A stretch of 64,000 nucleotides of DNA, from assembly GCA_041288195.1 (NCBI GenBank), contig JBGGME010000045.1, forward strand, positions 4,247-68,246, written 5' to 3'. This DNA comes from Hyphomicrobiaceae bacterium. GTDB taxonomy: Bacteria; Pseudomonadota; Alphaproteobacteria; Rhizobiales; Hyphomicrobiaceae. Under the pieces are notes generated by a model. That model was given only the letters and a program-made list of their open reading frames with translations. It ran no database searches and had not been told where the DNA came from. The position numbers were made by a program, and so were the translations under genes. Below are positions 1 to 64,000 of this stretch, piece after piece (position 1 is the stretch's first letter; each line of letters starts with the position of its first letter).

Positions 1-116
1 CTGGCGGTGCCGGATGCCGGCCTATGCCGGGCGGCGGCAGCATCGAATTGAGTTGTATGCGATCTGCAATCAGGCGAAGATGCCCCTCCAGATCAGCAAT
101 TTTTTGGAAGTGTACC

Positions 117-923
117 TTGGTAGCACCGACAGCTCTAATTACCGGGATTACCGGGCAGGATGGGGCACATTTGGCCCGCTTGCTTCTCGAGAAAGGTTAC
201 ACCGTCCACGGTGTCAAGCGCCGCTCCTCCTCGTTCAATACCGCACGTGTCGACGACCTGTACGTCGATCCGCACGAACATCAGACGCGCTTTTTCATGC
301 ACTATGGCGATCTGACAGATGCCACCAACCTCATTCGGCTCATCCAAGAACACCAACCTTGCGAGATCTACAATCTGGCGGCGCAGAGCCATGTCGCGGT
401 GAGCTTCGAGACGCCCGAGTACACGGCGAATGCCGACGCGCTCGGCACGTTACGGCTACTTGAAGCAATCCGAATTCTGGGCATCAAGGAGCGCACGCGC
501 TTCTATCAAGCCTCCACCTCTGAGCTCTACGGGAAGGTGCAGGAGGTGCCGCAGCGCGAGACCACCCCATTCTACCCACGATCTCCCTATGCCGCGGCGA
601 AGCTCTATGCGTACTGGATTACCGTCAATTACCGCGAAGCGTATGGCATGCATGCCTCGAATGGCATCCTCTTCAATCATGAGGGGCCAATGCGTGGCGA
701 GACGTTCGTCACCCGCAAAATCACGCGCGCGGTGGCGGCGATCGAGCGGGGCCTGCAGGAACGGCTGTATCTCGGGAACCTCAACGCCAAGCGCGACTGG
801 GGCCATGCGCGCGATTTCGTCGAGGGCATGTGGCTGATGATGCTGCAAGCCCAGCCCGACGACTACGTGCTGGCCACGGGGGAGATGCATTCCGTGCGGG
901 AGTTCGTGGAGCGGGCGTTCGGA
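117..923 (+). pseudogene. gmd: GDP-mannose 4,6-dehydratase, 3'-truncated remnant
   Basis: ORF 24..1049 carries [10 protein letters not shown] (Rossmann), YAAAK and [16 protein letters not shown] motifs. Similarity stops after REFVERAFG (~nt 923) and the last ~60-90 aa of the family are missing. Probable TTG start at 117. Lower G+C than backbone by eye. Confidence 0.7.
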
Positions 924-990
924 TGCATCGATCGCAAGGCTTCAAGAAGAATGCGACGTGATCGGAAGATGATGGAAAGTTGCGGAAATT

Positions 991-2061
991 CTACCCGGTT
1001 TGTTCCAGGGAGTTGTAGTGCTGTTCCAGGCGTCCCAGCGCGTCCGTGAGCGCCGGGAGGTAGTGGTAGCGGTTGTAGACTGTGTTCAGTTTGGGCGGGG
1101 TGTGGGAGAGCAAGCGCTCGGCAATGTTCTCCTGGACGCCGAGGCGGGCGAGATTCGTGCGGGCGGTACGGCGCAGGTCGTGCAAGGTCCAGTGGGGGAG
1201 CTTCACCCGTCGGTCGAGCTCCGCCTTTCCCCGGCTCCACGCCTGATAGGGGGTCGGACCGAAGACGCAGAGGTAATCAGTGCGCTCGATGAGTGCCTGG
1301 AGCTTGGGGGTAAGAGGGATCATGTGCTGCTGGTTCGACTTCATGTCCTCCTTTGGCCAGGTGATCGTCTTCTCGGCGTAATTGCAGTACGTCCGTTGCA
1401 GCTTGGACACCTGAGTCCTACGCTGCGCCGAGTAGATGAGGAACTGGACGAGGTTGTTAAACTGGCCGTTGTCGGTCGTAGCAGCGAGGATCTGGGCTAT
1501 CTCGGCGTCGGATAGCGTCCGCTCCCTGGAGGTTCGCCTATAGGGGGATTTGAGGCCGAAAAGAGGGCTCTTGTGGAGATACTGGCGTTCGTTCACGCAC
1601 CAGTTGAGGAATGCCTTGAATAGGGTGAAGGCATGGGCTTGCTGTGAGGGGGTGAGGTCCTTGAGTGCGTCGTGGATGGTTGCAGCGGTGAGGCTGGAGA
1701 GCGAAGCGCCCCTCGGAAAGTGCTTGTGGAGATGGTGGCGGATCTGGATGAGGGAGCCGTGTCGGATCCGGGTCGCTTGGAAGTCGAGGTAGGCGGCGAT
1801 TGCGGTCGCGGTCGGGGGGCAGGATGGCGGGAAATACTTGAGGGCGATTCGGCGGTACGCCTCTTCCCTCGCCTGTTTGAGTGTGACAGAAGGCCATCGC
1901 CCGATGATCTGGTATTTGTTCTGCTTCTTGAGTACGAAGGTCTTCGTGCGGCGCTGCACGCGGATCCCGAACGCGGGCAGTGCATCCCAGACGACGTACT
2001 GCTTGTCGCTGAAGGGGAGTTGGCGGATGGAGAGGTCGTTGAGCGGTTCGCGGCGAGACAC
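991..2061 (-). CDS. Tyrosine recombinase / phage-type (P4-like) integrase
   Basis: C-terminal catalytic signature: R in SAQRRTQ, HDLRRT, LSH, YNRYHY. N-terminal arm-binding-like [18 protein letters not shown]. Start taken at GTG 2061; the longer ORF to 2268 would overlap atpA. Confidence 0.85.
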
Positions 2062-2206
2062 TTTTGAGACACTTTCGGGGGTGTTTCGGCGAGGTTCCAA
2101 AGGGTACCGCAGTCTGACGGGTGTGGCGAGAAAAATGTGATGGATGAGGGACTTAGGCTCCGCGACCTTCCGCGACGTTCCGCAAACGAATGAAAGGTAT
2201 TGCCTG

Positions 2207-3739
2207 ATGGACATTCGCGCCTCAGAGATCACCTCGATCCTGAAAGAGCAGATCAAGAACTTCGGCAAGGAAGCCGAGGTCTCCGAGATCGGTCAGGTGC
2301 TGTCGGTCGGCGACGGCATCGCCCGCGTGTATGGCCTCGACAAGGTGCAGGCCGGCGAGATGGTGGAGTTCCCGGGCGGCATGCGCGGCATGGCGCTCAA
2401 CCTCGAGGCCGACAACGTCGGCGTCGTCATCTTCGGCGACGACCGCGGCATCAAGGAAGGCGACACAGTCAAGCGCACCGGCGCCATCGTCGAGGTGCCG
2501 GTCGGCAAGGGCCTGCTCGGCCGCGTCGTCGACGCCCTCGGCAATCCCATCGACGGCAAGGGCCCCATCAAGTCCGACACCCGCATGCGCGTCGACGTCA
2601 AGGCGCCGGGCATCCTGCCGCGCAAGTCCGTGCACGAGCCGATGGCGACCGGCCTCAAGGCCATCGACGCGCTGATCCCCGTCGGCCGCGGCCAGCGCGA
2701 ACTCATCATCGGCGACCGCCAGACCGGCAAGACCGCCATCATCCTCGACACCTTCCTCAACCAGAAGTCGATCAACCAGAGCACCGACGAGAAGGTGAAG
2801 CTCTACTGCGTCTACGTCGCCGTCGGACAGAAGCGCTCCACCGTCGCCCAGTTCGTCAAGGTGCTGGAGGAGAGAGGGGCACTCGAGTACTCGATCGTGG
2901 TGGCCGCCACCGCCTCCGACCCCGCGCCGATGCAGTACCTGGCACCGTTCACCGGCTGCACCATGGGCGAATACTTCCGCGACAACGGCATGCACGCCGT
3001 GATCGCCTACGACGACCTCTCCAAGCAGGCCGTCGCCTACCGCCAGATGTCGCTGCTGCTGCGCCGCCCGCCGGGCCGCGAGGCCTATCCCGGCGACGTC
3101 TTCTACCTCCATTCGCGCCTGCTGGAACGCGCCGCCAAGCTCAACGAGGGCCACGGCGCGGGCTCGCTCACCGCGCTTCCCGTGATCGAGACCCAGGCCA
3201 ACGACGTCTCCGCCTACATCCCGACCAACGTGATCTCCATCACGGATGGCCAGATCTTCCTCGAGACCGACCTCTTCTATCAGGGCATCCGCCCCGCCGT
3301 GAACGTCGGCATCTCCGTGTCGCGCGTCGGCTCCTCGGCGCAGATCAAGGCCATGAAGCAGGTGGCCGGCCGCATCAAGGGCGAGCTTGCCCAGTACCGC
3401 GAGATGGCGGCCTTCGCTCAGTTCGGCTCCGACCTCGACGCCGTGACGCAGAGGCTTCTGGCGCGTGGCTCGCGTCTGACCGAGCTCTTGAAGCAGCCGC
3501 AGTTCTCGCCGCTCAAGGTCGAGGAGCAGGTAGCCGTGATCTTCGCGGGCACGCGCGGCTATCTGGACCCGATCCCGGTTGCCGCGGTCGGCAAGTTCGA
3601 GCAGCAGCTGCTGCGCCTCCTGCGCGAGGAGCATGGCTCCCTGCTCGGCGACATCGCCACCAAGAAGGAGATCACCGCCGACACCGAGAAGAAGCTCGTC
3701 GGCGTGCTCGACAATTTCGCCAAGAACTTCGCGGCGTGA
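2207..3739 (+). CDS. atpA: F1 ATP synthase alpha subunit
   Basis: [17 protein letters not shown]-terminus, Walker A GDRQTGKT, ~510 aa. Start at internal ATG 2207 of ORF 2144..3739, preceded by GAAAGG. Confidence 0.97.
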
Positions 3740-3741
3740 AT

Positions 3742-3843
3742 GTCATCCCGGAGGTCGCGTCAGCGACCATCCGGGACCCAGGGGCTCGGTGCTCCTGGGC
3801 GTGACTGGGTCCCGGCTCTTCGCTGTGCGAAGGCCGGGATGAC
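3742..3843. repeat. Nested-palindrome intergenic repeat, family A (GTCATCCCGG...CCGGGATGAC termini)
   Basis: Terminal inverted repeats gtcatcccgg/ccgggatgac plus inner ccgggacccag/ctgggtcccgg. The same architecture recurs at 32826, 44229 and 49377. Lies in the atpA-atpG spacer. Confidence 0.7.
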
Positions 3844-3869
3844 AAAAGCGAAAAGACAAAGACGGCACA

Positions 3870-4760
3870 ATGCCCAGCCTCAAAGACCTCAGGAACCGCA
3901 TCGGCTCGGTGAAGGCCACGCGCAAGATCACCAAGGCCATGCAGATGGTGGCCGCGGCCAAGCTGCGCCGCGCCCAGGAGGCGGCCACCGCCGCCCGGCC
4001 CTATGCCGAGCACATGGATCGCGTGCTCGCCAACCTCAACAAGCGCATCACCGGCCGGCAAGGCGCTTCGCCCCTCCTCGTCGGCACCGGCAAGGACGAG
4101 GTGCACCTCCTCGTCGTCATGACGGCCGAACGCGGGCTGTGCGGCGGCTTCAACTCCAACATCGTGCGGCTCGCCCGCGCCGACGCCCAGCGGCTCGCGC
4201 GCGAGGGCAAGACGGTCAAGATGCTGTGCGTGGGCCGTAAGGGAAACGACCAGCTGCGCCGCGACTACGCGCGCCAGATCATCGAGCGGGTGGATCTCAA
4301 GGGCGTGAAGCAGGTGAGCTTCGCCAACGCGCATGAGATCGCGGGCAAGCTGCGGGCCCGGTTCGAGGCTGGCGAGTTCGACGTTGCCACGCTCTATTTC
4401 GCACAGTTCAAGTCGGTCATCAGCCAGAAGCCGACCGCCCTGCAGCTGATCCCCGTCAAGCTTCCCGTCGAAACGGCAGCCGCCGATGGCGCCGCGGCCC
4501 CCGCCGCGGTCTACGAGTACGAGCCCGACGAGGCGGAGGTGCTCAACTACCTGCTGCCGCGCAACATCTCCGCCCAGATCTTCCGCGGCCTGCTCGAGAA
4601 CGCCGCCTCCGAGCAGGGCGCCCGCATGAGCGCCATGGATGCCGCCACCCGCAACGCCGGCGAGATGATCGACAAGCTGACGATGCGCTACAACCGGGCG
4701 CGCCAGGCCAACATCACCAAGGAGCTGATCGAGATCATCTCCGGCGCCGAGGCGCTGTGA
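3870..4760 (+). CDS. atpG: F1 ATP synthase gamma subunit
   Basis: [37 protein letters not shown]-terminus and [16 protein letters not shown]-terminus, both typical of gamma. Confidence 0.97.
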
Positions 4761-4765
4761 ACAAT

Positions 4766-6328
<1,563 letters not shown>

Positions 6329-6347
6329 CCCAGAAGGGAGCGAGGGC

Positions 6348-6599
6348 ATGTCGGCAGGCACAGGCAAGTTCGGCAGCTGCTGCGAGATCATGAAGGACGT
6401 GCTGGAGAGCGACGAGTTCGAGCCGCTGATCGCCGAGGACGACGACGGCATCCTGTACATGTCGATCGGCGTCGTCGACGCCGAGAAGGAGGACGAGCCC
6501 AACATGGTCGACCACCCCGTGTTCTTCTGCCCCTTCTGCGGCACCAAGGTGCAGTCGCCCGAGGAGGTCGACGCCAAGACCGGCGGGCAGACCAACTAG
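6348..6599 (+). CDS. Small acidic Cys-containing hypothetical protein (83 aa) between atpD and atpC
   Basis: ATG 6348 follows AAGGGAG, 20 nt after the atpD stop. Third-codon positions are almost all G/C. Contains GSCCE and FFCPFCG motifs. No family recognised. Confidence 0.6.
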   Translation: MSAGTGKFGSCCEIMKDVLESDEFEPLIAEDDDGILYMSIGVVDAEKEDEPNMVDHPVFFCPFCGTKVQSPEEVDAKTGGQTN

Positions 6600-6738
6600 A
6601 ATGGCCAACTGAAGCTTCCCCATAGGCAACCCGGCGCGAGCGGGGGCATCGGCCAGGATGGCTGCAGCCGATGGTCCCCTCGCCCGAAGACGAGCCCGCA
6701 GCCCAATCCCGCAACGCCAGCAAGAGTACTCCTAGAGC

Positions 6739-7134
6739 ATGGCAGGCACGTTCAAGTTCGAGCTGGTGACGCCCGAGCGCATGGCGCTCTCGCAGGACGC
6801 CACGCAGGTGCTGGTTCCGGGGGTGGAGGGCGAGTTCACGGTGCTGCCCGGCCATGCGCCGGTCATCTCGGCGCTGCGCCCCGGCGTGATCGAGGTCACC
6901 CTCGCCGAGAGCGGCGAGACGGAGCGCATCTTCGTCAAGGGCGGCTTTGCCGAGGTGGACGCGGACCGCGTCACGGTGCTGGCCGAGCGCGCGATGGCGG
7001 TCGACCAGATGAGCGCGGATGTAGTCACCGCCGAGCTGGAGAGGGCCGAGGCCGAACTCGCCGCTGCCGCCGACGACGCCTCCCGCCTTGCCGCGGCTTC
7101 CGCGGTGGAGCGGCTGCGCGCTATGGGGCGTTGA
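6739..7134 (+). CDS. atpC: F1 ATP synthase epsilon subunit
   Basis: FELVTPER...VPGVEGEFTVLPGHAP...GGFAEV pattern typical of epsilon; 131 aa. Confidence 0.95.
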   Translation: MAGTFKFELVTPERMALSQDATQVLVPGVEGEFTVLPGHAPVISALRPGVIEVTLAESGETERIFVKGGFAEVDADRVTVLAERAMAVDQMSADVVTAELERAEAELAAAADDASRLAAASAVERLRAMGR

Positions 7135-7154
7135 GCTGCGCGTGGTGCTTTGCG

Positions 7155-8826
7155 GGGCAAAATTCCTTATGTGTCCACGTAGGCTTCTCTGCGCCGACTG
7201 GTGACCGGGAGGCGGCGGTAGAACGCGAAGGGCGAAGCCTCCACGGTAAATATCCACATGCGGTAGATGCCTTTGATGACTACGAGCACCATCGCGGCGT
7301 GAAACCAGAACAATAGTTGGCCGCTCAGGATGCCATCTGCGATCGGGTCCAGATTTTCCAGCAAGCCTGGAACGCGCACCAGCACGTAGAGTATCAGTGG
7401 GACGTTTACCGCAGCCTGCGACAACAGGGTGATGACGATGCGGGCGGCCGACGCATTCTGCAGACCATAGATCACGTTGAGTGCAATCTGCATCGACGCA
7501 AACGCCAGCACTATGCAGCCGGTCCAATAGATCAGCCGGCGAAACGCCCACCAGATGCGCTTGCGGAACGTGTCCTGGGCGATGAATTCCCGGTCGCGCT
7601 CGTTCACGCGCCTAGCCAGTCCCTCGGCCAGCCAAGCCCGCTGCTCTCGCGGGCAAAGCCAGAAAAGCCAGTTGAAGATCCTATCCATATGGGTCGTGTA
7701 CACGATGCCGCCGAGGAACGTGATGAGCGCCATAAGCGAGATCGCGAACAGTGTTTGCGGCCATACGGGCAAGCCGAATGCCTGGCCCATGTGGTGCAGC
7801 ACGACGCGCAGCCCCTGCCATCCCGTCATCTCGGCGAGTGGGAAAATGGCGGTGAGCAGCCAGATCAGCCCCACCAGGATCGTGATCGCCCAGACAACGA
7901 CGGCGATCGAGGCGGAGGCGAGAACTGCGAACGCTTGGCCAACTGTAGCTTTGAGCGCTCGCCACAGCTCACGCAACCCGAGGATGCCCGAGATGCGCAG
8001 AGTGCTGCCGGGAAAGACGGGCGGCTCGCGCAGCGCTTCGCTCTCGTAGAGGAGTTCGGGATTGGTGAGGCTCGGGAGATATGTGGAGGTCGGGAGCCGG
8101 AAGTCGGCGGCGAAGAGTCCCCGCCTGTATTGGACCACGATGCGGCCGGTGACTCGAAGGTATGGCACCTGGCGCATCTTCAGCTTCGTGACCGCGAAAC
8201 ATCGGCGGTCGCGTTCCTCGAGGTAGTGCCATACGGCACCCTGCGCCAGGCACACGTCGGTGCAGCCTGGCGGCGGTTGTCCATCGGGGCCACCGCTCAA
8301 TGCGCCGAGCTGGGAAAACCGCAAATCGTCGGCGGTCTGCGGCACCCCGAAATGCGCGGGTCCCTCGTTGAGATTGGTGAGGATCGGGTCGTATTGCGGC
8401 GTAAACGCGTAGTAGAAATTCAGATAGTCGAGGACAATGCCTCTGAGTTCTTCCTCGTCGGTCGGCAGCGAAAGGGAGCACTCGCGATTTGCCCGATCGA
8501 CGCTGCCCGTCTCGTTGGCCATTGGGACGAGACGCAGGTGGTTACTGGGCTGACGCTGCTGCGCAACGAAATAGATGCGGTCGGGACGCGCTGCGCCGCT
8601 GTGATCCAGGCGCTCAAGATAGACGAGCCAGGCGGTGCGATAAAAGCGTAGCGGTGTGCCCCGCAGGACCCATTTGTCTGCCGATCTTGCATCTTTGAGG
8701 TCGGACTTCCTCGCGACTTGGCCCCTGATTTGACGCTCAAGCCCATCAGACAACTCCACAAACTCGCACGCCACGGCGTCCCCCGATTGTGTGCACAAAT
8801 AGCATATCATAGGAGGGCAAAATTCC
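7155..8826. mobile_element. Single-gene insertion cassette bounded by an exact 12-bp direct repeat GGGCAAAATTCC
   Basis: GGGCAAAATTCC occurs at 7155..7166 (abutting the stop codon at 7167) and at 8815..8826 (4 nt upstream of ATG 8810). The interior looks lower in G+C than the flanks. No recombinase inside. Confidence 0.45.
7167..8810 (-). CDS. Hypothetical protein: ~290-aa soluble N-terminal domain plus ~5-6 TM C-terminal domain
   Basis: 547-aa ORF with coherent codon usage. N-terminus has CYLCTQSGDAVAC. C-terminal half has long hydrophobic stretches (AVLASASIAVVVWAITILVGLIWLL, LFAISLMALITFLGGIV, etc.). No family recognised. No obvious SD. Confidence 0.75.
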   Translation of the reverse strand: MICYLCTQSGDAVACEFVELSDGLERQIRGQVARKSDLKDARSADKWVLRGTPLRFYRTAWLVYLERLDHSGAARPDRIYFVAQQRQPSNHLRLVPMANETGSVDRANRECSLSLPTDEEELRGIVLDYLNFYYAFTPQYDPILTNLNEGPAHFGVPQTADDLRFSQLGALSGGPDGQPPPGCTDVCLAQGAVWHYLEERDRRCFAVTKLKMRQVPYLRVTGRIVVQYRRGLFAADFRLPTSTYLPSLTNPELLYESEALREPPVFPGSTLRISGILGLRELWRALKATVGQAFAVLASASIAVVVWAITILVGLIWLLTAIFPLAEMTGWQGLRVVLHHMGQAFGLPVWPQTLFAISLMALITFLGGIVYTTHMDRIFNWLFWLCPREQRAWLAEGLARRVNERDREFIAQDTFRKRIWWAFRRLIYWTGCIVLAFASMQIALNVIYGLQNASAARIVITLLSQAAVNVPLILYVLVRVPGLLENLDPIADGILSGQLLFWFHAAMVLVVIKGIYRMWIFTVEASPFAFYRRLPVTSRRREAYVDT

Positions 8827-8924
8827 CGCCGTCAACCCAGCTACCCGCACTACGCTCGGGGCGCCCCTGCGCTCGGGAGATGTTGGAGCTGCTCAAAGAA
8901 GTGAGGACGGCACGCCCGGCGCGC

Positions 8925-9425
8925 CTACCCCACATGCGCCGCGAACGCGGCAACCACGTCGGCGTAGACCTTGCGCTTGAAGGGCACGATCAGCCTGGAC
9001 AACTCGGCGGCGGGGGCCCAGCGCCAGGCGTCGAACTCGGCCTTGTGGCCGCGCCGCGGGGCGATGTCGATCTCTGCGTCGTCACCCTCGAAGCGCATGG
9101 CGAACCACTTCTGCCGCTGCCCGCGGTAGCGCCCCTTGAGCGCGATGCCCATGAGCTCGTCGGGCAGGTCGTAGGAGAACCAGCCGGGCGCCTCGGCCAG
9201 CAGCTTGACGCTCGTGACCCCGGTCTCCTCCTCGAGCTCGCGCAGCGCCGCAGCCGCCGCGGACTCGCCGGCTGTGATGCCGCCCTGCGGCATCTGCCAG
9301 ATATGCGCAAAGCCGTCGCCGGCCCACTTCGGTCGGCGGCGCCCGACCCACACCAGCCCGCGCCGGTTGATCAGCATGATCCCGACGCAGGGGCGGTAGG
9401 GCAGATCGAGCTGGGTGAGGGCCAT
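8925..9425 (-). CDS. rppH: Nudix hydrolase, RNA pyrophosphohydrolase-like (copy 1)
   Basis: Nudix box [33 protein letters not shown]-terminus, GQRQKWF motif typical of RppH. Confidence 0.85.
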
Positions 9426-9595
9426 GTTGCTGCGCGACCGATCGTCTTCTAGGCGCTATTGGACAATAGTTCAGTGATTTGCCCGCTTTGTCACGCCAAA
9501 CCGTGTCCGTTTGGTTGCCACGGTCGCGCGCGGCCTTGGCGAGAGCAAGGCGGGCAGCAGGCGCGAAGCCCAGACAAAACGGACAGGCCCGCTCG

Positions 9596-10111
9596 TCAGG
9601 CTTCGGGGCGCGCCAGCGGCGCGAAATCGCGCACCAGCTCCTCGTAGACGCCGCGCTTGAACGGCACGATCAAGCCGACCAGCTCGCTCATCTTCGCCCA
9701 GCGCCAGCTGTCGAACTCGGGCGCATGGCCGGGCCGCTCGAGGGCGATCTCCGCCTCCTCGCCCCTGAAGCGGGCCGCGAACCACTTCTGCCTCTGCCCG
9801 CGATAGCGCCCGCCCCAGGCCTTGGGCCGCAGCGCCTCGGGGAGGTCGTAGGTGTACCAGCGCGGGCTTTCGGCGACGATCGTCACCGACCGGATGCCGG
9901 TCTCCTCGTCGAGCTCGCGCAGCGCGGCCTGGCGAGGATCCTCGCGCTCGTCGATGCCGCCCTGCGGCATCTGCCACCAGGCGCCGGGACCTTCGGGCTC
10001 GCTCGGCGCATCGGGGCGCCGGCCGATCCACACCAGCCCCTCGCGGTTCAGCACCATGATGCCCACGCAGGGCCGATAGGCCGATGCATCGCTCGCCATT
10101 GGCGCCTCCAA
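9596..10111 (-). CDS. rppH: Nudix hydrolase, RNA pyrophosphohydrolase-like (copy 2)
   Basis: Nudix box GGIDEREDPRQAALRELDEETGI. Colinear with copy 1 ([21 protein letters not shown]). Start may be the ATG at 10099. Confidence 0.85.
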   Translation of the reverse strand: MEAPMASDASAYRPCVGIMVLNREGLVWIGRRPDAPSEPEGPGAWWQMPQGGIDEREDPRQAALRELDEETGIRSVTIVAESPRWYTYDLPEALRPKAWGGRYRGQRQKWFAARFRGEEAEIALERPGHAPEFDSWRWAKMSELVGLIVPFKRGVYEELVRDFAPLARPEA

Positions 10112-10169
10112 ACGCCGTGGGCGCCGAAGCGGCGCCCACGCTCAACTCGCGAAACCAAGCAGCCCGTGC

Positions 10170-11525
10170 CTACTTCTGCTTCGGCTGCCCGCCCTGCTCG
10201 GGCGTGGGCGTGGGTGCCGCCTCGGCCTTCTGCGGCAGGGCCGGCAGCGGCTCGCCGCGCAACATCTTGAGCGCGTACTGCAGCTGCGTGTCCTTCTCGG
10301 CCTCCTTCGGCACGTAGTTGGAGGAGCCCGAGCCTTCCTTGCCGCTGTCGCTCTTGAGATGGCCGCGCAGGCCGGACTCGCTCGGCATCCGGTTGTTGCG
10401 CGACTGCAGCTCCGGCGGCAGCTCCTGCTCGACGACGACGTCGGGATCGATGCCCTTGGCCTGGATCGAGCGCCCGGCGGGCGTGTAGTAGCGCGCCGTG
10501 GTCAGTCGGATCGCGCCGTTGGCGCCGAGCGGGATGATGGTCTGCACCGAGCCCTTGCCGAACGAGCGCGTGCCGATCACGGTCGCGCGCTTGTGGTCCT
10601 GAAGGGCGCCCGCCACGATCTCGGAAGCCGACGCCGAGCCGCCATTGATCAGCACGATGACCGGCTTGCCGTCGCTGATGTCGCCGGGGCGGGCGTTGGC
10701 GCGCTGCGTCTCCTCGAGGCCGCGACCCTTGGTGAGCACGATGGCGCCCTTGTCGAGGAAGTCGTCGGACACCGCGATCGCCTGGTCGAGCAGGCCGCCC
10801 GGGTTGCCTCTGAGATCGATCACGTAGCCCTTGAGATTCTTGACGCTCTTCTTGAGGCTTTCGACCGACTTCACGAGGTTGGCGTGGGTCTGCTCGTTGA
10901 AGGTGGAGACCTTGACGTAGATCACGTCGTTCTCGAGGCGTGCCTTCACCGCGTTGATGCGGATCACGTCGCGCACGATCTTCACGTCGAACGGGTCATC
11001 CCGCCCCTTGCGCACGATCGTGAGCGTGATCGGCGTATTGACGGGCCCGCGCATCTTCTCGACCGCCTGCTCGAGCGTGAGGCCGACGATCTGCTCGTTG
11101 TCGAGGTGGGTGATCAGGTCGTTGGTCTGCAATCCCGCCTTGGCCGCCGGCGTGTCGTCGATGGGCGAGACCACCTTGACCACGCCGTTCTCCATCGTCA
11201 CCTCGATGCCGAGGCCGCCGAACTCGCCGCGCGTCTGCACCTGCATGTCGCGGAAGTTCTTGGGGTTGAGGTAGGCCGAGTGCGGATCGAGGGCGGCCAG
11301 CATGCCGTTGATGGCCGAGTCGATCAGGGTCGCATCGTCGGGCTTGTCGACGTAGTCGCTGCGTACGCGCTCGAGCACGTCGCCGAACAGGTCGAGCTGC
11401 TTGTAGATCTCGGAGTTGTTCGAGGTGGCCGAGTAGGTCCTCGTGACATTCAGGAGGGTCGTGGCACCGGCGAGGCACGCCAGCATCACGAAAGTCCAGA
11501 ATGCATAGTCCGATTTGCGCGTCAT
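10170..11525 (-). CDS. ctpA: Carboxy-terminal processing (S41) peptidase
   Basis: PDZ-like segment (GGLGIEV..VVKVVSPIDDTPAAKAGL) and S41 core (DLRGNPGGLL, GSASASEI). ATGA start/stop overlap with the upstream M23 gene at 11522..11525. Confidence 0.9.
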   Translation of the reverse strand: MTRKSDYAFWTFVMLACLAGATTLLNVTRTYSATSNNSEIYKQLDLFGDVLERVRSDYVDKPDDATLIDSAINGMLAALDPHSAYLNPKNFRDMQVQTRGEFGGLGIEVTMENGVVKVVSPIDDTPAAKAGLQTNDLITHLDNEQIVGLTLEQAVEKMRGPVNTPITLTIVRKGRDDPFDVKIVRDVIRINAVKARLENDVIYVKVSTFNEQTHANLVKSVESLKKSVKNLKGYVIDLRGNPGGLLDQAIAVSDDFLDKGAIVLTKGRGLEETQRANARPGDISDGKPVIVLINGGSASASEIVAGALQDHKRATVIGTRSFGKGSVQTIIPLGANGAIRLTTARYYTPAGRSIQAKGIDPDVVVEQELPPELQSRNNRMPSESGLRGHLKSDSGKEGSGSSNYVPKEAEKDTQLQYALKMLRGEPLPALPQKAEAAPTPTPEQGGQPKQK

Positions 11526-12913
11526 CCTTGCACCTTTCGCGAGGCATCCGCCCACCAGGGGTCGGGATCTATGGGCCGCTGGTCCTTGCGGAACTCGATG
11601 TACAGGACCGGAGCATTGTCCTGCGCCTTACCCGGTGTTGTCCTCCCAGCAGTGCTCATCACGCCGACCGGCTCGCCGGTCAGCACGAATTGGCCCAGCT
11701 GCACGTCTATCTGAGATAGTCCAGCAAGTAGAATATGATACCCGCCGCCCGCATTAATGATCAAGAGCTGGCCGTAGCTGCGGAACTCGCCCGCATACAC
11801 GATCCAGCCGTCGCACGGGGATACCACCTGGCCGCCGTGTCGGGTTTCGAGCACGAGGCCCTTGGACTGGCTGCCATACTTGGTCTTCTCGCCGAATTTG
11901 AGGACGCGCTTGCCCGATGCCGGCATCGGCAGGATGCCCCGGGCCTCGGAGAACGCGATCTGGGGCTTGATGCGGCCCGGCGTCAGCATCGCCACGCGAT
12001 CGCCGCCGCTCGGGGCCAGCACGATCGAGGCATCGCGCTCCTCGGCCGGGCTGCCGCCGGTGCCCGCAGCGCTCTTGGTTGGCGGGGCGGCGGCAGGCGG
12101 CTTGGCGCCCGCGGGCGGCTCGACCGTGGTCGCAAACGGCGAAGTGGGCGGAGCGGCCGCAATCTCCTTCTCGTAGGAGCCGAGCCCGGTTCGCTCTGCA
12201 ACCTCCTTGTCGAGCTTCGAGATCAGATCGCCAAGGTCGGCGACGCTCTTTGATATGTCGGCTGCGGCCTGGCGAACCTGCGCGAGCTCCGCCTGCCGCT
12301 CGGAGAGCGACTGGCGCTTCTCCTCCTGGACGCCGGCAAGCCGCACGCGCGCATCGTTGAGCCGGCTCGTCTCGGCGCGCAGCTTCTCGCCCTCGGTGCG
12401 GATGCTGGTCTTGACGCGCATGAGGTCGTTGAGCTGCTCGGAGAGCGCCACCGCCTGGCTCCTGAGCTCGGGAAAGGCGGAGGCCAGCAGCATGGCGCTG
12501 CGCACCATGGTGAGCGCGTCCTCGCGGCGGGTAACCATGACCGGCGGCGGATTGCGGCCCATGCGCTGCATGGCGGCGAGCAGGGCCGAGATCGAGCCGT
12601 GCCGCGACTCCAGCGACCCGCGCAAATGCCGCTCCTGCGCCTCGAGCTCTCCCAGACGCGACTCGATAAGGCTGAGCTGCCCTTCGCTCTGCTGGATCAG
12701 CTTGGCCGTTTCGACGAGACGAGCATTGATGCGCTCGCGCTCGGCTGCGATCTTGTCGAGGTCGGACTGCAGCTCCTTGCCGCGGCGTTTGTTGGCCTCG
12801 AGGCGGCCGCGGTCGGCCTCCAGCCGCTTGCGGGCCTCGTCGGGGGCGAGAGCCTGCGCCGCCGCGGCCTGCGGCATTGCCACCACGAGCGCGGCAAACA
12901 GCCACCCGTGCAT
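11522..12913 (-). CDS. M23 family peptidase / murein hydrolase activator (EnvC-like), coiled-coil N-terminus
   Basis: Signal peptide MHGWLFAALVVAMPQAAAAQA, long coiled coil, C-terminal LytM-like domain (GWIVYAGEFRSYGQLLIINAGGGYHILLAGL). The ORF extends to a TTG at 12949. Confidence 0.85.
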   Translation of the reverse strand: MHGWLFAALVVAMPQAAAAQALAPDEARKRLEADRGRLEANKRRGKELQSDLDKIAAERERINARLVETAKLIQQSEGQLSLIESRLGELEAQERHLRGSLESRHGSISALLAAMQRMGRNPPPVMVTRREDALTMVRSAMLLASAFPELRSQAVALSEQLNDLMRVKTSIRTEGEKLRAETSRLNDARVRLAGVQEEKRQSLSERQAELAQVRQAAADISKSVADLGDLISKLDKEVAERTGLGSYEKEIAAAPPTSPFATTVEPPAGAKPPAAAPPTKSAAGTGGSPAEERDASIVLAPSGGDRVAMLTPGRIKPQIAFSEARGILPMPASGKRVLKFGEKTKYGSQSKGLVLETRHGGQVVSPCDGWIVYAGEFRSYGQLLIINAGGGYHILLAGLSQIDVQLGQFVLTGEPVGVMSTAGRTTPGKAQDNAPVLYIEFRKDQRPIDPDPWWADASRKVQG

Positions 12914-13100
12914 CAGGGTCTGCAGCGCGTGCGCGACGTCCTTGGCCAATGCGCCCTCTGAGCTACCATCGGCACGATCGCTGCCCGCGAATCGGCCATC
13001 GATGCCAAAGTATGTCGGAATCCACTATCATGGATCATGCCAATTGTGGCATCGGTGAGTTGGCGGCTGCGGCCGATCCTGCCATTCTCCGGGCCGAGAC

Positions 13101-13292
13101 ATGGAAACCACGGTTCGATATCTGACGGCGATCGCGGCGATTGCGGTGCTGCTGGTGCTGGTGGCCGGGCTATGGAACATGATGCGGGGCACCAGCCCGA
13201 ACTTGAGCCAGACGCTGATGCGCTGGCGCGTCGGGCTGCAGTTCCTCGCCATCGTTGTGACCATGACGCTGCTCTACTTCCTGCGCCATTGA
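13101..13292 (+). CDS. Twin-transmembrane-helix small protein (HIG1-domain-like)
   Basis: 63 aa with two hydrophobic helices separated by RGTSPNLSQTLMRWRV, which matches the bacterial HIG1/twin-TM small protein pattern. Confidence 0.7.
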   Translation: METTVRYLTAIAAIAVLLVLVAGLWNMMRGTSPNLSQTLMRWRVGLQFLAIVVTMTLLYFLRH

Positions 13293-13307
13293 CCTGGCAC
13301 GCGGTGC

Positions 13308-13574
13308 CTAAAGAGGCGGCGTCTTCTCGAGCAGGCTGATGATGAATTCGGCCGCCTGCAGCACGGCAACGCGCGCGGCCAGGCTTGCCTGCACGTACTT
13401 GCGGCCGAGCAGCGTGCGCGCGGTTCTGTAGGCTGCGCCGGCCTTTACGACCGGCCGCACGCGCTCCAGGCGCTGCTGCAGCGATTCCCGGCGCCGCTCC
13501 AGGTGAGCATACGAGACGTTGGACGGCTCGCGGTCGGCAGGGTTGTGAGGGCTGCTGCGGCGTGTCGGCATCAT
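13308..13574 (-). CDS. Hypothetical protein (88 aa)
   Basis: High GC3. AGGGAGA lies immediately upstream of tandem ATGs. No family recognised. Confidence 0.55.
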   Translation of the reverse strand: MMPTRRSSPHNPADREPSNVSYAHLERRRESLQQRLERVRPVVKAGAAYRTARTLLGRKYVQASLAARVAVLQAAEFIISLLEKTPPL

Positions 13575-13692
13575 GTCTCCCTGGCACTCGGATGGCGTCT
13601 CTCGCGTTAGCAGAAAAATGGCGCGCGGGCAGCAGAAGCAAGTTCCTTCTCGCTCACCAAGACCTGAGAGCTTGCCCCCGTGGAGCCTCGGA

Positions 13693-13723
13693 GCCCCGTC
13701 GCGTCGCGATGGGGCCCTTTTTT
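13693..13723 (+). terminator. Intrinsic-terminator-like hairpin plus T6, orphan position upstream of the adenosyltransferase gene
   Basis: GCCCCGTCGCG/CGCGATGGGGC stem (one G-U pair) followed by CC and TTTTTT at 13718..13723. Lies 85-95 nt upstream of the ATGs at 13807/13816. Confidence 0.45.
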
Positions 13724-13815
13724 GCGCCCACTGTGAGGCATCGGGCTTGCGGGCGCGGCGAAGAGCCCGCTACGCTGGCCGATGCCGCGCTCGTGGCGCG
13801 GCTTGGATGCTTGCG

Positions 13816-14409
13816 ATGGTCGTCCTCAACAAGATCTACACGCGCACCGGCGACGCCGGCCTCACCGCGCTCGGCACCGGCGAGCGGGTGCCCAAGCATG
13901 CCGCGCGCATCACGGCCTACGGTACGGTGGACGAGACCAACGCCGTCCTCGGCGTCGCGCGCCTGCATCTGACGCCCGAGTATGCCAACGTCGAAGCCAT
14001 GCTCGGGCGCGTCCAGAACGACCTCTTCGATCTCGGCGCCGACCTGACCATCCCCGAGCGCGACAGCGATCCGGCGGCAAAGCCCGCGCGCGAGCGCCTG
14101 CGCGTGACGGACCAGCAGGTGAAGCGGCTGGAGGACGAGATCGACACGCTGAACGCGGAGCTTGCGCCCCTGCGATCGTTCGTGCTGCCGGGCGGCTCGC
14201 CCGCCGCCGCGGCCCTGCACGTGGCGCGCACCGTCTGCCGCCGCGCCGAGCGCTGCATGGTGGAGCTCGCCGGCGTTCCCGGCGAAAGTGTCAGCGCGCC
14301 GGCGCTGAAATACATCAACCGCCTGTCCGATCTGCTGTTCGTGGCGAGCCGCTACGTCAACGCGCGCGGGAAGGATGACGTGCTCTGGGTGCCCGGCCAG
14401 AACCGCTAG
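13816..14409 (+). CDS. PduO-type ATP:cob(I)alamin adenosyltransferase
   Basis: MVVLNKIYTRTGDAGLT...RITAYGTVDETNA signature. Start is an internal ATG of ORF 13573..14409. Confidence 0.85.
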   Translation: MVVLNKIYTRTGDAGLTALGTGERVPKHAARITAYGTVDETNAVLGVARLHLTPEYANVEAMLGRVQNDLFDLGADLTIPERDSDPAAKPARERLRVTDQQVKRLEDEIDTLNAELAPLRSFVLPGGSPAAAALHVARTVCRRAERCMVELAGVPGESVSAPALKYINRLSDLLFVASRYVNARGKDDVLWVPGQNR

Positions 14410-14507
14410 ACAATCGATAGAGAACCGATAGCCAGCCGCCAGCAAGCATCGATAGGGGATCCGCCAGCGGCCTAGGCTGGCTCGGTCAATCGCGAGGGGA
14501 GCCGGAC

Positions 14508-15215
14508 GTGGTCTTCATTCCTTTGTCGGACGACAATCCGCTGCGCTCGATTCATTTCCAGTGGGTCACCATCTCTCTCATCGCCATCAACGTCGCTGTG
14601 TTCCTGTTGCAGAACTCGCCGATCGGCCAGGCGACGGCCGCGAGCTTTGCGCTCGTTCCCTCCGAGCTGTTCCAGGTGCACGTCATGGGCGGCTCCGCGC
14701 GCGGGCCCTATGACGCCTATGCCGTGCCCGAGGGCTACACTCTTCTCTGCTACATGTTCCTGCACGGCGACATCCTGCACCTCTCTTCCAACATGCTGTT
14801 CCTGTGGGTGTTCGGCGACAACGTCGAGGACGCGATGGGGCACATCAAATTCCTCATCTTCTATCTGCTGTGCGGCGTGGCCGGCGGACTTGCGCATGCC
14901 ATCGCCCTTCCCGCCTCCAAGCTGCCGCTGATCGGTGCGAGCGGCGCGGTCGCCGGCGTCATTGCCGCCTATCTCATCCTGCACCCGCGCGTGATGGTGT
15001 GGGTGCTGGCGTTCCGCTTCATCCCGCTGCGCATCTCGGCGGCCTGGGTGCTCGGCTTCTGGGTGCTGACCCAGTTCGCGATGGTAATTCTTAACCAAGC
15101 CGATCAGGTCGCGTGGTGGGCGCACATCGGCGGCATGGTGTGCGGTGCAATCCTGATCCTGTTCATGCGGCGGCCGGGCGTGCAGCTGTTCGATCGCGGT
15201 CTTACGCCCGTCTGA
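14508..15215 (+). CDS. Rhomboid family intramembrane serine protease
   Basis: Multi-TM protein with HGDILHLSSNMLFLWVFG (HxxxN) and GASGAVAGV (GxSG) motifs. GTG start. Confidence 0.85.
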   Translation: MVFIPLSDDNPLRSIHFQWVTISLIAINVAVFLLQNSPIGQATAASFALVPSELFQVHVMGGSARGPYDAYAVPEGYTLLCYMFLHGDILHLSSNMLFLWVFGDNVEDAMGHIKFLIFYLLCGVAGGLAHAIALPASKLPLIGASGAVAGVIAAYLILHPRVMVWVLAFRFIPLRISAAWVLGFWVLTQFAMVILNQADQVAWWAHIGGMVCGAILILFMRRPGVQLFDRGLTPV

Positions 15216-15327
15216 CAACCGCAGCCGATCCCGCCTGGCGGAATTCGGCGCTCCAGCCGCTCTGCGGCCCTTCTGCAACATTTAACGCTGCCCAAGTGTT
15301 GTCCAATGTGCTGCGCCAGTTGCCCAA

Positions 15328-15356
15328 TTGACACCCAAATGTCGCGGCCCTACGCT
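15328..15356 (+). promoter_or_regulatory. Possible sigma70-type promoter for etfBA-hbd
   Basis: TTGACA (15328..15333), 17-nt spacer, TACGCT (15351..15356), ~135 nt upstream of etfB. Confidence 0.25.
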
Positions 15357-15492
15357 CCATTTCGCACTTGCGAAGTCCGGCTGCCTGCCGTCATAAACAG
15401 GACATAAACTGGCGGGTTCAAAAGGGAAATGACCGCAGTGCAGCGCGACCGGCTGGGGAGCAGGCCGCGCCCGAGATGGAGCCTACTGGGGA

Positions 15493-16248
15493 ATGAAAGT
15501 TCTGGTCGCTGTTAAGCGGGTGGTCGACTTCAACGTCAAGATCCGCGTCAAGTCCGACGGATCGGGCGTGGAGCTCGCCAACGTCAAGATGTCGATGAAC
15601 CCCTTCGACGAGATCGCCGTCGAGGAGGCCGTGCGGTTGAAGGAGAAGGGGCTCGTCAAGGAGATTGTCGCCGTCTCCGTCGGCCCGACCAAGTCGCAGG
15701 AGACCATCCGCACCGCGCTGTCGATGGGGGCCGATCGCGGCATCCTCGTCGAGACGCCCGACGGCCAGGCCATCGAGCCCCTGTCGGTCGCCAAGATCCT
15801 CAAGGGCGTGATCGACGCGGAGAAGCCGGCCTTCATCATCCTCGGCAAGCAGGCGATCGACGACGATTGCAATCAGACCGGACAGATGCTCGCCGCCCTG
15901 CTCGGCTGGCCGCAGGCGACGTTTGCCTCCAAGCTCGTGATCGAGGGCGAGTCGGCGCTCGTCACGCGCGAGGTCGACGGCGGCCTCGAGACGCTGAAGG
16001 TGAAGCTGCCGGCGGTGGTCACGACAGACCTGCGCCTCAACGAGCCGCGCTATCCCTCGCTGCCCAACATCATGAAGGCGAAGAAGAAGCCGCTCGACGT
16101 CAAGAAGCCCGCCGACCTCGGCGTCGATGTCGCGCCGCGGCTCAAGGTGCTCAAGACCGTGGAGCCGCCTGGCCGCAAGGCCGGCGTCAAGGTCGCCAAC
16201 GCAGCCGAGCTCATCGCCAAGCTGAAAGAGGTGGGCGCGCTGTCATGA
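15493..16248 (+). CDS. etfB: Electron transfer flavoprotein beta subunit
   Basis: [12 protein letters not shown]...[11 protein letters not shown]...LGKQAIDDD motifs. Confidence 0.95.
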
Positions 16249-17189
16249 CGGTCCTTCTTCTCGCCGACCACGACAACAAGGCGATCGGCGCCGCCGTCGC
16301 CAAGGCCATGAGCGCCGCCAAGGCGCTGGGAGGCGATGTGCACGTGCTGGTCGCCGGTTCCGGTTGCAAGGCCGTTGCCGAGGCCGCCGCCAAGCTCGAC
16401 GGCGCAACGAAAGTGCTCCTCGCCGACGCGCCCCACCTCGGCCACCAGCTGGCCGAGGAGCTCGCGGCCCTGATCGTCGGGCTGATGGGGAGCTACGACG
16501 CCGTCATCACCGCCTCCACCGCCTCGGGCAAGAACATCATGCCGCGCGTCGCCGCCCAGCTCGACGTGATGCAGATCTCCGACATCATCAAGGTGGTGTC
16601 GCCCGACACCTTCGAGCGACCGATCTACGCCGGCAACGCCATCCAGACGGTGCAATCGGGCGACAAGAAAAAGGTCATCACCGTGCGCACCACCGCCTTC
16701 CCGGCGGTCGGCAACAGCGCCAACGCTCCCATCGAGGCCGTCGCGGCGACTACGCCCGTCGGCCTCTCGAGTTTCGAGAAGGCCGAGATCCAGAAATCCG
16801 ACCGGCCGGAGCTGACGGCCGCCAAGATCGTGGTGTCGGGCGGACGCGGGCTGCAGTCGAACGAGAACTTCAAGAAGTACATCGAGCCCGTGGCCGACAA
16901 GCTGGGCGCCGCGGTGGGCGCCAGCCGTGCTGCGGTCGATGCCGGCTACATGCCCAACGACTACCAGGTCGGCCAGACCGGCAAGGTGGTGGCGCCCGAG
17001 CTCTACATCGCGGTCGGCATTTCAGGCGCCATTCAGCATCTGGCGGGCATGAAGGACAGCAATGTCATCGTCGCGATCAACAAGGACGGCGAGGCGCCGA
17101 TCTTCCAGGTGGCCGACTTCGGGCTGGTGGCGGACCTGTTCCAGGTGCTTCCCGAGCTCGAGGCCGAACTCGGGAAGGCCGGCAAGTAG
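16245..17189 (+). CDS. etfA: Electron transfer flavoprotein alpha subunit
   Basis: [11 protein letters not shown] start in ATGA overlap with etfB. C-terminal FAD-binding motif [16 protein letters not shown]. Confidence 0.95.
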
Positions 17190-17236
17190 GACTGGGCGGC
17201 TGATGTTCAACCGGGGCTGCTAAGGAGCGAGGCGTC

Positions 17237-18187
17237 ATGGACGCGAGCGTCAAGACGAAGAAACCCGGCACGCAACTGGAGCGCGCGCGCAAGGGCGTGG
17301 AAACCGGCGCAGCGGCGATCAAGTCGGTCGGCATCATCGGCGCCGGCCAGATGGGCAACGGCATCGCCCACGTGGTCGCGCTCGCGGGCTACGATGTGGC
17401 CATCAGCGACGTGCGAAAGGACGCGCTCGAGAAGGCGCGCTCCGTCATCGAGCGCAACATGGCGCGTCAGGTCTCGCGCGGCATCATCACCGATTCCGAG
17501 ATGCAAACGGCCCTGAAGCGCATCCACGGCGTGACCGACGTTGCCGCGCTCGGCGAGGCCGACCTCGTGATCGAGGCCGCCACCGAGGACGAGGCGGTCA
17601 AGCGCAAGATCTTCATCGACCTCTGTCCGGCGCTCAAGAAGAGCGCCATTCTCGCCACCAACACCTCCTCGATCTCGATCACCCGGCTCGCCTCCGTCAC
17701 CGACCGGCCCGAGCGTTTCATCGGCATCCACTTCATGAACCCGGTGCCGATGATGCAGCTCGTCGAGCTGATCCGCGGCATCGCCACCGAGGACGAGACC
17801 TTCGGCCTCGCCAGGACCTTCATCGAGAGTCTCGGCAAGACCATCGCCGTGTCCGAGGACTTCCCGGCCTTCATCGTCAACCGCATCCTGTTGCCGATGA
17901 TCAACGAGGCGGTCTACACGCTCTACGAGGGCGTCGGCACCGTGGAGGCCATCGACAAGGCCATGCGGCTCGGCGCCAACCACCCGATGGGCCCGCTCGA
18001 GCTTGCCGACTTCATCGGGCTGGACACCTGCCTCTCCGTCATGCAGGTGCTCTACGAGGGTCTCGCCGACTCCAAGTACCGGCCCTGCCCGCTGCTCGTG
18101 AAGTACGTCGAGGCCGGCTGGCTCGGCCGCAAGACCCAGCGCGGCTTCTACGACTACCGCGGCGAGAAGCCCGTCCCCACCCGCTGA
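17237..18187 (+). CDS. hbd: 3-hydroxybutyryl-/3-hydroxyacyl-CoA dehydrogenase
   Basis: VGIIGAGQMGNGIA Rossmann motif, HFMNPVP, GFYDY C-terminus. Confidence 0.9.
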   Translation: MDASVKTKKPGTQLERARKGVETGAAAIKSVGIIGAGQMGNGIAHVVALAGYDVAISDVRKDALEKARSVIERNMARQVSRGIITDSEMQTALKRIHGVTDVAALGEADLVIEAATEDEAVKRKIFIDLCPALKKSAILATNTSSISITRLASVTDRPERFIGIHFMNPVPMMQLVELIRGIATEDETFGLARTFIESLGKTIAVSEDFPAFIVNRILLPMINEAVYTLYEGVGTVEAIDKAMRLGANHPMGPLELADFIGLDTCLSVMQVLYEGLADSKYRPCPLLVKYVEAGWLGRKTQRGFYDYRGEKPVPTR

Positions 18188-18231
18188 GGCGCGGGCGGGC
18201 GTGATATCGTCCCCCGTTGAAGTGGGACAGC

Positions 18232-18927
18232 ATGCCGACCCATGATCTGCCACGCGGCCAAAGGGCGATCGACCATTTTCCGCGCTTCGGCGTGCCGGCT
18301 TACGCCAATCGCTGGCCGCGCGTGCCCGACGAGCCCACACTCGCTATCTCGGGACTCGTCGAGACGCCGTTCACGCTGGAGCTTCGTGCGCTCGCGAGCC
18401 TGCCGCGCGTCGAGATCATCGCCGACTTTCACTGCGTCACGACTTGGACCAGCAAGCGTCACGCATGGAGCGGCTATCGTCTCGCCGACGTGCTGGACCA
18501 GGTCGTGGCGCCACGGGCGCGTCCGGCTGCCACCGTGCGCTACCTCGGCTTCCTGTCGCTCGATGGCTACAAGATCTGCATCGACCGCCGTGATATCGAT
18601 GCCGACACTTTGCTTGCCGATCGGCTCGATGGCGAGCGGTTGCCCGCGGAGCACGGCGCCCCGCTGCGCGTCGTTGCGCCCGCACTCTACGGCTACAAGA
18701 GTGCCAAGCATGTGAGCGGGATCGAGTTCCTGGCCGACTACCGCCGCGGACACGCCGAGCGCCAGACGATCGCGCATCCCCGCGGGCGCGTCGCCTATGA
18801 GGAGCGCGGGCGCTTCCTGCCGGGCTGGGTTTATCGCTACGCCTACCGGGCGTTGATTCCCTGGACTTTGGCCCAGTATGCGCGCGCGGCGCAGCGCCGG
18901 GCGGAACCCGCCAGCGAGCGTCCTTAG
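18232..18927 (+). CDS. Molybdopterin-dependent oxidoreductase domain protein (sulfite-oxidase fold, YedY-like)
   Basis: DFHCVTTWS-type motif (DFHCVTTWTSK), EHGAPLRVVAPALYGYKSAKHV. No signal peptide seen. Confidence 0.75.
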   Translation: MPTHDLPRGQRAIDHFPRFGVPAYANRWPRVPDEPTLAISGLVETPFTLELRALASLPRVEIIADFHCVTTWTSKRHAWSGYRLADVLDQVVAPRARPAATVRYLGFLSLDGYKICIDRRDIDADTLLADRLDGERLPAEHGAPLRVVAPALYGYKSAKHVSGIEFLADYRRGHAERQTIAHPRGRVAYEERGRFLPGWVYRYAYRALIPWTLAQYARAAQRRAEPASERP

Positions 18928-18932
18928 GCTGG

Positions 18933-20996
18933 TCAAATCCCCTGCTCGTCCCTTGGGCCGCTGCCGGCGCGACGCAACAACCTGACCTCGATCGCCTCGC
19001 CCAGCTTCGCGCGCTGGATATCCAGGCCCCGCGCATCGATGGGAAGGGTCCCCTGCGCGATCGCCGCATCGATCTCCGCCCACGCCCTGAGCGGCGCAGC
19101 CCGCCGCGTGTCGAGCTCGACAAGGTCGCCCTCGCCGATGCCGGCTCGCGCCGCGTCCGCCGGATTGAGCCGGCAGATGCGACGCCGGCTTACCGGCCCC
19201 GCCCGGTAGCAGTCTTTCGCAGCCACCGCCTCGAGCCGCACGCGCCCTCCGCGGATCTCGGCCCTGCGCCGCGCCGTTGCCGCCTCGTCCACCTTGCCGT
19301 CCCCCGCGAGCACCACACCGTAGAGCCGCTCCGCCGCGCGAACCGAGACGAAGCCGAGGCCCACATCGTCGGCGACGCGCTCCGCCGGCCGCTGCAGCGG
19401 ATCGCCGTAGCCGCCGCCGCCCGCCGAGCGCAGCACTACGCGATCGCCCTCGTGCAGCACATGCCCGCCGACCTTGCCCGGCGTGTCGAAGTCGTGGATC
19501 GCGCCGCCGCCCCTGCCTTCCACCCAGCTCGCGACCGGAAGTCCGCTCATCCCGCCTAGCACGCCGAACGCCGGCACCATCGCCCCGTCCGACAGCAGCG
19601 AGTAGCGCGCCTCCGCCCCCGTCAGCCGCATGCGCCGCTGCATGGCGAGCCCGCCGCGCGAGGTCCCCGCCCCACCCGTGTCGGCCGCCAGCCGCGACTC
19701 CTCCACCAGCAGCGGAAAGCGCGTCTCGATCACCTCGGAGGACTGCACCGTCACGAGGTCGCCCCAGTCGAAGGGCGCCATGGCGGAAGGGCCGTCCGCC
19801 TCGGCAAAGCCGCCGTTGCCGCCGCCCGACCACTCGTAGTGCACCCACTCGCGCCGGCTCGCCGCATCGTAGCCGCCGATCAGGTTGTGGAACGAGGTGC
19901 GGCACAGATCGCCCGCGACCTTGTCCGGCGCCACCTGCGACAGCGCGCCGATCATGGTGGCGATCACGCGCTTCCTGATCTCGCCGTGCGAGCCCGCCGG
20001 CGCCGGCCGCGTGACGTTGACGATCGTCCCCTCGGGCGCCACCACCTCGATCGGCCGGAACGAGCCCTGGTTGAGCGGGGCTGCCGGATCGAACACCGAC
20101 TTCACCGCGATGAAGACGGAGGCCGCCGACACCGCCAGCGTCGAGTTGACGGGCACCGGCACTTGGGTCGCCGCGCCCGTGAAGTCCGCGGTCATGCGGT
20201 CGCCGGCGATGGTGAGCGCCAGCGGCAGCAGCAGCGGCTCGAACTCCCCGCCCGGGAATGTCTCCAGGTAGTCCTCGTAGTGGTAGGTGCCGTCGGGCAG
20301 GCCCGCGATGCACTTCCTCATGCGCGCCTCGGCCCGGTCGAGATCGCGCCGCACCGCCTCCATCAACACGTCGAGGCCCCAGCGCGCGATCAGCTCGCGG
20401 ATGCGCGTCTCCGCCACGCGGCAGGCGGCGATGCCGGCATGGAAGTCGCCGAGCCGCTCGTCGGGCACGCGCATGTTGGCGAGCAGGATGTCGAGCGCCG
20501 CCTCGTTGAGCCGCCCGCCCGTCATGATCTTCACCGGCGGGATGCGCACGCCCTCCTGGTAGATCTCGGTGGCCTTGCCCGACATGCTGCCGGGCACCAT
20601 GCCGCCCACGTCCGGCCAGTGCTCGCGCACGGCCGGGAAGAACGCGAGCCGCCCGCCGTCGAACACGGGATAGATGATGGTGACGTCGTTGAGATGCGTG
20701 CCGCCGAGGTAGGGATCGTTCATCAAGATCACGTCGCCGGGACCGATGTCGCCGGCAAAGCGCGCCATCGCCGAGCGCACCGACCACGGCAGCGGCACCA
20801 CGTGCGAGCCGATGTCCTCCGACTGCGCCACCACCTGCGAGTCCGGCGCGAACAGGCCGCAGGAGAAGTCCTTGGCCTCCCAGATCGCCACCGACTTGGC
20901 GGTGCGGAACACGGTCGCGCGCATCTCGCGCACCACCGAGATCAGCGCCTGCGTCAGCACCTCCAGCGTGATGGCGTCGAGCTCGCGGGCCATCAC
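18933..20996 (-). CDS. Hydantoinase B/oxoprolinase family protein with ~105-aa C-terminal extension
   Basis: LDAITLEVL..., GGTHLND, GGGGYGDP motifs. 687 aa versus my recollection of ~520-590 aa for the family. Confidence 0.85.
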   Translation of the reverse strand: MMARELDAITLEVLTQALISVVREMRATVFRTAKSVAIWEAKDFSCGLFAPDSQVVAQSEDIGSHVVPLPWSVRSAMARFAGDIGPGDVILMNDPYLGGTHLNDVTIIYPVFDGGRLAFFPAVREHWPDVGGMVPGSMSGKATEIYQEGVRIPPVKIMTGGRLNEAALDILLANMRVPDERLGDFHAGIAACRVAETRIRELIARWGLDVLMEAVRRDLDRAEARMRKCIAGLPDGTYHYEDYLETFPGGEFEPLLLPLALTIAGDRMTADFTGAATQVPVPVNSTLAVSAASVFIAVKSVFDPAAPLNQGSFRPIEVVAPEGTIVNVTRPAPAGSHGEIRKRVIATMIGALSQVAPDKVAGDLCRTSFHNLIGGYDAASRREWVHYEWSGGGNGGFAEADGPSAMAPFDWGDLVTVQSSEVIETRFPLLVEESRLAADTGGAGTSRGGLAMQRRMRLTGAEARYSLLSDGAMVPAFGVLGGMSGLPVASWVEGRGGGAIHDFDTPGKVGGHVLHEGDRVVLRSAGGGGYGDPLQRPAERVADDVGLGFVSVRAAERLYGVVLAGDGKVDEAATARRRAEIRGGRVRLEAVAAKDCYRAGPVSRRRICRLNPADAARAGIGEGDLVELDTRRAAPLRAWAEIDAAIAQGTLPIDARGLDIQRAKLGEAIEVRLLRRAGSGPRDEQGI

Positions 20997-23011
20997 TGAC
21001 GCTCCAGGACGAGCGAGCCGGAGGGCTCGAGGCGCGCGCTCCAGCTTGGCGGCAGCAGCGTGGTGGCGCCAGCCTCCTCGATGATGGCGGGTCCCGCGAT
21101 GCGCGCATCGAGCGGGATTGCCTCACGCGCCAGAATGGCGGCGTCAGCCTCCGCGCCGCCGACCACCAGACGCCGCGCCCCAATCCTGGCCGCGGCCGGC
21201 GACCGCCCCGCACCATCGAGCTTCGGCAGCTCCGGCCGCTCCATGCGCCCCCAGCCGATGAGGCGGTAGCTCACGATCTCGGACGGCGCGTCGACAGCCG
21301 CTCCGTACCGATCCGCGTAGACCCCGCGGAAGGCCGCCTCGACCTCGCTCATCTGCGCAACCTCGAGCGGCACCGGCACTGACAGCTCGAAGGCTTGTCC
21401 CAGATAGCGCATGTCGAGCGAGGCCTCGAGCCGGCGCCGCGCGGGCTCGATGCCGGCCTCGGCCAGCTCGGCATGGGCCGCTGCCGCAAGCTGCGCGAGC
21501 ATGGCGTTGACTATCGCCGGCTCCGTGCGCGCCGTTGGCGACACGCGCGTTGCCACGAAGTCGCGACGCAGGTCAGCGATCAGCAGCCCGAACGCCGAGA
21601 AGTTGCCGGGCATCGGCGGCACCAGCACAGTGCCCATGCCGAGCTCCTCGGCGATTGCCACGGCATGCAGCGGCCCCGCGCCGCCGTAGGCCAGCAGTGC
21701 GAAGTCGCGCGGGTCGAGGCCGCGCATGACCGACACCTCCTTGATGGCGGTCGCCATGTTGGCGACGGCGATGCGGATGATGCCCTCCGCCATGGCGTTG
21801 ACCCCGAGGCCGAGCCTGCCCGCGAGCCCGGCGACGGCCGCCTCCGCCCGCGCCCTGTCGAGCCTGATCTCGCCGCCGAGCGCCGCATCCACGCCGAGCC
21901 GCCCCAGCGCCACGTTGGCGTCCGTGACCGTCGGCTCCGTGCCGCCGCGCCCGTAGCAGGCGGGGCCCGGCAGCGCGCCGGCCGAGCGCGGCCCGACGCT
22001 CAGCACGCCCGTGTCGCTCAGCGCGGCGATGCTGCCGCCGCCGGCGCCGACCGAGTTGATGTCGATCTGCTGCACCTTGACCGCGAATGCCCCGACCTTG
22101 CCTCCACTGGCCATGCCGTAGGCGCCGTTGCGGATCAGGCAGACATCGGTCGACGTGCCGCCCATGTCGTAGGCGATGAGGTTGGGAAATCCCGCTGCCG
22201 CGCCGACCGCGCATGCCGCCGTCACTCCGGCCGCCGGCCCCGACAGCATCGACACCACGGGAAGCGCCTCGATGCGGCTGTCGGGCAGCACGCCGCCGTT
22301 GGAGGTCATCACGGACACCTGGGCCGGGCTGCCGGCCTGTCCAAGACGACGACGCAGAGAGGCCAGGTAGCGGCGCATGCGCGGGGCCACGTAGGCGTTG
22401 AGCGCCGTGGTGATGAACCGCTCGTGCTCGCGATACTCGGGCAATACCTCGCTCGACAGGGAGACCGCGGCATCGGGCAGCGCTGCCCGCACCAGCTCCG
22501 CCGCTCGCTGCTCGTGGACCGGATTGGCATAGGCGTGCAGGAAGCAGACCGCCACCGCCTCGGGCTTGCGCGCCCGCAGCACCTCCAGCGCCGCCGCCAG
22601 CCTGCCCTCGTCGAGCGCCCGGATGGAGCGCCCATCGGGCCCCATGCGCTCGTCCACCTCGATGCAATGGTCGCGGCGCACGATCGGCTCGGGCCCGCGC
22701 GCCTTGATGTCGTACATGACCGTGCGGTTGCCGCGACCGACGATCAGCACGTCGCGGTGGCCGGCCGTCACCAGCACGGCCATGCGCGCCCCGTTGCGCT
22801 CCAGCGCCGTGTTGGTCGCAACCGTGGTGCCGTGCACGAAGCGGGCGATGTCGCGGGCATCGAGCTTCACCTGGCCGAGGCCGTTGAAGATGCCCTCTGA
22901 CTGGTCGTGCGGCGTCGACGGCGTCTTGAGCACCTCGAGCCGGCGCGTTGTATCATCATAGACGACGAGATCGGTGAACGTACCGCCGACATCGACACCG
23001 ACCCACAGCAT
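20993..23011 (-). CDS. Hydantoinase A/oxoprolinase family protein
   Basis: VGVDVGGTFTDLV N-terminus, DMGGTSTD. ATGA overlap with the B subunit gene. Confidence 0.85.
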   Translation of the reverse strand: MLWVGVDVGGTFTDLVVYDDTTRRLEVLKTPSTPHDQSEGIFNGLGQVKLDARDIARFVHGTTVATNTALERNGARMAVLVTAGHRDVLIVGRGNRTVMYDIKARGPEPIVRRDHCIEVDERMGPDGRSIRALDEGRLAAALEVLRARKPEAVAVCFLHAYANPVHEQRAAELVRAALPDAAVSLSSEVLPEYREHERFITTALNAYVAPRMRRYLASLRRRLGQAGSPAQVSVMTSNGGVLPDSRIEALPVVSMLSGPAAGVTAACAVGAAAGFPNLIAYDMGGTSTDVCLIRNGAYGMASGGKVGAFAVKVQQIDINSVGAGGGSIAALSDTGVLSVGPRSAGALPGPACYGRGGTEPTVTDANVALGRLGVDAALGGEIRLDRARAEAAVAGLAGRLGLGVNAMAEGIIRIAVANMATAIKEVSVMRGLDPRDFALLAYGGAGPLHAVAIAEELGMGTVLVPPMPGNFSAFGLLIADLRRDFVATRVSPTARTEPAIVNAMLAQLAAAAHAELAEAGIEPARRRLEASLDMRYLGQAFELSVPVPLEVAQMSEVEAAFRGVYADRYGAAVDAPSEIVSYRLIGWGRMERPELPKLDGAGRSPAAARIGARRLVVGGAEADAAILAREAIPLDARIAGPAIIEEAGATTLLPPSWSARLEPSGSLVLERQ

Positions 23012-23017
23012 CGTCCC

Positions 23018-24643
23018 TCACTCCGTGCCGAGCTTCAGAAGGGCCTGACGATCGATCTTGCCGGTCCCCGTCTTCGGCAGCACCTCGAGGTAGGCCATGA
23101 GGCGCGGATACTTGTAGGGCAGCAGCTGCCCCTTCACGTAGTCCTGCAGCGTGCGCGTCGTCGCCTCGGACGCCTCGCCAGCCTCGTTCAGCACGACGAA
23201 GGCCTTGAGCGCGGTGAGCCCGTTGTCCTGCGCCACCGCCAGCACCGCGCACTCGCGCACGGCCGGGTGGTTTGCGAGGCAGAGCTCCACCTCCAGCGGG
23301 TAGACCCACTGCCCCGACACCTTGACGAGGTCGTCGGCGCGGCCGCGGAAGAAATGGAAGCCGTCGCCATCGCGCACGAAGCGGTCGCCGGTGTAGATCC
23401 AGCCGCCCTCGCGCATGGTCTCGGCGGTCTTGTCGGGGCGGTTCCAGTAGCCGGGGCTGTTGGAGTCGCCGCGCACCCACAAGATGCCCTCCTCGCCGTC
23501 CGCCACCTCGAGCCCGTCGCTGTCGCGCAGCACCACCTCGTATCCCGGCACGCGCTTGCCTGCGGCGCCGAGCTTGCGCATCTGGGGCGTGTTGGAGAGG
23601 TAGATGTGCAGCACCTCCGTCGAGCCCAGGCCCTCCATGATCTCGAGGCCCGACATCGCCTTCCACTCGTTGAACACCTCGGCCGAGAGCACCTCGGCGG
23701 CTGACACGGCAAGGCGCAGGCTGGCGAGGTCGGCCGACTTGGCCTCGGGCGCCTTGGTCAGCGCGGTGTAGAGCGTCGGCAGGCCGAAGAACACGGTCGG
23801 TTTGTAGCGGGCAATGCAGTCAAAGATGGCGGCGGGGCGCGGCTGGCCGGGCAGCAGGACGCTCGATGCCCCGACCGCGAACGGGAAGGTGATCGAGTTG
23901 CCCATGCCGTAGGCGAAGAAGATCTTCGGGACAGAGAAGCACACGTCGCGCTCGCTCAGCCCCAGCAGGTGGCGCGCGTAGGAGAGATGCGTGTAGGCCA
24001 TGTCGTGCTGCAGGTGCACGATGCCCTTCGGCCGGCCCGTCGAGCCCGACGAGTACATCCAGAACGCCATGTCGTCGCGGTGCGTGTCGGCGGGCACGAG
24101 CGCCGGCACCGACCCGGCGAGCCACGGTGCGGCCGGCTGCGTCGCCACGGGGCCGGCAGCCGCCTCGCCGTTGGTGACGACGAGGGTTCTCAGCTTCGTG
24201 CCGTCGCACGCCGTCGCATTGAACCTGTCGGCGAAAGCAGCGTCCGCAACAGCAACCGTCGCCCCCGAATCCGACAGATAGAACTGCAGCAGATCGGACG
24301 GCGTCAGCGTATTGATGAGCAGCGGCACGAGGCCCGCACGGATGGCGCCGAACAGCGCCGCCGGATAGGCCGGCGTGTCGTCGAGGAACAGCAGCACACG
24401 GTCGCCGCGCTGCAGCCCGAGCGACAGCAGCCCGGCGCCGAATGCCGCGACATCCGCGGCCAGCTCGGCGTAGGTGCGGGTCCCCGCCGGCCCGATGACA
24501 GCGGGACGCCAGCCGTTGGCCGCGAGGTTGTCGTAGAGGATGGCGCTGGCGTTGTAGCGCTCTGGGGTCGAGAAGCCGATCTCCCGGGTGCCCGGCGCAT
24601 CGCGGGGAACCGCATCCTCCAGCGTGGCTGCCTTCGCGCTCAT
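23018..24643 (-). CDS. Aryl-CoA ligase (benzoate/aminobenzoate-CoA ligase-like, AMP-forming)
   Basis: AMP-binding motif YSSGSTGRPKG, YTGD, GKIDR. Start taken at ATG 24643, 10 nt after the monooxygenase stop. Confidence 0.85.
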   Translation of the reverse strand: MSAKAATLEDAVPRDAPGTREIGFSTPERYNASAILYDNLAANGWRPAVIGPAGTRTYAELAADVAAFGAGLLSLGLQRGDRVLLFLDDTPAYPAALFGAIRAGLVPLLINTLTPSDLLQFYLSDSGATVAVADAAFADRFNATACDGTKLRTLVVTNGEAAAGPVATQPAAPWLAGSVPALVPADTHRDDMAFWMYSSGSTGRPKGIVHLQHDMAYTHLSYARHLLGLSERDVCFSVPKIFFAYGMGNSITFPFAVGASSVLLPGQPRPAAIFDCIARYKPTVFFGLPTLYTALTKAPEAKSADLASLRLAVSAAEVLSAEVFNEWKAMSGLEIMEGLGSTEVLHIYLSNTPQMRKLGAAGKRVPGYEVVLRDSDGLEVADGEEGILWVRGDSNSPGYWNRPDKTAETMREGGWIYTGDRFVRDGDGFHFFRGRADDLVKVSGQWVYPLEVELCLANHPAVRECAVLAVAQDNGLTALKAFVVLNEAGEASEATTRTLQDYVKGQLLPYKYPRLMAYLEVLPKTGTGKIDRQALLKLGTE

Positions 24644-24653
24644 CCCCGCCCCA

Positions 24654-25781
24654 TCATCCGGCGCGCGCATCATAGCGGGCCATGAAGCGCGGCGACATGG
24701 CCCTCAGCCGGTCATCGTCGAGGCGGCCCGAGCGCCGGATGTAGCTCATGGCGAGATCGAGGGGAGCCAGCCGCATGTGCTCGGGGAAGCGGTCGTACCA
24801 GGCCGCCGACCGGCGCGATGCCGCGACGAGCTTCTCCAGCGTCGGCCGCCGGCTCGCCTCGTAGCGCGCGAGGCCCGCCGCGAGATCGCCGGGCTCGGCC
24901 TCCAGCGCCTTGACGAGCGCCAGCGCATCCTCCAGTGCCAGCCGCGTGCCCGAGCCGATCGAGTAGTGCGCGGTGTGCAGCGCGTCGCCGATCAGCACGC
25001 AGTTGCGGTACGACCAGCGCGCGTTCGCGACCCATGGGAAATTGCGCCAGATCGACTTGTTGGAGACGAGCGCATGCCCGCCCAGCGCCTCCTCGAACAC
25101 GCCCTCGCAGATGCGGCGGCTCTCCTGCTCGTCGGCCCTGTCGAGCCCCGCGCGCACCCAGGTCTCGGGATCGCACTCGACGATGAAGGTGCTCATGGCC
25201 GGGGCGTAGCGGTAGTGGTGGGCGTTGAAGGTGCCGAGCTCGTTGGCGACGAACGTCTGCGTCAGCGTGTCGAAGGGCTTGGTCGTGCCGTACCAGGCAA
25301 ACTTGCTCTCCGCATGCTCCAGCGTGAAACCAAATTCGCGCTCGAACGTCCGCCGCACCAGCGAGTTGACGCCGTCGGCGGCAACGATCAGGTCCTGCTG
25401 CCCCAGCTCATCCAGCGACGTCAGCTGCGTGCCGAACCGCAGATCGACGCCGGCCTCGCGGGCGCGCTGCTGCAGGAGCCGCAGCAGGTCCAGCCGGCCG
25501 ATCGCAGAGAAGCCGACCCCGTCGATCACCACCCGCTCGCCCAGATGCACGATGGCGATGTCGCGCCACCCCTGCATATGCGGCGCGATCGCCGCGACGG
25601 TCTCGGGGTCGTCGTCGCGCAGGAACTCGAGCGCCTGGTCGGAGAACACGACGCCGAAGCCCCAGGTGGCGTCGGCGGCGTTCTGCTCGACGAGGCGCAC
25701 CTCGTCGCCGGGATGGCGCCGCTGCCACAGCGCCGAGAAGTAGAGCCCGGCCGGTCCGCCGCCCACGACTGCAACGCGCAT
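24654..25781 (-). CDS. FAD-dependent monooxygenase resembling the N-terminal half of anthraniloyl-/salicylyl-CoA monooxygenase-reductases
   Basis: MRVAVVGGGPAGLYF..., TWGFGVVFSDQALEFLR, ADGVNS, GDALHTAHYSIGSGT. Start is an internal ATG at 25781 of a 554-aa ORF. Confidence 0.8.
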   Translation of the reverse strand: MRVAVVGGGPAGLYFSALWQRRHPGDEVRLVEQNAADATWGFGVVFSDQALEFLRDDDPETVAAIAPHMQGWRDIAIVHLGERVVIDGVGFSAIGRLDLLRLLQQRAREAGVDLRFGTQLTSLDELGQQDLIVAADGVNSLVRRTFEREFGFTLEHAESKFAWYGTTKPFDTLTQTFVANELGTFNAHHYRYAPAMSTFIVECDPETWVRAGLDRADEQESRRICEGVFEEALGGHALVSNKSIWRNFPWVANARWSYRNCVLIGDALHTAHYSIGSGTRLALEDALALVKALEAEPGDLAAGLARYEASRRPTLEKLVAASRRSAAWYDRFPEHMRLAPLDLAMSYIRRSGRLDDDRLRAMSPRFMARYDARAG

Positions 25782-25810
25782 GGCGACCTCGCGAGATGGA
25801 GCGGCGGCCT

Positions 25811-26773
25811 CTATCCCCTGGTCTTGGCGATCACCTCGGCGCCGAAGCGCTCGATGCGCGCCACCGCGTCCGCGCCCGTCGCCCCGCCGAGGCGCAGGGC
25901 CACATGTCCGACGCCGGCCGCGGAGAGGGCAGCGGCATCGGCAGCCATGTCGGCCGAGGTGCCCGTGAACATGCGCCGCGCCGAGCCGTCCTGGGTCTTG
26001 TAGTCGCCCCACTCGAAGAAGTCCTGCACCAGCAGCGCCACGCCGAGGCTCGCCGGATCGCGCTTGGCCGCCTCGCACATGCGCTTGACGTCGGCGATGC
26101 CGGCGGCCAGGCGCTTGGGCGTATCGAGGGGCTTCGTCTGGCTGTTGTTGCCGGGATACCAGACGTTGCCGAACCTGATGACGCGGCGGAACGCGCCGGG
26201 GCTCTCGCCGCCGATCCAGAGCGGCGGATGCGGCTTCTGCAGCGGCTTGGGATAGAACACCGCGTCCGTAAAGCTCACGTGCGTGCCGTGATAGGAGACG
26301 GGCCCGTCCTTGGTCCACAGCGCGATGAAGGCCTCCAGGCTCTCGTCGGTGACCTTGCCGCGCTGCTCGAACGGGGCGCCCAGCAGCTTGAATTCCTCCC
26401 CCATCCAGCCCGCGCCGGCGCCGATGATGAGCCGGCCGTTGGCGAGCACGTCGATGGTGGAGAGCATCTTGGCCGTCAGCATCGCCGGCCGATGCGGCAC
26501 CACCATCACCGACGTCAGCAACCGCAGCTTCTCGGTGCAGCCGGCGAGGAATGCGATGGTGGAGAGCTGGTCGAAGCAGTGGCCGTGCTCGGTGGCCCCG
26601 AACGCGCCCGTCGCCGTGTAGGGATAGCGCGTCTTCAAGTTCCCCGGCACGATCAGGTGGTCGCTGACGGAGAGGAAATCGAAGCCCGCGCGCTCGGCCG
26701 CCTTGGCTACGCCTATGTAGTTGTCGCGGTTGGAGAAGATGCCCCGCGTCAGCGTGCTCAATCCGAACTTCAT
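25811..26773 (-). CDS. Luciferase-like (LLM class) flavin/F420-dependent oxidoreductase
   Basis: MKFGLS..., AERAGFDFLSVSDHL, NGRLIIGAGAGW, PHPPLWIGG motifs of the LLM family. Confidence 0.8.
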   Translation of the reverse strand: MKFGLSTLTRGIFSNRDNYIGVAKAAERAGFDFLSVSDHLIVPGNLKTRYPYTATGAFGATEHGHCFDQLSTIAFLAGCTEKLRLLTSVMVVPHRPAMLTAKMLSTIDVLANGRLIIGAGAGWMGEEFKLLGAPFEQRGKVTDESLEAFIALWTKDGPVSYHGTHVSFTDAVFYPKPLQKPHPPLWIGGESPGAFRRVIRFGNVWYPGNNSQTKPLDTPKRLAAGIADVKRMCEAAKRDPASLGVALLVQDFFEWGDYKTQDGSARRMFTGTSADMAADAAALSAAGVGHVALRLGGATGADAVARIERFGAEVIAKTRG

Positions 26774-26786
26774 TGCGAGGCCCCCG

Positions 26787-27194
26787 TTACGCCTTGCCGC
26801 CGGCCTCTTTGGCCTTCACGTCCTTGAACACCTCGGCCGCCACCAGCATGGACTCGCGGATGATGGGCACGCCGACGTAGCCCGACAGATGCAGGAGCAC
26901 CTCCGTCAGCTCGTCCTCGGTCCAGCCCTCCTTGAGGGCGAAGCGCAGGTGGATGTCGAGCTCGGGATGGCGCCCGGTCGCGGCGTCCGAGACGACGCAG
27001 ATGAGCGTGCGGGTCTTCATGTCGAGCCCCGGCCGCGCCCACAGCGAGCCGAACACTGTCTCGGTGGCGACGTCGATGAACTTCTTCATCACGGGACTGG
27101 CGTGGTACTCGGCCTGCCGGCGCTTGAACGCCGCCTCGCCCATCAGGCTCTTCCGGATCGCCTCGCCCTTCTTGTAAAGCTCGCTCTCGGCCAT
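26787..27194 (-). CDS. Carboxymuconolactone decarboxylase family protein
   Basis: LWARPGLDMKTRTLI...TEDELTEVLLHLSGYVGVP pattern of the CMD/PcaC family. Internal ATG 27194. Confidence 0.8.
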   Translation of the reverse strand: MAESELYKKGEAIRKSLMGEAAFKRRQAEYHASPVMKKFIDVATETVFGSLWARPGLDMKTRTLICVVSDAATGRHPELDIHLRFALKEGWTEDELTEVLLHLSGYVGVPIIRESMLVAAEVFKDVKAKEAGGKA

Positions 27195-27300
27195 GCTCGT
27201 CTCCTCACCCTGGTTGTTGGGGCGATCTTGCACGAAGCGGGCGGGGCGCGCTACGGCTCGGCGCTCATAGGTCGGTTGCGAGAACGACGGGAGGCGCACC

Positions 27301-27675
27301 ATGAAGGCACAGGCCACGACGCTCTATCCCTTCGTGCCGTCGGGCCCCGATTTCGAGGTCGCGATCGCGTTCTTCGCCGAGCTCGGCTTCGCCAGGCAGT
27401 GGCAGCACGAGGGCCTCGCCGGCCTCCGCTTCGGGGGCGCCTACTTCATGCTGCAGAAGATCGACGTGCCGGAGTGGCAGAGGAACCAGATGATCACCTA
27501 CGAGGTCGACGACCTCGAGGCCTACTGGTCGGAGATCGATGCCAAGAGCCTGCCCGCCCGCTTCCCGGGCGTGCGCACGCGCCCGCCAACCGACTTCCCC
27601 TGGGGCCGCAAGATCCACATCATCGATCCCGCGGGCGTGTGCTGGCACGTCCGCCAGGCGAGCCGGCCGACCTGA
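27301..27675 (+). CDS. Glyoxalase/bleomycin-resistance (VOC) family protein
   Basis: 124 aa with paired beta-alpha-beta-beta-beta-like pattern and C-terminal WGRKIHIIDPAGVCWHV, typical of VOC proteins. Confidence 0.65.
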   Translation: MKAQATTLYPFVPSGPDFEVAIAFFAELGFARQWQHEGLAGLRFGGAYFMLQKIDVPEWQRNQMITYEVDDLEAYWSEIDAKSLPARFPGVRTRPPTDFPWGRKIHIIDPAGVCWHVRQASRPT

Positions 27676-27691
27676 CGAGCCGAGCCCGCCC

Positions 27692-28426
27692 TCAGGCCGG
27701 CGGCGCCACCGACAGGCCGACGACCTTGTGGCGCTCGATCAGCCGCGCGACCAGGCCCGAGGCCTTCGCCTCCTCGGCGAACGTGCGCAGCCAGGCCGCG
27801 CCGGCCGTGTTCTTGCGCGCGGTGCCGATCGCCTGCTGCACGGCCGTGAACTGCCCGTCGAGGATGCGGGCGCCGGGGAGCTTCTTGACGTCGGTGATGA
27901 GCCGCGGCCGCAGTCCCGCGAGCGCATCGAGCTTGTCGGCGACGAACTTCTCGTAGGCGCTGTCGAGGCTGTCCGTGCGCACCAGCGTGGCGGCCTTGAT
28001 GTTGCGGTCGAGCCAGAGGCCGTAGGCGGCCCGTCCCGTCACGGCGATCTTGACGCCCGGCTTGTCGACATCCGCGATGGTCTTCAACGGCGAGCCGGCG
28101 GGCACCATGTAGGTCGCCTCGATCTCGCAGTAGGCGGCGGTGAACGCGATCTTCTCGGCCCGCTGCGGCTCGGCGCCGATCAGCCCGATATCCCAGGCGC
28201 CCGCATCTGCCGCGTCGGCGAGCTCGCCCGGCGTCTTGAAGGGCGCGTACTTGACCGGCACGCCGAGGCGCTGCGCGATCTCCGCGGCCATGTCGGGGGA
28301 GACGCCGACGGGATCGCCTGTCGGGCTCTTGCCCGTCACGAGCAGGAAATTCGACAAGTTGATGCCGGCGCGCAGGACACCCGTCGGCGCAAGCTGCGAG
28401 ATGACATCCTTGGAGACCTGAGACAT
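27692..28426 (-). CDS. Family-3 solute-binding-protein fold protein without signal peptide
   Basis: LRAGINLSNFLLV...DIGLIGAEPQRAEKIAFTAAY pattern of SBP_bac_3. N-terminus MSQVSKDVISQLAPTG is not hydrophobic. No ABC permease or ATPase genes adjacent. Confidence 0.75.
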   Translation of the reverse strand: MSQVSKDVISQLAPTGVLRAGINLSNFLLVTGKSPTGDPVGVSPDMAAEIAQRLGVPVKYAPFKTPGELADAADAGAWDIGLIGAEPQRAEKIAFTAAYCEIEATYMVPAGSPLKTIADVDKPGVKIAVTGRAAYGLWLDRNIKAATLVRTDSLDSAYEKFVADKLDALAGLRPRLITDVKKLPGARILDGQFTAVQQAIGTARKNTAGAAWLRTFAEEAKASGLVARLIERHKVVGLSVAPPA

Positions 28427-28549
28427 GAAGACCGCTCCCGCGATGAGAACCCGAGGTGCACCATACGTTGAGCGGCGCCCTCACAGCAACGGCGCGCTAT
28501 AGTGACCCGGCACCGTGCCCGCCCCCGAAGCCAGAGGACGAACCCCGCG

Positions 28550-29731
28550 ATGACCCAGCCGATGCTGTTCTCCCCGCTCGAGATCAGGGGCATGCGCCTC
28601 AAGAACCGGGTGGTGGTTGCGCCCATGCACCAGTACTCGGCGGTCGAGGGTTTCGCCACCGACTGGCACCTCGTCAACGCCGGCCGCTACGCGGTTGGCG
28701 GCGCCGGCCTCGTCATGATGGAGTCGACCAAGGTTGCGCGCAGCGGCTGCGGCACTGTGGGCGATACCGCGCTGTGGGACGACAAGTTCATTCCCGCGCT
28801 CGCCCGCTGCGCCGCCTTCATCAAGAAGCACGGCGCCGTGGCCGGCATCCAGCTCGGCCACTCGGGGCGCAAGGCGCGGCTCAGCCGGCCCTGGGAGGGC
28901 GGCAAGCCGCTGCGGGGCGATGAGCCCGAGATCTACGACTGGCAGGGCTGGGAGCTGGTGGCACCCAGCGCGGTGCCCCACTCGGAGCGCGCGCCGACGC
29001 CTCGGGCGCTGTCCCACAACGAGGTGCGCGACCTCGCGGTCAAGTGGGGCGAGGCGGCAACGCGCGCCCAGCAGGCGGGGTTCGACATGGTCGAGATCCA
29101 CGCCGCGCACGGTTACCTCATCCACCAGTTCCTCTCGCCCGCCGCCAACCAGCGCACCGATGCCTACGGCGGCTCGGAGATGAACCGCATGCGCTTCGCC
29201 GTCGAGGTGGCGGAGTGCGTGCGCGCCGTGTGGCCGGCAGAGAAGCCTCTGTTCATGCGCCTATCCTGCGAGGACGACGCCGGCTGGGGCCCCGAGGAGA
29301 GCGTACGGCTCGCGCGCCTCCTGAAGGCCAAGGGCGTCGATGTGATCGACTGCTCCTCCGGCGGCATGACGGCCGGCTCGCCGATGGAGAGTGCGCGGGC
29401 CGGCAAGTATGGCTACCAGGTGCCCTACGCCGAGAAGATCCGGAAGGAAGCGGGCGTCATGACCATGGCCGTCGGCCATATCGTCCATGCCGACCAGGCC
29501 GAGACGATCCTGCGGGACAGCCAAGCCGACCTCGTCGCCCTGGCGCGCGAGATCATGTACAATCCCAACTGGGCGATGGATGCAGCGCAGAAGCTGGGCG
29601 CCGACCCCGATTTCGGGCTGGTTCCTCCGCCTTACTCCTATTGGCTCAGCAAGCGTGCCAAATCCGCTTTCGAGGGCAAGCCTTCCACGTGGATGACGAG
29701 CCTCGGCCGGCAGGATCGGGCCGAGAGCTGA
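28550..29731 (+). CDS. NADH:flavin oxidoreductase, Old Yellow Enzyme family
   Basis: LFSPLEIRGMRLKNRVVVAPM, IQLGHSGRKA, EIHAAHGYLIHQFLSP motifs. Confidence 0.85.
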   Translation: MTQPMLFSPLEIRGMRLKNRVVVAPMHQYSAVEGFATDWHLVNAGRYAVGGAGLVMMESTKVARSGCGTVGDTALWDDKFIPALARCAAFIKKHGAVAGIQLGHSGRKARLSRPWEGGKPLRGDEPEIYDWQGWELVAPSAVPHSERAPTPRALSHNEVRDLAVKWGEAATRAQQAGFDMVEIHAAHGYLIHQFLSPAANQRTDAYGGSEMNRMRFAVEVAECVRAVWPAEKPLFMRLSCEDDAGWGPEESVRLARLLKAKGVDVIDCSSGGMTAGSPMESARAGKYGYQVPYAEKIRKEAGVMTMAVGHIVHADQAETILRDSQADLVALAREIMYNPNWAMDAAQKLGADPDFGLVPPPYSYWLSKRAKSAFEGKPSTWMTSLGRQDRAES

Positions 29732-29838
29732 GGCAAGCCAATCCCGCACCTCCAAATGTCGATTGCATTGTGCGGCCGGCTTTAAGCCGTCCTTCACACT
29801 GCGCGGGCTATTCACGGCCCGGGGGAACGACGTGAATC

Positions 29839-31113
29839 TTGCGCCGGTCTCACCCCATGCCGAAGGCCCGACCCGGACCGCTTGCCTCCCGGAGCCGCCG
29901 CAGGAGCCAGGACCCGCCGGCGATGGAGCCGGCCGTCGATGCGTTCGTGATCGACGACGAGGCCGGCATCTGCAGATACCTGTCTGCCGCGCTCGGCCAG
30001 CTGGGACTGGCGGCCGAGAGCTTCCATACCGCTGACGCGGCGATCGCCGCCTTCGAGCGCGGAAAGCCCGAGATCGTCTTCCTCGACATCGACCTCGGCG
30101 GCACCGACGCCGTCGACGTCATCCGCGCGCTCGGCGAGATGCGCTATGGCGGGATCGTGCAGCTGATGAGCGGCGCCAAGTCGGCCCTGCTCGACGATGT
30201 GCATCGCATCGGTGCCTTGCGCGGGCTCAACATGTGCCTGCCCCTGCAGAAGCCGTTTCGCGCCGATGCGATAAGGCAGGCGCTCGCCAGCGTGCCCCTC
30301 TGGGATCGCCCCGAGATCACCATCTCCCTTGCACCCGCGATCGAGCCCAGGCTCGAGGAGGCCATCGCCAACGCCTGGCTCGAGTTGTGGTATCAACCGC
30401 AGATCGACCTGCGCACGCGCAGCATCGCAGGCGTCGAGGCGATCATCGTCACCCGCCATCCCGTGCAGGGCGTCTCCCTCATCGAGGGGCTGCTGCCGCA
30501 AGCCAGCCCGACCACCAGGGCGGCCCTCGCCGAGCGCTTCCTCGCCCAAGCCCTCGACGATTGGAGCGATCTCGCCAGAGCCGGCCTCGGATCGCGCATC
30601 GCCATCGCCGCCAGCTTCGATGCGCTCGCCAACGGCAACCTCATGGAGGTCGCGCGCCGACAGCAGCCCAAGAGCGACCTCTGGCCCCGCCTCATCCTCG
30701 AGATCGGAGAGCACGAGGTCATCCAGGACATCAATCTCGCGCATGAGATCGCCACCCAGCTGCGCATCCACGACATCACGCTCGGGATCGACAATTTCGG
30801 CGCGGGCTTCTCCTCCTTCGAGCGGCTGCGCGAGCTGCCCTTCAGCGAGCTCAAGCTGCACCCGGGCTTCGTCGCGGGATGCGGGCGGGACGACAAGAAC
30901 GCCGGCATCTGTCGCGCGGCAATCGACCTTGCGCATCGGTTCGGGATCGTCGCGGTCGCCGACGGCCTGGAGAGCGAGGCGGACATGCGCGCCCTTCAAG
31001 GCATGGGCTGCGACGTCGGCCAGGGCCCGCTTCTCGCCGAGCCGATGCCGAAGTCGGAGCTCATGGACGTGTTCGGTGAGCGGGCGAGGACCAAGCATGC
31101 CTGGATCGGGTAG
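29839..31113 (+). CDS. Response-regulator receiver domain plus EAL (c-di-GMP phosphodiesterase) domain protein
   Basis: REC: VIDDE, FLDIDLGG, LQKPF. EAL: ELWYQPQIDL, EIGEHEV, DNFGAGFSS, KLHPGFV. The true start may be ATG 29923. Confidence 0.8.
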   Translation: MRRSHPMPKARPGPLASRSRRRSQDPPAMEPAVDAFVIDDEAGICRYLSAALGQLGLAAESFHTADAAIAAFERGKPEIVFLDIDLGGTDAVDVIRALGEMRYGGIVQLMSGAKSALLDDVHRIGALRGLNMCLPLQKPFRADAIRQALASVPLWDRPEITISLAPAIEPRLEEAIANAWLELWYQPQIDLRTRSIAGVEAIIVTRHPVQGVSLIEGLLPQASPTTRAALAERFLAQALDDWSDLARAGLGSRIAIAASFDALANGNLMEVARRQQPKSDLWPRLILEIGEHEVIQDINLAHEIATQLRIHDITLGIDNFGAGFSSFERLRELPFSELKLHPGFVAGCGRDDKNAGICRAAIDLAHRFGIVAVADGLESEADMRALQGMGCDVGQGPLLAEPMPKSELMDVFGERARTKHAWIG

Positions 31114-31167
31114 GCGGCTCGCCTGTCGTAGAGACCCGCATTGGATTGCAATGGAGCGGCCGCACTG

Positions 31168-31545
31168 ATGGCCAGGATACTCGATCGACCCGTTGTCCCC
31201 GCGAGCGACCAACCGTCGTCGCTTCGGCGGCGCGATGAGCGTCATGCGATCCGGGCGACCGCGCTCGCGTATTGTCACGGGCGCTTCCAGACCGTGCGGA
31301 TCGTCGACTATTCGCCCGGCGGCCTGCAGCTGCAAGGCTGCTTCGGCGTCAGCACAGGGGACGAGATCACCATCGAGCTGCTTTCCGGGCAGCGGCTCGC
31401 GGCAAAGGTGATGTGGTCGATGGGCAGCCGGCTCGGCGTCCGCTTCCTGCAACCTCTCGAGCAGGATCATCCCGTTCTGGCGGCCCTGACGCTCGCGAGC
31501 CGTCGCGTTGCCGGCGCCGCTGGCGCGCCGAAGGACGGCACCTGA
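31168..31545 (+). CDS. PilZ domain protein
   Basis: RRRDERH (RxxxR) and DYSPGGLQL (DxSxxG) motifs at canonical spacing. Confidence 0.65.
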   Translation: MARILDRPVVPASDQPSSLRRRDERHAIRATALAYCHGRFQTVRIVDYSPGGLQLQGCFGVSTGDEITIELLSGQRLAAKVMWSMGSRLGVRFLQPLEQDHPVLAALTLASRRVAGAAGAPKDGT

Positions 31546-31729
31546 GCGCGGCTCTCCTCTGCAATTGCGCCGGCTTTGTGCCTGTCCGGCTCCGCCTGAC
31601 CCATCGAGGTCTCTTCATGCCCTGCCCTGTGCCCGGTGCGGGTGAGGCTTGCGCGGGCGCGGATTGGCTCGCGCGCCGGATCGGCTATCGTCGCCGCCAC
31701 AACCCGGGCAGATGGAGACACCGCGCACA

Positions 31730-32806
31730 ATGGAGTTCGGCATCCTCTTCACCTCGCAGCCGCACAGGGACCGCGAGCCCTATCCGCATCGGGCCGTGCA
31801 CCAGCGCGTCACCGACGAGATCGTCGCCGCCGACCGCCTGGGCTTCGATTGCGCGTGGCTCGCCGAGCACCACTTCTCCACCGAGTACGGCATCATGCCG
31901 GACGTGTGGGTATATGCCGGCTACCTCGCAGCGCTGACCAGGCGCATCAAGCTCGGCATGGCCGTGGTGACGCTGCCGCTCGCCAACCCTGTGCGCACGG
32001 TGGAGAACGCCGCCTTCGTCGATATCCTGAGCGGCGGGCGCGTGGTGCTGGGCGTCGGCTCCGGCTACCGCAAGTACGAGTTCGACGGCTTCGGCCTCGA
32101 CTTCGAGGCGCGCCGCGACATGCAGGAGGAGGCGGTCGGGATCCTGCTCGATCTCGCGCGCACCGGCCGCAGCGCGCGCAAGGGCAAGCACTTCACGGTC
32201 GACATCTCGGGCGACTACGAGCTGCTGCCGCAGTCGGTACAGCGCCCCTATCCGCCGCTGTTCCTGGCCGGCGCCACCGACCGCTCGATCGGCACGGCCG
32301 GCCGCCTGGGCTTCGGCCTCATGCTGTCGACGCTGACGCCCTTCGACACGCTCGCGACCCAGGTCGCGCACTACCGCGCCAACCTCGAGACCGCGAGCAA
32401 GGCCGCCCGAGAGAACCCCGCGTTCGGGCACATCGACGTGGCGCGCTGGGTCTATGTCGCGGAGACGGACGCCAAGGCCAAGCGCGAGAGCGAGGAGGGC
32501 CTGATGCGCCACCTCGGGCACTTCTTCGGCGGCCACCAGGCGGGCTACCTGGGCCAGGCCTCCCAGGGCAAGGGCTCGATTGCCAGCGGTCTCGACTACG
32601 ACACGCTCGCCCGCTCCACCATCATCCACGGCTCGCCCGCCACCGTCGCCGCCCGCATCGCTGAGCTGAAGGAGAGGACCGGCCTCACCTCGCTGATGTT
32701 GCACTACCCGCCCTGGTACGGCACGGAACGGGCCAAGGCCTCGCTCGAGCTGTTCGCCCGCGAGGTGATGCCGCGCGTGCGCCCGCCCGCCAAGGCCGCG
32801 GAGTAG
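31730..32806 (+). CDS. Luciferase-like (LLM class) flavin-dependent oxidoreductase
   Basis: MEFGILF..., GFDCAWLAEHHF, GGRVVLGVGSGY. Alternative start at 31712. Confidence 0.8.
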   Translation: MEFGILFTSQPHRDREPYPHRAVHQRVTDEIVAADRLGFDCAWLAEHHFSTEYGIMPDVWVYAGYLAALTRRIKLGMAVVTLPLANPVRTVENAAFVDILSGGRVVLGVGSGYRKYEFDGFGLDFEARRDMQEEAVGILLDLARTGRSARKGKHFTVDISGDYELLPQSVQRPYPPLFLAGATDRSIGTAGRLGFGLMLSTLTPFDTLATQVAHYRANLETASKAARENPAFGHIDVARWVYVAETDAKAKRESEEGLMRHLGHFFGGHQAGYLGQASQGKGSIASGLDYDTLARSTIIHGSPATVAARIAELKERTGLTSLMLHYPPWYGTERAKASLELFAREVMPRVRPPAKAAE

Positions 32807-32825
32807 GCGAGCGGTTCTCCACTAC

Positions 32826-32986
32826 GTCATCCCGTGCAGGCGTCGCGCCAGCGGCGCGGCGCCGGAGGCACGGGACCCAGTCCACGCATCAGCATACCGT
32901 GCGTGCGCCCACCCGCCCGGGCCGCGGAATAGGCGAGCGCAGTTGAACGTGCTGGTGTACTGGGTCCCGACCTTCGTCGGGATGAC
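32826..32986. repeat. Family A repeat split into two halves around a duplicated gene fragment
   Basis: Left half gtcatcccg...cgggacccag (32826..32880) and right half tgggtcccg...cgggatgac (32961..32986) are separated by ~80 nt that include a 40-nt copy of the LLM gene 3' end. Confidence 0.55.
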
Positions 32987-32987
32987 G

Positions 32988-33785
32988 TCACTTGGCGAGG
33001 TCGCGCACCTGCTTGGCCCGCGCGGTGGCCTCGGCGAGCAGGAAGCCGATGTCGGTGCCGGTCGAGACGTAGCGCGCGCCCATCTTCACGAACTCGGCGA
33101 TAAGCTGCGGGCGCGAGGCGAGCCCGCCGACGCCCACATGCTTGCCGTGCTTGCTCGCGGCGCCGATGGCACGCGCGTAGGCCTCGCGCACCTTGTCGTG
33201 CTCGAACTGGCCGGGCAGGCCGAGGTCGGCCAGAAGATCGTTGGTGCCGATCAGCACGATGTCGACGCCCTCGACGGCCATGATCTCCTCGGCCTTCTCG
33301 ACCGCGGCCCAGCTCTCGAACTGCACGATCACGCTCGTCGCGGCATTGAGCGCCGCGTTCGCCTCCGCCGCCGGGAAACTGCGATACTGCAGGTGCGGCA
33401 GCGGCCCGCCGGCACCACGGCTGCCGAGCGGCGCGTACTTCGCTGCGGCGACCACGGCGCGCGCCTCCTCGGCCGAGCGCACGTCGGGCGCGACGATGCC
33501 CAGCGCCCCGGCGTCGAGCACGCGCGAGATGTACTCGGGTGTATTGGCCGGCACGCGCACGAACGCCGGCAGGCCCATCTCCAGGCCCGCGATGCAGACC
33601 TGCCCCGTGGCGTCGAGGGTGAGGCTCGAATGCTCGAGATCGACGTAGAGCGCGTCGAAGCCCGCCGTCCTGGCGATGCGCGCGATCTCGATGCCGCGCA
33701 CCAGCCGCACCGTCATCGACGAGACGACCTCGCCGCGGGCGAGCCGCTCCTTGAAGGTATTGCGCAGGATGTCGCCGGGTTTCAC
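32988..33785 (-). CDS. HpcH/HpaI family aldolase
   Basis: FDALYVDLEHS, VRVP, IGTNDL motifs. GTG 33785 is preceded by GGGAG, 14 nt after the upstream stop. Confidence 0.8.
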   Translation of the reverse strand: MKPGDILRNTFKERLARGEVVSSMTVRLVRGIEIARIARTAGFDALYVDLEHSSLTLDATGQVCIAGLEMGLPAFVRVPANTPEYISRVLDAGALGIVAPDVRSAEEARAVVAAAKYAPLGSRGAGGPLPHLQYRSFPAAEANAALNAATSVIVQFESWAAVEKAEEIMAVEGVDIVLIGTNDLLADLGLPGQFEHDKVREAYARAIGAASKHGKHVGVGGLASRPQLIAEFVKMGARYVSTGTDIGFLLAEATARAKQVRDLAK

Positions 33786-33798
33786 TGGGCCCACTCCC

Positions 33799-35409
33799 TC
33801 ACAGCTCACGCAACGCATTGAACTGGGCGACGTAGCCCGACGGATCGATGCGCGCACCGATCACCGTCGTGCGCCCTGACTTCACCGCGGCGGCAAGCGC
33901 ATCGCCCAGCCCCCTCTCGGTGTCGACCACCGTCGCGTCGCAACCGAAGGCCGTGCCGAGCCTCTCCCAGTCGACGCCGCCGAGCTTCACGCCGTGCAGC
34001 GGGATGCCCTTGATCTCCTGCTTGACGCGGATGAGGCCGATCTCCTCATCGTCGAACACAACCACGATGATCGGGAGCTTCTCGCGCTGCGCCGTCTGCA
34101 GCTCCGCCACCGCCATCAGGAACCCGCCGTCGCCGGCGAACGCCACCACGGGGCGGTCGGGATGGACGAGCCGCGCCGCCATGGCGCCCGGCACCGCAAA
34201 GCCCATGGAGCCCAGCCCATTGGAGGCCAGGAACTCGCGCGGCCCGTAGGCCTCCCACTTCTGCACCACCAGCAAACGGCTCGCGCCCGCATCGCAGGTG
34301 GCGATCGTCTCGCGCGGCAGCACGGCGCGGGCGACCTCCATGGCGCGCTGCGGGGAGAGGCCCGTGCTCGGCACGTCGAGCGCGTCGCGCACCTGCTGGC
34401 GGAAGGTCCTGGCCGCGGCCTCGCCCCAGTCCCCGCCCTCGGGCGCCCATTCGACGAACGCCGCCAGCAGCGATTTCATGTCGCCGACGATCTCGGGGTC
34501 GGCGGGGACCAGAGCATCGAGGCTGGGCACCGGCGAGATGGCGAGCACTGGTAGCGTGTAGGGCCAGGGCTTGGGCTGCAGCTCGACCGCGTCGAGGCCG
34601 ACGGCGACGATCAGGTCGGACTGGTTGATGAGGTTGCGCTCGATCAGCCCGCCGATGATGCATCCGGCCCGCAGCGGGTGGTCCTCGGGGATCGCGCCCT
34701 TGCACTTGGGCGTGGTCAGCACCGGGGCGCCTAGCCGCTCGGCGAAACGCACCATCTCCGGCGCGGCGCGGCCCCACAGCACGCCGAGGCCGACCATCAG
34801 GATCGGCCGCCGCGCGCGCTTGAGCATGGCGAGCGCCGGCTCGAGATCGCGTCGGTCGGGCCGCGGGCTCACGGTGTTGGGCATGAGCGGCGGCTCGGCC
34901 ACGTAGTCGCCGGCCTCGCGCGTGGTCTCGCTCTGCGGCAGCTCGAAGTGCACGGGACCCGGAGGCGCGCCGGTCGCCGTGCGCATGGCGCGGCGCACCT
35001 GCTGGCGCACGACCTTCGCATCGATGGTGGTGCTCCACTTGCAGAGCGGGGCGTAGACGGCAAGCTGGTTGATGCGCTGCCTGAGCCCGGTCTCGTAGGT
35101 TGGCCGCGAGTAGGCATCCGTGATGGCGATCAGCGGCGCGCGGTCGAGCAGAGCATGGGCGATGCCGTTGACCATGTTGGCGGCGCCCGGCCCGCGCGTG
35201 GAGAGACACACGCCCGGGCTGCCGGTGAGCTCGCCCCAGGTCGCGGCAAGCATGGCGCCCGCCACCTCCTGCTTCATCAGCAGGAAGCGCATCTGCCGCT
35301 GCCGGCCGGCCTCCATCAGCTCGACGGACTCGCCGCCCGGATGTCCCACGATGAAGGGCGTGCCCGCTTCCTTGAATGCGGCGGCGAGCACCTCGACGGT
35401 TGTAGCCAC
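33799..35409 (-). CDS. Thiamine-diphosphate-dependent enzyme (acetolactate synthase large-subunit-like)
   Basis: GHPGGES, TRGPGAANMVNGIA, GDGGF...ThDP-binding motif. GTG start at 35409. Confidence 0.85.
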   Translation of the reverse strand: MATTVEVLAAAFKEAGTPFIVGHPGGESVELMEAGRQRQMRFLLMKQEVAGAMLAATWGELTGSPGVCLSTRGPGAANMVNGIAHALLDRAPLIAITDAYSRPTYETGLRQRINQLAVYAPLCKWSTTIDAKVVRQQVRRAMRTATGAPPGPVHFELPQSETTREAGDYVAEPPLMPNTVSPRPDRRDLEPALAMLKRARRPILMVGLGVLWGRAAPEMVRFAERLGAPVLTTPKCKGAIPEDHPLRAGCIIGGLIERNLINQSDLIVAVGLDAVELQPKPWPYTLPVLAISPVPSLDALVPADPEIVGDMKSLLAAFVEWAPEGGDWGEAAARTFRQQVRDALDVPSTGLSPQRAMEVARAVLPRETIATCDAGASRLLVVQKWEAYGPREFLASNGLGSMGFAVPGAMAARLVHPDRPVVAFAGDGGFLMAVAELQTAQREKLPIIVVVFDDEEIGLIRVKQEIKGIPLHGVKLGGVDWERLGTAFGCDATVVDTERGLGDALAAAVKSGRTTVIGARIDPSGYVAQFNALREL

Positions 35410-35557
35410 GCTGCCAGCCCTCCCCGGACGTCCGTCTCTCTTGGGAGGCAATCTATACGAGGCAGGCCCCGCGCGCATGCGCAGCGTGCAGGGCTGCCGC
35501 GCGATCGGGCGCGCCAGGCAATGCCAAGTTCACAAAAGGGGGGAAGGTAGCCGGTCG

Positions 35558-35896
35558 CTACGCGGCGCGGGCGCGGCTACGCAGGTAGCTGTCGAAGATG
35601 GCGATGACGTCCCCGTGCGTGCCGGTGTCGTTGACGCGCGACAGGCTGCCGCCGGGCTCCCGCATGGCCGCCGCCGCCTTGTCGGCGAGCGCGATGGACT
35701 GGCGCTTGTCGCCGGTCATCTCGTAGGCCGCTCGATTGAGCGCACCCCAGAGACAGAACTGCACCGCCTCCCGCGACCGCCAGCTGACGGCGTTGCCACT
35801 CACGTCCCTGGCGAACTCGCCCTGCGTCCACGCCGCCGGGTCCGCGATCAGCGCACGCGCCTGCTCTATGACCTGTCGCTCGAGTGGCTTCGACAT
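35558..35896 (-). CDS. Hypothetical protein (112 aa)
   Basis: Native-looking G+C. The AWTQGEFARD...FCLWGAL pattern reminds me of small DUF-type proteins also seen in phages, but I cannot assign it. Confidence 0.5.
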   Translation of the reverse strand: MSKPLERQVIEQARALIADPAAWTQGEFARDVSGNAVSWRSREAVQFCLWGALNRAAYEMTGDKRQSIALADKAAAAMREPGGSLSRVNDTGTHGDVIAIFDSYLRSRARAA

Positions 35897-36074
35897 GGCT
35901 GCGGAGACCCCTCAATCAGGAGGCGAAAAACCCTGCCCCGGCACGTGGGGCTTGTCGCATCGTTCTGCAAGACAAAGCAAAACGCACGTCGCCGTTCCAT
36001 CCTATATGGCCACAGCTGGCGCGCAACCGCCTGTTCCCCAGGGAACAGCGCCGGCCAGGCCACGCAGATTCGTG

Positions 36075-36269
36075 CTAGCCCGGCGGACGGTCGCTGAACA
36101 GGAAGCCGCCCTTGGCCTTGGATTCCTTGGAGCTTTCGACGATCTGCACCAGCACCGCTTCCGGCTTGACGTTGAAGTTCTTCACGACGGCGTCCGTGAT
36201 CTCCTTCACCAGCATACGCTTCTGATCGAGCGTGCGGCCTTCCACCGCATGAACGTAGACTTCGGGCAT
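36075..36269 (-). CDS. 4-oxalocrotonate tautomerase family protein
   Basis: MPEVYVHAVEGRTLDQKRMLVKEITDAV: N-terminal Pro-1 and the family pattern. 64 aa. Confidence 0.75.
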   Translation of the reverse strand: MPEVYVHAVEGRTLDQKRMLVKEITDAVVKNFNVKPEAVLVQIVESSKESKAKGGFLFSDRPPG

Positions 36270-36446
36270 CGCATCCTCCGGCTTTGCTTGTGCAGGCTCG
36301 CCACTTGATCCTACGAGGCTGCGGCGCACCTGACCAGCGCCCGTTGCGGTTGGCCATGCAGGGCGTGCTGGCTATGATCGCTCCCAACCGACGCAGGGCG
36401 AGACGATCGTGCGCAAGCAAGAGGGCGTGCGCGAGCAAGAGGGCAA

Positions 36447-37337
36447 GTGATGCACACCACCAGGATCGGAGACTACAGCGTCGGCCGGATCACCGAGATC
36501 CAGTTCGCGCCGTTCGCCGCGACCGAGTTCTTTCCGGCCGCCACGCCGGAGATGGTGCAGGCGGCGAGCCGGGCGCTGCCCGGGCGCTTCAGCGACGACG
36601 GCAAGATCGTCATGAGCTTCCACGCCTTCGTGCTCAGGACCGGCCGCCACACCATCATGGTCGACACCTGCTGCGGCGCCGACAAGCCGCGTCCGGGCCG
36701 CGAGCAGTTCAACGTCGGCAAGCAGGACTTCATCGCCGGGCTCGCCGCCGTCGGCGTCAAGCCGGAGGAGGTGACGCACGTCATGTGCACGCACCTGCAC
36801 TGGGACCACGTGGGGTGGAACACCAGGCTCGTCGACGGCCGCTGGGTGCCCACCTTCCCGAACGCGAAGTACATCATGGCCAAGCGCGAATACGACTACT
36901 GGGACGGCGTCTACGCCAAGGAGAAGGGCAAGCAGGACAACATGCACGCGCTGGGCTTCGAGGACAGCGTGCTCCCCGTGATGCGAGCCGAGAAGGCGAT
37001 CCTGGTGGCCGACGACTACGAGCTCGACAAGGGCATCTCGCTCGAGCCCTGCCACGGGCACTCGCCGGGGCACGTGGTCATCAACGTCGCCTCGGGCGGC
37101 AAGAAGGGCGTGTTCATCGGCGACGTCATCCACCATCCGATCCAGCTCCTCCATCCGGAGCTGTCGACCCGGGCCGACTTCGACCAAAACGCCGCACGCG
37201 CGAGCCGCACGGCGCTGATCGAGAAGCACGCGGGCACCGGCACCCTCGTGCTGCCACAGCACTTCGCCACCCCGACCTGCGGCACCATCGAGCGCGCCGG
37301 CGGCGCCTTCCGCTTCGACTTCATCCAGGGCAGTTGA
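36447..37337 (+). CDS. MBL-fold metallo-hydrolase
   Basis: THLHWDHVG (HxHxDH) motif; 296 aa; GTG-ATG start. Confidence 0.8.
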   Translation: MMHTTRIGDYSVGRITEIQFAPFAATEFFPAATPEMVQAASRALPGRFSDDGKIVMSFHAFVLRTGRHTIMVDTCCGADKPRPGREQFNVGKQDFIAGLAAVGVKPEEVTHVMCTHLHWDHVGWNTRLVDGRWVPTFPNAKYIMAKREYDYWDGVYAKEKGKQDNMHALGFEDSVLPVMRAEKAILVADDYELDKGISLEPCHGHSPGHVVINVASGGKKGVFIGDVIHHPIQLLHPELSTRADFDQNAARASRTALIEKHAGTGTLVLPQHFATPTCGTIERAGGAFRFDFIQGS

Positions 37338-38719
37338 CCTTGCGCGGGAAAGCACCGTTGGGCCCTACGCAGCGTCTCGCCGAGTTCGTCGCGGGGCTCG
37401 AGTTCTCCGATCTGCCGGACGCCGTCGTCGCGCAGACCTGCGATGTCGTGCTCGACACGGTCGGCTGCGCGCTCGGCGCCTGGCGGGACGATGCGGAGAA
37501 GGCCGAGATCGCCCGCAGCCTGGCGCTGAGCTTTGCCTCGGCGCCTGCGGCCGCCGTCTGGGGCGGAGGCGGCGCGCAAGCGGATGCGAGCCTGGCCGCA
37601 CTCGCCAACGGCATCCTCGCCAACGCGGCCGACTTCGACGACACCCACAAGCGCGCGCTGCTGCACACGGGCTCGGTGATCGTGCCGCCGGCGCTGGCGC
37701 TGGCCGAAGCGCTGAAGCTCGACGGCAGGTCGGTCGTCGCCGCGGTGGTGGCGGGCTACGAGGTGGCCGTGCGCGTCGGCATGGCCGTGATGCCCACGCA
37801 CTACCGCTTCTGGCACTCGACCGCCACCAACGGCACGTTCGGCGCCGCGGCGGTCGCCGCCCGCGCGATGGGTCTCGACGCGGACAGGGCGCAGATGGCG
37901 CTGGGCTTTGCCGGCACGCAGGCGGCCGGCCTCAACACCTTCTTCACCTCGGGCGACTTCACCAAGAGCCTGCATCCCGGCAAGGCCGCCTTCAACGGCG
38001 TGCTCTCGGCGCGGCTCGCGGCGCTCGGCGCCAGCAGCCCCCCGACCATGCTGGAGCATGAGAAGGGCTACCTGCAGGCCTTCTCGCTCGAGCCGAAAGC
38101 GGCGGCGCTGACCGAGGGGCTCGGGCACACCTGGGAGATCCTGCAGAACGGGTTCGAGTTCTTCCCCTCGATCCTGGCAAGCCATGCGGCAATCCAGGCG
38201 ACGCTCGACGTCGTCGGCGCGCACGACGTGAAAGCTGCCGATATCGCCGCCATCACCAACGAGACCTACGCGACGGTGGCGAGCCACTTCTCGGCCAAGA
38301 CCGTTACGACGGCGATGGGCGCGCGGGTGAGCGTGCCCTACTGCGTGGCGGTTGCCGCCCTCGACCGCGAGGTCGGGCAGGCGCAGTTCGCGCCCGAGCG
38401 CGTGGCAAGGGCCGACGTGCAGGACCTGCTCGGGCGCACCGACGTCGTGGCGGTGCCGGAGCTGACGAAGCTCTACCCCGAGAAGTTCCCCGCGCGCGTC
38501 ACTCTCACGCTGCGCGACGGGCGCAAGCTGACCGCCACGCGCCACTTCCCCAAGGGCGACCCGCAGGAGCCGCTGACGCCCTCCGAGATCGAGGCCAAGT
38601 TCCTCGCCAACGCCGCAGCCCGGCTTTCCAAGGCGCAGGCCGCGGAAGCCGTGCGCCTGATCCGAGGTCTGCCCGGGCTCAAAGACCTCGCTCGGCTTCA
38701 CGCTCTGCTGGCGATGTAG
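37334..38719 (+). CDS. MmgE/PrpD family protein
   Basis: LAEFVAGLEFSDLPDAVV..., ANAADFDDTH, HPGKAA motifs. TTG start in TTGA overlap with the MBL stop. It is the in-frame C-terminal part of ORF 36284..38719. Confidence 0.85.
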   Translation: MTLRGKAPLGPTQRLAEFVAGLEFSDLPDAVVAQTCDVVLDTVGCALGAWRDDAEKAEIARSLALSFASAPAAAVWGGGGAQADASLAALANGILANAADFDDTHKRALLHTGSVIVPPALALAEALKLDGRSVVAAVVAGYEVAVRVGMAVMPTHYRFWHSTATNGTFGAAAVAARAMGLDADRAQMALGFAGTQAAGLNTFFTSGDFTKSLHPGKAAFNGVLSARLAALGASSPPTMLEHEKGYLQAFSLEPKAAALTEGLGHTWEILQNGFEFFPSILASHAAIQATLDVVGAHDVKAADIAAITNETYATVASHFSAKTVTTAMGARVSVPYCVAVAALDREVGQAQFAPERVARADVQDLLGRTDVVAVPELTKLYPEKFPARVTLTLRDGRKLTATRHFPKGDPQEPLTPSEIEAKFLANAAARLSKAQAAEAVRLIRGLPGLKDLARLHALLAM

Positions 38720-39620
38720 CGGGCGGCGTGCGGTCCGTCGTGCCGACGGCGATGCCGCCGAGGATCAGCGCCATGGCGACGATCAGCGACGGGTCCAGCG
38801 CCTCGCCCAGTGCGAAGGTCGAGAACAGCGTGCCGACCACCGGCGTCGCCAGCACGCCGAGCGAGGTCGTGATCGCCGGCAGGCTGCGGTTGACGGTCGC
38901 CATCGCCCAGTAGGCGACGACGATGCCGAAGATGCTGGCAAACAGGAACAGCCCCACGAGCTTGGGGTTCCAGTCGATATGGCGCGGGGCGCCTTCCAAG
39001 GCGAAGGCAAGCGCCCCCAGCACGACCATCGCCACCAGCACCTCCCAGAACACGAGCTGGAACGGCGTGGCGATCCAGGTGTGCGCGCGCACGTGCAGGA
39101 TGCTCGCGGCCCAGCAGAAGGCGCCGAGCAGGATCATGCCGTTGCCGAGCACGGCGTTCCTATCGCTCCAGTCGAAGGCCAGCGGGTTGAACATCACGGC
39201 CAGCCCCGCCACGCCGATGGCGACGCCGAGCGCGCGCCGCGGCGTGATTCGCTCCCCCAGGAACAGCCGTGCGCCGGGCACGACCCACAGCGGCGCTGTG
39301 TAGCCGAGCACGACCGAGCGCCCCGCCGGAATGAACTGGATGCCGACCGCCAGCAACGCGGCGAAGATCACCATGTGCAGCAGCGAGATGTTGAGCACGA
39401 CGATCCAGTCGCGGCGCGGGGGCAGGATCAGGTTGCCGGTGGCGATGAGGACAACCAGCAGGGCCACGATGGCGATGACCGAGCGGATTGCCGACGCCCA
39501 CAGCGGCGACACCTCGGCCACGATCGCCTTCATCACCGGCCACGTGATGCCCCACGACAGCACGACCACGGCAAACAGCAGGATCGCCGCGGTGCGGGAG
39601 AGCGTGGCGTTGGTGGTCAT
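38679..39620 (-). CDS. DMT superfamily (EamA-like) transporter
   Basis: ~10 hydrophobic helices in two EamA-like halves. Start is an internal ATG at 39620. Confidence 0.8.
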   Translation of the reverse strand: MTTNATLSRTAAILLFAVVVLSWGITWPVMKAIVAEVSPLWASAIRSVIAIVALLVVLIATGNLILPPRRDWIVVLNISLLHMVIFAALLAVGIQFIPAGRSVVLGYTAPLWVVPGARLFLGERITPRRALGVAIGVAGLAVMFNPLAFDWSDRNAVLGNGMILLGAFCWAASILHVRAHTWIATPFQLVFWEVLVAMVVLGALAFALEGAPRHIDWNPKLVGLFLFASIFGIVVAYWAMATVNRSLPAITTSLGVLATPVVGTLFSTFALGEALDPSLIVAMALILGGIAVGTTDRTPPATSPAEREAERGL

Positions 39621-39623
39621 CTC

Positions 39624-39781
39624 GTAGGTCGGGTTGGCGCGGGCAGCGCGGTTGAGAGTCCGTCTCGACGTAGAACCGCGCGTAACCCGACATGGCCTCG
39701 GCGATTGGCGATGTTGGGTTACGCGCGGATCGACGTCACGGAGCACGATGGTAGAGCACTGCCCGCGCTAACCCAACCTAC
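39624..39781. repeat. Composite REP element (family B), two inverted halves with GTAG...CTAC ends
   Basis: GTAGGTCGGGTTGGCGCGG...CCGCGCGTAACCCGAC (39624..39693) and GTTGGGTTACGCGCGG...CCGCGCTAACCCAACCTAC (39713..39781). Arm sequences match the atpG-atpD copies. Confidence 0.55.
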
Positions 39782-39785
39782 ATTG

Positions 39786-40760
39786 CTACCACGCCTTGAA
39801 CGGCGTCTCGGCGACGGGGGTCTTCGGCGGCTTGCCCTCGGCGAAGGCGGCGAGGTTGTCGACCACCAGCTGGCCCATCATGCCGCGGGTGTAGGTCGAG
39901 GCCGAGCCGACGTGCGGGAACAGCGTGACGTTGTCGAGCTCGAGGAAGGCCGGGTTGATCTTGGGCTCGCCGACGAACACGTCGAGGCCCGCACGGTGGA
40001 TCTTCCCCGCCTTCAGTGCCGCGATCAGCGCCGCCTCGTCGACCACCGAGCCGCGCGCCATGTTGATGAAGATGCCGCGCGGGCCCAGCGCCTCGAGCAC
40101 GGCGGCGCTGACGATGTTCTGCGTCGCTGGCCCGCCCGGCAGGATGGCGATCAGCGTGTCGACGTCGCGCGCCATGGCGACGAGATCGTTGTAGTAGCGG
40201 TTGGCGACGCCCTTCTGCGGGTTGCGCGAGTAATAGCTGACCGGCCGGCCGAACGCCTCGATGCGCCTGGCGATCGCCTGGCCGATGCGGCCGAAGCCGA
40301 CCATGCCGATGGTGCGGTCGCGCAGCGAGGCTGCCGTCAGCCGGTAGTCGCCCTCGCCGGGCCAACGGCCGTCGCGCAGCCACTTCTCGGCGTCGTAGAA
40401 CTCGCGCACGGTCGTCAGCAGCAGCCCGAGCGTTGTGTCTGCGACCTCCTCGGTCAGCACGTCGGGGGTATTGGTGACGATGATGCCGCGCTTGGCGGCC
40501 GCCGCCACGTCGATCGAATCGTAGCCGACGCCGAAGTTGCCGATCACCTTCAGGTTGGGGCAGAGCGCGATCATCGCCGCGTCGGTCTTCACGCCGGTGT
40601 GGCTGCCGGTGCAGATGGCGCGGACGTCGGGGCCCACCTTCTTCAGCAGCGCGTCGCGGTCCCCCGCCTGGTGCAGCCGGTGCACGGTAAACGATTTGTC
40701 GATGCCCTCGTCGATTAGCGACATCATCGGGCCGGTCGACAGCAGGGCAGGCTTCGCCAT
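39786..40760 (-). CDS. D-isomer-specific 2-hydroxyacid dehydrogenase (glyoxylate/hydroxypyruvate reductase-like)
   Basis: GMVGFGRIGQAIARR NAD-binding motif, NMARGSVVDE, LFPHVGSAS. Confidence 0.85.
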   Translation of the reverse strand: MAKPALLSTGPMMSLIDEGIDKSFTVHRLHQAGDRDALLKKVGPDVRAICTGSHTGVKTDAAMIALCPNLKVIGNFGVGYDSIDVAAAAKRGIIVTNTPDVLTEEVADTTLGLLLTTVREFYDAEKWLRDGRWPGEGDYRLTAASLRDRTIGMVGFGRIGQAIARRIEAFGRPVSYYSRNPQKGVANRYYNDLVAMARDVDTLIAILPGGPATQNIVSAAVLEALGPRGIFINMARGSVVDEAALIAALKAGKIHRAGLDVFVGEPKINPAFLELDNVTLFPHVGSASTYTRGMMGQLVVDNLAAFAEGKPPKTPVAETPFKAW

Positions 40761-40879
40761 GGGGGCTCTCCGGAAAGGCGGGTCCTCGCCTCCTAGCATT
40801 CCCCGGCGCGGACGTTCAATGTTATTGGCAGCGCCGGAATAGGTTGCGGAGCGCGGCGCACCTACCCCACATATGGGAC

Positions 40880-42496
40880 ATGACCCACGACGCCTACGAC
40901 GTCGCCATCATCGGCGGCGGGCACAACGGCCTGACCTGCGCTGCCTATCTGGCGGGCGCCGGGCTGCGCGTCGTCGTGCTCGAGAAGAACGCGGTGGTCG
41001 GCGGGGCGGCCGTCACGGAGGAGTTCCACCCGGGCTTCCGCAACTCGGTCGCCGCCTACACGGTGAGCCTGCTCAGCCCCGTTGTGATCGCCGATCTCGA
41101 GCTCGAGCGGCATGGCCTGAGGATCCTCGAGCGACCGGTCGCCAACTTCTGGCCGGTGGACGAGCGGCGCTCCTTGCTGATGCCCTACGGCATGGTTGCG
41201 AGGCAGCGCGCAGTGGCGGCGTTCTCGGCCAAGGATGCCGAACGGCTGCCGGCCTACGACGCCGCGCTCGAGCGCGCCGCGGACTTCCTGCGCGCGCTCG
41301 CACTCAAGGCACCGCCCAACGTCGGCGGCGGCATCCTGGAGCTGGCGGGCGGCGCGGGCTTCGGCCGGCGGCTCATGGGTCTTCCGCTCGCCGACAAGCG
41401 CATGCTGCTCGACCTCTTCACCAAGAGCGCATCCGACTTCCTCGATCAGTGGTTCGAGAGCGACATCCTCAAGGGCGCGCTCGCCTTCGACAGCATCGTC
41501 GGCGCCTACGCCAGCCCGCATACGCCGGGCACGGCCTACGTGCTGCTGCACCACTGCTTCGGCGAGGTCAACGGCAAGAGCGGCGTGTGGGGCCATGCCG
41601 TCGGCGGCATGGGCGCCATCACCAGGGCCATGGCGGATGCGGCGCAGACGCGCGGCGCCGGCATCCGCCTCGAGGCGCCGGTGGCCGGCCTCATCATCGA
41701 GGACGGCAGGGTCGCGGGCGTGCGGCTCGCATCCGGCGAGCGCATTGCCGCACGCACGGTGGCCGCCAACGTGCCGCCGAAGCTGCTGTTCCGCGATCTC
41801 GTGCCGGAGGGCGCCGTCGAGCCGGAACTCGCGGCCCGCTTCAAGGGCCTCAAGTCGGGCTCGGGCACCTTCCGCATGAACGTCGCCCTGTCCGAGCTGC
41901 CGGACTTTTTGTGCCGGCCCGGCAGGCAGCAGCAGGACCACCACGGCTCCGGCATCGTCATCGGCGCCACCATCGACTACCTCGACCGCGCCTATACCGA
42001 TGCGCGACGCCACGGCTGGTCGCGCGAGCCTGTTGTGGAGATGCTGATCCCCTCCACGCTCGATGCCTCGCTCGCCCCCGCCGGCGGCCACGTGGCGAGC
42101 CTGTTCGTGCAGCACGTGGCCCCGCACCTCCCTGCCGGCCACAGCTGGGACGAGGCCAAAGCCGAGGTCGCCGATCTCGTCATCGACACGGTCGCCAGGC
42201 ATGCCCCCAACTTCAAGGCCAGCGTGATCGGCACCCAAGTGCTCTCCCCGCTCGACCTGGAGCGCCGCTTCGGCATGGTCGACGGCGACATCTTCCACGG
42301 CCAGCTGACCCTCGATCAGCTGTTCTCCGCCCGCCCCGTGCTCGGCCACTCCGACTACCGCATGCCCGTGCCCGGCCTCTACCTCTGTGGCTCCGGCGCA
42401 CACCCGGGCGGTGGTGTCACAGGCTTACCGGGGCGCAATGCGGCCTTTGGAATCATTCGAGATTTCAAGCGCGGCCGCTGGCGCGCCTCGCACTGA
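40880..42496 (+). CDS. FAD-dependent oxidoreductase, phytoene-desaturase (CrtI-like) family
   Basis: YDVAIIGGGHNGLTCAAYLA dinucleotide-binding motif, C-terminal LYLCGSGAHPGGGV. Confidence 0.8.
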   Translation: MTHDAYDVAIIGGGHNGLTCAAYLAGAGLRVVVLEKNAVVGGAAVTEEFHPGFRNSVAAYTVSLLSPVVIADLELERHGLRILERPVANFWPVDERRSLLMPYGMVARQRAVAAFSAKDAERLPAYDAALERAADFLRALALKAPPNVGGGILELAGGAGFGRRLMGLPLADKRMLLDLFTKSASDFLDQWFESDILKGALAFDSIVGAYASPHTPGTAYVLLHHCFGEVNGKSGVWGHAVGGMGAITRAMADAAQTRGAGIRLEAPVAGLIIEDGRVAGVRLASGERIAARTVAANVPPKLLFRDLVPEGAVEPELAARFKGLKSGSGTFRMNVALSELPDFLCRPGRQQQDHHGSGIVIGATIDYLDRAYTDARRHGWSREPVVEMLIPSTLDASLAPAGGHVASLFVQHVAPHLPAGHSWDEAKAEVADLVIDTVARHAPNFKASVIGTQVLSPLDLERRFGMVDGDIFHGQLTLDQLFSARPVLGHSDYRMPVPGLYLCGSGAHPGGGVTGLPGRNAAFGIIRDFKRGRWRASH

Positions 42497-42574
42497 CGGC
42501 TCGATTTTCCCGCGCGAACGTCCTATATTGGGTGCATCGGACAAGAGGCAGGGCCTAGAACCCTAAAGACACAC

Positions 42575-42964
42575 ATGAGCACGCCCCGACCACGCCCCCA
42601 GGTAATGAAGCTGACCGACAAGGCAGCCGCGCGCATCAAGGCCATCATGGCCGAGAAGGGCATCGGCAGCGCCGGCCTGCGAATCGGCGTCAAGAAGGGC
42701 GGCTGCGCCGGGATGGAATACACAATGGACTGGGCGTCCGAGCAGAAGCCCTATGACGAGGTGATCGAGAGGGACGGCGCGCGCGTGCTGATCGACCCCA
42801 AGGCCGTCATGTACCTCCTCGGCACCGAGATGGACTACAAGACCGACAAGCTCTCGGCCCAGTTCGTGTTCTCCAACCCGAACCAGACGAGCGCGTGCGG
42901 CTGCGGCGAATCGGTGAACCTCGCGCCCGCGCCCGGCGACAAGCTCGAGGCGCTGCGGAGCTGA
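42575..42964 (+). CDS. HesB/IscA family iron-sulfur cluster insertion protein
   Basis: LRIGVKKGGCAGMEY and C-terminal CGCGES motifs. The true start may be ATG 42605. Confidence 0.85.
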   Translation: MSTPRPRPQVMKLTDKAAARIKAIMAEKGIGSAGLRIGVKKGGCAGMEYTMDWASEQKPYDEVIERDGARVLIDPKAVMYLLGTEMDYKTDKLSAQFVFSNPNQTSACGCGESVNLAPAPGDKLEALRS

Positions 42965-42970
42965 TCCCGG

Positions 42971-44182
42971 CTAGCGATGTGCGGCCTCGGTCCTGGCCTT
43001 CGCCGGGACCATGACTTCTGCGCGCCTGAGGACGAGGCCCAGCGCGGCGATCAGCACGATCGGCGTGAGCGAGACGAGGGTCATCTCGGCGATCGAGCGC
43101 GCCGCCAGCGGCAGCACCCATAGCGCTGTCAGCATGGAGACCTCCCAGGGCGCGAAGCCCTGGCGCAGCCCGTGCGCCGCGAGGAAGGCAATGGCGGGCG
43201 CCAGCACGACCAAGTCGTAGTCGAGGAAGTAGGGCGTGGCGATCAGGCTGGCCAGGATGAGGCCCGCGGCCTTGAGCTCGAAGACCGCGCTCGAGCGCCA
43301 CAGCATCACGATCGCCACGGCGCAGCCGAGCGCAACCAGCATCTGCGCCGCATTCGCGACGGCCATCGGCACGCCGATGAGCCGCAGCCCGGCATAGACG
43401 CTCTGGATCTTGTGGAAGCCCGGCGCGCCCTCCATCACCACGCGGCGCGCCATGCCGAGCGAATGCCAGAATGCGGTGAACACGTCCGGCCCGAAGGCAA
43501 TCGATGTCAGCCCGGCGACGGCGAGCACGGTGACGGCGGCAGCCGCGATCGTGCGCCAGCGCCCGGTCGCAACCAGCGCCAACGGGAGCAGCAGCCCGAA
43601 CTGCGGCTTGTAGGCGAGGCAGCCCAAGAGCACGCCGGCGAGCAGCGGCCGGCGGTCGAGCACGAGCAGCGCGCCGCCCAGCAGCGCCGCCGTGATGAAC
43701 CCATTGTGGCCGTGCGTGACGTTGACGAACACGGCCGGGAAGGCGAGCGCCGGCAGCCACGCCTCGGGCCGCCCGGCAATGCGCGTGACGACGGCGAGAT
43801 AGGGGAGAAGCGTCACGGCCTGGTAGAGCGCGAGCGCGGCGAGAAAGGGGAGCGTGGCGAGCGCCGCCGCCAGCAGCAGGAACATCGGCGGGTAGTGCCA
43901 GCCGAAATAGGGGATGTCGGCGCGGCCCGATACTTCTTTCTGCACGGCGTGGTGGGCGTCGAAGTCGTAGGCTGCGCCCGCCTTGCCATCGAGCGCCAGC
44001 CGCCCCGCCGAATAGACGTTGGCGAAGTCGGTGCCGAGCGGGCGCCCGGCGCGGTCGACGAGGCCGTCGGAGGTCGCGAGCAGCGCGACGATGGCGACCG
44101 CATAGGCCGCGAGCAGCAGGATCGAATAGACGCACAGCCGCTCGCGCGTCACGAAGCTTCCCGATCTCAGCGCCTGCAGCAT
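42971..44182 (-). CDS. Integral membrane glycosyltransferase-like protein (DUF2029/GT87-like)
   Basis: Polytopic membrane protein with an N-terminal loop (GTDFANVYSAGRL...YFGWHYPP) resembling the DUF2029 family. Confidence 0.6.
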   Translation of the reverse strand: MLQALRSGSFVTRERLCVYSILLLAAYAVAIVALLATSDGLVDRAGRPLGTDFANVYSAGRLALDGKAGAAYDFDAHHAVQKEVSGRADIPYFGWHYPPMFLLLAAALATLPFLAALALYQAVTLLPYLAVVTRIAGRPEAWLPALAFPAVFVNVTHGHNGFITAALLGGALLVLDRRPLLAGVLLGCLAYKPQFGLLLPLALVATGRWRTIAAAAVTVLAVAGLTSIAFGPDVFTAFWHSLGMARRVVMEGAPGFHKIQSVYAGLRLIGVPMAVANAAQMLVALGCAVAIVMLWRSSAVFELKAAGLILASLIATPYFLDYDLVVLAPAIAFLAAHGLRQGFAPWEVSMLTALWVLPLAARSIAEMTLVSLTPIVLIAALGLVLRRAEVMVPAKARTEAAHR

Positions 44183-44228
44183 AGCGCAGAGGCTAGGCGC
44201 CCTCGCCTACGGAATGGTTAAGGCGCCT

Positions 44229-44337
44229 GTCATTCCCGCCAAGCGCAGCGCAGAGCGGGAATCCAGCCTCAGACACCACAATCGTCATTGATCGCCGCTG
44301 GATTCCCGCTGACGCGCTGCGCGCTCGCGGGAATGAC
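44229..44337. repeat. Family A-type nested palindrome (variant GTCATTCCCGC...GCGGGAATGAC)
   Basis: gtcattcccgc/gcgggaatgac termini and gcgggaatccag/ctggattcccgc inner arms. Confidence 0.6.
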
Positions 44338-44345
44338 AACGCGCC

Positions 44346-44984
44346 CTACTGGATGAACGGGTTGTTCTGCCGCTCCTCGCCGAGCGTGCTCATGGGGCCG
44401 TGGCCGCAGATGAACACGAGGTCGTCGCCGAGGGGGAGCAGCTTGGTCTTGATGGCCGAGATCAGCGCGTCGTGGTCGCCGTAGGGAAAGTCGGTGCGGC
44501 CGATCGAGCCCTGGAACAGCACGTCGCCGACCAGCGCAAAGCGCTGCGCGTCGTTGACCAGCACCACCGAGCCCGGCGAATGGCCCGGGCAGTGCAGGAT
44601 CTTGAACGTGTTGCCGGCCACCGTCACGGTGTCGCCCTCATCGAGCCAGCGGTCCGGCGTGACATTGCGCATGCCGGGCACCCCCATGCTCAGCCCCTGA
44701 GCGGCGAGGCCATCGAGCAGGAACTTGTCGGCCTGGTGCGGGCCCTCGATGGGGATGCCGCCGAGCTTCTCCTTGAGCTCGGCCGCGCCGCCGGCGTGAT
44801 CGAGATGGCCATGGGTGAGGATGATCTTCTCCAGCGTCATGCCGGTCTGCTTGATGCCGGCCTCGATGCGGGCAAGGTCGCCGCCGGGATCGACCACGGC
44901 GCCCACCTTGCTCGCCTCGTCCCACAGCAGCGTGCAGTTCTGCTGGAACGGCGTGACGGGAACGATGGCGGCTTTGAGCGGCAT
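44346..44984 (-). CDS. MBL-fold hydrolase (glyoxalase II-like)
   Basis: THGHLDHAGG motif, 212 aa. Internal ATG 44984 of ORF 44346..45179. Confidence 0.8.
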   Translation of the reverse strand: MPLKAAIVPVTPFQQNCTLLWDEASKVGAVVDPGGDLARIEAGIKQTGMTLEKIILTHGHLDHAGGAAELKEKLGGIPIEGPHQADKFLLDGLAAQGLSMGVPGMRNVTPDRWLDEGDTVTVAGNTFKILHCPGHSPGSVVLVNDAQRFALVGDVLFQGSIGRTDFPYGDHDALISAIKTKLLPLGDDLVFICGHGPMSTLGEERQNNPFIQ

Positions 44985-45096
44985 GTGGGGGTTGCCTCGC
45001 GCTGCGGAGGGGCCAGTCCTAGTCGAAGCGGAGGGGGCGGTCCACCACAGTATTACCGCCGGGCGAAGACAGAATGGCATCCCATGAGGCAGCGCG

Positions 45097-45876
45097 TCAG
45101 TACGCCCTATCCATACGGTAGTTGGCCTGTCGTGCCAACTGATCGAAGGTGAACACGGCAGGATCGTCACTCTTCCCAAACTTGCTAATGAACCGCTTCT
45201 TCTCTTCGAGATTCAAGAGGCCCCATCTACCAAGAATAACCGCATATTGAACCACAGGGTCCGCGGCGCCACCAAAACTTTCCCACATTTGTCGAAGACG
45301 TGTCTGGTCTCCGAAACGATATCCAGAATTGCTGGTCTGCACACCGTCGTACAGCACCAATCCACATGCTCGGTCGATTAAGTCACGACAAAAGGTTAGC
45401 TTGTTTGCACCCAACCATTCCCGCCAAGAGTCTATTTGTGTCAGAGCGGATTGTAGCCGCCGGGCGGGTGATAAGGCGCTCGTGAGTATAGGTTCATGGG
45501 CAGTCTCTATCTCGATGAGACGGACACCTGCCCCGCCTTGGCTAACCTGGACGATGGCGAAGTCCGCGACATATTTCGTTCCAATTTTCGGCTTTGCGAT
45601 CAAGGCCAAGTCACCAGCATCGTTCATTCCAAACAAGCCCATCAAGAAACCAGGACGCTGAATTAGAAACGTCTGTAGTTCCTCTTCCGGAGGATCTTTG
45701 GAGAGCACCGTACACAATGCATAGAGGTCTTGCGCATTAGGCGGCTGGCAACGGAGTCCGGTGGCTTCGAAATAGAGATCGGTACCCAGAGGGAGAATTG
45801 ACTCGAGAATCTCCTGCGCCGCTGGTGACAGCGCCTCTAAGGTCTGGCTCTTCTCTTCCTCCTGCTTGATTGGCAT
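45097..45876 (-). CDS. DUF4263/Shedu-like PD-(D/E)xK nuclease-fold protein, short form
   Basis: ADFAIV...VRLIEIET...LTQIDSWREWL...AVILGRWG...VFTFDQL is colinear with my recollection of the SduA C-terminal domain. The gene is markedly AT-richer than its neighbours. Confidence 0.55.
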   Translation of the reverse strand: MPIKQEEEKSQTLEALSPAAQEILESILPLGTDLYFEATGLRCQPPNAQDLYALCTVLSKDPPEEELQTFLIQRPGFLMGLFGMNDAGDLALIAKPKIGTKYVADFAIVQVSQGGAGVRLIEIETAHEPILTSALSPARRLQSALTQIDSWREWLGANKLTFCRDLIDRACGLVLYDGVQTSNSGYRFGDQTRLRQMWESFGGAADPVVQYAVILGRWGLLNLEEKKRFISKFGKSDDPAVFTFDQLARQANYRMDRAY

Positions 45877-45883
45877 GGACGCC

Positions 45884-46990
45884 TCACATCTCGCGCAGGC
45901 CGTGCGCGATGATCTTGCGCATGACGCTCGGCAGGGCGACGCGGTCGAGGTCGCGGCGGGGGACCCATTCGCAGCGCTGCGGATCGGCCCAGAAGGTGAG
46001 CGCCGCGTCGATCCCCACCAGTGAGCGATAGACCAGCGACTCGAGCTTGAAGTGCGTGAAGGTGTGGCTCACCACCCCCGGCACCCCCCACCATTCCGCC
46101 CGCACCGGCGCTCCCCGCATCGCCTCGTCGAGCGGGGGCAGCGTCTCCGCCCATTCGGTGGAGGGCACCTCCAGCATGCCGCCGAGCAGGCCCGCCTCGG
46201 GGCGCCGCCGGAGCAGCACCGCGCCGTCCTCGCGCAAGGTGAGGAAGGCGAGCCCGACGCGCACGGGACGCTCGGGCCGCGCCGCCCTCGCCGGCAGCGC
46301 GCTCTCGAGTCCGCGGGCATAGGCTGCGCAGTCGCCCTGCAGCGGGCACATCAGGCACGAGGGTCGCTTGGGCGTGCACAGCCCGGCGCCGAGGTCCATC
46401 AGCGCCTGCGCGAAATCGCCCGCGCGCCGGGCCGGCGTCAGCGTGGCGGCGAGTCGCCTGATCTCGGGCTTGGCGGCGGGCAGGGGTGTCGCCACCGCGA
46501 ACAACCGGGCGACCACGCGCTCGATGTTGCCGTCCACAGGCGTGGCGCGCGCGCCGAAGGCGATGGCTGCGATCGCCGCCGCCGTGTAGGGGCCGATGCC
46601 CGGCAGCGCGCGAAGGCCCTCCTCCGTTTCCGGAAAGCGGCCGCCCAGCTCGCCGGCGACGACCTTGGCGCACTTGTGCAGGTTCCGCGCGCGGCTGTAG
46701 TAGCCGAGCCCCGCCCAGGCCGCGAGCACATCGTCCAGCGACGCCTCGGCCAGCGCCTCCACGTTCGGCCAGCGCGCCAGGAATGCCTCGTAGAAGGGGA
46801 TGACCGCCTTGACCGTGGTCTGCTGCAGCATCACCTCGGACAGCCACACCCGGTATGGGTCGGGCGTCCTGCCCTTGCGCGCCCGCCACGGCAGGTCGCG
46901 CCGCTCGCTGTCGTACCAATAGAGCAGGGCCGCCGCGGCCTGTGGGCCCGCGAACCTGAATTGCAGTTGCTTTCTCGCCACACTTGGCAT
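45884..46990 (-). CDS. mutY: A/G-specific adenine DNA glycosylase
   Basis: YRVWLSEVMLQQTTV, HhH-GPD GIGPYTAAAI, Fe-S cysteines CTPKRPSCLMCPLQGDC. Confidence 0.92.
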   Translation of the reverse strand: MPSVARKQLQFRFAGPQAAAALLYWYDSERRDLPWRARKGRTPDPYRVWLSEVMLQQTTVKAVIPFYEAFLARWPNVEALAEASLDDVLAAWAGLGYYSRARNLHKCAKVVAGELGGRFPETEEGLRALPGIGPYTAAAIAAIAFGARATPVDGNIERVVARLFAVATPLPAAKPEIRRLAATLTPARRAGDFAQALMDLGAGLCTPKRPSCLMCPLQGDCAAYARGLESALPARAARPERPVRVGLAFLTLREDGAVLLRRRPEAGLLGGMLEVPSTEWAETLPPLDEAMRGAPVRAEWWGVPGVVSHTFTHFKLESLVYRSLVGIDAALTFWADPQRCEWVPRRDLDRVALPSVMRKIIAHGLREM

Positions 46991-47107
46991 GGGCCTGCAG
47001 GGCCTCGTTCCGGCCGCAGCACGAATCGTCTACGCGATGGTAGGCGCGGCGCAGTCGCGTGGGAACCGGACTCCGAGGTCCGCTGCGCGAGTGTTGGGGA
47101 GCAAATC

Positions 47108-47695
47108 GTGAACTCACCGCCGAAGCCTGGCGCACAACGTCCGCGCGAGACCGTTGCATTTGCACGCAAGCGCCCCAATCCGCTGTTCGGGGTCAAGGTC
47201 GTGGGCAGCTTCCTGCCGGGACTCACCCGCAAAGCCTTCGAGAAATACGGGTTTTCCACGGCCACCCTGATCACGGACTGGGCAGCCATCGCTGGCGCCG
47301 AGCTTGCGGCCTATTCCGTTCCCGAGCGCCTGAAATGGCCGCACAGGCCCGAGCGTACCGAGGAGGATGCCGCGCCGACCGCCCGGCGCGATACCAAGGC
47401 CCGCCAGGGGGCCACGCTGGTGCTGAGGGTCGATGGCGCCCGGGCGCTGGACGTGCAGTACAAGGCCGGCCAGATCATCGAGCGCATCAACGCGTATTTC
47501 GGCTACGCCGCCGTCGCCCAGCTCAGAATCATCCAGGCGCCGATCGGTGCCGCCTCTTCCGCGATCCCGCCTGCGGCAACCAAGCCGGCCGAGCCGCTGA
47601 CGCGGGAAGTGGCCCATATCGCCGATCCCGGCCTGCGCGAAGCGCTCGCCCGCCTCGGCGCCAACGTCCAGTCGAGCGCCCGCGCCGGCCGCTGA
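47108..47695 (+). CDS. DUF721 (DciA-like) domain protein
   Basis: LITDWAAIAGAELAAYSVPERL...ATLVLRVDGARALDVQY pattern. Conserved position next to mutY in alphaproteobacteria. GTG start. Confidence 0.65.
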   Translation: MNSPPKPGAQRPRETVAFARKRPNPLFGVKVVGSFLPGLTRKAFEKYGFSTATLITDWAAIAGAELAAYSVPERLKWPHRPERTEEDAAPTARRDTKARQGATLVLRVDGARALDVQYKAGQIIERINAYFGYAAVAQLRIIQAPIGAASSAIPPAATKPAEPLTREVAHIADPGLREALARLGANVQSSARAGR

Positions 47696-47829
47696 CGCGG
47701 CTGCCCAGGCCGCTCCTCACGCCAATTTGCCTTATTCGGCACCGAACCTATGTTATCTGCTTGGGAAATGCCGAAGCAGCGCCCGCAAGCGCTGGGCCGC
47801 AACCGAACCAGACGAGGACCCGACCTGCC

Positions 47830-48519
47830 GTGACCGACCGAGCGACCATCCTCTCGCGCCGCCACCTGCTGCAACTGACCGCGGGCGCGGCCGCACTCGG
47901 CCTTGCCGCGTCCTGGGGCCAGGGATCGCCCGCACACGCACAGCGCAAGAAGGCAGGCCCCACCGAGGTGTCGGCCGAGGAGCTGTTGAAGCCGGGCCCG
48001 CTGCCCGACCTCGTGCTCGGCAAGGACGACGCACCCATCACTGTGGTCGAGTACGCCTCCATGACCTGCGGCCACTGCGCCAACTTCCACAACACCGTGT
48101 TCCCGGTACTCAAGGAAAAGTACATCGACACCGGCAAGGTGCGCTTCATCATGCGCGAGTTCCCGCTCGACAACCTGGCGGCGGGCGCCTCGATGCTGGC
48201 GCGCTGCGCGGGCGGCGACAAGACCTTCCCGCTGATCGGCGCGCTGTTCCACACCCAGGAGACCTGGGCCTTCGTGCGCGGCGACCCGCGCCCTGAGCTC
48301 TTCAAGGTGGCCAAGCAGGCGGGCTTCACCCAGGAGAGCTTCGACAAGTGCCTGGCCGACCAGAAGCTTCTCGATGACATTTCCGCCGTGCGCACGCGCG
48401 GCACCGAGCAGTTCGGCGTGAACTCGACGCCGACCTTCTTCATCAACGGCAAGAAGATGACGAGCGGCCCGTCGGTCGAGGAGTTCGACAAGGCGTTCGG
48501 CGCCATCCTGAAGAGCTAG
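47830..48519 (+). CDS. DsbA-family thiol:disulfide oxidoreductase with Tat-like signal
   Basis: SRRHLLQLTAGAAALGLAAS signal, CGHC active site, STPTFFINGK. Confidence 0.8.
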   Translation: MTDRATILSRRHLLQLTAGAAALGLAASWGQGSPAHAQRKKAGPTEVSAEELLKPGPLPDLVLGKDDAPITVVEYASMTCGHCANFHNTVFPVLKEKYIDTGKVRFIMREFPLDNLAAGASMLARCAGGDKTFPLIGALFHTQETWAFVRGDPRPELFKVAKQAGFTQESFDKCLADQKLLDDISAVRTRGTEQFGVNSTPTFFINGKKMTSGPSVEEFDKAFGAILKS

Positions 48520-48537
48520 AACGAGAGCGAGGGCTGC

Positions 48538-49350
48538 TTGCCGGGACGTCCGAGCCTTCAGCCTTCCCTGTTGGCCTTGCTGCTGGCGGCGCTCGTTGCG
48601 GGCTGCTCGGGAGAGGGGCTGCCGAGCCTCAGCCTTCCGACCTCGCAGGCCACCGCGCCCGCGAGCACGGCGTCCCTGCCGGGCGGCACGACCGCCGACA
48701 CGCCGGGCTACAACCCCTTCAGCGAGGCACCGCCCGCCGCCGTCGGCCGCCGCGAGGTGATTGCAAACCCGTCGCTGGGCGAGGTTCTCAAGACAGGCGA
48801 GCTGCCTGAGATGGCGCTCGGCCGCGCCGACGCGCCGGTGACCATCATCAAATACGCGTCGATGACGTGCCCCTACTGCCGCCAGTTCCAGCGCGACACG
48901 TTCCCGGTGCTCAAGCGCGAGTACATCGACACCGGCAAGGTGCGCTACATCCTGCGCGAGTTCCCGATCGGCCATCAGTCGGGGCTCGCCACCATCGCGC
49001 TCAGATGCGCGCCGGCGGACAAGCATTTCGCTCTCTACGGCAAGCTGATGGAGCAGCAGCAGAGCTGGGTGAGCCAGGAGGTACGCCCCGACCCCATCTT
49101 CAAGGTTGCGGCACAGGTGGGGATGACGCGCGCGCAGTTTGACAGCTGCCGACAGAATCGCGGCATGATCAACGCGCTCAATCAAGTCAAGGAACGCGGG
49201 CGCACGCTGGGGGTGATCGGCACACCCAATTTCTTCGTCGACGGCAAGCTGGTGAAGACGGTGATCGGCATCAAGGAGATCCGCGAGATGGTGGACCCCA
49301 TCCTCGCGAGCCGCGTCGCCGCAACCGGCGCCGCCGCCAAGGCCCGCTGA
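48538..49350 (+). CDS. DsbA-family thiol:disulfide oxidoreductase, lipoprotein
   Basis: Lipobox LVAGC, CPYC active site, GTPNFFVDGK. Paralogue of the upstream gene. Confidence 0.8.
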   Translation: MPGRPSLQPSLLALLLAALVAGCSGEGLPSLSLPTSQATAPASTASLPGGTTADTPGYNPFSEAPPAAVGRREVIANPSLGEVLKTGELPEMALGRADAPVTIIKYASMTCPYCRQFQRDTFPVLKREYIDTGKVRYILREFPIGHQSGLATIALRCAPADKHFALYGKLMEQQQSWVSQEVRPDPIFKVAAQVGMTRAQFDSCRQNRGMINALNQVKERGRTLGVIGTPNFFVDGKLVKTVIGIKEIREMVDPILASRVAATGAAAKAR

Positions 49351-49376
49351 GTCGCGTTGCGGTCGATCCGCGCGCC

Positions 49377-49475
49377 GTCATCCCGGGATTTATTCCCGGG
49401 ATCCATCGGGCCACACACGACCGCCCGAATGGTGCATGCGGGTCGCTGGATACCGGGGACGAGCCCCGGTATGAC
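49377..49475. repeat. Family A-type nested palindrome
   Basis: gtcatcccggg...cccgggatcc and ctggataccgggg...ccccggtatgac arms. Lies between dsbA-2 and smc. Confidence 0.6.
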
Positions 49476-49501
49476 ACCTGAGTTCGAGGGACGTACAGCG
49501 C

Positions 49502-52500
49502 ATGCACATCAACCGGCTCCGGCTCCTTGGCTTCAAGTCGTTCGTCGAGCCGACCGAGCTCGTGGTCGAGCGGGGCCTGACGGGCGTGGTCGGGCCCAAC
49601 GGCTGCGGCAAGTCGAACCTGCTCGAGGCGCTGCGCTGGGTGATGGGCGAGACCTCGCACAAGAGCATGCGCGCGGCTGCCATGGACGACGTGATCTTCT
49701 CCGGCACGGCGATCAGGCCCGCCCGCAACATGGCGGAAGTGACGATCTTCATCGACAACTCCGCGCGCCAGGCGCCCTCCGAGTTCAATGGCAACGACAT
49801 GCTGGAGGTGACGCGCCGCATCGAGCGCGAGGCGGGCTCGGCCTACCGCATCAACGGCCGCGAGGTGCGCGCCCGCGACGTGCGCATCCTGTTCGAGGAC
49901 GCAGCCACCGGCGCGCGCTCGCCGGCGCTGGTGCGCCAGGGGCAGATCGGCGAGCTGGTCAATGCCAAGCCCGAGCAGCGCCGCCGCATCCTCGAGGATG
50001 CTGCCGGCATCGCCGGCCTGCACAGCCGCCGCCACGAGGCCGAGCTGCGCCTCAGGGCCGCCGAGGGCAACCTCTCCCGCATCAGCGACATCCTGGGCCA
50101 GCTCTCCTCGCAGATCGAAAGCCTGAAGCGGCAGGCCCGCGCGGCGCGGCGGTACAAGGAGATATCGGCCGAGATCCGCAAGCTCGACGCCATAGTCTTC
50201 CACCTGCGCTGGCAGGAGGCCCAGTCGCAGGTCGACAGCGAGGAGGCCGAGCTTGCCGCCGCGCTGGAGAAGGTGGGCCGCGCTACCGAGGCCGAGGCCA
50301 AGGCGATCAGGGCCGAGGCGGAGGCTGCCGACAGGCTGCCGCCCTTGCGCGAGGCCGAGGCCGCCAAGGGCGCCGTCCTCGCCCGCTTCCGCATCGAGCA
50401 GGAGAACCTCGAGCGCGAGGCCAAGCGCACGGCCGAGCGCCAGCGCGAGCTCGCCGCCCGCGCGGAGCAGCTTGCCCGCGACAAGGCCCGCGAGCTGGCG
50501 CTGATAGCAGAGGCCAAGGAGACGATCGCCCGCCTCGACGCCGAGACGGCCTCGCTCGCCAACACCGCCCGCCTCGCCGCCGACTTCGAGCAGAAGGCGC
50601 TTGCCGCCCACGATGAGGCCGAGAGCACCCTCAAGAGTGCCGAAGCGCGCCTCACCTCGGTCACGACCGCCGTTGCCGAGGCGCGGGCCCGCCGTCAGAG
50701 CCTCGAGACGCAGAAGAACGAGCGGCGCGAGCAGATCGCCAAGCTCGAGCGCCAACTCACCGCCCTCGACGTGCAGACCCGCGAGATCGTGGGCCGCGCG
50801 CCCGACGCCTCCAAGCTCAAGGCCGCCGCCGAGCTCGGCCAGCGCCTGATGGCCGAGATCGCCAACATCGAGACCGAGACGCTCGCCGCCGAGGAGGCCG
50901 TGCAGTCGGCTGCCGCCGATTCCCGCTCCAAGAGTGACGCCGCCGCGCAGGCGAGCCTCGCCGCAGGCCAGCTCACGACCGAGGTGGAGACGCTCGCCAA
51001 GCTGCTCACCCCGGCAGGCGATGCCGCCCTGCCGCCGGTGCTCGACCAGATCAAGGTGGAGGCGGGCTACGAGATGGCGCTCGCCGCCGCGCTCGGCGAC
51101 GACCTCGATGCGCCGCTCTCGGGCGAGGCGCCGCGGCACTGGCGCTTGAATGCCGCCCCGGACAAGGACCCGGCGCTGCCTGCCGACGTCGAGCCGCTCG
51201 GCCCCCACGTCGAGGGCCCGCCGGAGCTGACCCGACGCCTGGCCCAGATCGGTGTCGTCGCCGCCGCGGACGGCGCCCGGCTGCAGCGCGAGCTGAAGAC
51301 CGGCCAGCGTCTCGTCTCCGTCGAAGGCCACCTGTGGCGCTGGGACGGCTTCATCGCCGCAGCCCAAGTATCCACGGCTGCCGCCACGCGGCTTGCCGAG
51401 CGCAGCCGGCTCGGCGCGCTCGCCCGTGAGGAGGAGGCCACACGTGCCGCCGCCGAGGCGGCGCGCAACGAATCAGATGCCGCTGCCGAGCTGCTCGCCG
51501 CCACCCAGTCCGAGGAGAAGCGTCTGCGGCAGCTGTGGCGCGAGGCGCAGGGCAAGATGGCCCAGACCCGCGACGTGCTGACCGCCATGGAGCGGCAGGC
51601 GCGCGAGACCGAGGCCAAGATCGCCGCCGTGTCGGACGCGAGGGGCCGCGCCGAGGAGGCGCTGGTGGAGTCGCACGAGCTGCTCGGCCAGACCGAGGCT
51701 GCGCTGGCAGCGCTCTCCGGCACGGATGCGCTGGAGGCGGACTTGGCGGCCACCCAGGCGCAGACCGCCTCGCTGCGCTCCCGCGTCACCGAGTCCCGCA
51801 CCGAGCTCATCACGCTCGAGCGCGAGCATCGTGCCCGCACCGAGCGCAGCGCCGCCATCGCTCTCGAGCACGAGCGCTGGAAGACGCGCTCGGCCGGCGC
51901 CGAGCAGCAGATCGCGACCCTGGCGGAGCGCAGCGGCGAGGCCGAGACCGAGATCGCCAAGCTCGCCGGGCTGCCGGCCCAGATCGAGGAGCAGCGCCAG
52001 AAGCTCATGAGCGAGCTTGCCGCCGCCGAGCTGAGCCGCCAAGCGGCCGCCGACGAGCTTGCCGCCGCCGACACCGCCCAGCGCCAGGCAGGCCAGGAGC
52101 TGCGCGCCGCCCAGGCCGCCGTCGCCGACGAGCGCGAGGCCCGCGCCCGCACCGAGGCCAGGCTCGAGAATGCGCGGGCACGCCGGTCCGAGGAGGCGCG
52201 CCGCATCCGCGAGCAGCTGAGCTGTGCACCCGATGCCTGCCTCGGGCTTGCCGGCCTCGCCGAGCGCGCCGAGCTGCCCTCCCTCGAAAGCGCGGACAGC
52301 CAGCTCACCAAGCTCAAGGCCGACCGCGAGCGTCTGGGCGGCGTCAACCTGCAGGCCGACGATGATCTCACCGGCCTCAGCCAGCAGTTCGAAGGCCTCG
52401 ACAAGGAGAAGAGCGACGTCGAGGCCGCGATCGCCAAGCTGCGCGCGGGCATCGGCCAGATCAACGGCGAGGGCCGCACCCGCCTGCAGGCAGCCTTCGA

Positions 52501-52960
52501 TTCCGTCAACGCCCACTTCCAGAACCTGTTCGCGACGCTGTTTGGCGGCGGCGAGGCCCGGCTCGAGATGATCGAGGGCGAGGACCCGCTGGAGGGCGGC
52601 CTGGAGATCGTCGCCAAGCCGCCCGGCAAGAAGCCGGCGACTCTCTCCCTGCTGTCGGGCGGCGAGCAATCGCTGACGGCGCTGGCGCTGATCTTCGCGG
52701 TGTTCCTGACCAACCCGTCGCCGATCTGCGTGCTCGACGAGGTCGACGCGCCGCTCGACGACGCCAACGTCGACCGCTTCTGCACGCTGATGGAGAAGAT
52801 GGCGGCCGACACCGCCACCCGCTTCCTCGTCATCACCCACCACCCCATGACCATGGCGCGCATGAACCGCCTGTTCGGCGTCACCATGGGCGAGAAGGGC
52901 GTGAGCCAGCTCGTCTCCGTCGACCTGGAGACAGCGCAGAAGTTCACCGTCGCGGCTTGA
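49502..52960 (+). CDS. smc: Chromosome segregation protein SMC
   Basis: GPNGCGKSN Walker A, long coiled coils, LSGGE signature, VLDEVDAPLD Walker B. 1152 aa. Confidence 0.95.
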   Translation: MHINRLRLLGFKSFVEPTELVVERGLTGVVGPNGCGKSNLLEALRWVMGETSHKSMRAAAMDDVIFSGTAIRPARNMAEVTIFIDNSARQAPSEFNGNDMLEVTRRIEREAGSAYRINGREVRARDVRILFEDAATGARSPALVRQGQIGELVNAKPEQRRRILEDAAGIAGLHSRRHEAELRLRAAEGNLSRISDILGQLSSQIESLKRQARAARRYKEISAEIRKLDAIVFHLRWQEAQSQVDSEEAELAAALEKVGRATEAEAKAIRAEAEAADRLPPLREAEAAKGAVLARFRIEQENLEREAKRTAERQRELAARAEQLARDKARELALIAEAKETIARLDAETASLANTARLAADFEQKALAAHDEAESTLKSAEARLTSVTTAVAEARARRQSLETQKNERREQIAKLERQLTALDVQTREIVGRAPDASKLKAAAELGQRLMAEIANIETETLAAEEAVQSAAADSRSKSDAAAQASLAAGQLTTEVETLAKLLTPAGDAALPPVLDQIKVEAGYEMALAAALGDDLDAPLSGEAPRHWRLNAAPDKDPALPADVEPLGPHVEGPPELTRRLAQIGVVAAADGARLQRELKTGQRLVSVEGHLWRWDGFIAAAQVSTAAATRLAERSRLGALAREEEATRAAAEAARNESDAAAELLAATQSEEKRLRQLWREAQGKMAQTRDVLTAMERQARETEAKIAAVSDARGRAEEALVESHELLGQTEAALAALSGTDALEADLAATQAQTASLRSRVTESRTELITLEREHRARTERSAAIALEHERWKTRSAGAEQQIATLAERSGEAETEIAKLAGLPAQIEEQRQKLMSELAAAELSRQAAADELAAADTAQRQAGQELRAAQAAVADEREARARTEARLENARARRSEEARRIREQLSCAPDACLGLAGLAERAELPSLESADSQLTKLKADRERLGGVNLQADDDLTGLSQQFEGLDKEKSDVEAAIAKLRAGIGQINGEGRTRLQAAFDSVNAHFQNLFATLFGGGEARLEMIEGEDPLEGGLEIVAKPPGKKPATLSLLSGGEQSLTALALIFAVFLTNPSPICVLDEVDAPLDDANVDRFCTLMEKMAADTATRFLVITHHPMTMARMNRLFGVTMGEKGVSQLVSVDLETAQKFTVAA

Positions 52961-52967
52961 GGGGAGT

Positions 52968-53047
52968 CCCCTCTCCCCGCGTGCCCTCGGGCTCCCCACA
53001 CGTGAGCACTGGGGCACAGCTGACCCGAGGGCGTGCGGGGAGAGGGA
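52968..53047. repeat. Long imperfect inverted repeat (family C), possible smc terminator
   Basis: CCCCTCTCCCCGCGTGCCCTCGGG ... CCCGAGGGCGTGCGGGGAGAGGG arms (~23 nt) with a ~32-nt loop, starting 8 nt after the smc stop. Confidence 0.5.
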
Positions 53048-53060
53048 GGATCGTGTAGGT

Positions 53061-53753
53061 ATGGACGTCCTCGTCGATCTCGATGGCACGCTGGTGGACC
53101 CGAAGCCGGGGCTGATCGGCTCGTTCCAGTACGCCTTGCGACGCCTCGGTGCGCCGGTACCGCCGGCAGACGAGCTGACCTGGGTGATCGGCCCGCCGTT
53201 GCGCGTCTCCTTCCCCAAGGTGCTTGGCGACGCCATGCGGACGGAAGAGGCGCTGGCCCACTACCGCGAGCACTACCGCAACGGCGCCATGTACGACGCC
53301 ATCGTGTACGATGGCATTGTCGAGGCCCTCGAACGCCTTTCCGCATCAGGCTGCCGCCTGATCGTGGCAACGTCGAAGCCTCACGCCTTCGCGCGGCCGA
53401 TCCTCGAGCGCCTGGGTCTGGCCCGCCATTTCGCCGCCGCCCACGGCCCCGAGCTCGACGGCACCAACGACCACAAGGCCGACCTGATCGCTCACATCAT
53501 CGCCCGCGAGGGCATCGACCCAGCGCGGGCCGTCATGATCGGCGACCGCGAGTTCGACGTGATCGCGGCGGCCCGCAACGGCATTCCCGCCATCGGCGTC
53601 ACCTGGGGTTACGGCAGCGCGGAGGAGCTGAGCTCGGCCGGCGCCGTCGCCCTTTGCGATCGCCCGTCGGAGCTGCCCGAGACGGTGCTGGCGCGGGCCT
53701 TGGGGTCGGACCCTATGGCGCCGTCGAGATCCGAAGGGAGCGGGGTGCGATAG
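53061..53753 (+). CDS. HAD-superfamily hydrolase (phosphoglycolate phosphatase-like)
   Basis: DLDGTLVD motif I, ATSK, GDREFD motif. Confidence 0.85.
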   Translation: MDVLVDLDGTLVDPKPGLIGSFQYALRRLGAPVPPADELTWVIGPPLRVSFPKVLGDAMRTEEALAHYREHYRNGAMYDAIVYDGIVEALERLSASGCRLIVATSKPHAFARPILERLGLARHFAAAHGPELDGTNDHKADLIAHIIAREGIDPARAVMIGDREFDVIAAARNGIPAIGVTWGYGSAEELSSAGAVALCDRPSELPETVLARALGSDPMAPSRSEGSGVR

Positions 53754-53876
53754 GGGTCTGACCCCATATCCACGGCCGGCATCGTCAATCTGCCATCGTG
53801 CAGCCCTATACTCGCACTAGCCATATCTCGGCTGGCCATTGCAGCGCGACGCGACGAGTAAAACGGGGGGGCGGTC

Positions 53877-54155
53877 ATGTTCTGGTTATCTGCATTGTCG
53901 GCGGTTGCCCTGGCTGCCTCTCTCGCATTTTCCTCTGCGGCGCTGGCGCAGACCGCCGCAGCGCCGCCCTGCTCACAGAGCAACGTCGCCTGCCAATGCT
54001 CCTACAAGTGCTGCGGCGAGGAACGCTGCGACGGCTCGGTCTGCAGCAGCTGCGTGGTCGATTGCGTGCGCCGCCAGCAGCCCAACGACACGCGCTCCGC
54101 ATCGCTCAAGGCCCGCTGCGCCAACATCATGACGCGCGGCTTCAAGCGGCCCTAG
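53877..54155 (+). CDS. Small secreted cysteine-rich protein (92 aa, 10 Cys in the mature part)
   Basis: Signal peptide MFWLSALSAVALAASLAFSSAALA|QT. The mature region carries PPC, ACQC, KCC, RC, VC, SC, DC and RC. Confidence 0.55.
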   Translation: MFWLSALSAVALAASLAFSSAALAQTAAAPPCSQSNVACQCSYKCCGEERCDGSVCSSCVVDCVRRQQPNDTRSASLKARCANIMTRGFKRP

Positions 54156-54217
54156 CCGCACATCTGGACGCCGCGGTACGGCGAGGCGGCACACATCGAT
54201 GGCTCTCGGAGGATGGG

Positions 54218-56482
54218 ATGAGCGAGGCAGTCGCGACTCGTGAGAGCGGAGGAGTGTTCGCGGGGTTCGCCGGGCTGGCGCGGGCTCTCAGCGCGCTGCG
54301 GGCGCCGTTCGCCATGGCAGGGCTGACGATCCTGGCGCTGTGGCTGCCGCAGCAGGTGCGCGAGGTGTACCGCGTGCTGGCGCAGCCGGTGGCGGCTCAA
54401 CCGTCGACCCTGCAGTGGCAGTGGGTGCTGGCGGCGGTGTCGCTGGGCCTGCTGGCGATCGTGCTGTGGCAGGCGAGCCGCGAGATCGCGCACCTGGCCT
54501 CCGCGGACCAGAGCCTCGATCGGCAGCCGGTCGCAAAGGCGGTGCTGGATTGGGCGCCCCGGCTGTTCGCCACGGCCCCCTTCGTCGGCGTCGCGCTCGG
54601 CACCTGGTACAGCTTCCTCCCCAGCAAGCGCACGGACGACGATGGCGTCCCGGCCGTGCTCCTGCCGATCTTCAAGGATGCCGGCGCACTGCAGGCGGCG
54701 CTGGCCACCCAGGCCATGCTGGCGTGCGCGGCGGCGCTCGCCGTGTTCGTCGTGATCACGCTGTTCGAGCGCATCTTTCTGCGGATCGGGCCGGCGCGGC
54801 AGCTGACGGAGACCAAAGCCCGCAAGCTGTCGCTCATCAACAACTGGTTCCTGTTTCCGCTCGTCGGCGTCGTCTCGATGGTGGCGTTCGCCCTCTATCC
54901 CGACATCCTGCCGCAATACTTCGGCGTGATCCCGATCTTTGCCCTGTGGGTGACGATCGTCACGGTCCTGGCGTGCGCGGGCACGCGCTTCCACGACGTC
55001 TCCGGCATTCCCGTCATCACGATTGCCGTGCTGGCCGTGTTCCTGTTCCAGTTCGCCGGCTGGAGCGACAACCACAAGTTCCGCCACAGCGACACCGCGA
55101 CCGTGAAGCGCCCCGCGCTCGACGAGGCCTTCGCCGACTGGATCGCCTCCCGCAAGGATGCCGCGGCCTACCAGGGCAAGACCTATCCCATCTACATCGT
55201 CGCGGCGCAGGGCGGGGGCATCTACGCGGCATACCGCACGGCCAAGATCCTCGCGCGCCTGCAGGACCTCTGTCCCAACTTCGCCCAGCACGTGTTCGCC
55301 ATCAGCTCGGTCTCGGGCGGGAGCCTGGGCGCTGGGATCTTCTCGGCCCTGGTGCAGAGAAAGCCCGGCAACGTGGAGCCGCAGGCGTGCAAGCAGGCCT
55401 ACGGGGACGCTCCCGGCCCGCTCGAAAGCGAGACGCAGAAGCTGCTGTCGGACGACTACCTGTCCCCGCTGGTGTGGTCGGGCCTGTTCCCCGACTTCGT
55501 GCAGCGCTTCCTCCCGGTCCCGATCTACGCCTGGGATCGCGCGGTGACGCTCGAGAAGAGCTTCGAGACCGCATGGAAGACGCACATCGGCGGCGACAAC
55601 CCGTTCGCGAGATCGTTCTTTGCCCTGTGCGGACCCGGCTCGACCAAGTGCCCCAGGGAGGACGCCGCGGCCCCGGCGCTGTTCCTCAACACCACGAACG
55701 TGGAGACCGGCGCGCAGATGGTGCTGAGCCCGACCTGGCTCGGGCAGGCCTACATCCTCGGCACGGGCGTCATCGAGGACTTCCACCGCAAGTCCGCCGT
55801 CATCAAGGACATTCCGCTCAGCACCGCGATCGGCCTGAGCGCGCGCTTCCCGTGGATCCTGCCGGTGGGCTGGTACGAGTTCACCATTCCCCCGCCGCTC
55901 GGCACCAACGAGAAGCCGCAGAACCGCCGTCTGACCTTCGTCGACGGCGGCTACTCGGAGGGCTCCGGCGCCGCCACGGCGGAGAACCTGGCCCAGTACC
56001 TCGTCAAGTACGCCGAGTTCAACCCGCAGGCGATGCGGGGGCTCAAGATCGCCCCCAAGATCATCATGATCGGCGGCAGCTACGAGCCGGTGGACCAGTT
56101 CTACCAGACCGAGGCCTACAGGCGCTCCTATGACGAGGCCACGGCACCTCTCGAGGCCCTGCTGCGGGCCTGGGGGTCGCGCAGCACGACGGTCGCCATC
56201 GAGGCCGGATTGGACAGGACTGCGGGGCCCTACACGGCCAGGCTGGTGCAGTTCGACAACGAGTACATACCCCTGCCGCTCGGCTGGCAGATCGGCACGC
56301 TGTCGCGCAAATACCTGGACCTGTTCACGGGCCGGCCGCAGAACTGCGTGCGCAGGCCGGCCGGCGATGTCGGCGACGACGAGGCCCGCGGCGCGCTCGC
56401 CGTCATCAACAGCAACGACTGCATGGTGCGGGAGGTGATCGAGGACCTCCAGCCGGGCCCCGCCACGTCCGGCACCCGCTGA
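54218..56482 (+). CDS. Membrane-anchored patatin-like phospholipase
   Basis: N-terminal ~270 aa with several TM helices. Then AAQGGGIYAA (oxyanion GGG), ISSVSGGSLGA (GxSxG-type) and FVDGGYSEG (DGG). Start ATG 54218 within ORF 53798..56482. Confidence 0.75.
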   Translation: MSEAVATRESGGVFAGFAGLARALSALRAPFAMAGLTILALWLPQQVREVYRVLAQPVAAQPSTLQWQWVLAAVSLGLLAIVLWQASREIAHLASADQSLDRQPVAKAVLDWAPRLFATAPFVGVALGTWYSFLPSKRTDDDGVPAVLLPIFKDAGALQAALATQAMLACAAALAVFVVITLFERIFLRIGPARQLTETKARKLSLINNWFLFPLVGVVSMVAFALYPDILPQYFGVIPIFALWVTIVTVLACAGTRFHDVSGIPVITIAVLAVFLFQFAGWSDNHKFRHSDTATVKRPALDEAFADWIASRKDAAAYQGKTYPIYIVAAQGGGIYAAYRTAKILARLQDLCPNFAQHVFAISSVSGGSLGAGIFSALVQRKPGNVEPQACKQAYGDAPGPLESETQKLLSDDYLSPLVWSGLFPDFVQRFLPVPIYAWDRAVTLEKSFETAWKTHIGGDNPFARSFFALCGPGSTKCPREDAAAPALFLNTTNVETGAQMVLSPTWLGQAYILGTGVIEDFHRKSAVIKDIPLSTAIGLSARFPWILPVGWYEFTIPPPLGTNEKPQNRRLTFVDGGYSEGSGAATAENLAQYLVKYAEFNPQAMRGLKIAPKIIMIGGSYEPVDQFYQTEAYRRSYDEATAPLEALLRAWGSRSTTVAIEAGLDRTAGPYTARLVQFDNEYIPLPLGWQIGTLSRKYLDLFTGRPQNCVRRPAGDVGDDEARGALAVINSNDCMVREVIEDLQPGPATSGTR

Positions 56483-56571
56483 GCGCGCGGTCCAATTGTC
56501 GCACGGCGGAGCAACGCCCCTCCTTGCGCGGAATGCGCATCCTTGCCGCGGGCGTCCAGGACCGCGCTTTC

Positions 56572-56600
56572 TTGACACCCTGGGGACCCGTCCCTAATGT
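56572..56600 (+). promoter_or_regulatory. Candidate sigma70-type promoter of the F0 operon
   Basis: TTGACA (56572..56577), 17-nt spacer, TAATGT (56595..56600), ~40-70 nt upstream of atpI. Confidence 0.35.
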
Positions 56601-56639
56601 GCGGCCGCGTTCGATGGGCCCCCCGGGGGGAGTCGGGTC

Positions 56640-57083
56640 TTGGAGCCGCCTCCCACCGAGGACGTGAGTCGTATGCCCGATCCAGCCAAAGACCGAAGCT
56701 CTGGCCCCGGCCAGATGAGCCCTGAGGAGTTGGCTGCGTTCGAGCACCGGGTCTCCGACCTCGGTGAGCGCCTGGACAAGGTCAAGGCGCAGCAGAAGGC
56801 AGACGCGCAAGCCGATCTCGATGCCGAGACGCGCGGGCGCGGCATGGCCTACGGCATGCGCATGTCGGCCGAGCTCGTCGGCGCGGTGATCGTCGGTGGT
56901 TTCATCGGCATCGGATTGGACTGGTTGTTGGGCACGAAGCCCTGGCTGTTTCTGCTGTTCTTCGTGCTGGGATTTGCCGCCGGCGTGCTCAACGTGGTGA
57001 GAGCCTACGAGCGCATGCAGGCCGAGATCAGGGCCCGGACCGGCGGCAGGCTGGGGCCGACAGTGCGGGACGACGAGGACTGA
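56640..57083 (+). CDS. atpI: ATP synthase protein I (AtpI/AtpZ family)
   Basis: Small protein with two TM helices at its C-terminus, directly upstream of atpB. Start uncertain (TTG 56640 or ATG 56673). Confidence 0.75.
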
Positions 57084-57129
57084 GGGGGAGGACGTGGCAG
57101 CAGCGCAGGGGGGCAACCAAGGTACCGGC

Positions 57130-57873
57130 ATGCCCGATCCCATCCACCAGTTCGAGATCCATCCGCTCATCCCCATCAAGGCCTTCGGCTGGGATATCTC
57201 CTTCACCAACTCTTCGCTGTTCATGCTGCTGGCGGTGGTGCTGACGGCCATCTTCTTCCTCACCTCCATGCGCGCCCGCTCGCTGGTGCCGACCCGCATG
57301 CAGTCGATGGCGGAGGTCAGCTACGAGTTCGTGGCCGGCATGCTGCGCGAGAGCACGGGCGAGGCCGGGATGAAGTATTTCCCGCTCGTCTTCACGCTCT
57401 TCATCTTCATCTTCGTCTGCAACATGCTGGGCATGATCCCCGGCTTCTTCACGGTGACGAGCCACATCGTCGTCACCGCCGCGCTTGCCGGCCTCGTGTT
57501 CCTCACGGTGCTGGCCGTCGGCTTCGCCAAGAACGGCGTCAAGTTCCTCAAGCTGTTCGTGCCCGAGGGCGTGCCGATCTACGTGCTGCCGCTGGTGACG
57601 CTGATCGAGATCATCTCGTTCCTGTCGCGCCCGATCAGCCACTCGGTGCGGCTGTTTGCCAACATGCTCGCCGGCCACATCACGCTCAAGGTGTTCGGCG
57701 GATTCGTCGTCATGCTGCTGGGCGCCGGCAGTTTCGCGGCCCTGTCGCCGCTGCCGCTGCTGATGGCGGTGGCGCTGACCGCGCTGGAGGTGCTGGTGGC
57801 GTTCCTGCAGGCCTACGTCTTCACCATGCTGACCTGCATGTACCTCAACGACGCGCTGCATCCGGGACACTAG
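57130..57873 (+). CDS. atpB: F0 ATP synthase subunit a
   Basis: PIHQFEI..., conserved [14 protein letters not shown] (essential Arg). Internal ATG 57130. Confidence 0.93.
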
Positions 57874-57926
57874 ATCAAGACGCTTCACCGCTTACCCGCT
57901 CAACCCACGAAAGGGAGTAGACATCC

Positions 57927-58151
57927 ATGGATCCCGCCTCCGCGAAGCTCATCGGCGCCGGCCTTGCCGCCATCGGCACGGGAGCTGCCGCCATCGGCGT
58001 CGGCAACCTGTTCGGCCAGTTCCTGCAGGGCGCGCTGCGCAACCCCTCCGCTGCCGACGGCCAGTTCGGACGCCTGATCTTCGGCTTCGCCGTGACCGAG
58101 GCGCTCGGCATCTTCGCGCTGCTGATCGCCTTCCTGCTGCTGTTCACCTGA
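57927..58151 (+). CDS. atpE: F0 ATP synthase subunit c
   Basis: 74-aa hairpin, ARNP-like loop (LRNPSAA), carboxylate in [10 protein letters not shown]. Confidence 0.95.
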
Positions 58152-58182
58152 TCGCGGGAGACCGCAAAGCGGGATTGACCCC

Positions 58183-58722
58183 ATGGCGCAGAAAGCGGGC
58201 ACCTCCGTCCCGGAGAGCGGAGCACACGCCAAGGTGTTTCCGCCGCTCGATCCGAACACCTTCGCGCCGCAGCTCGTGTGGCTGGCGCTGACCTTCGGCC
58301 TGCTCTACCTGATCCTCAAACGGGTGGCGCTGCCGCGGGTCGGCGAGGTCATCGAGGAGCGTGCCGACCGGGTCAAGCGCGACCTGGCGCAGGCCGAGAA
58401 GCTCAAGACCGACACCGCGGCCGCGCTTGCCGAGTACGAGCAGGCGCTCGCCGAGGCGCGCACCAAGTCCAATGCCCTCGCCAAGGCTGCGCGCGACAAG
58501 CTCACCGCCGAGATCGACGGAGAGCGCGCCAAGGTGGAGGCACTGATCGCGGCCAAGCTCACCGAGGCCGAACGGCGCATAGCCGACACCAAGACGCGGG
58601 CGCTCGCCAACGTCAGCGACATCGCCGGCGAGGTGGCCGGCGCCATCGTGGCACGGCTGACCGGCAAGGAAGCCACCAAGGACGAGGTCGCCAAGGCCTT
58701 GGCCCGGCGCGCGGCGGAGTAG
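58183..58722 (+). CDS. F0 ATP synthase subunit b'
   Basis: Single N-terminal TM plus a long charged helix. It is the first of two b-type genes, as in alphaproteobacteria. Confidence 0.85.
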   Translation: MAQKAGTSVPESGAHAKVFPPLDPNTFAPQLVWLALTFGLLYLILKRVALPRVGEVIEERADRVKRDLAQAEKLKTDTAAALAEYEQALAEARTKSNALAKAARDKLTAEIDGERAKVEALIAAKLTEAERRIADTKTRALANVSDIAGEVAGAIVARLTGKEATKDEVAKALARRAAE

Positions 58723-58734
58723 GAGCGTCCCATC

Positions 58735-59220
58735 ATGATGGCAATGGCGGAATTCTGGGTCGCGGTCGCCTTCTTCGTGTTCCTGGTGATCCTCGTCTAC
58801 TACAAGGTGCCCGGCATGATCGCCAAGGCGCTCGACGAGCGCGCCGATGCGATCAGGCGGGAGCTCGACGAGGCCCGGCGCCTGCGCGAGGAGGCGCAGA
58901 AGCTGCTCGCCGACTACCAGGCCAAGCACCGCAACGTCGGCGCGGAAGCCGATGCCATCGTCGACCTCGCCCGCCGCGAGGCCGAGGCCCTGGCGCACGA
59001 GACGCGGGCCTCGCTCAAGGACACGCTCGAGCGCCGTACCAAGCTGGCCGAGGAGAAGATCGCCCGGGCCGAGGCGCAGGCGCTCGACGAGGTGCGTGCC
59101 TCCGCCATCGACGCGGCGGTGGCGGCGGCGGAGAGGCTCCTGCGCGAGAAGGCGTCGGGCGCCGCCGGCGCCCAGCTCGTCGACCAGAGCATCCGCGACC
59201 TCAAGGGCCGCATGAACTGA
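58735..59220 (+). CDS. atpF: F0 ATP synthase subunit b
   Basis: N-terminal TM FWVAVAFFVFLVILVYY, then a charged coiled helix. 161 aa. Confidence 0.88.
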   Translation: MMAMAEFWVAVAFFVFLVILVYYKVPGMIAKALDERADAIRRELDEARRLREEAQKLLADYQAKHRNVGAEADAIVDLARREAEALAHETRASLKDTLERRTKLAEEKIARAEAQALDEVRASAIDAAVAAAERLLREKASGAAGAQLVDQSIRDLKGRMN

Positions 59221-59293
59221 CGGCGGGCCCGGGGGGCCTGTCTCCTGGAGGGCCAACCGCATTCGGCTGCGCCCGCGGCCGCCCCTCGCAGCC

Positions 59294-60505
59294 CTAAGTA
59301 GCCAAGCGATGGCGCGCGGCTCGCTGGGCGCCTTCGTACCATCTCGACATCAGCTCGATCGCCAGCCACGTCGCGATCGCGCAGCCCAGCAAGGCGTAGA
59401 GCGCGATCTGCCATCCGACGCGGTCGACGACCAGGGCGAATATCGCCGGCGCGAAGGCGTTGACGAGCAGCACCGGCGTCGCGATCAGCCCCAGCACGGT
59501 GCCGTAGCCCTGGGCGCCGAACAGCGCCAACGGGACGGCGCCGCGAACGATCGTGACGACCCCCTGCGAGGCCCCCAGCAGCAGCGTGAAAGCGATGAGC
59601 TGCCAAAGGTCGCCCCGCGCCAGCAGCAGCAGCACCAGCGCTGCCGGCAACACGCCTATGGCGATGCGCGCGATGGTCATTGCCTTGAGGTTGCGGCCGA
59701 AGAATATCTCGACGAGCCGGCCGGCGAACTGGCCATGGCCCTTGAGCGAGGCAACCCACACCGCCGCAGCAGCAGCCAGACCCGCCGCCTCGAGCAGCGG
59801 CACGAGCTGCAGCGACACGACGCCGAAGACGAAGCCGTTGAGCGACATGATGAGCGCAAAAAGAACCATGCCGACGATGCGCATGCGGCCCTCGAGCACG
59901 GGGCCATCCGGCGAGGTCTGGGTAGGCTTGGGGGCGGCCGTCTCCGTCGTCGACTCGCGCCACGAGAGACCGAGCCAGTTGAGCGGCAGGCAGATTGCAA
60001 GGTTGATGCCCGCGAAGATCATCAGCGTGCCGCGCCAGCCATAGGCGTCGTTCAGATAGTGGCCGATCACCCAGAAGACCGTGGAGGCGTAGGCGCCATA
60101 GAGCGTGAGGTATGAGATGGCCGCGCGGCCGCGCGTCGGCGTCACCTGCACCAGGGCGGCAAACGCCGCGTCGTAGAGGCAGCAACGCATGCCCACGCCG
60201 ATCACCGCCCACACCGCCAGCCAGCTCGCCTGATCGCGAACCTGCGACAGCGCAAGCAGCCCGGCCGAGACAATGACCGTGCCGACCGACATCACCGCGC
60301 GGGCGCCGGCCCGATCAATGAGCCGGCCAACCCATGTCGAGATGAAGCCCATCGTCAGGAGCGCGACCGTGAAGCCGAGAAACACCGTGCTGGAGCTCCA
60401 GCCGGTCTCGGCGACGATCGGCTTTGCCAGGACGCCCAGGCAGTAGTAGCTGGTGCCCCAAGCCGTGATCTGGGTAATGCCAAGCGCGTTGACCGCGATC
60501 ACCAT
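59294..60505 (-). CDS. MFS transporter
   Basis: ~12 TM segments with an MFS loop motif (GRLIDRAGAR). Start is an internal ATG at 60505. Confidence 0.8.
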   Translation of the reverse strand: MVIAVNALGITQITAWGTSYYCLGVLAKPIVAETGWSSSTVFLGFTVALLTMGFISTWVGRLIDRAGARAVMSVGTVIVSAGLLALSQVRDQASWLAVWAVIGVGMRCCLYDAAFAALVQVTPTRGRAAISYLTLYGAYASTVFWVIGHYLNDAYGWRGTLMIFAGINLAICLPLNWLGLSWRESTTETAAPKPTQTSPDGPVLEGRMRIVGMVLFALIMSLNGFVFGVVSLQLVPLLEAAGLAAAAAVWVASLKGHGQFAGRLVEIFFGRNLKAMTIARIAIGVLPAALVLLLLARGDLWQLIAFTLLLGASQGVVTIVRGAVPLALFGAQGYGTVLGLIATPVLLVNAFAPAIFALVVDRVGWQIALYALLGCAIATWLAIELMSRWYEGAQRAARHRLAT

Positions 60506-60602
60506 GGGGTCGGCCCGCCAGCGGCGCCCCAACCCAACATCCCCCTGCATGCTTGCCGGCCTCCGATCTTGACATCTAATGTTCTAGTGGTATGGATATT
60601 AC

Positions 60603-60935
60603 ATGATTGGACGCAAGCAGCAACGGGAACAAGCAGCCGCCGACGCCCTGGCGGCGCTGGGCAACCGCACCCGTCTGCGCATTTTCAAGCTCCTCGTCCG
60701 CGCTGGTCGCGAGGGGGTGAACATCGGCACCCTACAACGCATGCTCGGCATTCCCGCAACAACTCTTGGCCACCATCTGGGCACGCTTGCGAAGGCGGGT
60801 CTGGTCGACCAAGAGCGTCGCAGCCGCGAGGTGATCTGCACCGCCAACTACAAGGCCGTGAACGAAATCCTGGACTACGTCCGCGAGGAATGCTGCGCCG
60901 GCCTCGAAACTGGCGAAGACACCGAGGCGGCGTGA
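60603..60935 (+). CDS. ArsR/SmtB family transcriptional regulator with C-terminal Cys pair
   Basis: ALGNRTRLRIFKLL, wHTH GIPATTLGHHLGTLAKAGLV, C-terminal EECCAG. Confidence 0.85.
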   Translation: MIGRKQQREQAAADALAALGNRTRLRIFKLLVRAGREGVNIGTLQRMLGIPATTLGHHLGTLAKAGLVDQERRSREVICTANYKAVNEILDYVREECCAGLETGEDTEAA

Positions 60936-60942
60936 TTTTTTT
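60896..60942 (+). terminator. Terminator-like hairpin plus T7 spanning the arsR-like stop codon
   Basis: CGCCGGCCTCG...CGAGGCGGCG stem (one bulge, 16-nt loop), then TGA and TTTTTTT (60936..60942), 37 nt before the permease ATG. Confidence 0.35.
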
Positions 60943-60978
60943 GGCTCAAAACATCTAGTAACCTAGAGGAATAGATAC

Positions 60979-62019
60979 ATGTCGATCCAGACGATCTTGG
61001 CAGAAGCCCGCGAGTGGCGCTCTCTTCGGCTCGACCCGGCCTGGGTTGCGGTGGCGGCCATCTTCGCTGCCCTTGCCGCAACCGTGCCGCAGCAAGCAGC
61101 GCTCTCGGCGGTGTTCACGGCCAAGGCGGTCTGGAGCGTCCTGCCCTTCTTTGCTTTGTCGATCGGCCTTGCGGCCTATGCAAAGGCAACGGGTGCCGAG
61201 AACCTCATCGCCAAGGCGTTCTCGGGTAGGGCGGAGCTGATGGTCCTGTTTGCGAGCCTGATGGGTGCGCTATCGCCCTTCTGCTCGTGCGGCGTCATTC
61301 CCATCATCGCAGCGCTGCTTGCATCTGGTGTCCCACTCGCCCCAGTGATGGCCTTCTGGCTGGCGTCCCCGCTCATGGACCCGTCCATGTTCGCCATCAC
61401 CGCCGGGGTGCTCGGCTTTCAGTTTGCGGTCGCCAAGACCATTGCGGCGGTTGCCATCGGGCTGCTGGGCGGCTTCGGCGTGCTGGCGATACAGCGCTTC
61501 GGAATCCTGGTCGGTCCATCGCTGCGTGACGGCATCGGCAATGGCGGCTGCGCGGGGTCGAAGATTCGCAATCCCAAGGCGGTCGCCTGGCGCTATTGGC
61601 AGGAACCCGCCCGACGAGAGGCCTTCTGGACCAGCGCGCGGCAGAACGCGCTCTTTCTCGGGAAGTGGCTCGTTCTCGCCTTCGTGCTCGAAAGCCTGAT
61701 GGTTGCCTATGTGCCCAGGGATCTGGTGGCGAGCGTCGCCGGCGATGGCGGCTTCCTGTCGATCTTGGGCGCCACGCTCGTCGGCATTCCGAGCTACCTC
61801 AACGGCAACGCCGCTCTGCCCCTCGTCGCGGGGTTGATGGCCAAAGGCATGGCTCCCGGGGCCGCCATGGCGTTCCTCGTCGGCGGCGGGGTGACGTCCA
61901 TCCCTGCGGCGCTCGCGGTGTGGGGCGTGGCGCGGCGGGCCGTGTTTGCAGCCTATCTCGGATTTGCAACGCTGGGCGCCATACTCTCAGGGCTCCTGTT
62001 CCAGATCGCAGTCGGCTGA
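60979..62019 (+). CDS. Permease of the UPF0718/ArsP-like family
   Basis: Polytopic membrane protein with SPFCSCGVIP, resembling the FCSC motif of ArsP-type permeases. Confidence 0.7.
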   Translation: MSIQTILAEAREWRSLRLDPAWVAVAAIFAALAATVPQQAALSAVFTAKAVWSVLPFFALSIGLAAYAKATGAENLIAKAFSGRAELMVLFASLMGALSPFCSCGVIPIIAALLASGVPLAPVMAFWLASPLMDPSMFAITAGVLGFQFAVAKTIAAVAIGLLGGFGVLAIQRFGILVGPSLRDGIGNGGCAGSKIRNPKAVAWRYWQEPARREAFWTSARQNALFLGKWLVLAFVLESLMVAYVPRDLVASVAGDGGFLSILGATLVGIPSYLNGNAALPLVAGLMAKGMAPGAAMAFLVGGGVTSIPAALAVWGVARRAVFAAYLGFATLGAILSGLLFQIAVG

Positions 62020-62092
62020 CTCGGTTGACCGCGATGGCGGGTTGCATCCGCGGCGGCGCTGAGACGCCGCGGGCGCGGCCGACCTCGAGACC

Positions 62093-62467
62093 TCACGCGT
62101 ACCAGTGGGTCTCGAGCAGCAGGCAGCCGGTCTCCGACTTGAAGGGGCCGTGGACGACGCCGGGCGGGCGCACCGCGTGGGTGTAGGCGCGGAACACCTC
62201 GCCGCCATTACCCTGCGCATCGTTGCCGACGATCATGTCGCCCGACACGACGAACACCTCCTCCCAGTAGTCGTGCACGACCGGCGTGGTGGAGAAGGTG
62301 CCGGGATCGAGCCGGAACAGCCGTGTGCGGTTGCCGCGCTTGGCCGTCTCGTCGAGGGCGCCGGAGAGGATCTTCTGCTTGAAGCCCGGCGGGTAGCCAG
62401 GCGGCGTGTGCCACCCCTCACCCATGTCGACGGCATAGAACTCGCGGTGGCCCTTGTCGAAGGTCAT
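62093..62467 (-). CDS. Cupin-like small protein
   Basis: 124 aa with HDYWEEVFVVSGDM...HGPF beta-barrel-like motifs. Internal ATG 62467 of ORF 62093..62989. Confidence 0.55.
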   Translation of the reverse strand: MTFDKGHREFYAVDMGEGWHTPPGYPPGFKQKILSGALDETAKRGNRTRLFRLDPGTFSTTPVVHDYWEEVFVVSGDMIVGNDAQGNGGEVFRAYTHAVRPPGVVHGPFKSETGCLLLETHWYA

Positions 62468-62508
62468 TGCTCGCTCCGCTCCCATTGCACTGAGGAGGCG
62501 CTGTTCGC

Positions 62509-63735
62509 TCAGATCAGCTTCGCCAGCCGGGCGATGCCGTGCTCGATCTCGGCCTCCGATGCCAGAGAGTAGCTGAGGCGCAGCGCGTTGCGGGCGCGGC
62601 CGTCGAAGAAGAACGCGGCCCCCGGCACGAAGGCGACGCCGGCCTCGCTGACCGACCGCTCGAGCAGGGCGGCGCTGTCGATCCCCTCGGGCAGGCGGAC
62701 CCAGGTGAAGAGCCCGCCTTTGGGCCGCGTCCATGCCACGCCATCGGGCATGTGGGTCGCCAGCGCGGCCAGCATGGCGTCGCGGCGGCGCCGATAGGCT
62801 GCGCGCGCCGCAGCCACGCGGTCGTCGTAGATCGACTCCGCCAGGCGGTGCATGACGAGCTGGTTGATGGTGGCGCTGTTGAGGTCGGAGGCCTGCTTGA
62901 TGAGGACGAGGCGGCGCACCATGGGCCTCGGCGCGACGATCCAGCCAACCCGCAGGCCCGGCGAGAGCACCTTGGAGAAGGTGCCGCAATAGATGACGCG
63001 GGCGCGATCGATGCTGCCACGTCGGGCCACCTCCAGCGCCGCGATCGGGGGCAGGGGCTCCCCTTCGAAGCGCAGCGCCGCGTAGGCCGCATCCTCGATG
63101 ACGGGGACATCGAGCTCGTACGCGAGGTCCAGCAGGCGCTCGCGCGCGGGAAGGGACAGCGTCTCCCCCGTCGGGTTGGCGAAATCGGGCACGACGTAGG
63201 CGAACTTGACGCGCCCGCCATTGGCGGCGGCGGCATCCGCGTAGGACTGCGGCGTGCGGTTGCCATGCTCGGGGTTGAGCTCGTCGTAGCGCGGCTCGCT
63301 GCCCGAGAAGGCCTGCAGGGCGCCGAGATAGGTCGGCGCCATCACGAGCGCGGTGTCGCCGGGCGAGAGCAGCAGCCGGCCCAGGAACTCGAGGCCCTGC
63401 TGCGAGCCCGAGGTGATGACGATGTTGTCCTCCGTGCAGGGCACGCCAAGGCGAGCCATGTGCCGGACGATCCAGCTGCGCAGGCCCTGATGGCCCTCGC
63501 TCACCGAGTATTGCAGGGCGCTGCCGGCGCTCGCCCTATCGCCGAGCACCTGCACGTAGGCGGCCTCGGCCTCGCGCACGGGGAACAAGGCAGGGTCCGG
63601 GATGCCGCCCGCAAACGAGATGATGCCGGGCCGGTCCAGCAGCTTCAGCAGCTCGCGGATCTCGGAGGCGCGCATGCGCTCCGCCCTGGCCGCATAGGCC
63701 GGCTCCCACTCCGCCGCTTGCATGTGCGCGGTCAT
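62509..63735 (-). CDS. PLP-dependent aminotransferase (class I/II fold, aminoadipate/MocR-type without HTH)
   Basis: SEIRELLKLL...ISFAGGIPDP, SFSKVLSPGLRVGW (PLP Lys). Confidence 0.85.
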   Translation of the reverse strand: MTAHMQAAEWEPAYAARAERMRASEIRELLKLLDRPGIISFAGGIPDPALFPVREAEAAYVQVLGDRASAGSALQYSVSEGHQGLRSWIVRHMARLGVPCTEDNIVITSGSQQGLEFLGRLLLSPGDTALVMAPTYLGALQAFSGSEPRYDELNPEHGNRTPQSYADAAAANGGRVKFAYVVPDFANPTGETLSLPARERLLDLAYELDVPVIEDAAYAALRFEGEPLPPIAALEVARRGSIDRARVIYCGTFSKVLSPGLRVGWIVAPRPMVRRLVLIKQASDLNSATINQLVMHRLAESIYDDRVAAARAAYRRRRDAMLAALATHMPDGVAWTRPKGGLFTWVRLPEGIDSAALLERSVSEAGVAFVPGAAFFFDGRARNALRLSYSLASEAEIEHGIARLAKLI

Positions 63736-63804
63736 GACTTGGCTCCCTTGGACCCCCGGAGCCAATTATGTCAGCATTACTGACCTATTTGCAAGCGGAG
63801 CTTT

Positions 63805-63972
63805 TCATGAGCGCTGAATGCGGTGCCAGGTCGAGCGTCCGCACTTGGGGCAGGTGAAGCGCCGGCGCGGGTTGCCTGCAGCCTTCCAGCGGATGCCGCC
63901 GAGGTCCCAAATCGAGCGCTCGGTCCCGCAGTCCTCGCAGCGCGCGATCCATGCCCGGGACTCCGTCTCCAT
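63805..63972 (-). CDS. Small zinc-ribbon protein (55 aa)
   Basis: CEDCG...CPKCG pair of CxxC knuckles and high GC3. Near the window edge, so the start is uncertain. Confidence 0.45.
   Translation of the reverse strand: METESRAWIARCEDCGTERSIWDLGGIRWKAAGNPRRRFTCPKCGRSTWHRIQRS

Positions 63973-64000: not shown

Follow-up and report, generated by a model that had tools for sequence, protein, structure and literature searches.

A membrane protein gene at the atpC/rppH junction of uncultured soil alphaproteobacteria is probably a resident, fast-evolving accessory gene and not a mobile insertion

Among the described systems closest to the locus reported here are IS elements, MITEs and integrative cassettes, which it resembles in having an exact 12-bp direct repeat around a 1.65-kb segment of lower G+C content. 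Close to it as well are the single-gene defence proteins with a transmembrane effector modelled in PADLOC-DB; here the likeness lies in the fusion of a soluble N-terminal domain to a membrane domain of several helices, in being accessory and compositionally atypical, and in rapid divergence. A preliminary description of this DNA had brought both likenesses together and proposed that a single gene, here called geneX, had been horizontally inserted between atpC and rppH as a self-contained module, precisely bracketed by the repeat and possibly serving in defence. The single-gene module with its soluble and membrane domains was borne out; the idea of a mobile defence cassette with the repeat as its target-site duplication does not hold. 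We consider it probable that geneX is a resident, fast-evolving and dispensable inner-membrane protein gene at a fixed atpC/rppH site, not a mobile insertion.

The window, that is, the whole stretch of 64,000 nucleotides that was analysed, carries geneX in convergent orientation with atpC, the last gene of an F1 ATP-synthase run, and downstream of two rppH-type genes:

6739..7134, plus strand: atpC, F1 epsilon subunit (NF001851, 134.5 bits against a cutoff of 131)
7155..7166, no strand assigned: left copy of the 12-mer, in the 32 nt that separate the stop codons of the convergent genes atpC and geneX
7167..8774, minus strand: coding sequence of geneX (535 aa), running from GTG 8774 to the stop codon TAA 7169-7167
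8815..8826, no strand assigned: right copy of the 12-mer, within the geneX promoter, in the 18 nt that separate its -35 and -10 boxes
8925..9425, minus strand: proximal NUDIX paralogue of rppH type, located upstream of geneX in the same orientation
9596..10111, minus strand: distal rppH-type NUDIX gene, orthologue of the single rppH in outgroups

A terminator-like hairpin (8917-8905) follows the proximal NUDIX gene. Neither the Rfam nor the tRNA scan gave a match in the window, and nothing relevant was found in the literature on the atpC/geneX/rppH locus.

The preliminary description had the gene begin at ATG 8810, as an ORF of 547 aa. This maximal ORF (7167..8810, minus strand) is present in the window, but the real start is GTG 8774, which gives a protein of 535 aa: all geneX homologues begin at the position aligned with GTG 8774, and the public gene calls (535 aa), deposited as 'hypothetical protein' (HEY5827322.1 / MEZ0300976.1), agree. 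Because translation starts at GTG 8774 and not at ATG 8810, the N-terminal CxxC...C cluster that had been described lies upstream of the start and is untranslated. Ahead of the start stand the following features:

8806..8835, minus strand: sigma-70-like promoter, TTGACG (8835-8830), an 18-nt spacer and TATGAT (8811-8806)
8790..8806, no strand assigned: 17-bp palindrome TATGC-N7-GCACA, abutting the -10 box; putative repressor operator
8779..8784, minus strand: Shine-Dalgarno-like GGGGGA (8784-8779), 4 nt upstream of GTG 8774

Thus, the gene does not lack a Shine-Dalgarno sequence, as had been thought, and a GGGGGAG-like run precedes the geneX start in most relatives. The promoter matches the consensus at 10 of 12 positions and is the only sigma-70-like hit within 6600-9600; its TTGAC and -10 box are conserved in relatives. 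ATG 8810-8808 falls within the -10 hexamer. The palindrome, which we infer to be the operator of a repressor, has the family consensus TRTGC-N7-GCAYA. Of 11 loci examined, 7 keep it ahead of geneX (the window, L001, L002, L004, L005, L007 and L012) and four, L006, L009, L011 and L022, lack it, so that regulation through it would not be universal. The pattern matches 11 times in the 82 fetched loci, 10 of these matches being geneX promoters; a regulon search found no further copy elsewhere in the window and one match, probably due to chance, in L004. As judged from these elements, the segment stands alone as a single-gene unit, with promoter, putative operator, Shine-Dalgarno sequence and coding sequence of its own.

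The repeat itself is as first described. GGGCAAAATTCC occurs in exact copies at 7155-7166 and 8815-8826 (plus strand), these being the sole two in the window, where no third was found even with one mismatch. The left copy directly adjoins the geneX stop codon (7167-7169), again as described, and overlaps a weak 5-bp hairpin (TTTGC-GGG-GCAAA) seen in the sequence. That it might form part of a good intrinsic terminator was considered and rejected, as the hairpin has 5 bp only and the scan made no call there. The right copy does not stand at an edge of the unit: it cuts through the conserved promoter and leaves the conserved -35 box outside the repeat-bounded segment. Its position inside the promoter spacer suggests that the 12-bp repeat does not delimit the geneX unit. 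Within the segment geneX is the only ORF with homologues, and no recombinase gene is found there, in agreement with the preliminary description; terminal inverted repeats are likewise absent, with no inverted-repeat arms beside either copy.

A chance origin of the repeat had been held unlikely. For the two spacers that flank geneX this stands, as a 12-mer common to both was obtained in about 2e-4 of shuffles. However, the window contains 128 distinct exact direct repeats of at least 12 nt at distances of 300-3000 nt (234 12-mer pairs, where Markov simulations give about 65), and the chance of a gene-flanking 12-mer extrapolates to roughly 1-3% per window, if a window is taken to hold about 55-60 genes and repeats in either orientation are counted. 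Such a repeat is unusual for one window and expected in a scan of many windows; a priori, a chance origin of this one is only moderately likely. Among relatives, the 12-mer is kept only in L014 and L083, both 97-99% identical to the window and of the same species. L083, an indel-rich assembly, had been found via an 82%-identical protein fragment (P0029); as it belongs to the same species, it provides no test at intermediate distance. Neither the 12-mer nor any other flanking repeat was found at geneX in any of the remaining relatives. At the empty sites of L019, L027 and L046, where a single copy had been predicted, there is neither the 12-mer nor any 9-mer core of it, a weak test given that these are relatives at 75-84% protein identity and that spacers are not conserved at such distance. 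A sequence confined to one species, absent from empty sites and, by its right copy, cutting a conserved promoter lends no support to an insertion scar. Most likely, the repeat arose by chance or through microhomology and is neither a target-site duplication nor an att site.

We found geneX at the atpC/rppH junction in each of the 13 further non-redundant loci with one flank or both preserved (L001, L002, L004, L005, L006, L007, L009, L011, L012, L014, L020, L022 and L083; where a single flank was readable, geneX beside NUDIX/rppH or atpC was scored). The geneX proteins of these loci are 28-99% identical to that of the window, and occupancy of the same junction down to 28% identity argues against the recent insertion that had been proposed. 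Across loci the stop codons of geneX and atpC overlap or nearly abut, and in L004, where the rppH side is rearranged, the atpC-geneX linkage is retained. Every long contig shows the same neighbours (atpHAGD-x-C, two rppH genes, ctpA, an M23 peptidase gene and ETF). A survey of the homologues for defence islands, as had been suggested, returned housekeeping neighbours in all loci with readable flanks. Association with the proximal NUDIX gene is loose: L004 and L006 carry geneX without it, and L019, L027 and L030-L036 carry it without geneX.

The interior is AT-richer than its flanks, as the preliminary description had it. geneX has a GC content of 0.61 and a GC3 of 0.76, compared with a GC3 of 0.90-0.94 in atpC, atpD, rppH and ctpA. 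The same was seen at 5 of 5 loci tested, with a GC3 of 0.65-0.89 in geneX and of 0.84-0.97 in most flanking genes, the exception being a frameshift-split argG fragment in L004 (GC3 0.74). Relatives thus do carry the same gene at this locus without the repeat, one of the findings named beforehand as counting against an insertion, but the native composition that had been coupled with it was not found, composition being atypical in the relatives too. Pairwise identity is 26-73% for geneX, as opposed to 88-95% for atpD, 83-90% for ctpA and 69-83% for NUDIX (loci carrying both NUDIX paralogues only). Synonymous divergence (dS) is about 2 in geneX and 0.3-0.5 in its neighbours, and geneX dN/dS is 0.08-0.14. 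By these measures geneX outpaces its neighbours in divergence by far, while purifying selection still acts on it. The excess in dS may in part come from weaker codon or GC3 constraint and not from a different history.

The trees of geneX and its neighbours conflict. Neighbour genes group the window with L001 and L009 (100%) and L006 with L007 (98%), whereas geneX groups the window with L001 and L006 (100%) and L002 with L007 (97%); these are neighbour-joining trees with few taxa and a long L009 branch. The proximal-NUDIX tree places L019, L027 and L046, the lineages with an empty site, within the geneX carriers, and they are as close to the window as carriers are (78-84% identity). geneX is therefore accessory, present or absent among close relatives.

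The family is small. It counts 65 representatives in a set of 1.84e9 proteins and forms 16-17 clusters in one of 5.8e9, and it occurs in 4 of 185,579 species genomes, all of them alphaproteobacterial MAGs; a deeper search with a 39-sequence profile found no member beyond it. Queries for hmmscan were the protein of the window, 16 members of the family and the weakest of the profile hits. The window protein matched 0 families of Pfam and NCBIfam, the 16 members giving scattered hits at E values of at least 0.07, and 0 families of PADLOC-DB v2 (5027 models) at E values up to 10; PHROGs gave no geneX match. A profile search of PDB sequences returned nothing at E values up to 10, and with two AF2 models the best Foldseek hits against PDB and BFVD (E 0.046 and 0.023) were insignificant. 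Neither half of the protein is thus recognisable as a known family, as had been noted, and the match to a housekeeping membrane-protein family that would have spoken for an ordinary gene was not found in Pfam-A or NCBIfam. No viral or plasmid copies were found by an IMG/VR scan or by tblastn against plasmids. By these distributions geneX is a taxonomically restricted accessory gene of uncultured soil Hyphomicrobiaceae-like alphaproteobacteria.

AF2 models and hydropathy agree with the two halves described earlier, a soluble N-terminal one and a hydrophobic C-terminal one:

7980..8774, minus strand: N-terminal soluble domain, aa 1-265, predicted to be cytoplasmic from AF2 models and hydropathy
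7170..7979, minus strand: C-terminal membrane domain, aa 266-535, with five hydrophobic segments

AF2 gave a pLDDT of 84 and a pTM of 0.70. In the AF2 models the N-terminal domain consists of two tandem modules, each a helix with a 4-stranded antiparallel sheet; it has no hydrophobic segment or signal peptide (hydropathy maximum of 0.41 in the first 260 aa). The hydrophobic segments span residues 276-318, 339-361, 414-438, 444-472 and 481-511, the fourth being broken at the invariant P459, inside the motif QAxxNxP. Because a simple 5-TM topology would place the basic C-terminal tail outside, against the positive-inside rule, the membrane domain is modelled as four transmembrane helices and a probable re-entrant hairpin that carries the conserved QAxxNxP. 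The two domains diverge equally (mean pairwise identity of 34.5% for the N-terminal and 32.0% for the transmembrane domain), and a hypervariable sensor domain was rejected on these figures. Also rejected, as a catalytic or metal site, was the CxxxC pair C171/C175, which is kept in 18-19 of 25 full-length members. The few near-invariant polar residues, together with this non-universal cysteine pair, argue for a non-enzymatic sensor or pore-type protein, a tentative assignment.

We propose that geneX entered the junction once, before the clade diversified, and that recombination through the conserved flanks then passed divergent alleles from one lineage to another; the empty sites nested in the clade would be deletions. 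Transcription would proceed from the gene's own sigma-70 promoter, and a putative repressor binding TRTGC-N7-GCAYA next to the -10 box would normally shut it, so that expression would be conditional and low. The product would insert in the inner membrane by four transmembrane helices and a probable re-entrant hairpin with QAxxNxP, its 265-aa double alpha+beta N-terminal domain remaining in the cytoplasm. There it could sense a cue or partner and control the passage of ions or small solutes, or a perturbation of the membrane, by the membrane domain. The functional part of this scheme (repression, sensing and passage or perturbation) is drawn from architecture, topology rules and motif conservation, and we hold it tentatively, as a possibility with somewhat the worse of the odds.

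The reading of geneX as a recently and horizontally inserted mobile cassette, with the 12-bp repeats as target-site duplication or att scars, could appeal to the exact 12-mer in both spacers with its chance of about 2e-4, to the low GC and GC3 of the interior and to the presence or absence of the gene among relatives. It is largely refuted, and we regard it as highly improbable: there is no transposase, integrase or terminal inverted repeat, nor any phage or plasmid copy; the right copy lies in a promoter spacer with the conserved -35 box outside; the repeat is missing from every carrier of another species and from the empty sites; and the gene occupies the same junction across lineages with saturated synonymous sites, over which a neutral scar of the original insertion could not have persisted. 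That the 12-mer is nonetheless functional or mechanistic in this one species, as the scar of a microhomology-driven allele replacement, a paired protein-binding site or the substrate for precise deletion of geneX, is unlikely, but not to the same degree. The low chance probability for the spacer pair, the apparent exchange or loss of geneX alleles in the clade and the presence of both copies in three independent assemblies of the species would fit it; yet these assemblies are 97-99% identical, which makes retention uninformative, no other lineage has a flanking repeat, the window holds 128 comparable repeats and the word occurs nowhere else in it. A function linked to the adjacent genes (for instance, regulating the F1Fo ATP synthase at the membrane, helping in its assembly, or acting together with the duplicated rppH) is very unlikely. 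geneX always lies beside atpC with overlapping or near-abutting stop codons, even in L004 with its rearranged rppH side, but overlapping convergent gene ends suffice to keep rearrangement breakpoints off the atpC side. Moreover, geneX is convergent with atpC and not co-transcribed, having its own promoter; close relatives with intact atp and rppH genes lack it; it is extremely divergent where atpD is 88-95% identical; and geneX and the proximal NUDIX gene each occur without the other.

More weight, short of making it likely, may be given to geneX as a chromosomally fixed, hypervariable conflict gene (abortive infection, phage exclusion or similar). In this version, to which we assign a low probability, the cytoplasmic domain would sense infection and the membrane domain would kill or depolarise the cell, arms-race selection and allele exchange accounting for the divergence. 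The sensor-plus-membrane architecture, the divergence far above that of neighbours with deep allelic types, the tree incongruent with the flanks, the presence/absence polymorphism, the persistently atypical GC3 and the tight-looking putative operator control all point this way. Nevertheless, there is no PADLOC or PHROG hit; the neighbours are housekeeping genes, with no defence island in the other loci with readable flanks; geneX is found in one clade and at one locus, unlike defence genes with their usual spread across phyla; the equal divergence of the two domains leaves no hypervariable sensor; and overall dN/dS is 0.08-0.14. The defence role suggested in the preliminary description is thus not supported, for neither a PADLOC hit nor a defence island, phage copy or plasmid copy was found. 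Somewhat less probable again is that geneX founds a new class of single-protein conflict system, with a two-lobed cytoplasmic sensor fold, a 4-TM-plus-re-entrant pore, silencing by an operator, and hypervariable, recombining and sometimes deleted alleles at one site that do not spread by mobility. A resident, fast-evolving and dispensable gene at a fixed site remains the explanation that we favour.

One lesson is methodological: a maximal ORF together with a short exact repeat can look like an insertion if what passes for its 'start codon' is in fact the -10 box of the gene's promoter. As it stands, geneX is one among many hypothetical proteins of uncultured soil alphaproteobacteria. It is also a well-delimited and experimentally tractable orphan, with natural knock-outs in sister lineages, that codes for a confidently folded membrane protein without sequence or structural relatives beyond its own family. 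If its function were found, a new membrane-protein family would be added, and geneX might show how allele exchange between conserved core genes maintains fast-evolving accessory genes.

The comparison with known systems can now be completed. Unlike IS elements, MITEs and integrative cassettes, the geneX segment has no transposase, integrase or terminal inverted repeats, and its repeat appears to lie off the boundary of the conserved unit, has no single-copy empty site and is not found in other carriers. From the single-gene defence proteins of PADLOC-DB geneX differs in matching 0 of 5027 models and in lying off defence islands and mobile elements, in one clade and at one locus. The two helix-on-4-stranded-sheet modules of the predicted N-terminal domain recall cystatin/latexin-like modules and the PepSY-like C-terminal modules of YpeB. 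The best Foldseek hits (multicystatin, latexin, fetuin-B, monellin and YpeB) are insignificant, with E values of at least 0.046, the best at a probability of 0.33, and TM scores of at most 0.2-0.22 where the alignment is long and about 0.4 where it covers 55 residues; in contrast to these modules, with which it shares no sequence similarity, the geneX domain is predicted to be cytoplasmic and fused to a membrane domain. Orphan accessory genes are resembled in the restriction to one clade, with no detectable homologues beyond it and no detectable domains, in a GC3 and codon adaptation below those of core neighbours, and in fast protein evolution, frequent loss and annotation only as 'hypothetical protein'. 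geneX differs from them in being large (535 aa) and two-domained, with a confident fold (pLDDT 84) and clear purifying selection, in being old enough to have reached 26-28% identity at a fixed locus, and in having a conserved promoter and a putative operator.

The minus-strand gene at the atpC/rppH junction, hereafter geneX, is a resident accessory gene of restricted taxonomic range, not a recent mobile insertion, and belongs to an orphan family of accessory membrane proteins. The preliminary description had started the gene at the ATG of the longest ORF, found no Shine-Dalgarno sequence before it, and taken the ORF to be bracketed exactly by a 12-nt direct repeat. The junction contains the following elements:

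6739-7134, plus strand: atpC, flanking the ORF on one side
7155-7166 and 8815-8826: the two copies of GGGCAAAATTCC, the left one adjoining the stop codon of the ORF
7167..8810, minus strand: ORF by the longest rule, 547 aa
8774, minus strand: GTG start of geneX, 535 aa
8784-8779, minus strand: GGGGGA ahead of the GTG
8790-8806: 17-bp palindrome TRTGC-N7-GCAYA, abutting the -10 box
8835..8806, minus strand: sigma-70-like promoter TTGACG-18 nt-TATGAT (10/12 matches), the sole one in 6600-9600
8925-9425 and 9596-10111, minus strand: two tandem rppH-type NUDIX genes (proximal and distal), on the other side

The initiating methionine of all homologues aligns with the GTG, residue 13 of the longest ORF, and JGI and NCBI gene calls for identical or 99% identical proteins also give 535 aa (geneX is deposited as HEY5827322.1/MEZ0300976.1, 'hypothetical protein'). 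A GGGGGAG-like run likewise precedes the start in most relatives. The -10 hexamer has the ATG chosen earlier (8810-8808) at its centre, and what had been read as an N-terminal CxxC...C cluster is therefore leader or promoter DNA that is not translated. The -35/-10 spacer wholly contains the right copy of the repeat (8826..8815). Because relatives keep the TTGAC and -10 boxes ahead of their own geneX homologues, the ancestral unit reaches past this copy, and the 12-mer does not delimit it.

The palindrome was found upstream of geneX in seven of the 11 loci examined, namely the window and the relative loci L001 (7959-7975), L002 (7963-7979), L004 (7962-7978), L005 (388-404), L007 (5995-6011) and L012 (7967-7983), the last of which carries a geneX allele of 28% identity. 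It is missing in L006, L009, L011 and L022. The pattern matches once in the window, and geneX promoters account for 10 of its 11 matches across the 82 fetched loci. It is probably a repressor operator, and expression of geneX appears to be conditional.

GGGCAAAATTCC occurs only twice across the 64 kb of the window, also when one mismatch is tolerated, and no recombinase gene was found at the geneX segment; nor were terminal inverted repeats. Exact direct repeats of at least 12 nt spaced by 300-3000 nt number 128 in the window, comprising 234 12-mer pairs versus about 65 expected from second-order Markov simulations. When two spacers 32 and 150 nt long were shuffled at matched composition, only about 2e-4 of the shuffles gave a shared 12-mer. 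Extrapolated to windows of about 55-60 genes, with the repeat allowed in either orientation, the probability of such a repeat arising by chance becomes roughly 1-3% per window, which is notable, yet is what a scan of many windows yields. Among 13 other geneX loci, only L014 and L083, of the same species as the window (97-99% nucleotide identity), carry a flanking repeat, and sites empty of geneX, which an insertion would predict to hold a single 12-mer, have no copy (L027, L046 and L019). The repeat is peculiar to one species and most likely stems from chance or microhomology. Elsewhere in the window, a dense cluster of 12-15 nt direct repeats (50200-52400) hints at coding sequence of repetitive or coiled-coil type, and a 27-nt exact repeat (48119 and 48920, 801 nt apart) suggests paralogous segments. 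Separately, comparison of the window with the near-identical contig L014 shows 45 differences clustered within ctpA (10446-10752) and only about 27 over the remaining 3.3 kb, a pattern resembling a tract of recombination between strains.

GeneX lies at the same junction in 13/13 other non-redundant loci retaining at least one flank (L001, L002, L004, L005, L006, L007, L009, L011, L012, L014, L020, L022 and L083), even for members only 28% identical to the window protein. Wherever both flanks are present it faces atpC convergently and lies downstream of NUDIX genes; L004 retains the atpC linkage despite a rearrangement on the rppH side. The family comprises 16-17 clusters among 5.8 billion proteins, and an exhaustive profile search of 1.84 billion yielded 65 representatives (50% identity). 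Of 185,579 species genomes, four carry it, each an alphaproteobacterial or Hyphomicrobiaceae MAG; the window proteins match those of Hyphomicrobiaceae MAGs.

A scan for atpC relatives followed by tblastn recovered empty sites in L027 and L046 (atpC 75-80% and proximal NUDIX 84% identical to the window; two stop codons about 25 bp apart) and in L019 (proximal NUDIX 78%). In the NUDIX tree these loci are nested among geneX carriers, which makes loss of geneX the parsimonious reading. Among outgroups, L030, L031, L033, L036 and L041 have two NUDIX genes and no geneX, and L018 and L024 have one NUDIX gene only. The preliminary description is partly borne out: the idea of a self-contained, unrecognised accessory gene stands, but that of a recent repeat-bounded insertion does not. 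A functional link of geneX to ATP synthase or RppH is unlikely as well: the gene is absent from close relatives whose atp and rppH genes are intact. The NUDIX paralogues, which both exceed the NF001938 cutoff, are 59% identical and share identical DNA runs of 16-24 nt (e.g. 9276 and 9953); their duplication is clade-specific, the single copy of L018 and L024 being orthologous to the distal gene. Between atpD and atpC in the F1 ATP-synthase run, an ORF (6348-6599, plus strand) encodes an acidic 83-aa protein with a C-terminal CPFCG motif; nearly all of the fetched relatives (L015-L052) keep it at 41-92% identity, and it has no match in Pfam or NCBIfam.

The geneX interior is indeed AT-richer (GC 0.61; GC3 0.76 vs 0.90-0.94 in flanking genes). 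Relatives share the locus without the repeat, but their geneX is not of native composition either: across all five loci tested its GC3 is 0.65-0.89 vs 0.84-0.97 in most flanking genes, the exception being a frameshift-split argG fragment of L004 (0.74). With GC3 low in every locus tested, the anomaly is an equilibrium feature of geneX rather than a sign of fresh import. Two other stretches of the window, 1-1500 and 44100-44900, have a G+C of about 0.60, equal to or below that of geneX.

GeneX identity ranges from 26% to 73% among loci with atpD at 88-95%, ctpA at 83-90% and NUDIX at 69-83% (near 60% for L011, the most distant locus compared). Its synonymous sites are saturated (dS about 2 vs 0.3-0.5 in neighbours), an excess to which weaker GC3 constraint may contribute. 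A dN/dS of 0.08-0.14 marks it as a functional protein-coding gene, and its two halves diverge equally (mean pairwise identity 34.5% and 32.0%). In NJ bootstrap trees, neighbouring genes group {window, L001, L009} (100%) and {L006, L007} (98%), whereas geneX groups {window, L001, L006} (100%) and {L002, L007} (97%), with L009 a deep outlier; this conflict suggests that alleles have been exchanged at a fixed locus, that rates are strongly uneven, or both. In L001 and L083 (ENA ERZ250395xx assemblies), atpC, atpG and geneX are broken by single-base indels, most likely long-read assembly errors rather than pseudogenisation; apparently truncated geneX fragments such as P0029 are not to be taken as signs of decay.

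Rapid divergence, tree incongruence, loss and atypical composition would all fit a role in conflict or defence, as proposed earlier. However, neither homology nor genomic context supports that assignment, and the family is confined to one clade and one locus; we consider such a role improbable.

The view of geneX as a two-domain protein, soluble then membrane-embedded, is borne out. AlphaFold2 (39 sequences; pLDDT 84, pTM 0.70) predicts residues 1-265, which have no hydrophobic segment (Kyte-Doolittle maximum 0.41), as two successive modules, each a helix and a four-stranded sheet. Residues 266-535 contain five hydrophobic segments, the fourth interrupted at the invariant P459 of QAxxNxP. The K+R counts (4 before TM1; 1, 12, 0 and 1 in loops 1-4; 5 in the C-terminal tail) would fit an N-in, C-in protein with four TM helices and a re-entrant hairpin. 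The residues shared by every member are mostly aromatic, Gly or Pro, and a CxxxC pair is present in only 18-19 of 25 members, which argues against an enzyme. Tentatively, the product might be an inner-membrane protein under repressor control, in which a cytoplasmic double alpha+beta domain would control a small pore-like membrane domain. No family match was found in Pfam, NCBIfam, PADLOC or PHROGs, nor any match among PDB sequences or by Foldseek against PDB and BFVD; the sole resemblance, an insignificant one, is to tandem cystatin/latexin-like modules.

What the first reader, a model, noticed from the sequence alone, without database searches (positions are those of the whole stretch)
45097..45876. 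Low-G+C Shedu/DUF4263-like nuclease gene inserted into the conserved mutY / gloB-like neighbourhood
- **Composition:** The 259-aa ORF is visibly much AT-richer than its neighbours, roughly half G+C by eye.
- **Position:** It starts only 7 nt after the mutY stop, inside a block (mutY, DUF721, dsbA, smc) that is conserved in alphaproteobacteria.
- **Similarity:** ADFAIV..VRLIEIET..LTQIDSWREWL..AVILGRWG..VFTFDQL is colinear with the PD-(D/E)xK nuclease core and C-terminal tail of Shedu SduA (DUF4263).
- **Differences:** The expected ExK appears as E-I-E-T, so the Lys position is not conserved. The N-terminal region (~110 aa) is far shorter than in characterised Shedu proteins.
- **Interpretation:** It may be a minimal or divergent Shedu variant transcribed by read-through from mutY.
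Basis: partly seen in the sequence, partly recalled or inferred. Interest (0 to 1): 0.62.

Follow-up and report, generated by a model that had tools for sequence, protein, structure and literature searches.

The report
Minimal Shedu-type nuclease gene behind mutY
A single foreign-looking gene just behind the DNA-repair gene mutY encodes a short member of the known Shedu family of anti-phage nucleases; it belongs to a large, untested branch in which a normally essential catalytic lysine is always a glutamate.

Summary
The ORF is real: 45097-45876, minus strand, 259 aa. Its GC3 is 0.56 against 0.92-0.93 in its neighbours, and it starts 7 nt after the mutY stop.

**Family.** It passes Pfam SduA_C/DUF4263 (36.3 bits, cut-off 27) and PADLOC SduA. 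Its AlphaFold model finds the B. cereus Shedu nuclease domain as best PDB match.

**Motifs.** All Shedu motifs are present except the motif III lysine, giving E64-x3-Q68, D105, E122-x-E124 and Q147. This is not decay. E-x-E is invariant in 128 of 135 related cluster representatives, and dN is 0.18 with saturated dS.

**Type.** It is a nuclease-only ("Type 2") Shedu of an uncharacterised E-x-E branch, like BamHI's Asp/Glu/Glu site.

mutY and gloB are adjacent in none of 19 same-genus genomes checked. The gene lies at the edge of the conserved DciA-mutY block.

**New here.**
- Homologs 76% and 70% identical also sit directly behind mutY in other lineages.
- More distant ones sit 3-12 nt behind thiC or lprI.
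- All are low in G+C and lack mobility genes.
- One metatranscriptome fragment spans the mutY/ORF junction.

**Verdict.** An acquired, probably read-through-expressed defence nuclease. It is a variant of a known kind and of moderate interest.

The parts
45097..45876 (-). Short (259 aa) Shedu-family (DUF4263, SduA_C) PD-(D/E)xK-fold nuclease gene of the nuclease-only 'Type 2' form. Low G+C (0.53; GC3 0.56).
   Evidence: - ORF and translation.
- Pfam PF14082: 36.3 bits against a cut-off of 27, residues 63-247.
- PADLOC SduA PDLC00378: E 7e-15.
- AlphaFold2 model: pLDDT 78.
- Best Foldseek PDB hit: 8ti9_C, Shedu nuclease domain, probability 1.0.
- Composition.
45505..45513 (-). Motif III codons GAG-ATA-GAG, giving E122-I123-E124. 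Glu sits where canonical Shedu has the catalytic Lys (B. cereus K266, E. coli K285).
   Evidence: - Sequence.
- A profile alignment places LIEIET on LI(A)IKT of 8ti9.
- E122 and E124 are invariant in 128 of 135 aligned cluster representatives.
45562..45564 (-). Motif II Asp (D105, in ADFAIV).
   Evidence: Invariant in all 135 aligned representatives. Corresponds by order and spacing to D249 of B. cereus Shedu (paper 10.1101/2023.08.10.552793).
45673..45687 (-). Motif I, E64-x3-Q68 (PPEEELQTF).
   Evidence: E64 is present in 124 of 128 E-x-E representatives. The E-x3-Q spacing matches E226/Q230 of E. coli SduA (paper 10.1101/2023.08.10.552762). The correspondence is inferred from order and spacing, not from a superposition.
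45424..45438 (-). Motif IV, Q147-x3-W151 (TQIDSW), on the long alpha-C helix (residues 136-171).
   Evidence: Q147 and W151 are invariant in all 128 E-x-E representatives. Q147 aligns to the TQV of 8ti9. The helix appears in the model.
45877..45886 (-). The mutY stop codon (45884-45886) plus the 7-nt spacer. A GAGG Shine-Dalgarno-like element (45882-45885) overlaps the stop, 5 nt before the ATG.
   Evidence: - Sequence.
- No promoter-like site anywhere in 44300-47300, and no terminator-like site between mutY and the ORF.
- A metatranscriptome contig of run X26 spans 45787-45937.
45884..46990 (-). mutY (A/G-specific adenine glycosylase), the co-directional upstream gene and the likely source of transcription.
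   Evidence: Pfam HhH-GPD, HHH and NUDIX_4. Conserved with divergent DciA in relatives.
45048..45096 (-). Short 3' tail of the foreign segment, between the ORF stop and the native gloB upstream region.
   Evidence: An alignment of gloB upstream regions from 16 genomes shows homology resuming at the TGGACC motif. The acquired DNA is therefore at most 45048-45883, about 836 nt.
45017..45044 (-). Native promoter-like motif TGGACC-N16-CTAGGA upstream of the gloB-like gene. It is not part of the insert and marks its boundary.
   Evidence: Conserved upstream of gloB in most of 16 same-genus loci that have different upstream genes.
44346..44984 (-). Metallo-beta-lactamase-fold hydrolase (GloB-like), the downstream neighbour.
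   Evidence: Pfam Lactamase_B, E 2e-33. Its neighbours differ in all relatives.

Best explanation
**What it is.** The ORF encodes a nuclease-only ('Type 2') member of the Shedu/SduA (DUF4263) family. It belongs to a large sub-branch whose metal-binding site is Glu64 / Asp105 / Glu122-x-Glu124 / Gln147, not the usual D...E-x-K.

**How it got here (inferred).** It was acquired horizontally as a promoterless piece of DNA of about 0.8 kb holding one gene. It was placed directly behind the mutY stop codon.

**Expression (weakly shown).** It is transcribed by read-through from mutY and translated from its own GAGG site.

**Mechanism (inferred).**
- The protein assembles through its DUF4263 domain into a homotetramer, as other Shedu proteins do.
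- It cleaves or nicks invading phage or plasmid DNA in a divalent-metal-dependent reaction.
- Glu124 takes over the role of the lysine, as Glu113 does in BamHI.
- It has no sensor domain, so self/non-self discrimination must come from elsewhere. Candidates are substrate features such as DNA ends, sequence or modification, or low read-through-limited expression.

**Shown:** family membership, fold, motif content, conservation, purifying selection, rarity, foreign composition, and the junction in DNA and in one RNA fragment.

**Inferred:** nuclease activity, oligomeric state, defence role, and the mode of discrimination.
For: **Family and fold**
- Pfam SduA_C is above its cut-off, and seven PADLOC SduA models hit.
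- The best PDB fold match is 8ti9, followed by FokI, Hachiman HamA, PaqCI, Bse634I and BamHI, all PD-(D/E)xK nucleases.
- The model shows a five-strand core and a long alpha-C helix.

**Active site kept under selection**
- E64, D105, E122, E124, Q147 and W151 are invariant or nearly so in 128 E-x-E representatives at 50% clustering.
- Against a 76%-identical homolog, dN is 0.18 while dS is saturated.

**Accessory and foreign**
- GC3 is 0.56 against 0.92.
- It is the only PF14082 match in its own genome.
- It is found in 1 other of 41 genus genomes and 4 of 400 order genomes.
- Homologs in other genomes are also low-G+C solo genes among housekeeping genes.

**Real arrangement**
- Contigs from independent soil metagenomes span gloB, the ORF and mutY.

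**Expression**
- Pieces of the gene occur in four RNA-type runs, and one spans the mutY stop and the ORF start.
- No promoter-like or terminator-like site lies at the junction.

**Precedent**
- Shedu nuclease activity is required for defence, and Type 2 forms exist (2,286 of 7,687 homologs) (papers 10.1101/2023.08.10.552793 and 10.1101/2023.08.10.552762).
Against: - The motif III lysine is essential in E. coli SduA (K285A abolishes immunity and cleavage) and is absent here.
- No E-x-E Shedu is described in the three Shedu papers read here.
- The gene is not in a defence island. No restriction-modification, BREX, transposase or prophage genes adjoin it.
- B. cereus Shedu without its N-terminal domains is toxic, so a sensor-less enzyme needs some other restraint that I could not identify.
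- The sequence match to the solved Shedu structure is weak: E 0.75 by profile and Foldseek E 1.8e-3.
- The RNA evidence is one 151-nt assembled piece at depth 3 from a metatranscriptome. DNA carry-over cannot be excluded, and the runs were chosen because they hold the gene.
Confidence: 0.6

Rival explanations
1. It is a selfish, homing-type or site-targeting nuclease cassette. The short E-x-E DUF4263 gene spreads as a promoterless single gene into a defined site just behind conserved housekeeping genes, here the mutY 3' end. It might do so by cutting empty alleles and being copied in by recombinational repair, as free-standing homing endonucleases do. Any defence effect would be secondary.
For: - It is a single-gene insert of at most about 836 nt, with no integrase, transposase or repeats at its ends.
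- The same position, directly behind the mutY stop, holds homologs of 76% and 70% identity in other lineages.
- Nucleotide identity is lower in the nuclease gene (69%) than in the last 90 nt of mutY, stop codon included (82%).
- The mutY tail has an ordinary dS of 0.46, while dS of the nuclease gene is saturated.
- Other homologs sit 3-12 nt behind thiC, lprI and one unidentified gene.
- Low G+C persists in all hosts.
Against: - Sharing the mutY site is equally explained by one old acquisition followed by vertical descent.
- The mutY comparison rests on 29 codons, and GC3-constrained host genes understate dS.
- No empty-site cleavage can be tested here.
- The insertion sites differ between more distant homologs, and some are not tightly coupled.
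- The DUF4263 proteins tested in the papers read here are defence nucleases.
Confidence: 0.1
2. It is a catalytically dead or repurposed DUF4263 protein. Loss of the lysine would have turned the branch into a DNA-binding or regulatory protein rather than a nuclease.
For: - The lysine is essential in E. coli SduA and is replaced here.
- There is no toxicity-restraining sensor domain, yet the gene is stably kept in many soil samples.
Against: - All four acidic or amide metal-site residues, plus W151, are invariant across 128 diverged clusters. A dead site would not be expected to keep them.
- From my own knowledge, not tested here: Asp/Glu/Glu sites are active in BamHI (D94/E111/E113).
Confidence: 0.12
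3. It is a DNA-repair accessory nuclease working with MutY. Shedu's closest structural relative outside the family is the mismatch endonuclease EndoMS/NucS, and the gene is translationally close to mutY.
For: - The ORF starts 7 nt behind mutY on the same strand.
- The mutY linkage is repeated in two diverged homologs.
- The EndoMS resemblance of the Shedu fold is noted by Gu et al..
Against: - The gene is absent downstream of mutY in 23 relatives, and from 40 of 41 other genomes of the genus.
- More distant homologs follow unrelated genes: thiC, lprI and rlmN.
- The foreign codon usage argues against an integrated housekeeping role.
Confidence: 0.05

Closest known systems
Type 2 Shedu (DUF4263-only SduA homologs; Gu et al., bioRxiv 10.1101/2023.08.10.552793)
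   Same: - A single gene with only the DUF4263 nuclease domain and no recognisable sensor domain.
- Pfam SduA_C matches residues 63-247 of 259.
- These forms are proposed to be constitutively active and to recognise foreign DNA by sequence or modification.
   Different: - Motif III is E-x-E, not E-x-K.
- About 62 aa precede the domain, including a conserved helix (LSxxAQxVLxSILSLG).
- A clade-specific insert of about 35 aa lies between the alpha-C helix and the next strand (residues 172-207).
- It sits among housekeeping genes, not in a defence island, restriction-modification locus or transposon.
Bacillus cereus B4264 Shedu / SduA (PDB 8ti8, 8ti9; Type 1A)
   Same: - Best structural match of the model (8ti9_C: probability 1.0, TM 0.63 on the target).
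- Same order of motifs I-IV, with LIEIET aligning to LI(E)IKT and TQI to TQV.
- Both have the long alpha-C helix.
   Different: - Only 15% identity in the structural alignment.
- No sPC4/Whirly N-terminal domain and no linker domain.
- K266 is replaced by E124.
- The D-to-E spacing is 17 residues rather than 15, and there is no GGK motif in the motif II loop.
Escherichia coli SduA (Loeff et al., bioRxiv 10.1101/2023.08.10.552762)
   Same: The active-site pattern E-x3-Q ... D ... E-x-(K) ... Q is reproduced here as E64-x3-Q68, D105, E122, Q147.
   Different: - The E. coli enzyme has an N-terminal clamp that senses free DNA ends, and its K285 is essential.
- This protein has neither.
BamHI-type PD-(D/E)xK sites with Glu in place of Lys (D94/E111/E113; from my own knowledge)
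   Same: An Asp/Glu/Glu active site with E-x-E on the second core strand. BamHI appears among the weak fold matches (rank 23).
   Different: - No detectable sequence relationship.
- BamHI is a dimeric Type II restriction enzyme paired with a methyltransferase.
- No methyltransferase adjoins this gene.

Membership tests
Shedu / SduA (Pfam PF14082 SduA_C, DUF4263) | Significant match to the family profile above the curated threshold | tested here: met
   PF14082 scores 36.3 bits against a cut-off of 27, E 7.8e-9, covering profile positions 3-158 of 159. PADLOC SduA models hit down to E 7e-15.
Shedu / SduA (Pfam PF14082 SduA_C, DUF4263) | PD-(D/E)xK nuclease fold with a long alpha-C helix | tested here: met
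   The AlphaFold2 model (pLDDT 78) has strands at 88-94, 106-112, 115-124, 208-215 and 240-242, and a helix at 136-171. The top PDB match is the Shedu nuclease domain 8ti9_C, followed by other PD-(D/E)xK nucleases.
Shedu / SduA (Pfam PF14082 SduA_C, DUF4263) | Motif I Glu, motif II Asp, motif III Glu and motif IV Gln | tested here: met
   E64, D105, E122 and Q147 are present and invariant or nearly so in 128 relatives. E122 and Q147 align to the corresponding positions of 8ti9.
Shedu / SduA (Pfam PF14082 SduA_C, DUF4263) | Motif III catalytic Lys (E-x-K; K266 in B. cereus, K285 in E. coli) | tested here: not met
   The position is Glu124. It is Glu in 128 of 135 aligned relatives. In an unbiased Pfam sample of the class, 7 had E-x-K and 2 had E-x-E.
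Shedu / SduA (Pfam PF14082 SduA_C, DUF4263) | Homotetramer formed through the DUF4263 domain | not testable with these tools
   Only monomer prediction was available. Gu et al. report predicted tetramers for all Shedu types, as data not shown in their paper.
Shedu / SduA (Pfam PF14082 SduA_C, DUF4263) | Nuclease-dependent protection against phage | not testable with these tools
   This needs expression and plaque assays.
Type 2 Shedu (Gu et al.) | No additional domain besides DUF4263 | tested here: met
   No other Pfam or NCBIfam domain was found. Residues 1-62 hold only one short conserved helix and low-confidence linkers.
Defence-island or mobile-element cargo | Neighbouring defence or mobility genes | tested here: not met
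   The neighbours are MutY, DciA, DsbA-like proteins, SMC, an MBL hydrolase, GT87 and an Fe-S assembly protein. No flanking repeats beyond chance-level short matches.

The most novel reading that the evidence does not exclude
**Reading.** The short E-x-E DUF4263 genes may form a class of promoterless, single-gene cassettes. They would insert within a few nucleotides of the stop codon of conserved housekeeping genes:
- mutY in at least three diverged lineages;
- thiC and lprI in others.

**How they would persist and spread.**
- They would live off the host gene's transcription.
- They would keep a foreign base composition.
- Spread would be either homing-like (the nuclease cuts the empty site) or by recombination through the conserved flank.

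**What that would make them.** Selfish site-specific elements built from a Shedu nuclease, with an Asp/Glu/Glu active site.
Probability: 0.1. Interest if true: 0.7.

Novelty: new variant of a known kind. Interest (0 to 1): 0.36.

Why it matters
**The open question.** In the papers read here, Shedu is described as a D...E-x-K nuclease whose lysine is essential. This gene belongs to a broad branch, at least 128 clusters at 50% identity, in which that lysine is always glutamate while every other active-site residue is invariant.

**Why this gene is a good test case.**
- At 259 aa with no sensor domain, it is about the smallest form in which to ask whether an Asp/Glu/Glu Shedu site is active.
- It would also show which metal the site uses.
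- It raises the question of how a sensor-less Shedu avoids killing its host.

**The placement pattern.** Similar genes repeatedly sit tightly and without a promoter behind housekeeping genes, here mutY. This points to an unexplained way of acquiring and expressing single defence genes outside defence islands. Annotation pipelines that look for islands would overlook it.

**Limits.** The family assignment itself is ordinary, and PADLOC-type tools would call it Shedu.

Tried and rejected
**Searches that gave little**
- Direct sequence search of the PDB gave only a chance hit. A profile of the clade reached 8ti9 only at E 0.75.
- NCBIfam and PHROGs gave nothing meaningful.
- The genome-contig scan for relatives returned one distant locus, because the back-translated patterns were too narrow.
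- No DNA was retrievable for the contigs of P0004 and P0005. The mutY linkage of P0004 therefore rests on gene calls and a NUDIX_4 Pfam label.

**Ideas tested and dropped**
- An empty site between mutY and gloB in relatives does not exist, because the two genes are never neighbours there.
- A search for flanking direct or inverted repeats, target duplications or attC-like ends found only short chance-level matches. No end motif is shared between homolog loci.
- No promoter-like site was found anywhere in 44300-47300, and no terminator-like site at either end of the ORF.
- I asked whether a basic residue co-varies with E124 as a replacement for the lysine. R217 is also present in E-x-K relatives, so it is not a compensating change. 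Only W151 tracks the E-x-E state.
- The repair-partner-of-MutY idea was rejected, because more distant homologs follow unrelated genes.

**Measures that cannot be used**
- dN/dS cannot be quantified, because dS is saturated.
- Relative expression cannot be judged, because the RNA runs were chosen for holding the gene.

Full report
**1. The observation**

The window holds an intact 259-codon ORF at 45097-45876 on the minus strand.
- Its G+C is 0.526 and its GC3 0.562.
- GC3 of the neighbours is 0.92 for mutY, 0.93 for the gloB-like gene, 0.92 for GT87 and 0.93 for smc.
- In 500-nt windows it is the lowest-G+C stretch of the 64 kb, about four standard deviations below the mean.
- The ATG lies 7 nt after the TGA of mutY (45884-45886).
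- A GAGG overlaps that stop, 5 nt ahead of the ATG.

**2. Family assignment**

- Pfam SduA_C (PF14082, formerly DUF4263) matches residues 63-247 over nearly the whole profile. The score is 36.3 bits against a gathering cut-off of 27.
- Seven PADLOC SduA models hit, the best at E 7e-15.
- NCBIfam and PHROGs add nothing.
- An AlphaFold2 model built on 12 homologs has pLDDT 78 and pTM 0.78. It shows a five-strand core and a long helix at 136-171.
- The best match in the PDB is the B. cereus Shedu nuclease domain 8ti9_C (probability 1.0, TM 0.63 on the target).
- Other PD-(D/E)xK nucleases follow: FokI, Hachiman HamA, PaqCI, Bse634I and BamHI.

There is a significant PF14082 hit, and the fold is PD-(D/E)xK.

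**3. The active site**

Published Shedu motifs:

| Motif | B. cereus | E. coli SduA |
|---|---|---|
| I | E204 | E226/Q230 |
| II | D249 | D269 |
| III | E264/K266 | E283/K285 |
| IV | Q295 | Q314 |

In E. coli SduA the K285A mutation abolishes both defence and cleavage.

This protein has E64-x3-Q68, D105, E122-I-E124 and Q147-x3-W151.
- A profile of the clade aligns LIEIET to LI(A)IKT of the E264A construct in 8ti9, and TQI to TQV.

This is not degeneration.
- Among the best 150 representatives of 50%-identity clusters from 1.8 billion proteins, 137 read D...E-x-E and only 9 read E-x-K.
- In a MAFFT alignment of 135 of them:
  - D105, E122, E124, Q147 and W151 are invariant in all 128 E-x-E sequences;
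  - E64 is present in 124 of those 128.
- The sample is biased towards the query. In an unbiased Pfam search of 400 genomes of the class, 11 including the window's own had a match.
  - Seven of the readable motifs were E-x-K, all with high Pfam scores.
  - Two, including this gene, were E-x-E with low scores.
- E-x-E thus marks a divergent, sizeable minority branch of DUF4263.
- I looked for a compensating basic residue. R217 is nearly invariant but also occurs in the E-x-K neighbours, so it does not explain the change.
- From my own knowledge, Asp/Glu/Glu sites are active in BamHI (D94/E111/E113).

**4. Architecture**

- Nothing but DUF4263 is recognisable.
- Residues 1-62 contain one conserved short helix (LSxxAQxVLxSILSLG) and low-confidence linkers.
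- Roughly the first 45 hits of the exhaustive search are almost all 240-260 aa long, so this is a coherent short subfamily.
- It fits the 'Type 2' Shedu of Gu et al.: DUF4263 only, 2,286 of 7,687 homologs, and proposed to be constitutively active.

**5. Distribution and context**

*How common it is*
- It is the only PF14082 match in its own genome.
- One other of the 41 other genomes of the genus has a relative. That one is 40% identical and sits in an unrelated context.
- Four of 400 genomes of the order have only distant relatives.

*The neighbourhood*
- In 19 same-genus loci around gloB there is no mutY within 1.5 kb. Of three read in full, two have a cytochrome P450 and one an NAD kinase upstream.
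- Downstream of mutY in 23 loci of relatives there is no gloB. What follows varies between loci and includes long opposite-strand ORFs that I read by eye as permease-like or dioxygenase-like, without running any family search on them.
- Only the divergent DciA-mutY pair is conserved.
- gloB keeps a conserved upstream motif, TGGACC-N16-CTAGGA (45017-45044), in most relatives.
- That bounds the foreign DNA at no more than 45048-45883. This is about 836 nt, of which 780 are the ORF.
- No repeats, integrase or transposase flank it.

**6. A recurring placement**

*Behind mutY*
- The 76%-identical homolog (L070) also follows the mutY stop, after a 22-nt spacer. The last 29 MutY residues there are 80% identical to the window's.
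- The 70%-identical homolog follows, by 20 nt, a gene carrying the MutY C-terminal NUDIX_4 domain.

*Behind other genes*
- More distant homologs sit 3 nt behind thiC, 12 nt behind an LprI-family gene and 10 nt behind an unidentified gene.
- Another lies between rlmN and argG.

*Composition and divergence*
- All are lower in G+C than their surroundings.
- Between the window and L070 the nuclease gene is 69% identical in DNA, with dN 0.18 and saturated dS.
- The last 90 nt of mutY, stop codon included, are 82% identical; over its last 29 codons dS is 0.46.

*What follows*
- Purifying selection on the protein is clear.
- The shared mutY site could reflect one old acquisition or repeated insertion or replacement at a preferred site. 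These fragments cannot decide between the two.

**7. Reality of the junction, and expression**

- The stretch is present at 0.7-0.96 word share in 20 soil and rhizosphere metagenome runs from 13 studies.
- Single contigs from X8 (980 nt) and X11 (1005 nt), and an ENA contig (L053), span gloB, the ORF and mutY with at most one mismatch. The arrangement is therefore not an assembly chimera.
- All of them carry A at 45792, which gives P29S, towards the family consensus.
- Four RNA-type runs hold read-length pieces of the ORF.
- One piece, from metatranscriptome X26, covers 45787-45937. It crosses the mutY stop and the ORF start and carries the population allele.
- No promoter-like or terminator-like site lies at the junction.
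- Together this gives weak support for read-through from mutY.
- DNA carry-over cannot be excluded. The runs were chosen for holding the gene, so nothing can be said about expression level.

**8. Interpretation**

Best explanation (0.6): an acquired, promoterless, nuclease-only Shedu of the E-x-E branch. It is expressed from mutY's transcript and acts as a metal-dependent DNA nuclease against incoming DNA.

Rivals:
- a homing-like or site-targeting selfish cassette (0.1);
- a repurposed, non-catalytic DNA binder (0.12);
- a MutY-linked repair nuclease (0.05).

The main weakness is that no E-x-E Shedu is described in the three Shedu papers read here. It is also unexplained how a sensor-less Shedu spares the host, given that B. 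cereus Shedu without its N-terminal domains is toxic.

**9. Earlier notes of this scan**

- Earlier notes had flagged the Glu-for-Lys branch in several other genomes.
- I treated them as leads only. My own counts agree that the branch is widespread.

**10. Verdict**

- This is a member of the Shedu family by profile and fold.
- It fails one defining catalytic feature in a way shared by a whole branch, so I rate it a new variant of a known kind.
- Interest is moderate (0.36).
- Family assignment is routine and PADLOC would call it.
- The minimal E-x-E form and the repeated tight placement behind housekeeping genes are worth an experiment.

Noticed in passing
window 45017-45044 (minus strand), and loci L006-L024: A promoter-like motif, TGGACC-N16-CTAGGA, lies about 35-60 nt upstream of the gloB-like gene. 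It is conserved in most of 16 same-genus genomes even though the upstream gene differs in each. In the window a second copy of the 16-nt GCGGAGGGGCCAGTCC-type repeat lies 24 nt away.
   Followed up: partly
loci L026-L041 (downstream of mutY in relatives): The DNA just downstream of mutY is a synteny breakpoint in this genus. What follows mutY differs from genome to genome; by eye it includes permease-like and dioxygenase-like ORFs on the opposite strand. DciA-mutY upstream is always kept.
   Followed up: partly
L049 4200-6918: The 57%-identical homolog P0008 lies in a low-G+C islet of about 2.7 kb. Two further genes of 241 and 256 aa there have no Pfam match. The 256-aa gene is divergent from the nuclease gene by 46 nt and recurs in a second contig (L050). 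It could be a partner gene.
   Followed up: no
L070 905-935; L014, L016 and L018 upstream of gloB: A palindromic REP-like element, GTCATCCTCGGGCTTGTCCCGAGGATCC, recurs in intergenic regions of several genomes of this genus. One copy lies right behind the nuclease homolog in L070.
   Followed up: no
G002:C11:201760-202864: mutY of one same-genus genome matches in two overlapping pieces (residues 1-188 and 183-368). This suggests a frameshift or an assembly error in that genome's mutY.
   Followed up: no
window 1-2250, 7251-7750, 60501-61000: Three other stretches are more than 2 SD below the window's mean G+C (0.58-0.60). They are less extreme than the nuclease gene. I did not examine them.
   Followed up: no
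window 45792: All metagenome DNA contigs (X2, X8, X11) and the X26 RNA piece read A where the window has G. This gives Pro29Ser, which is the family consensus residue.
   Followed up: partly
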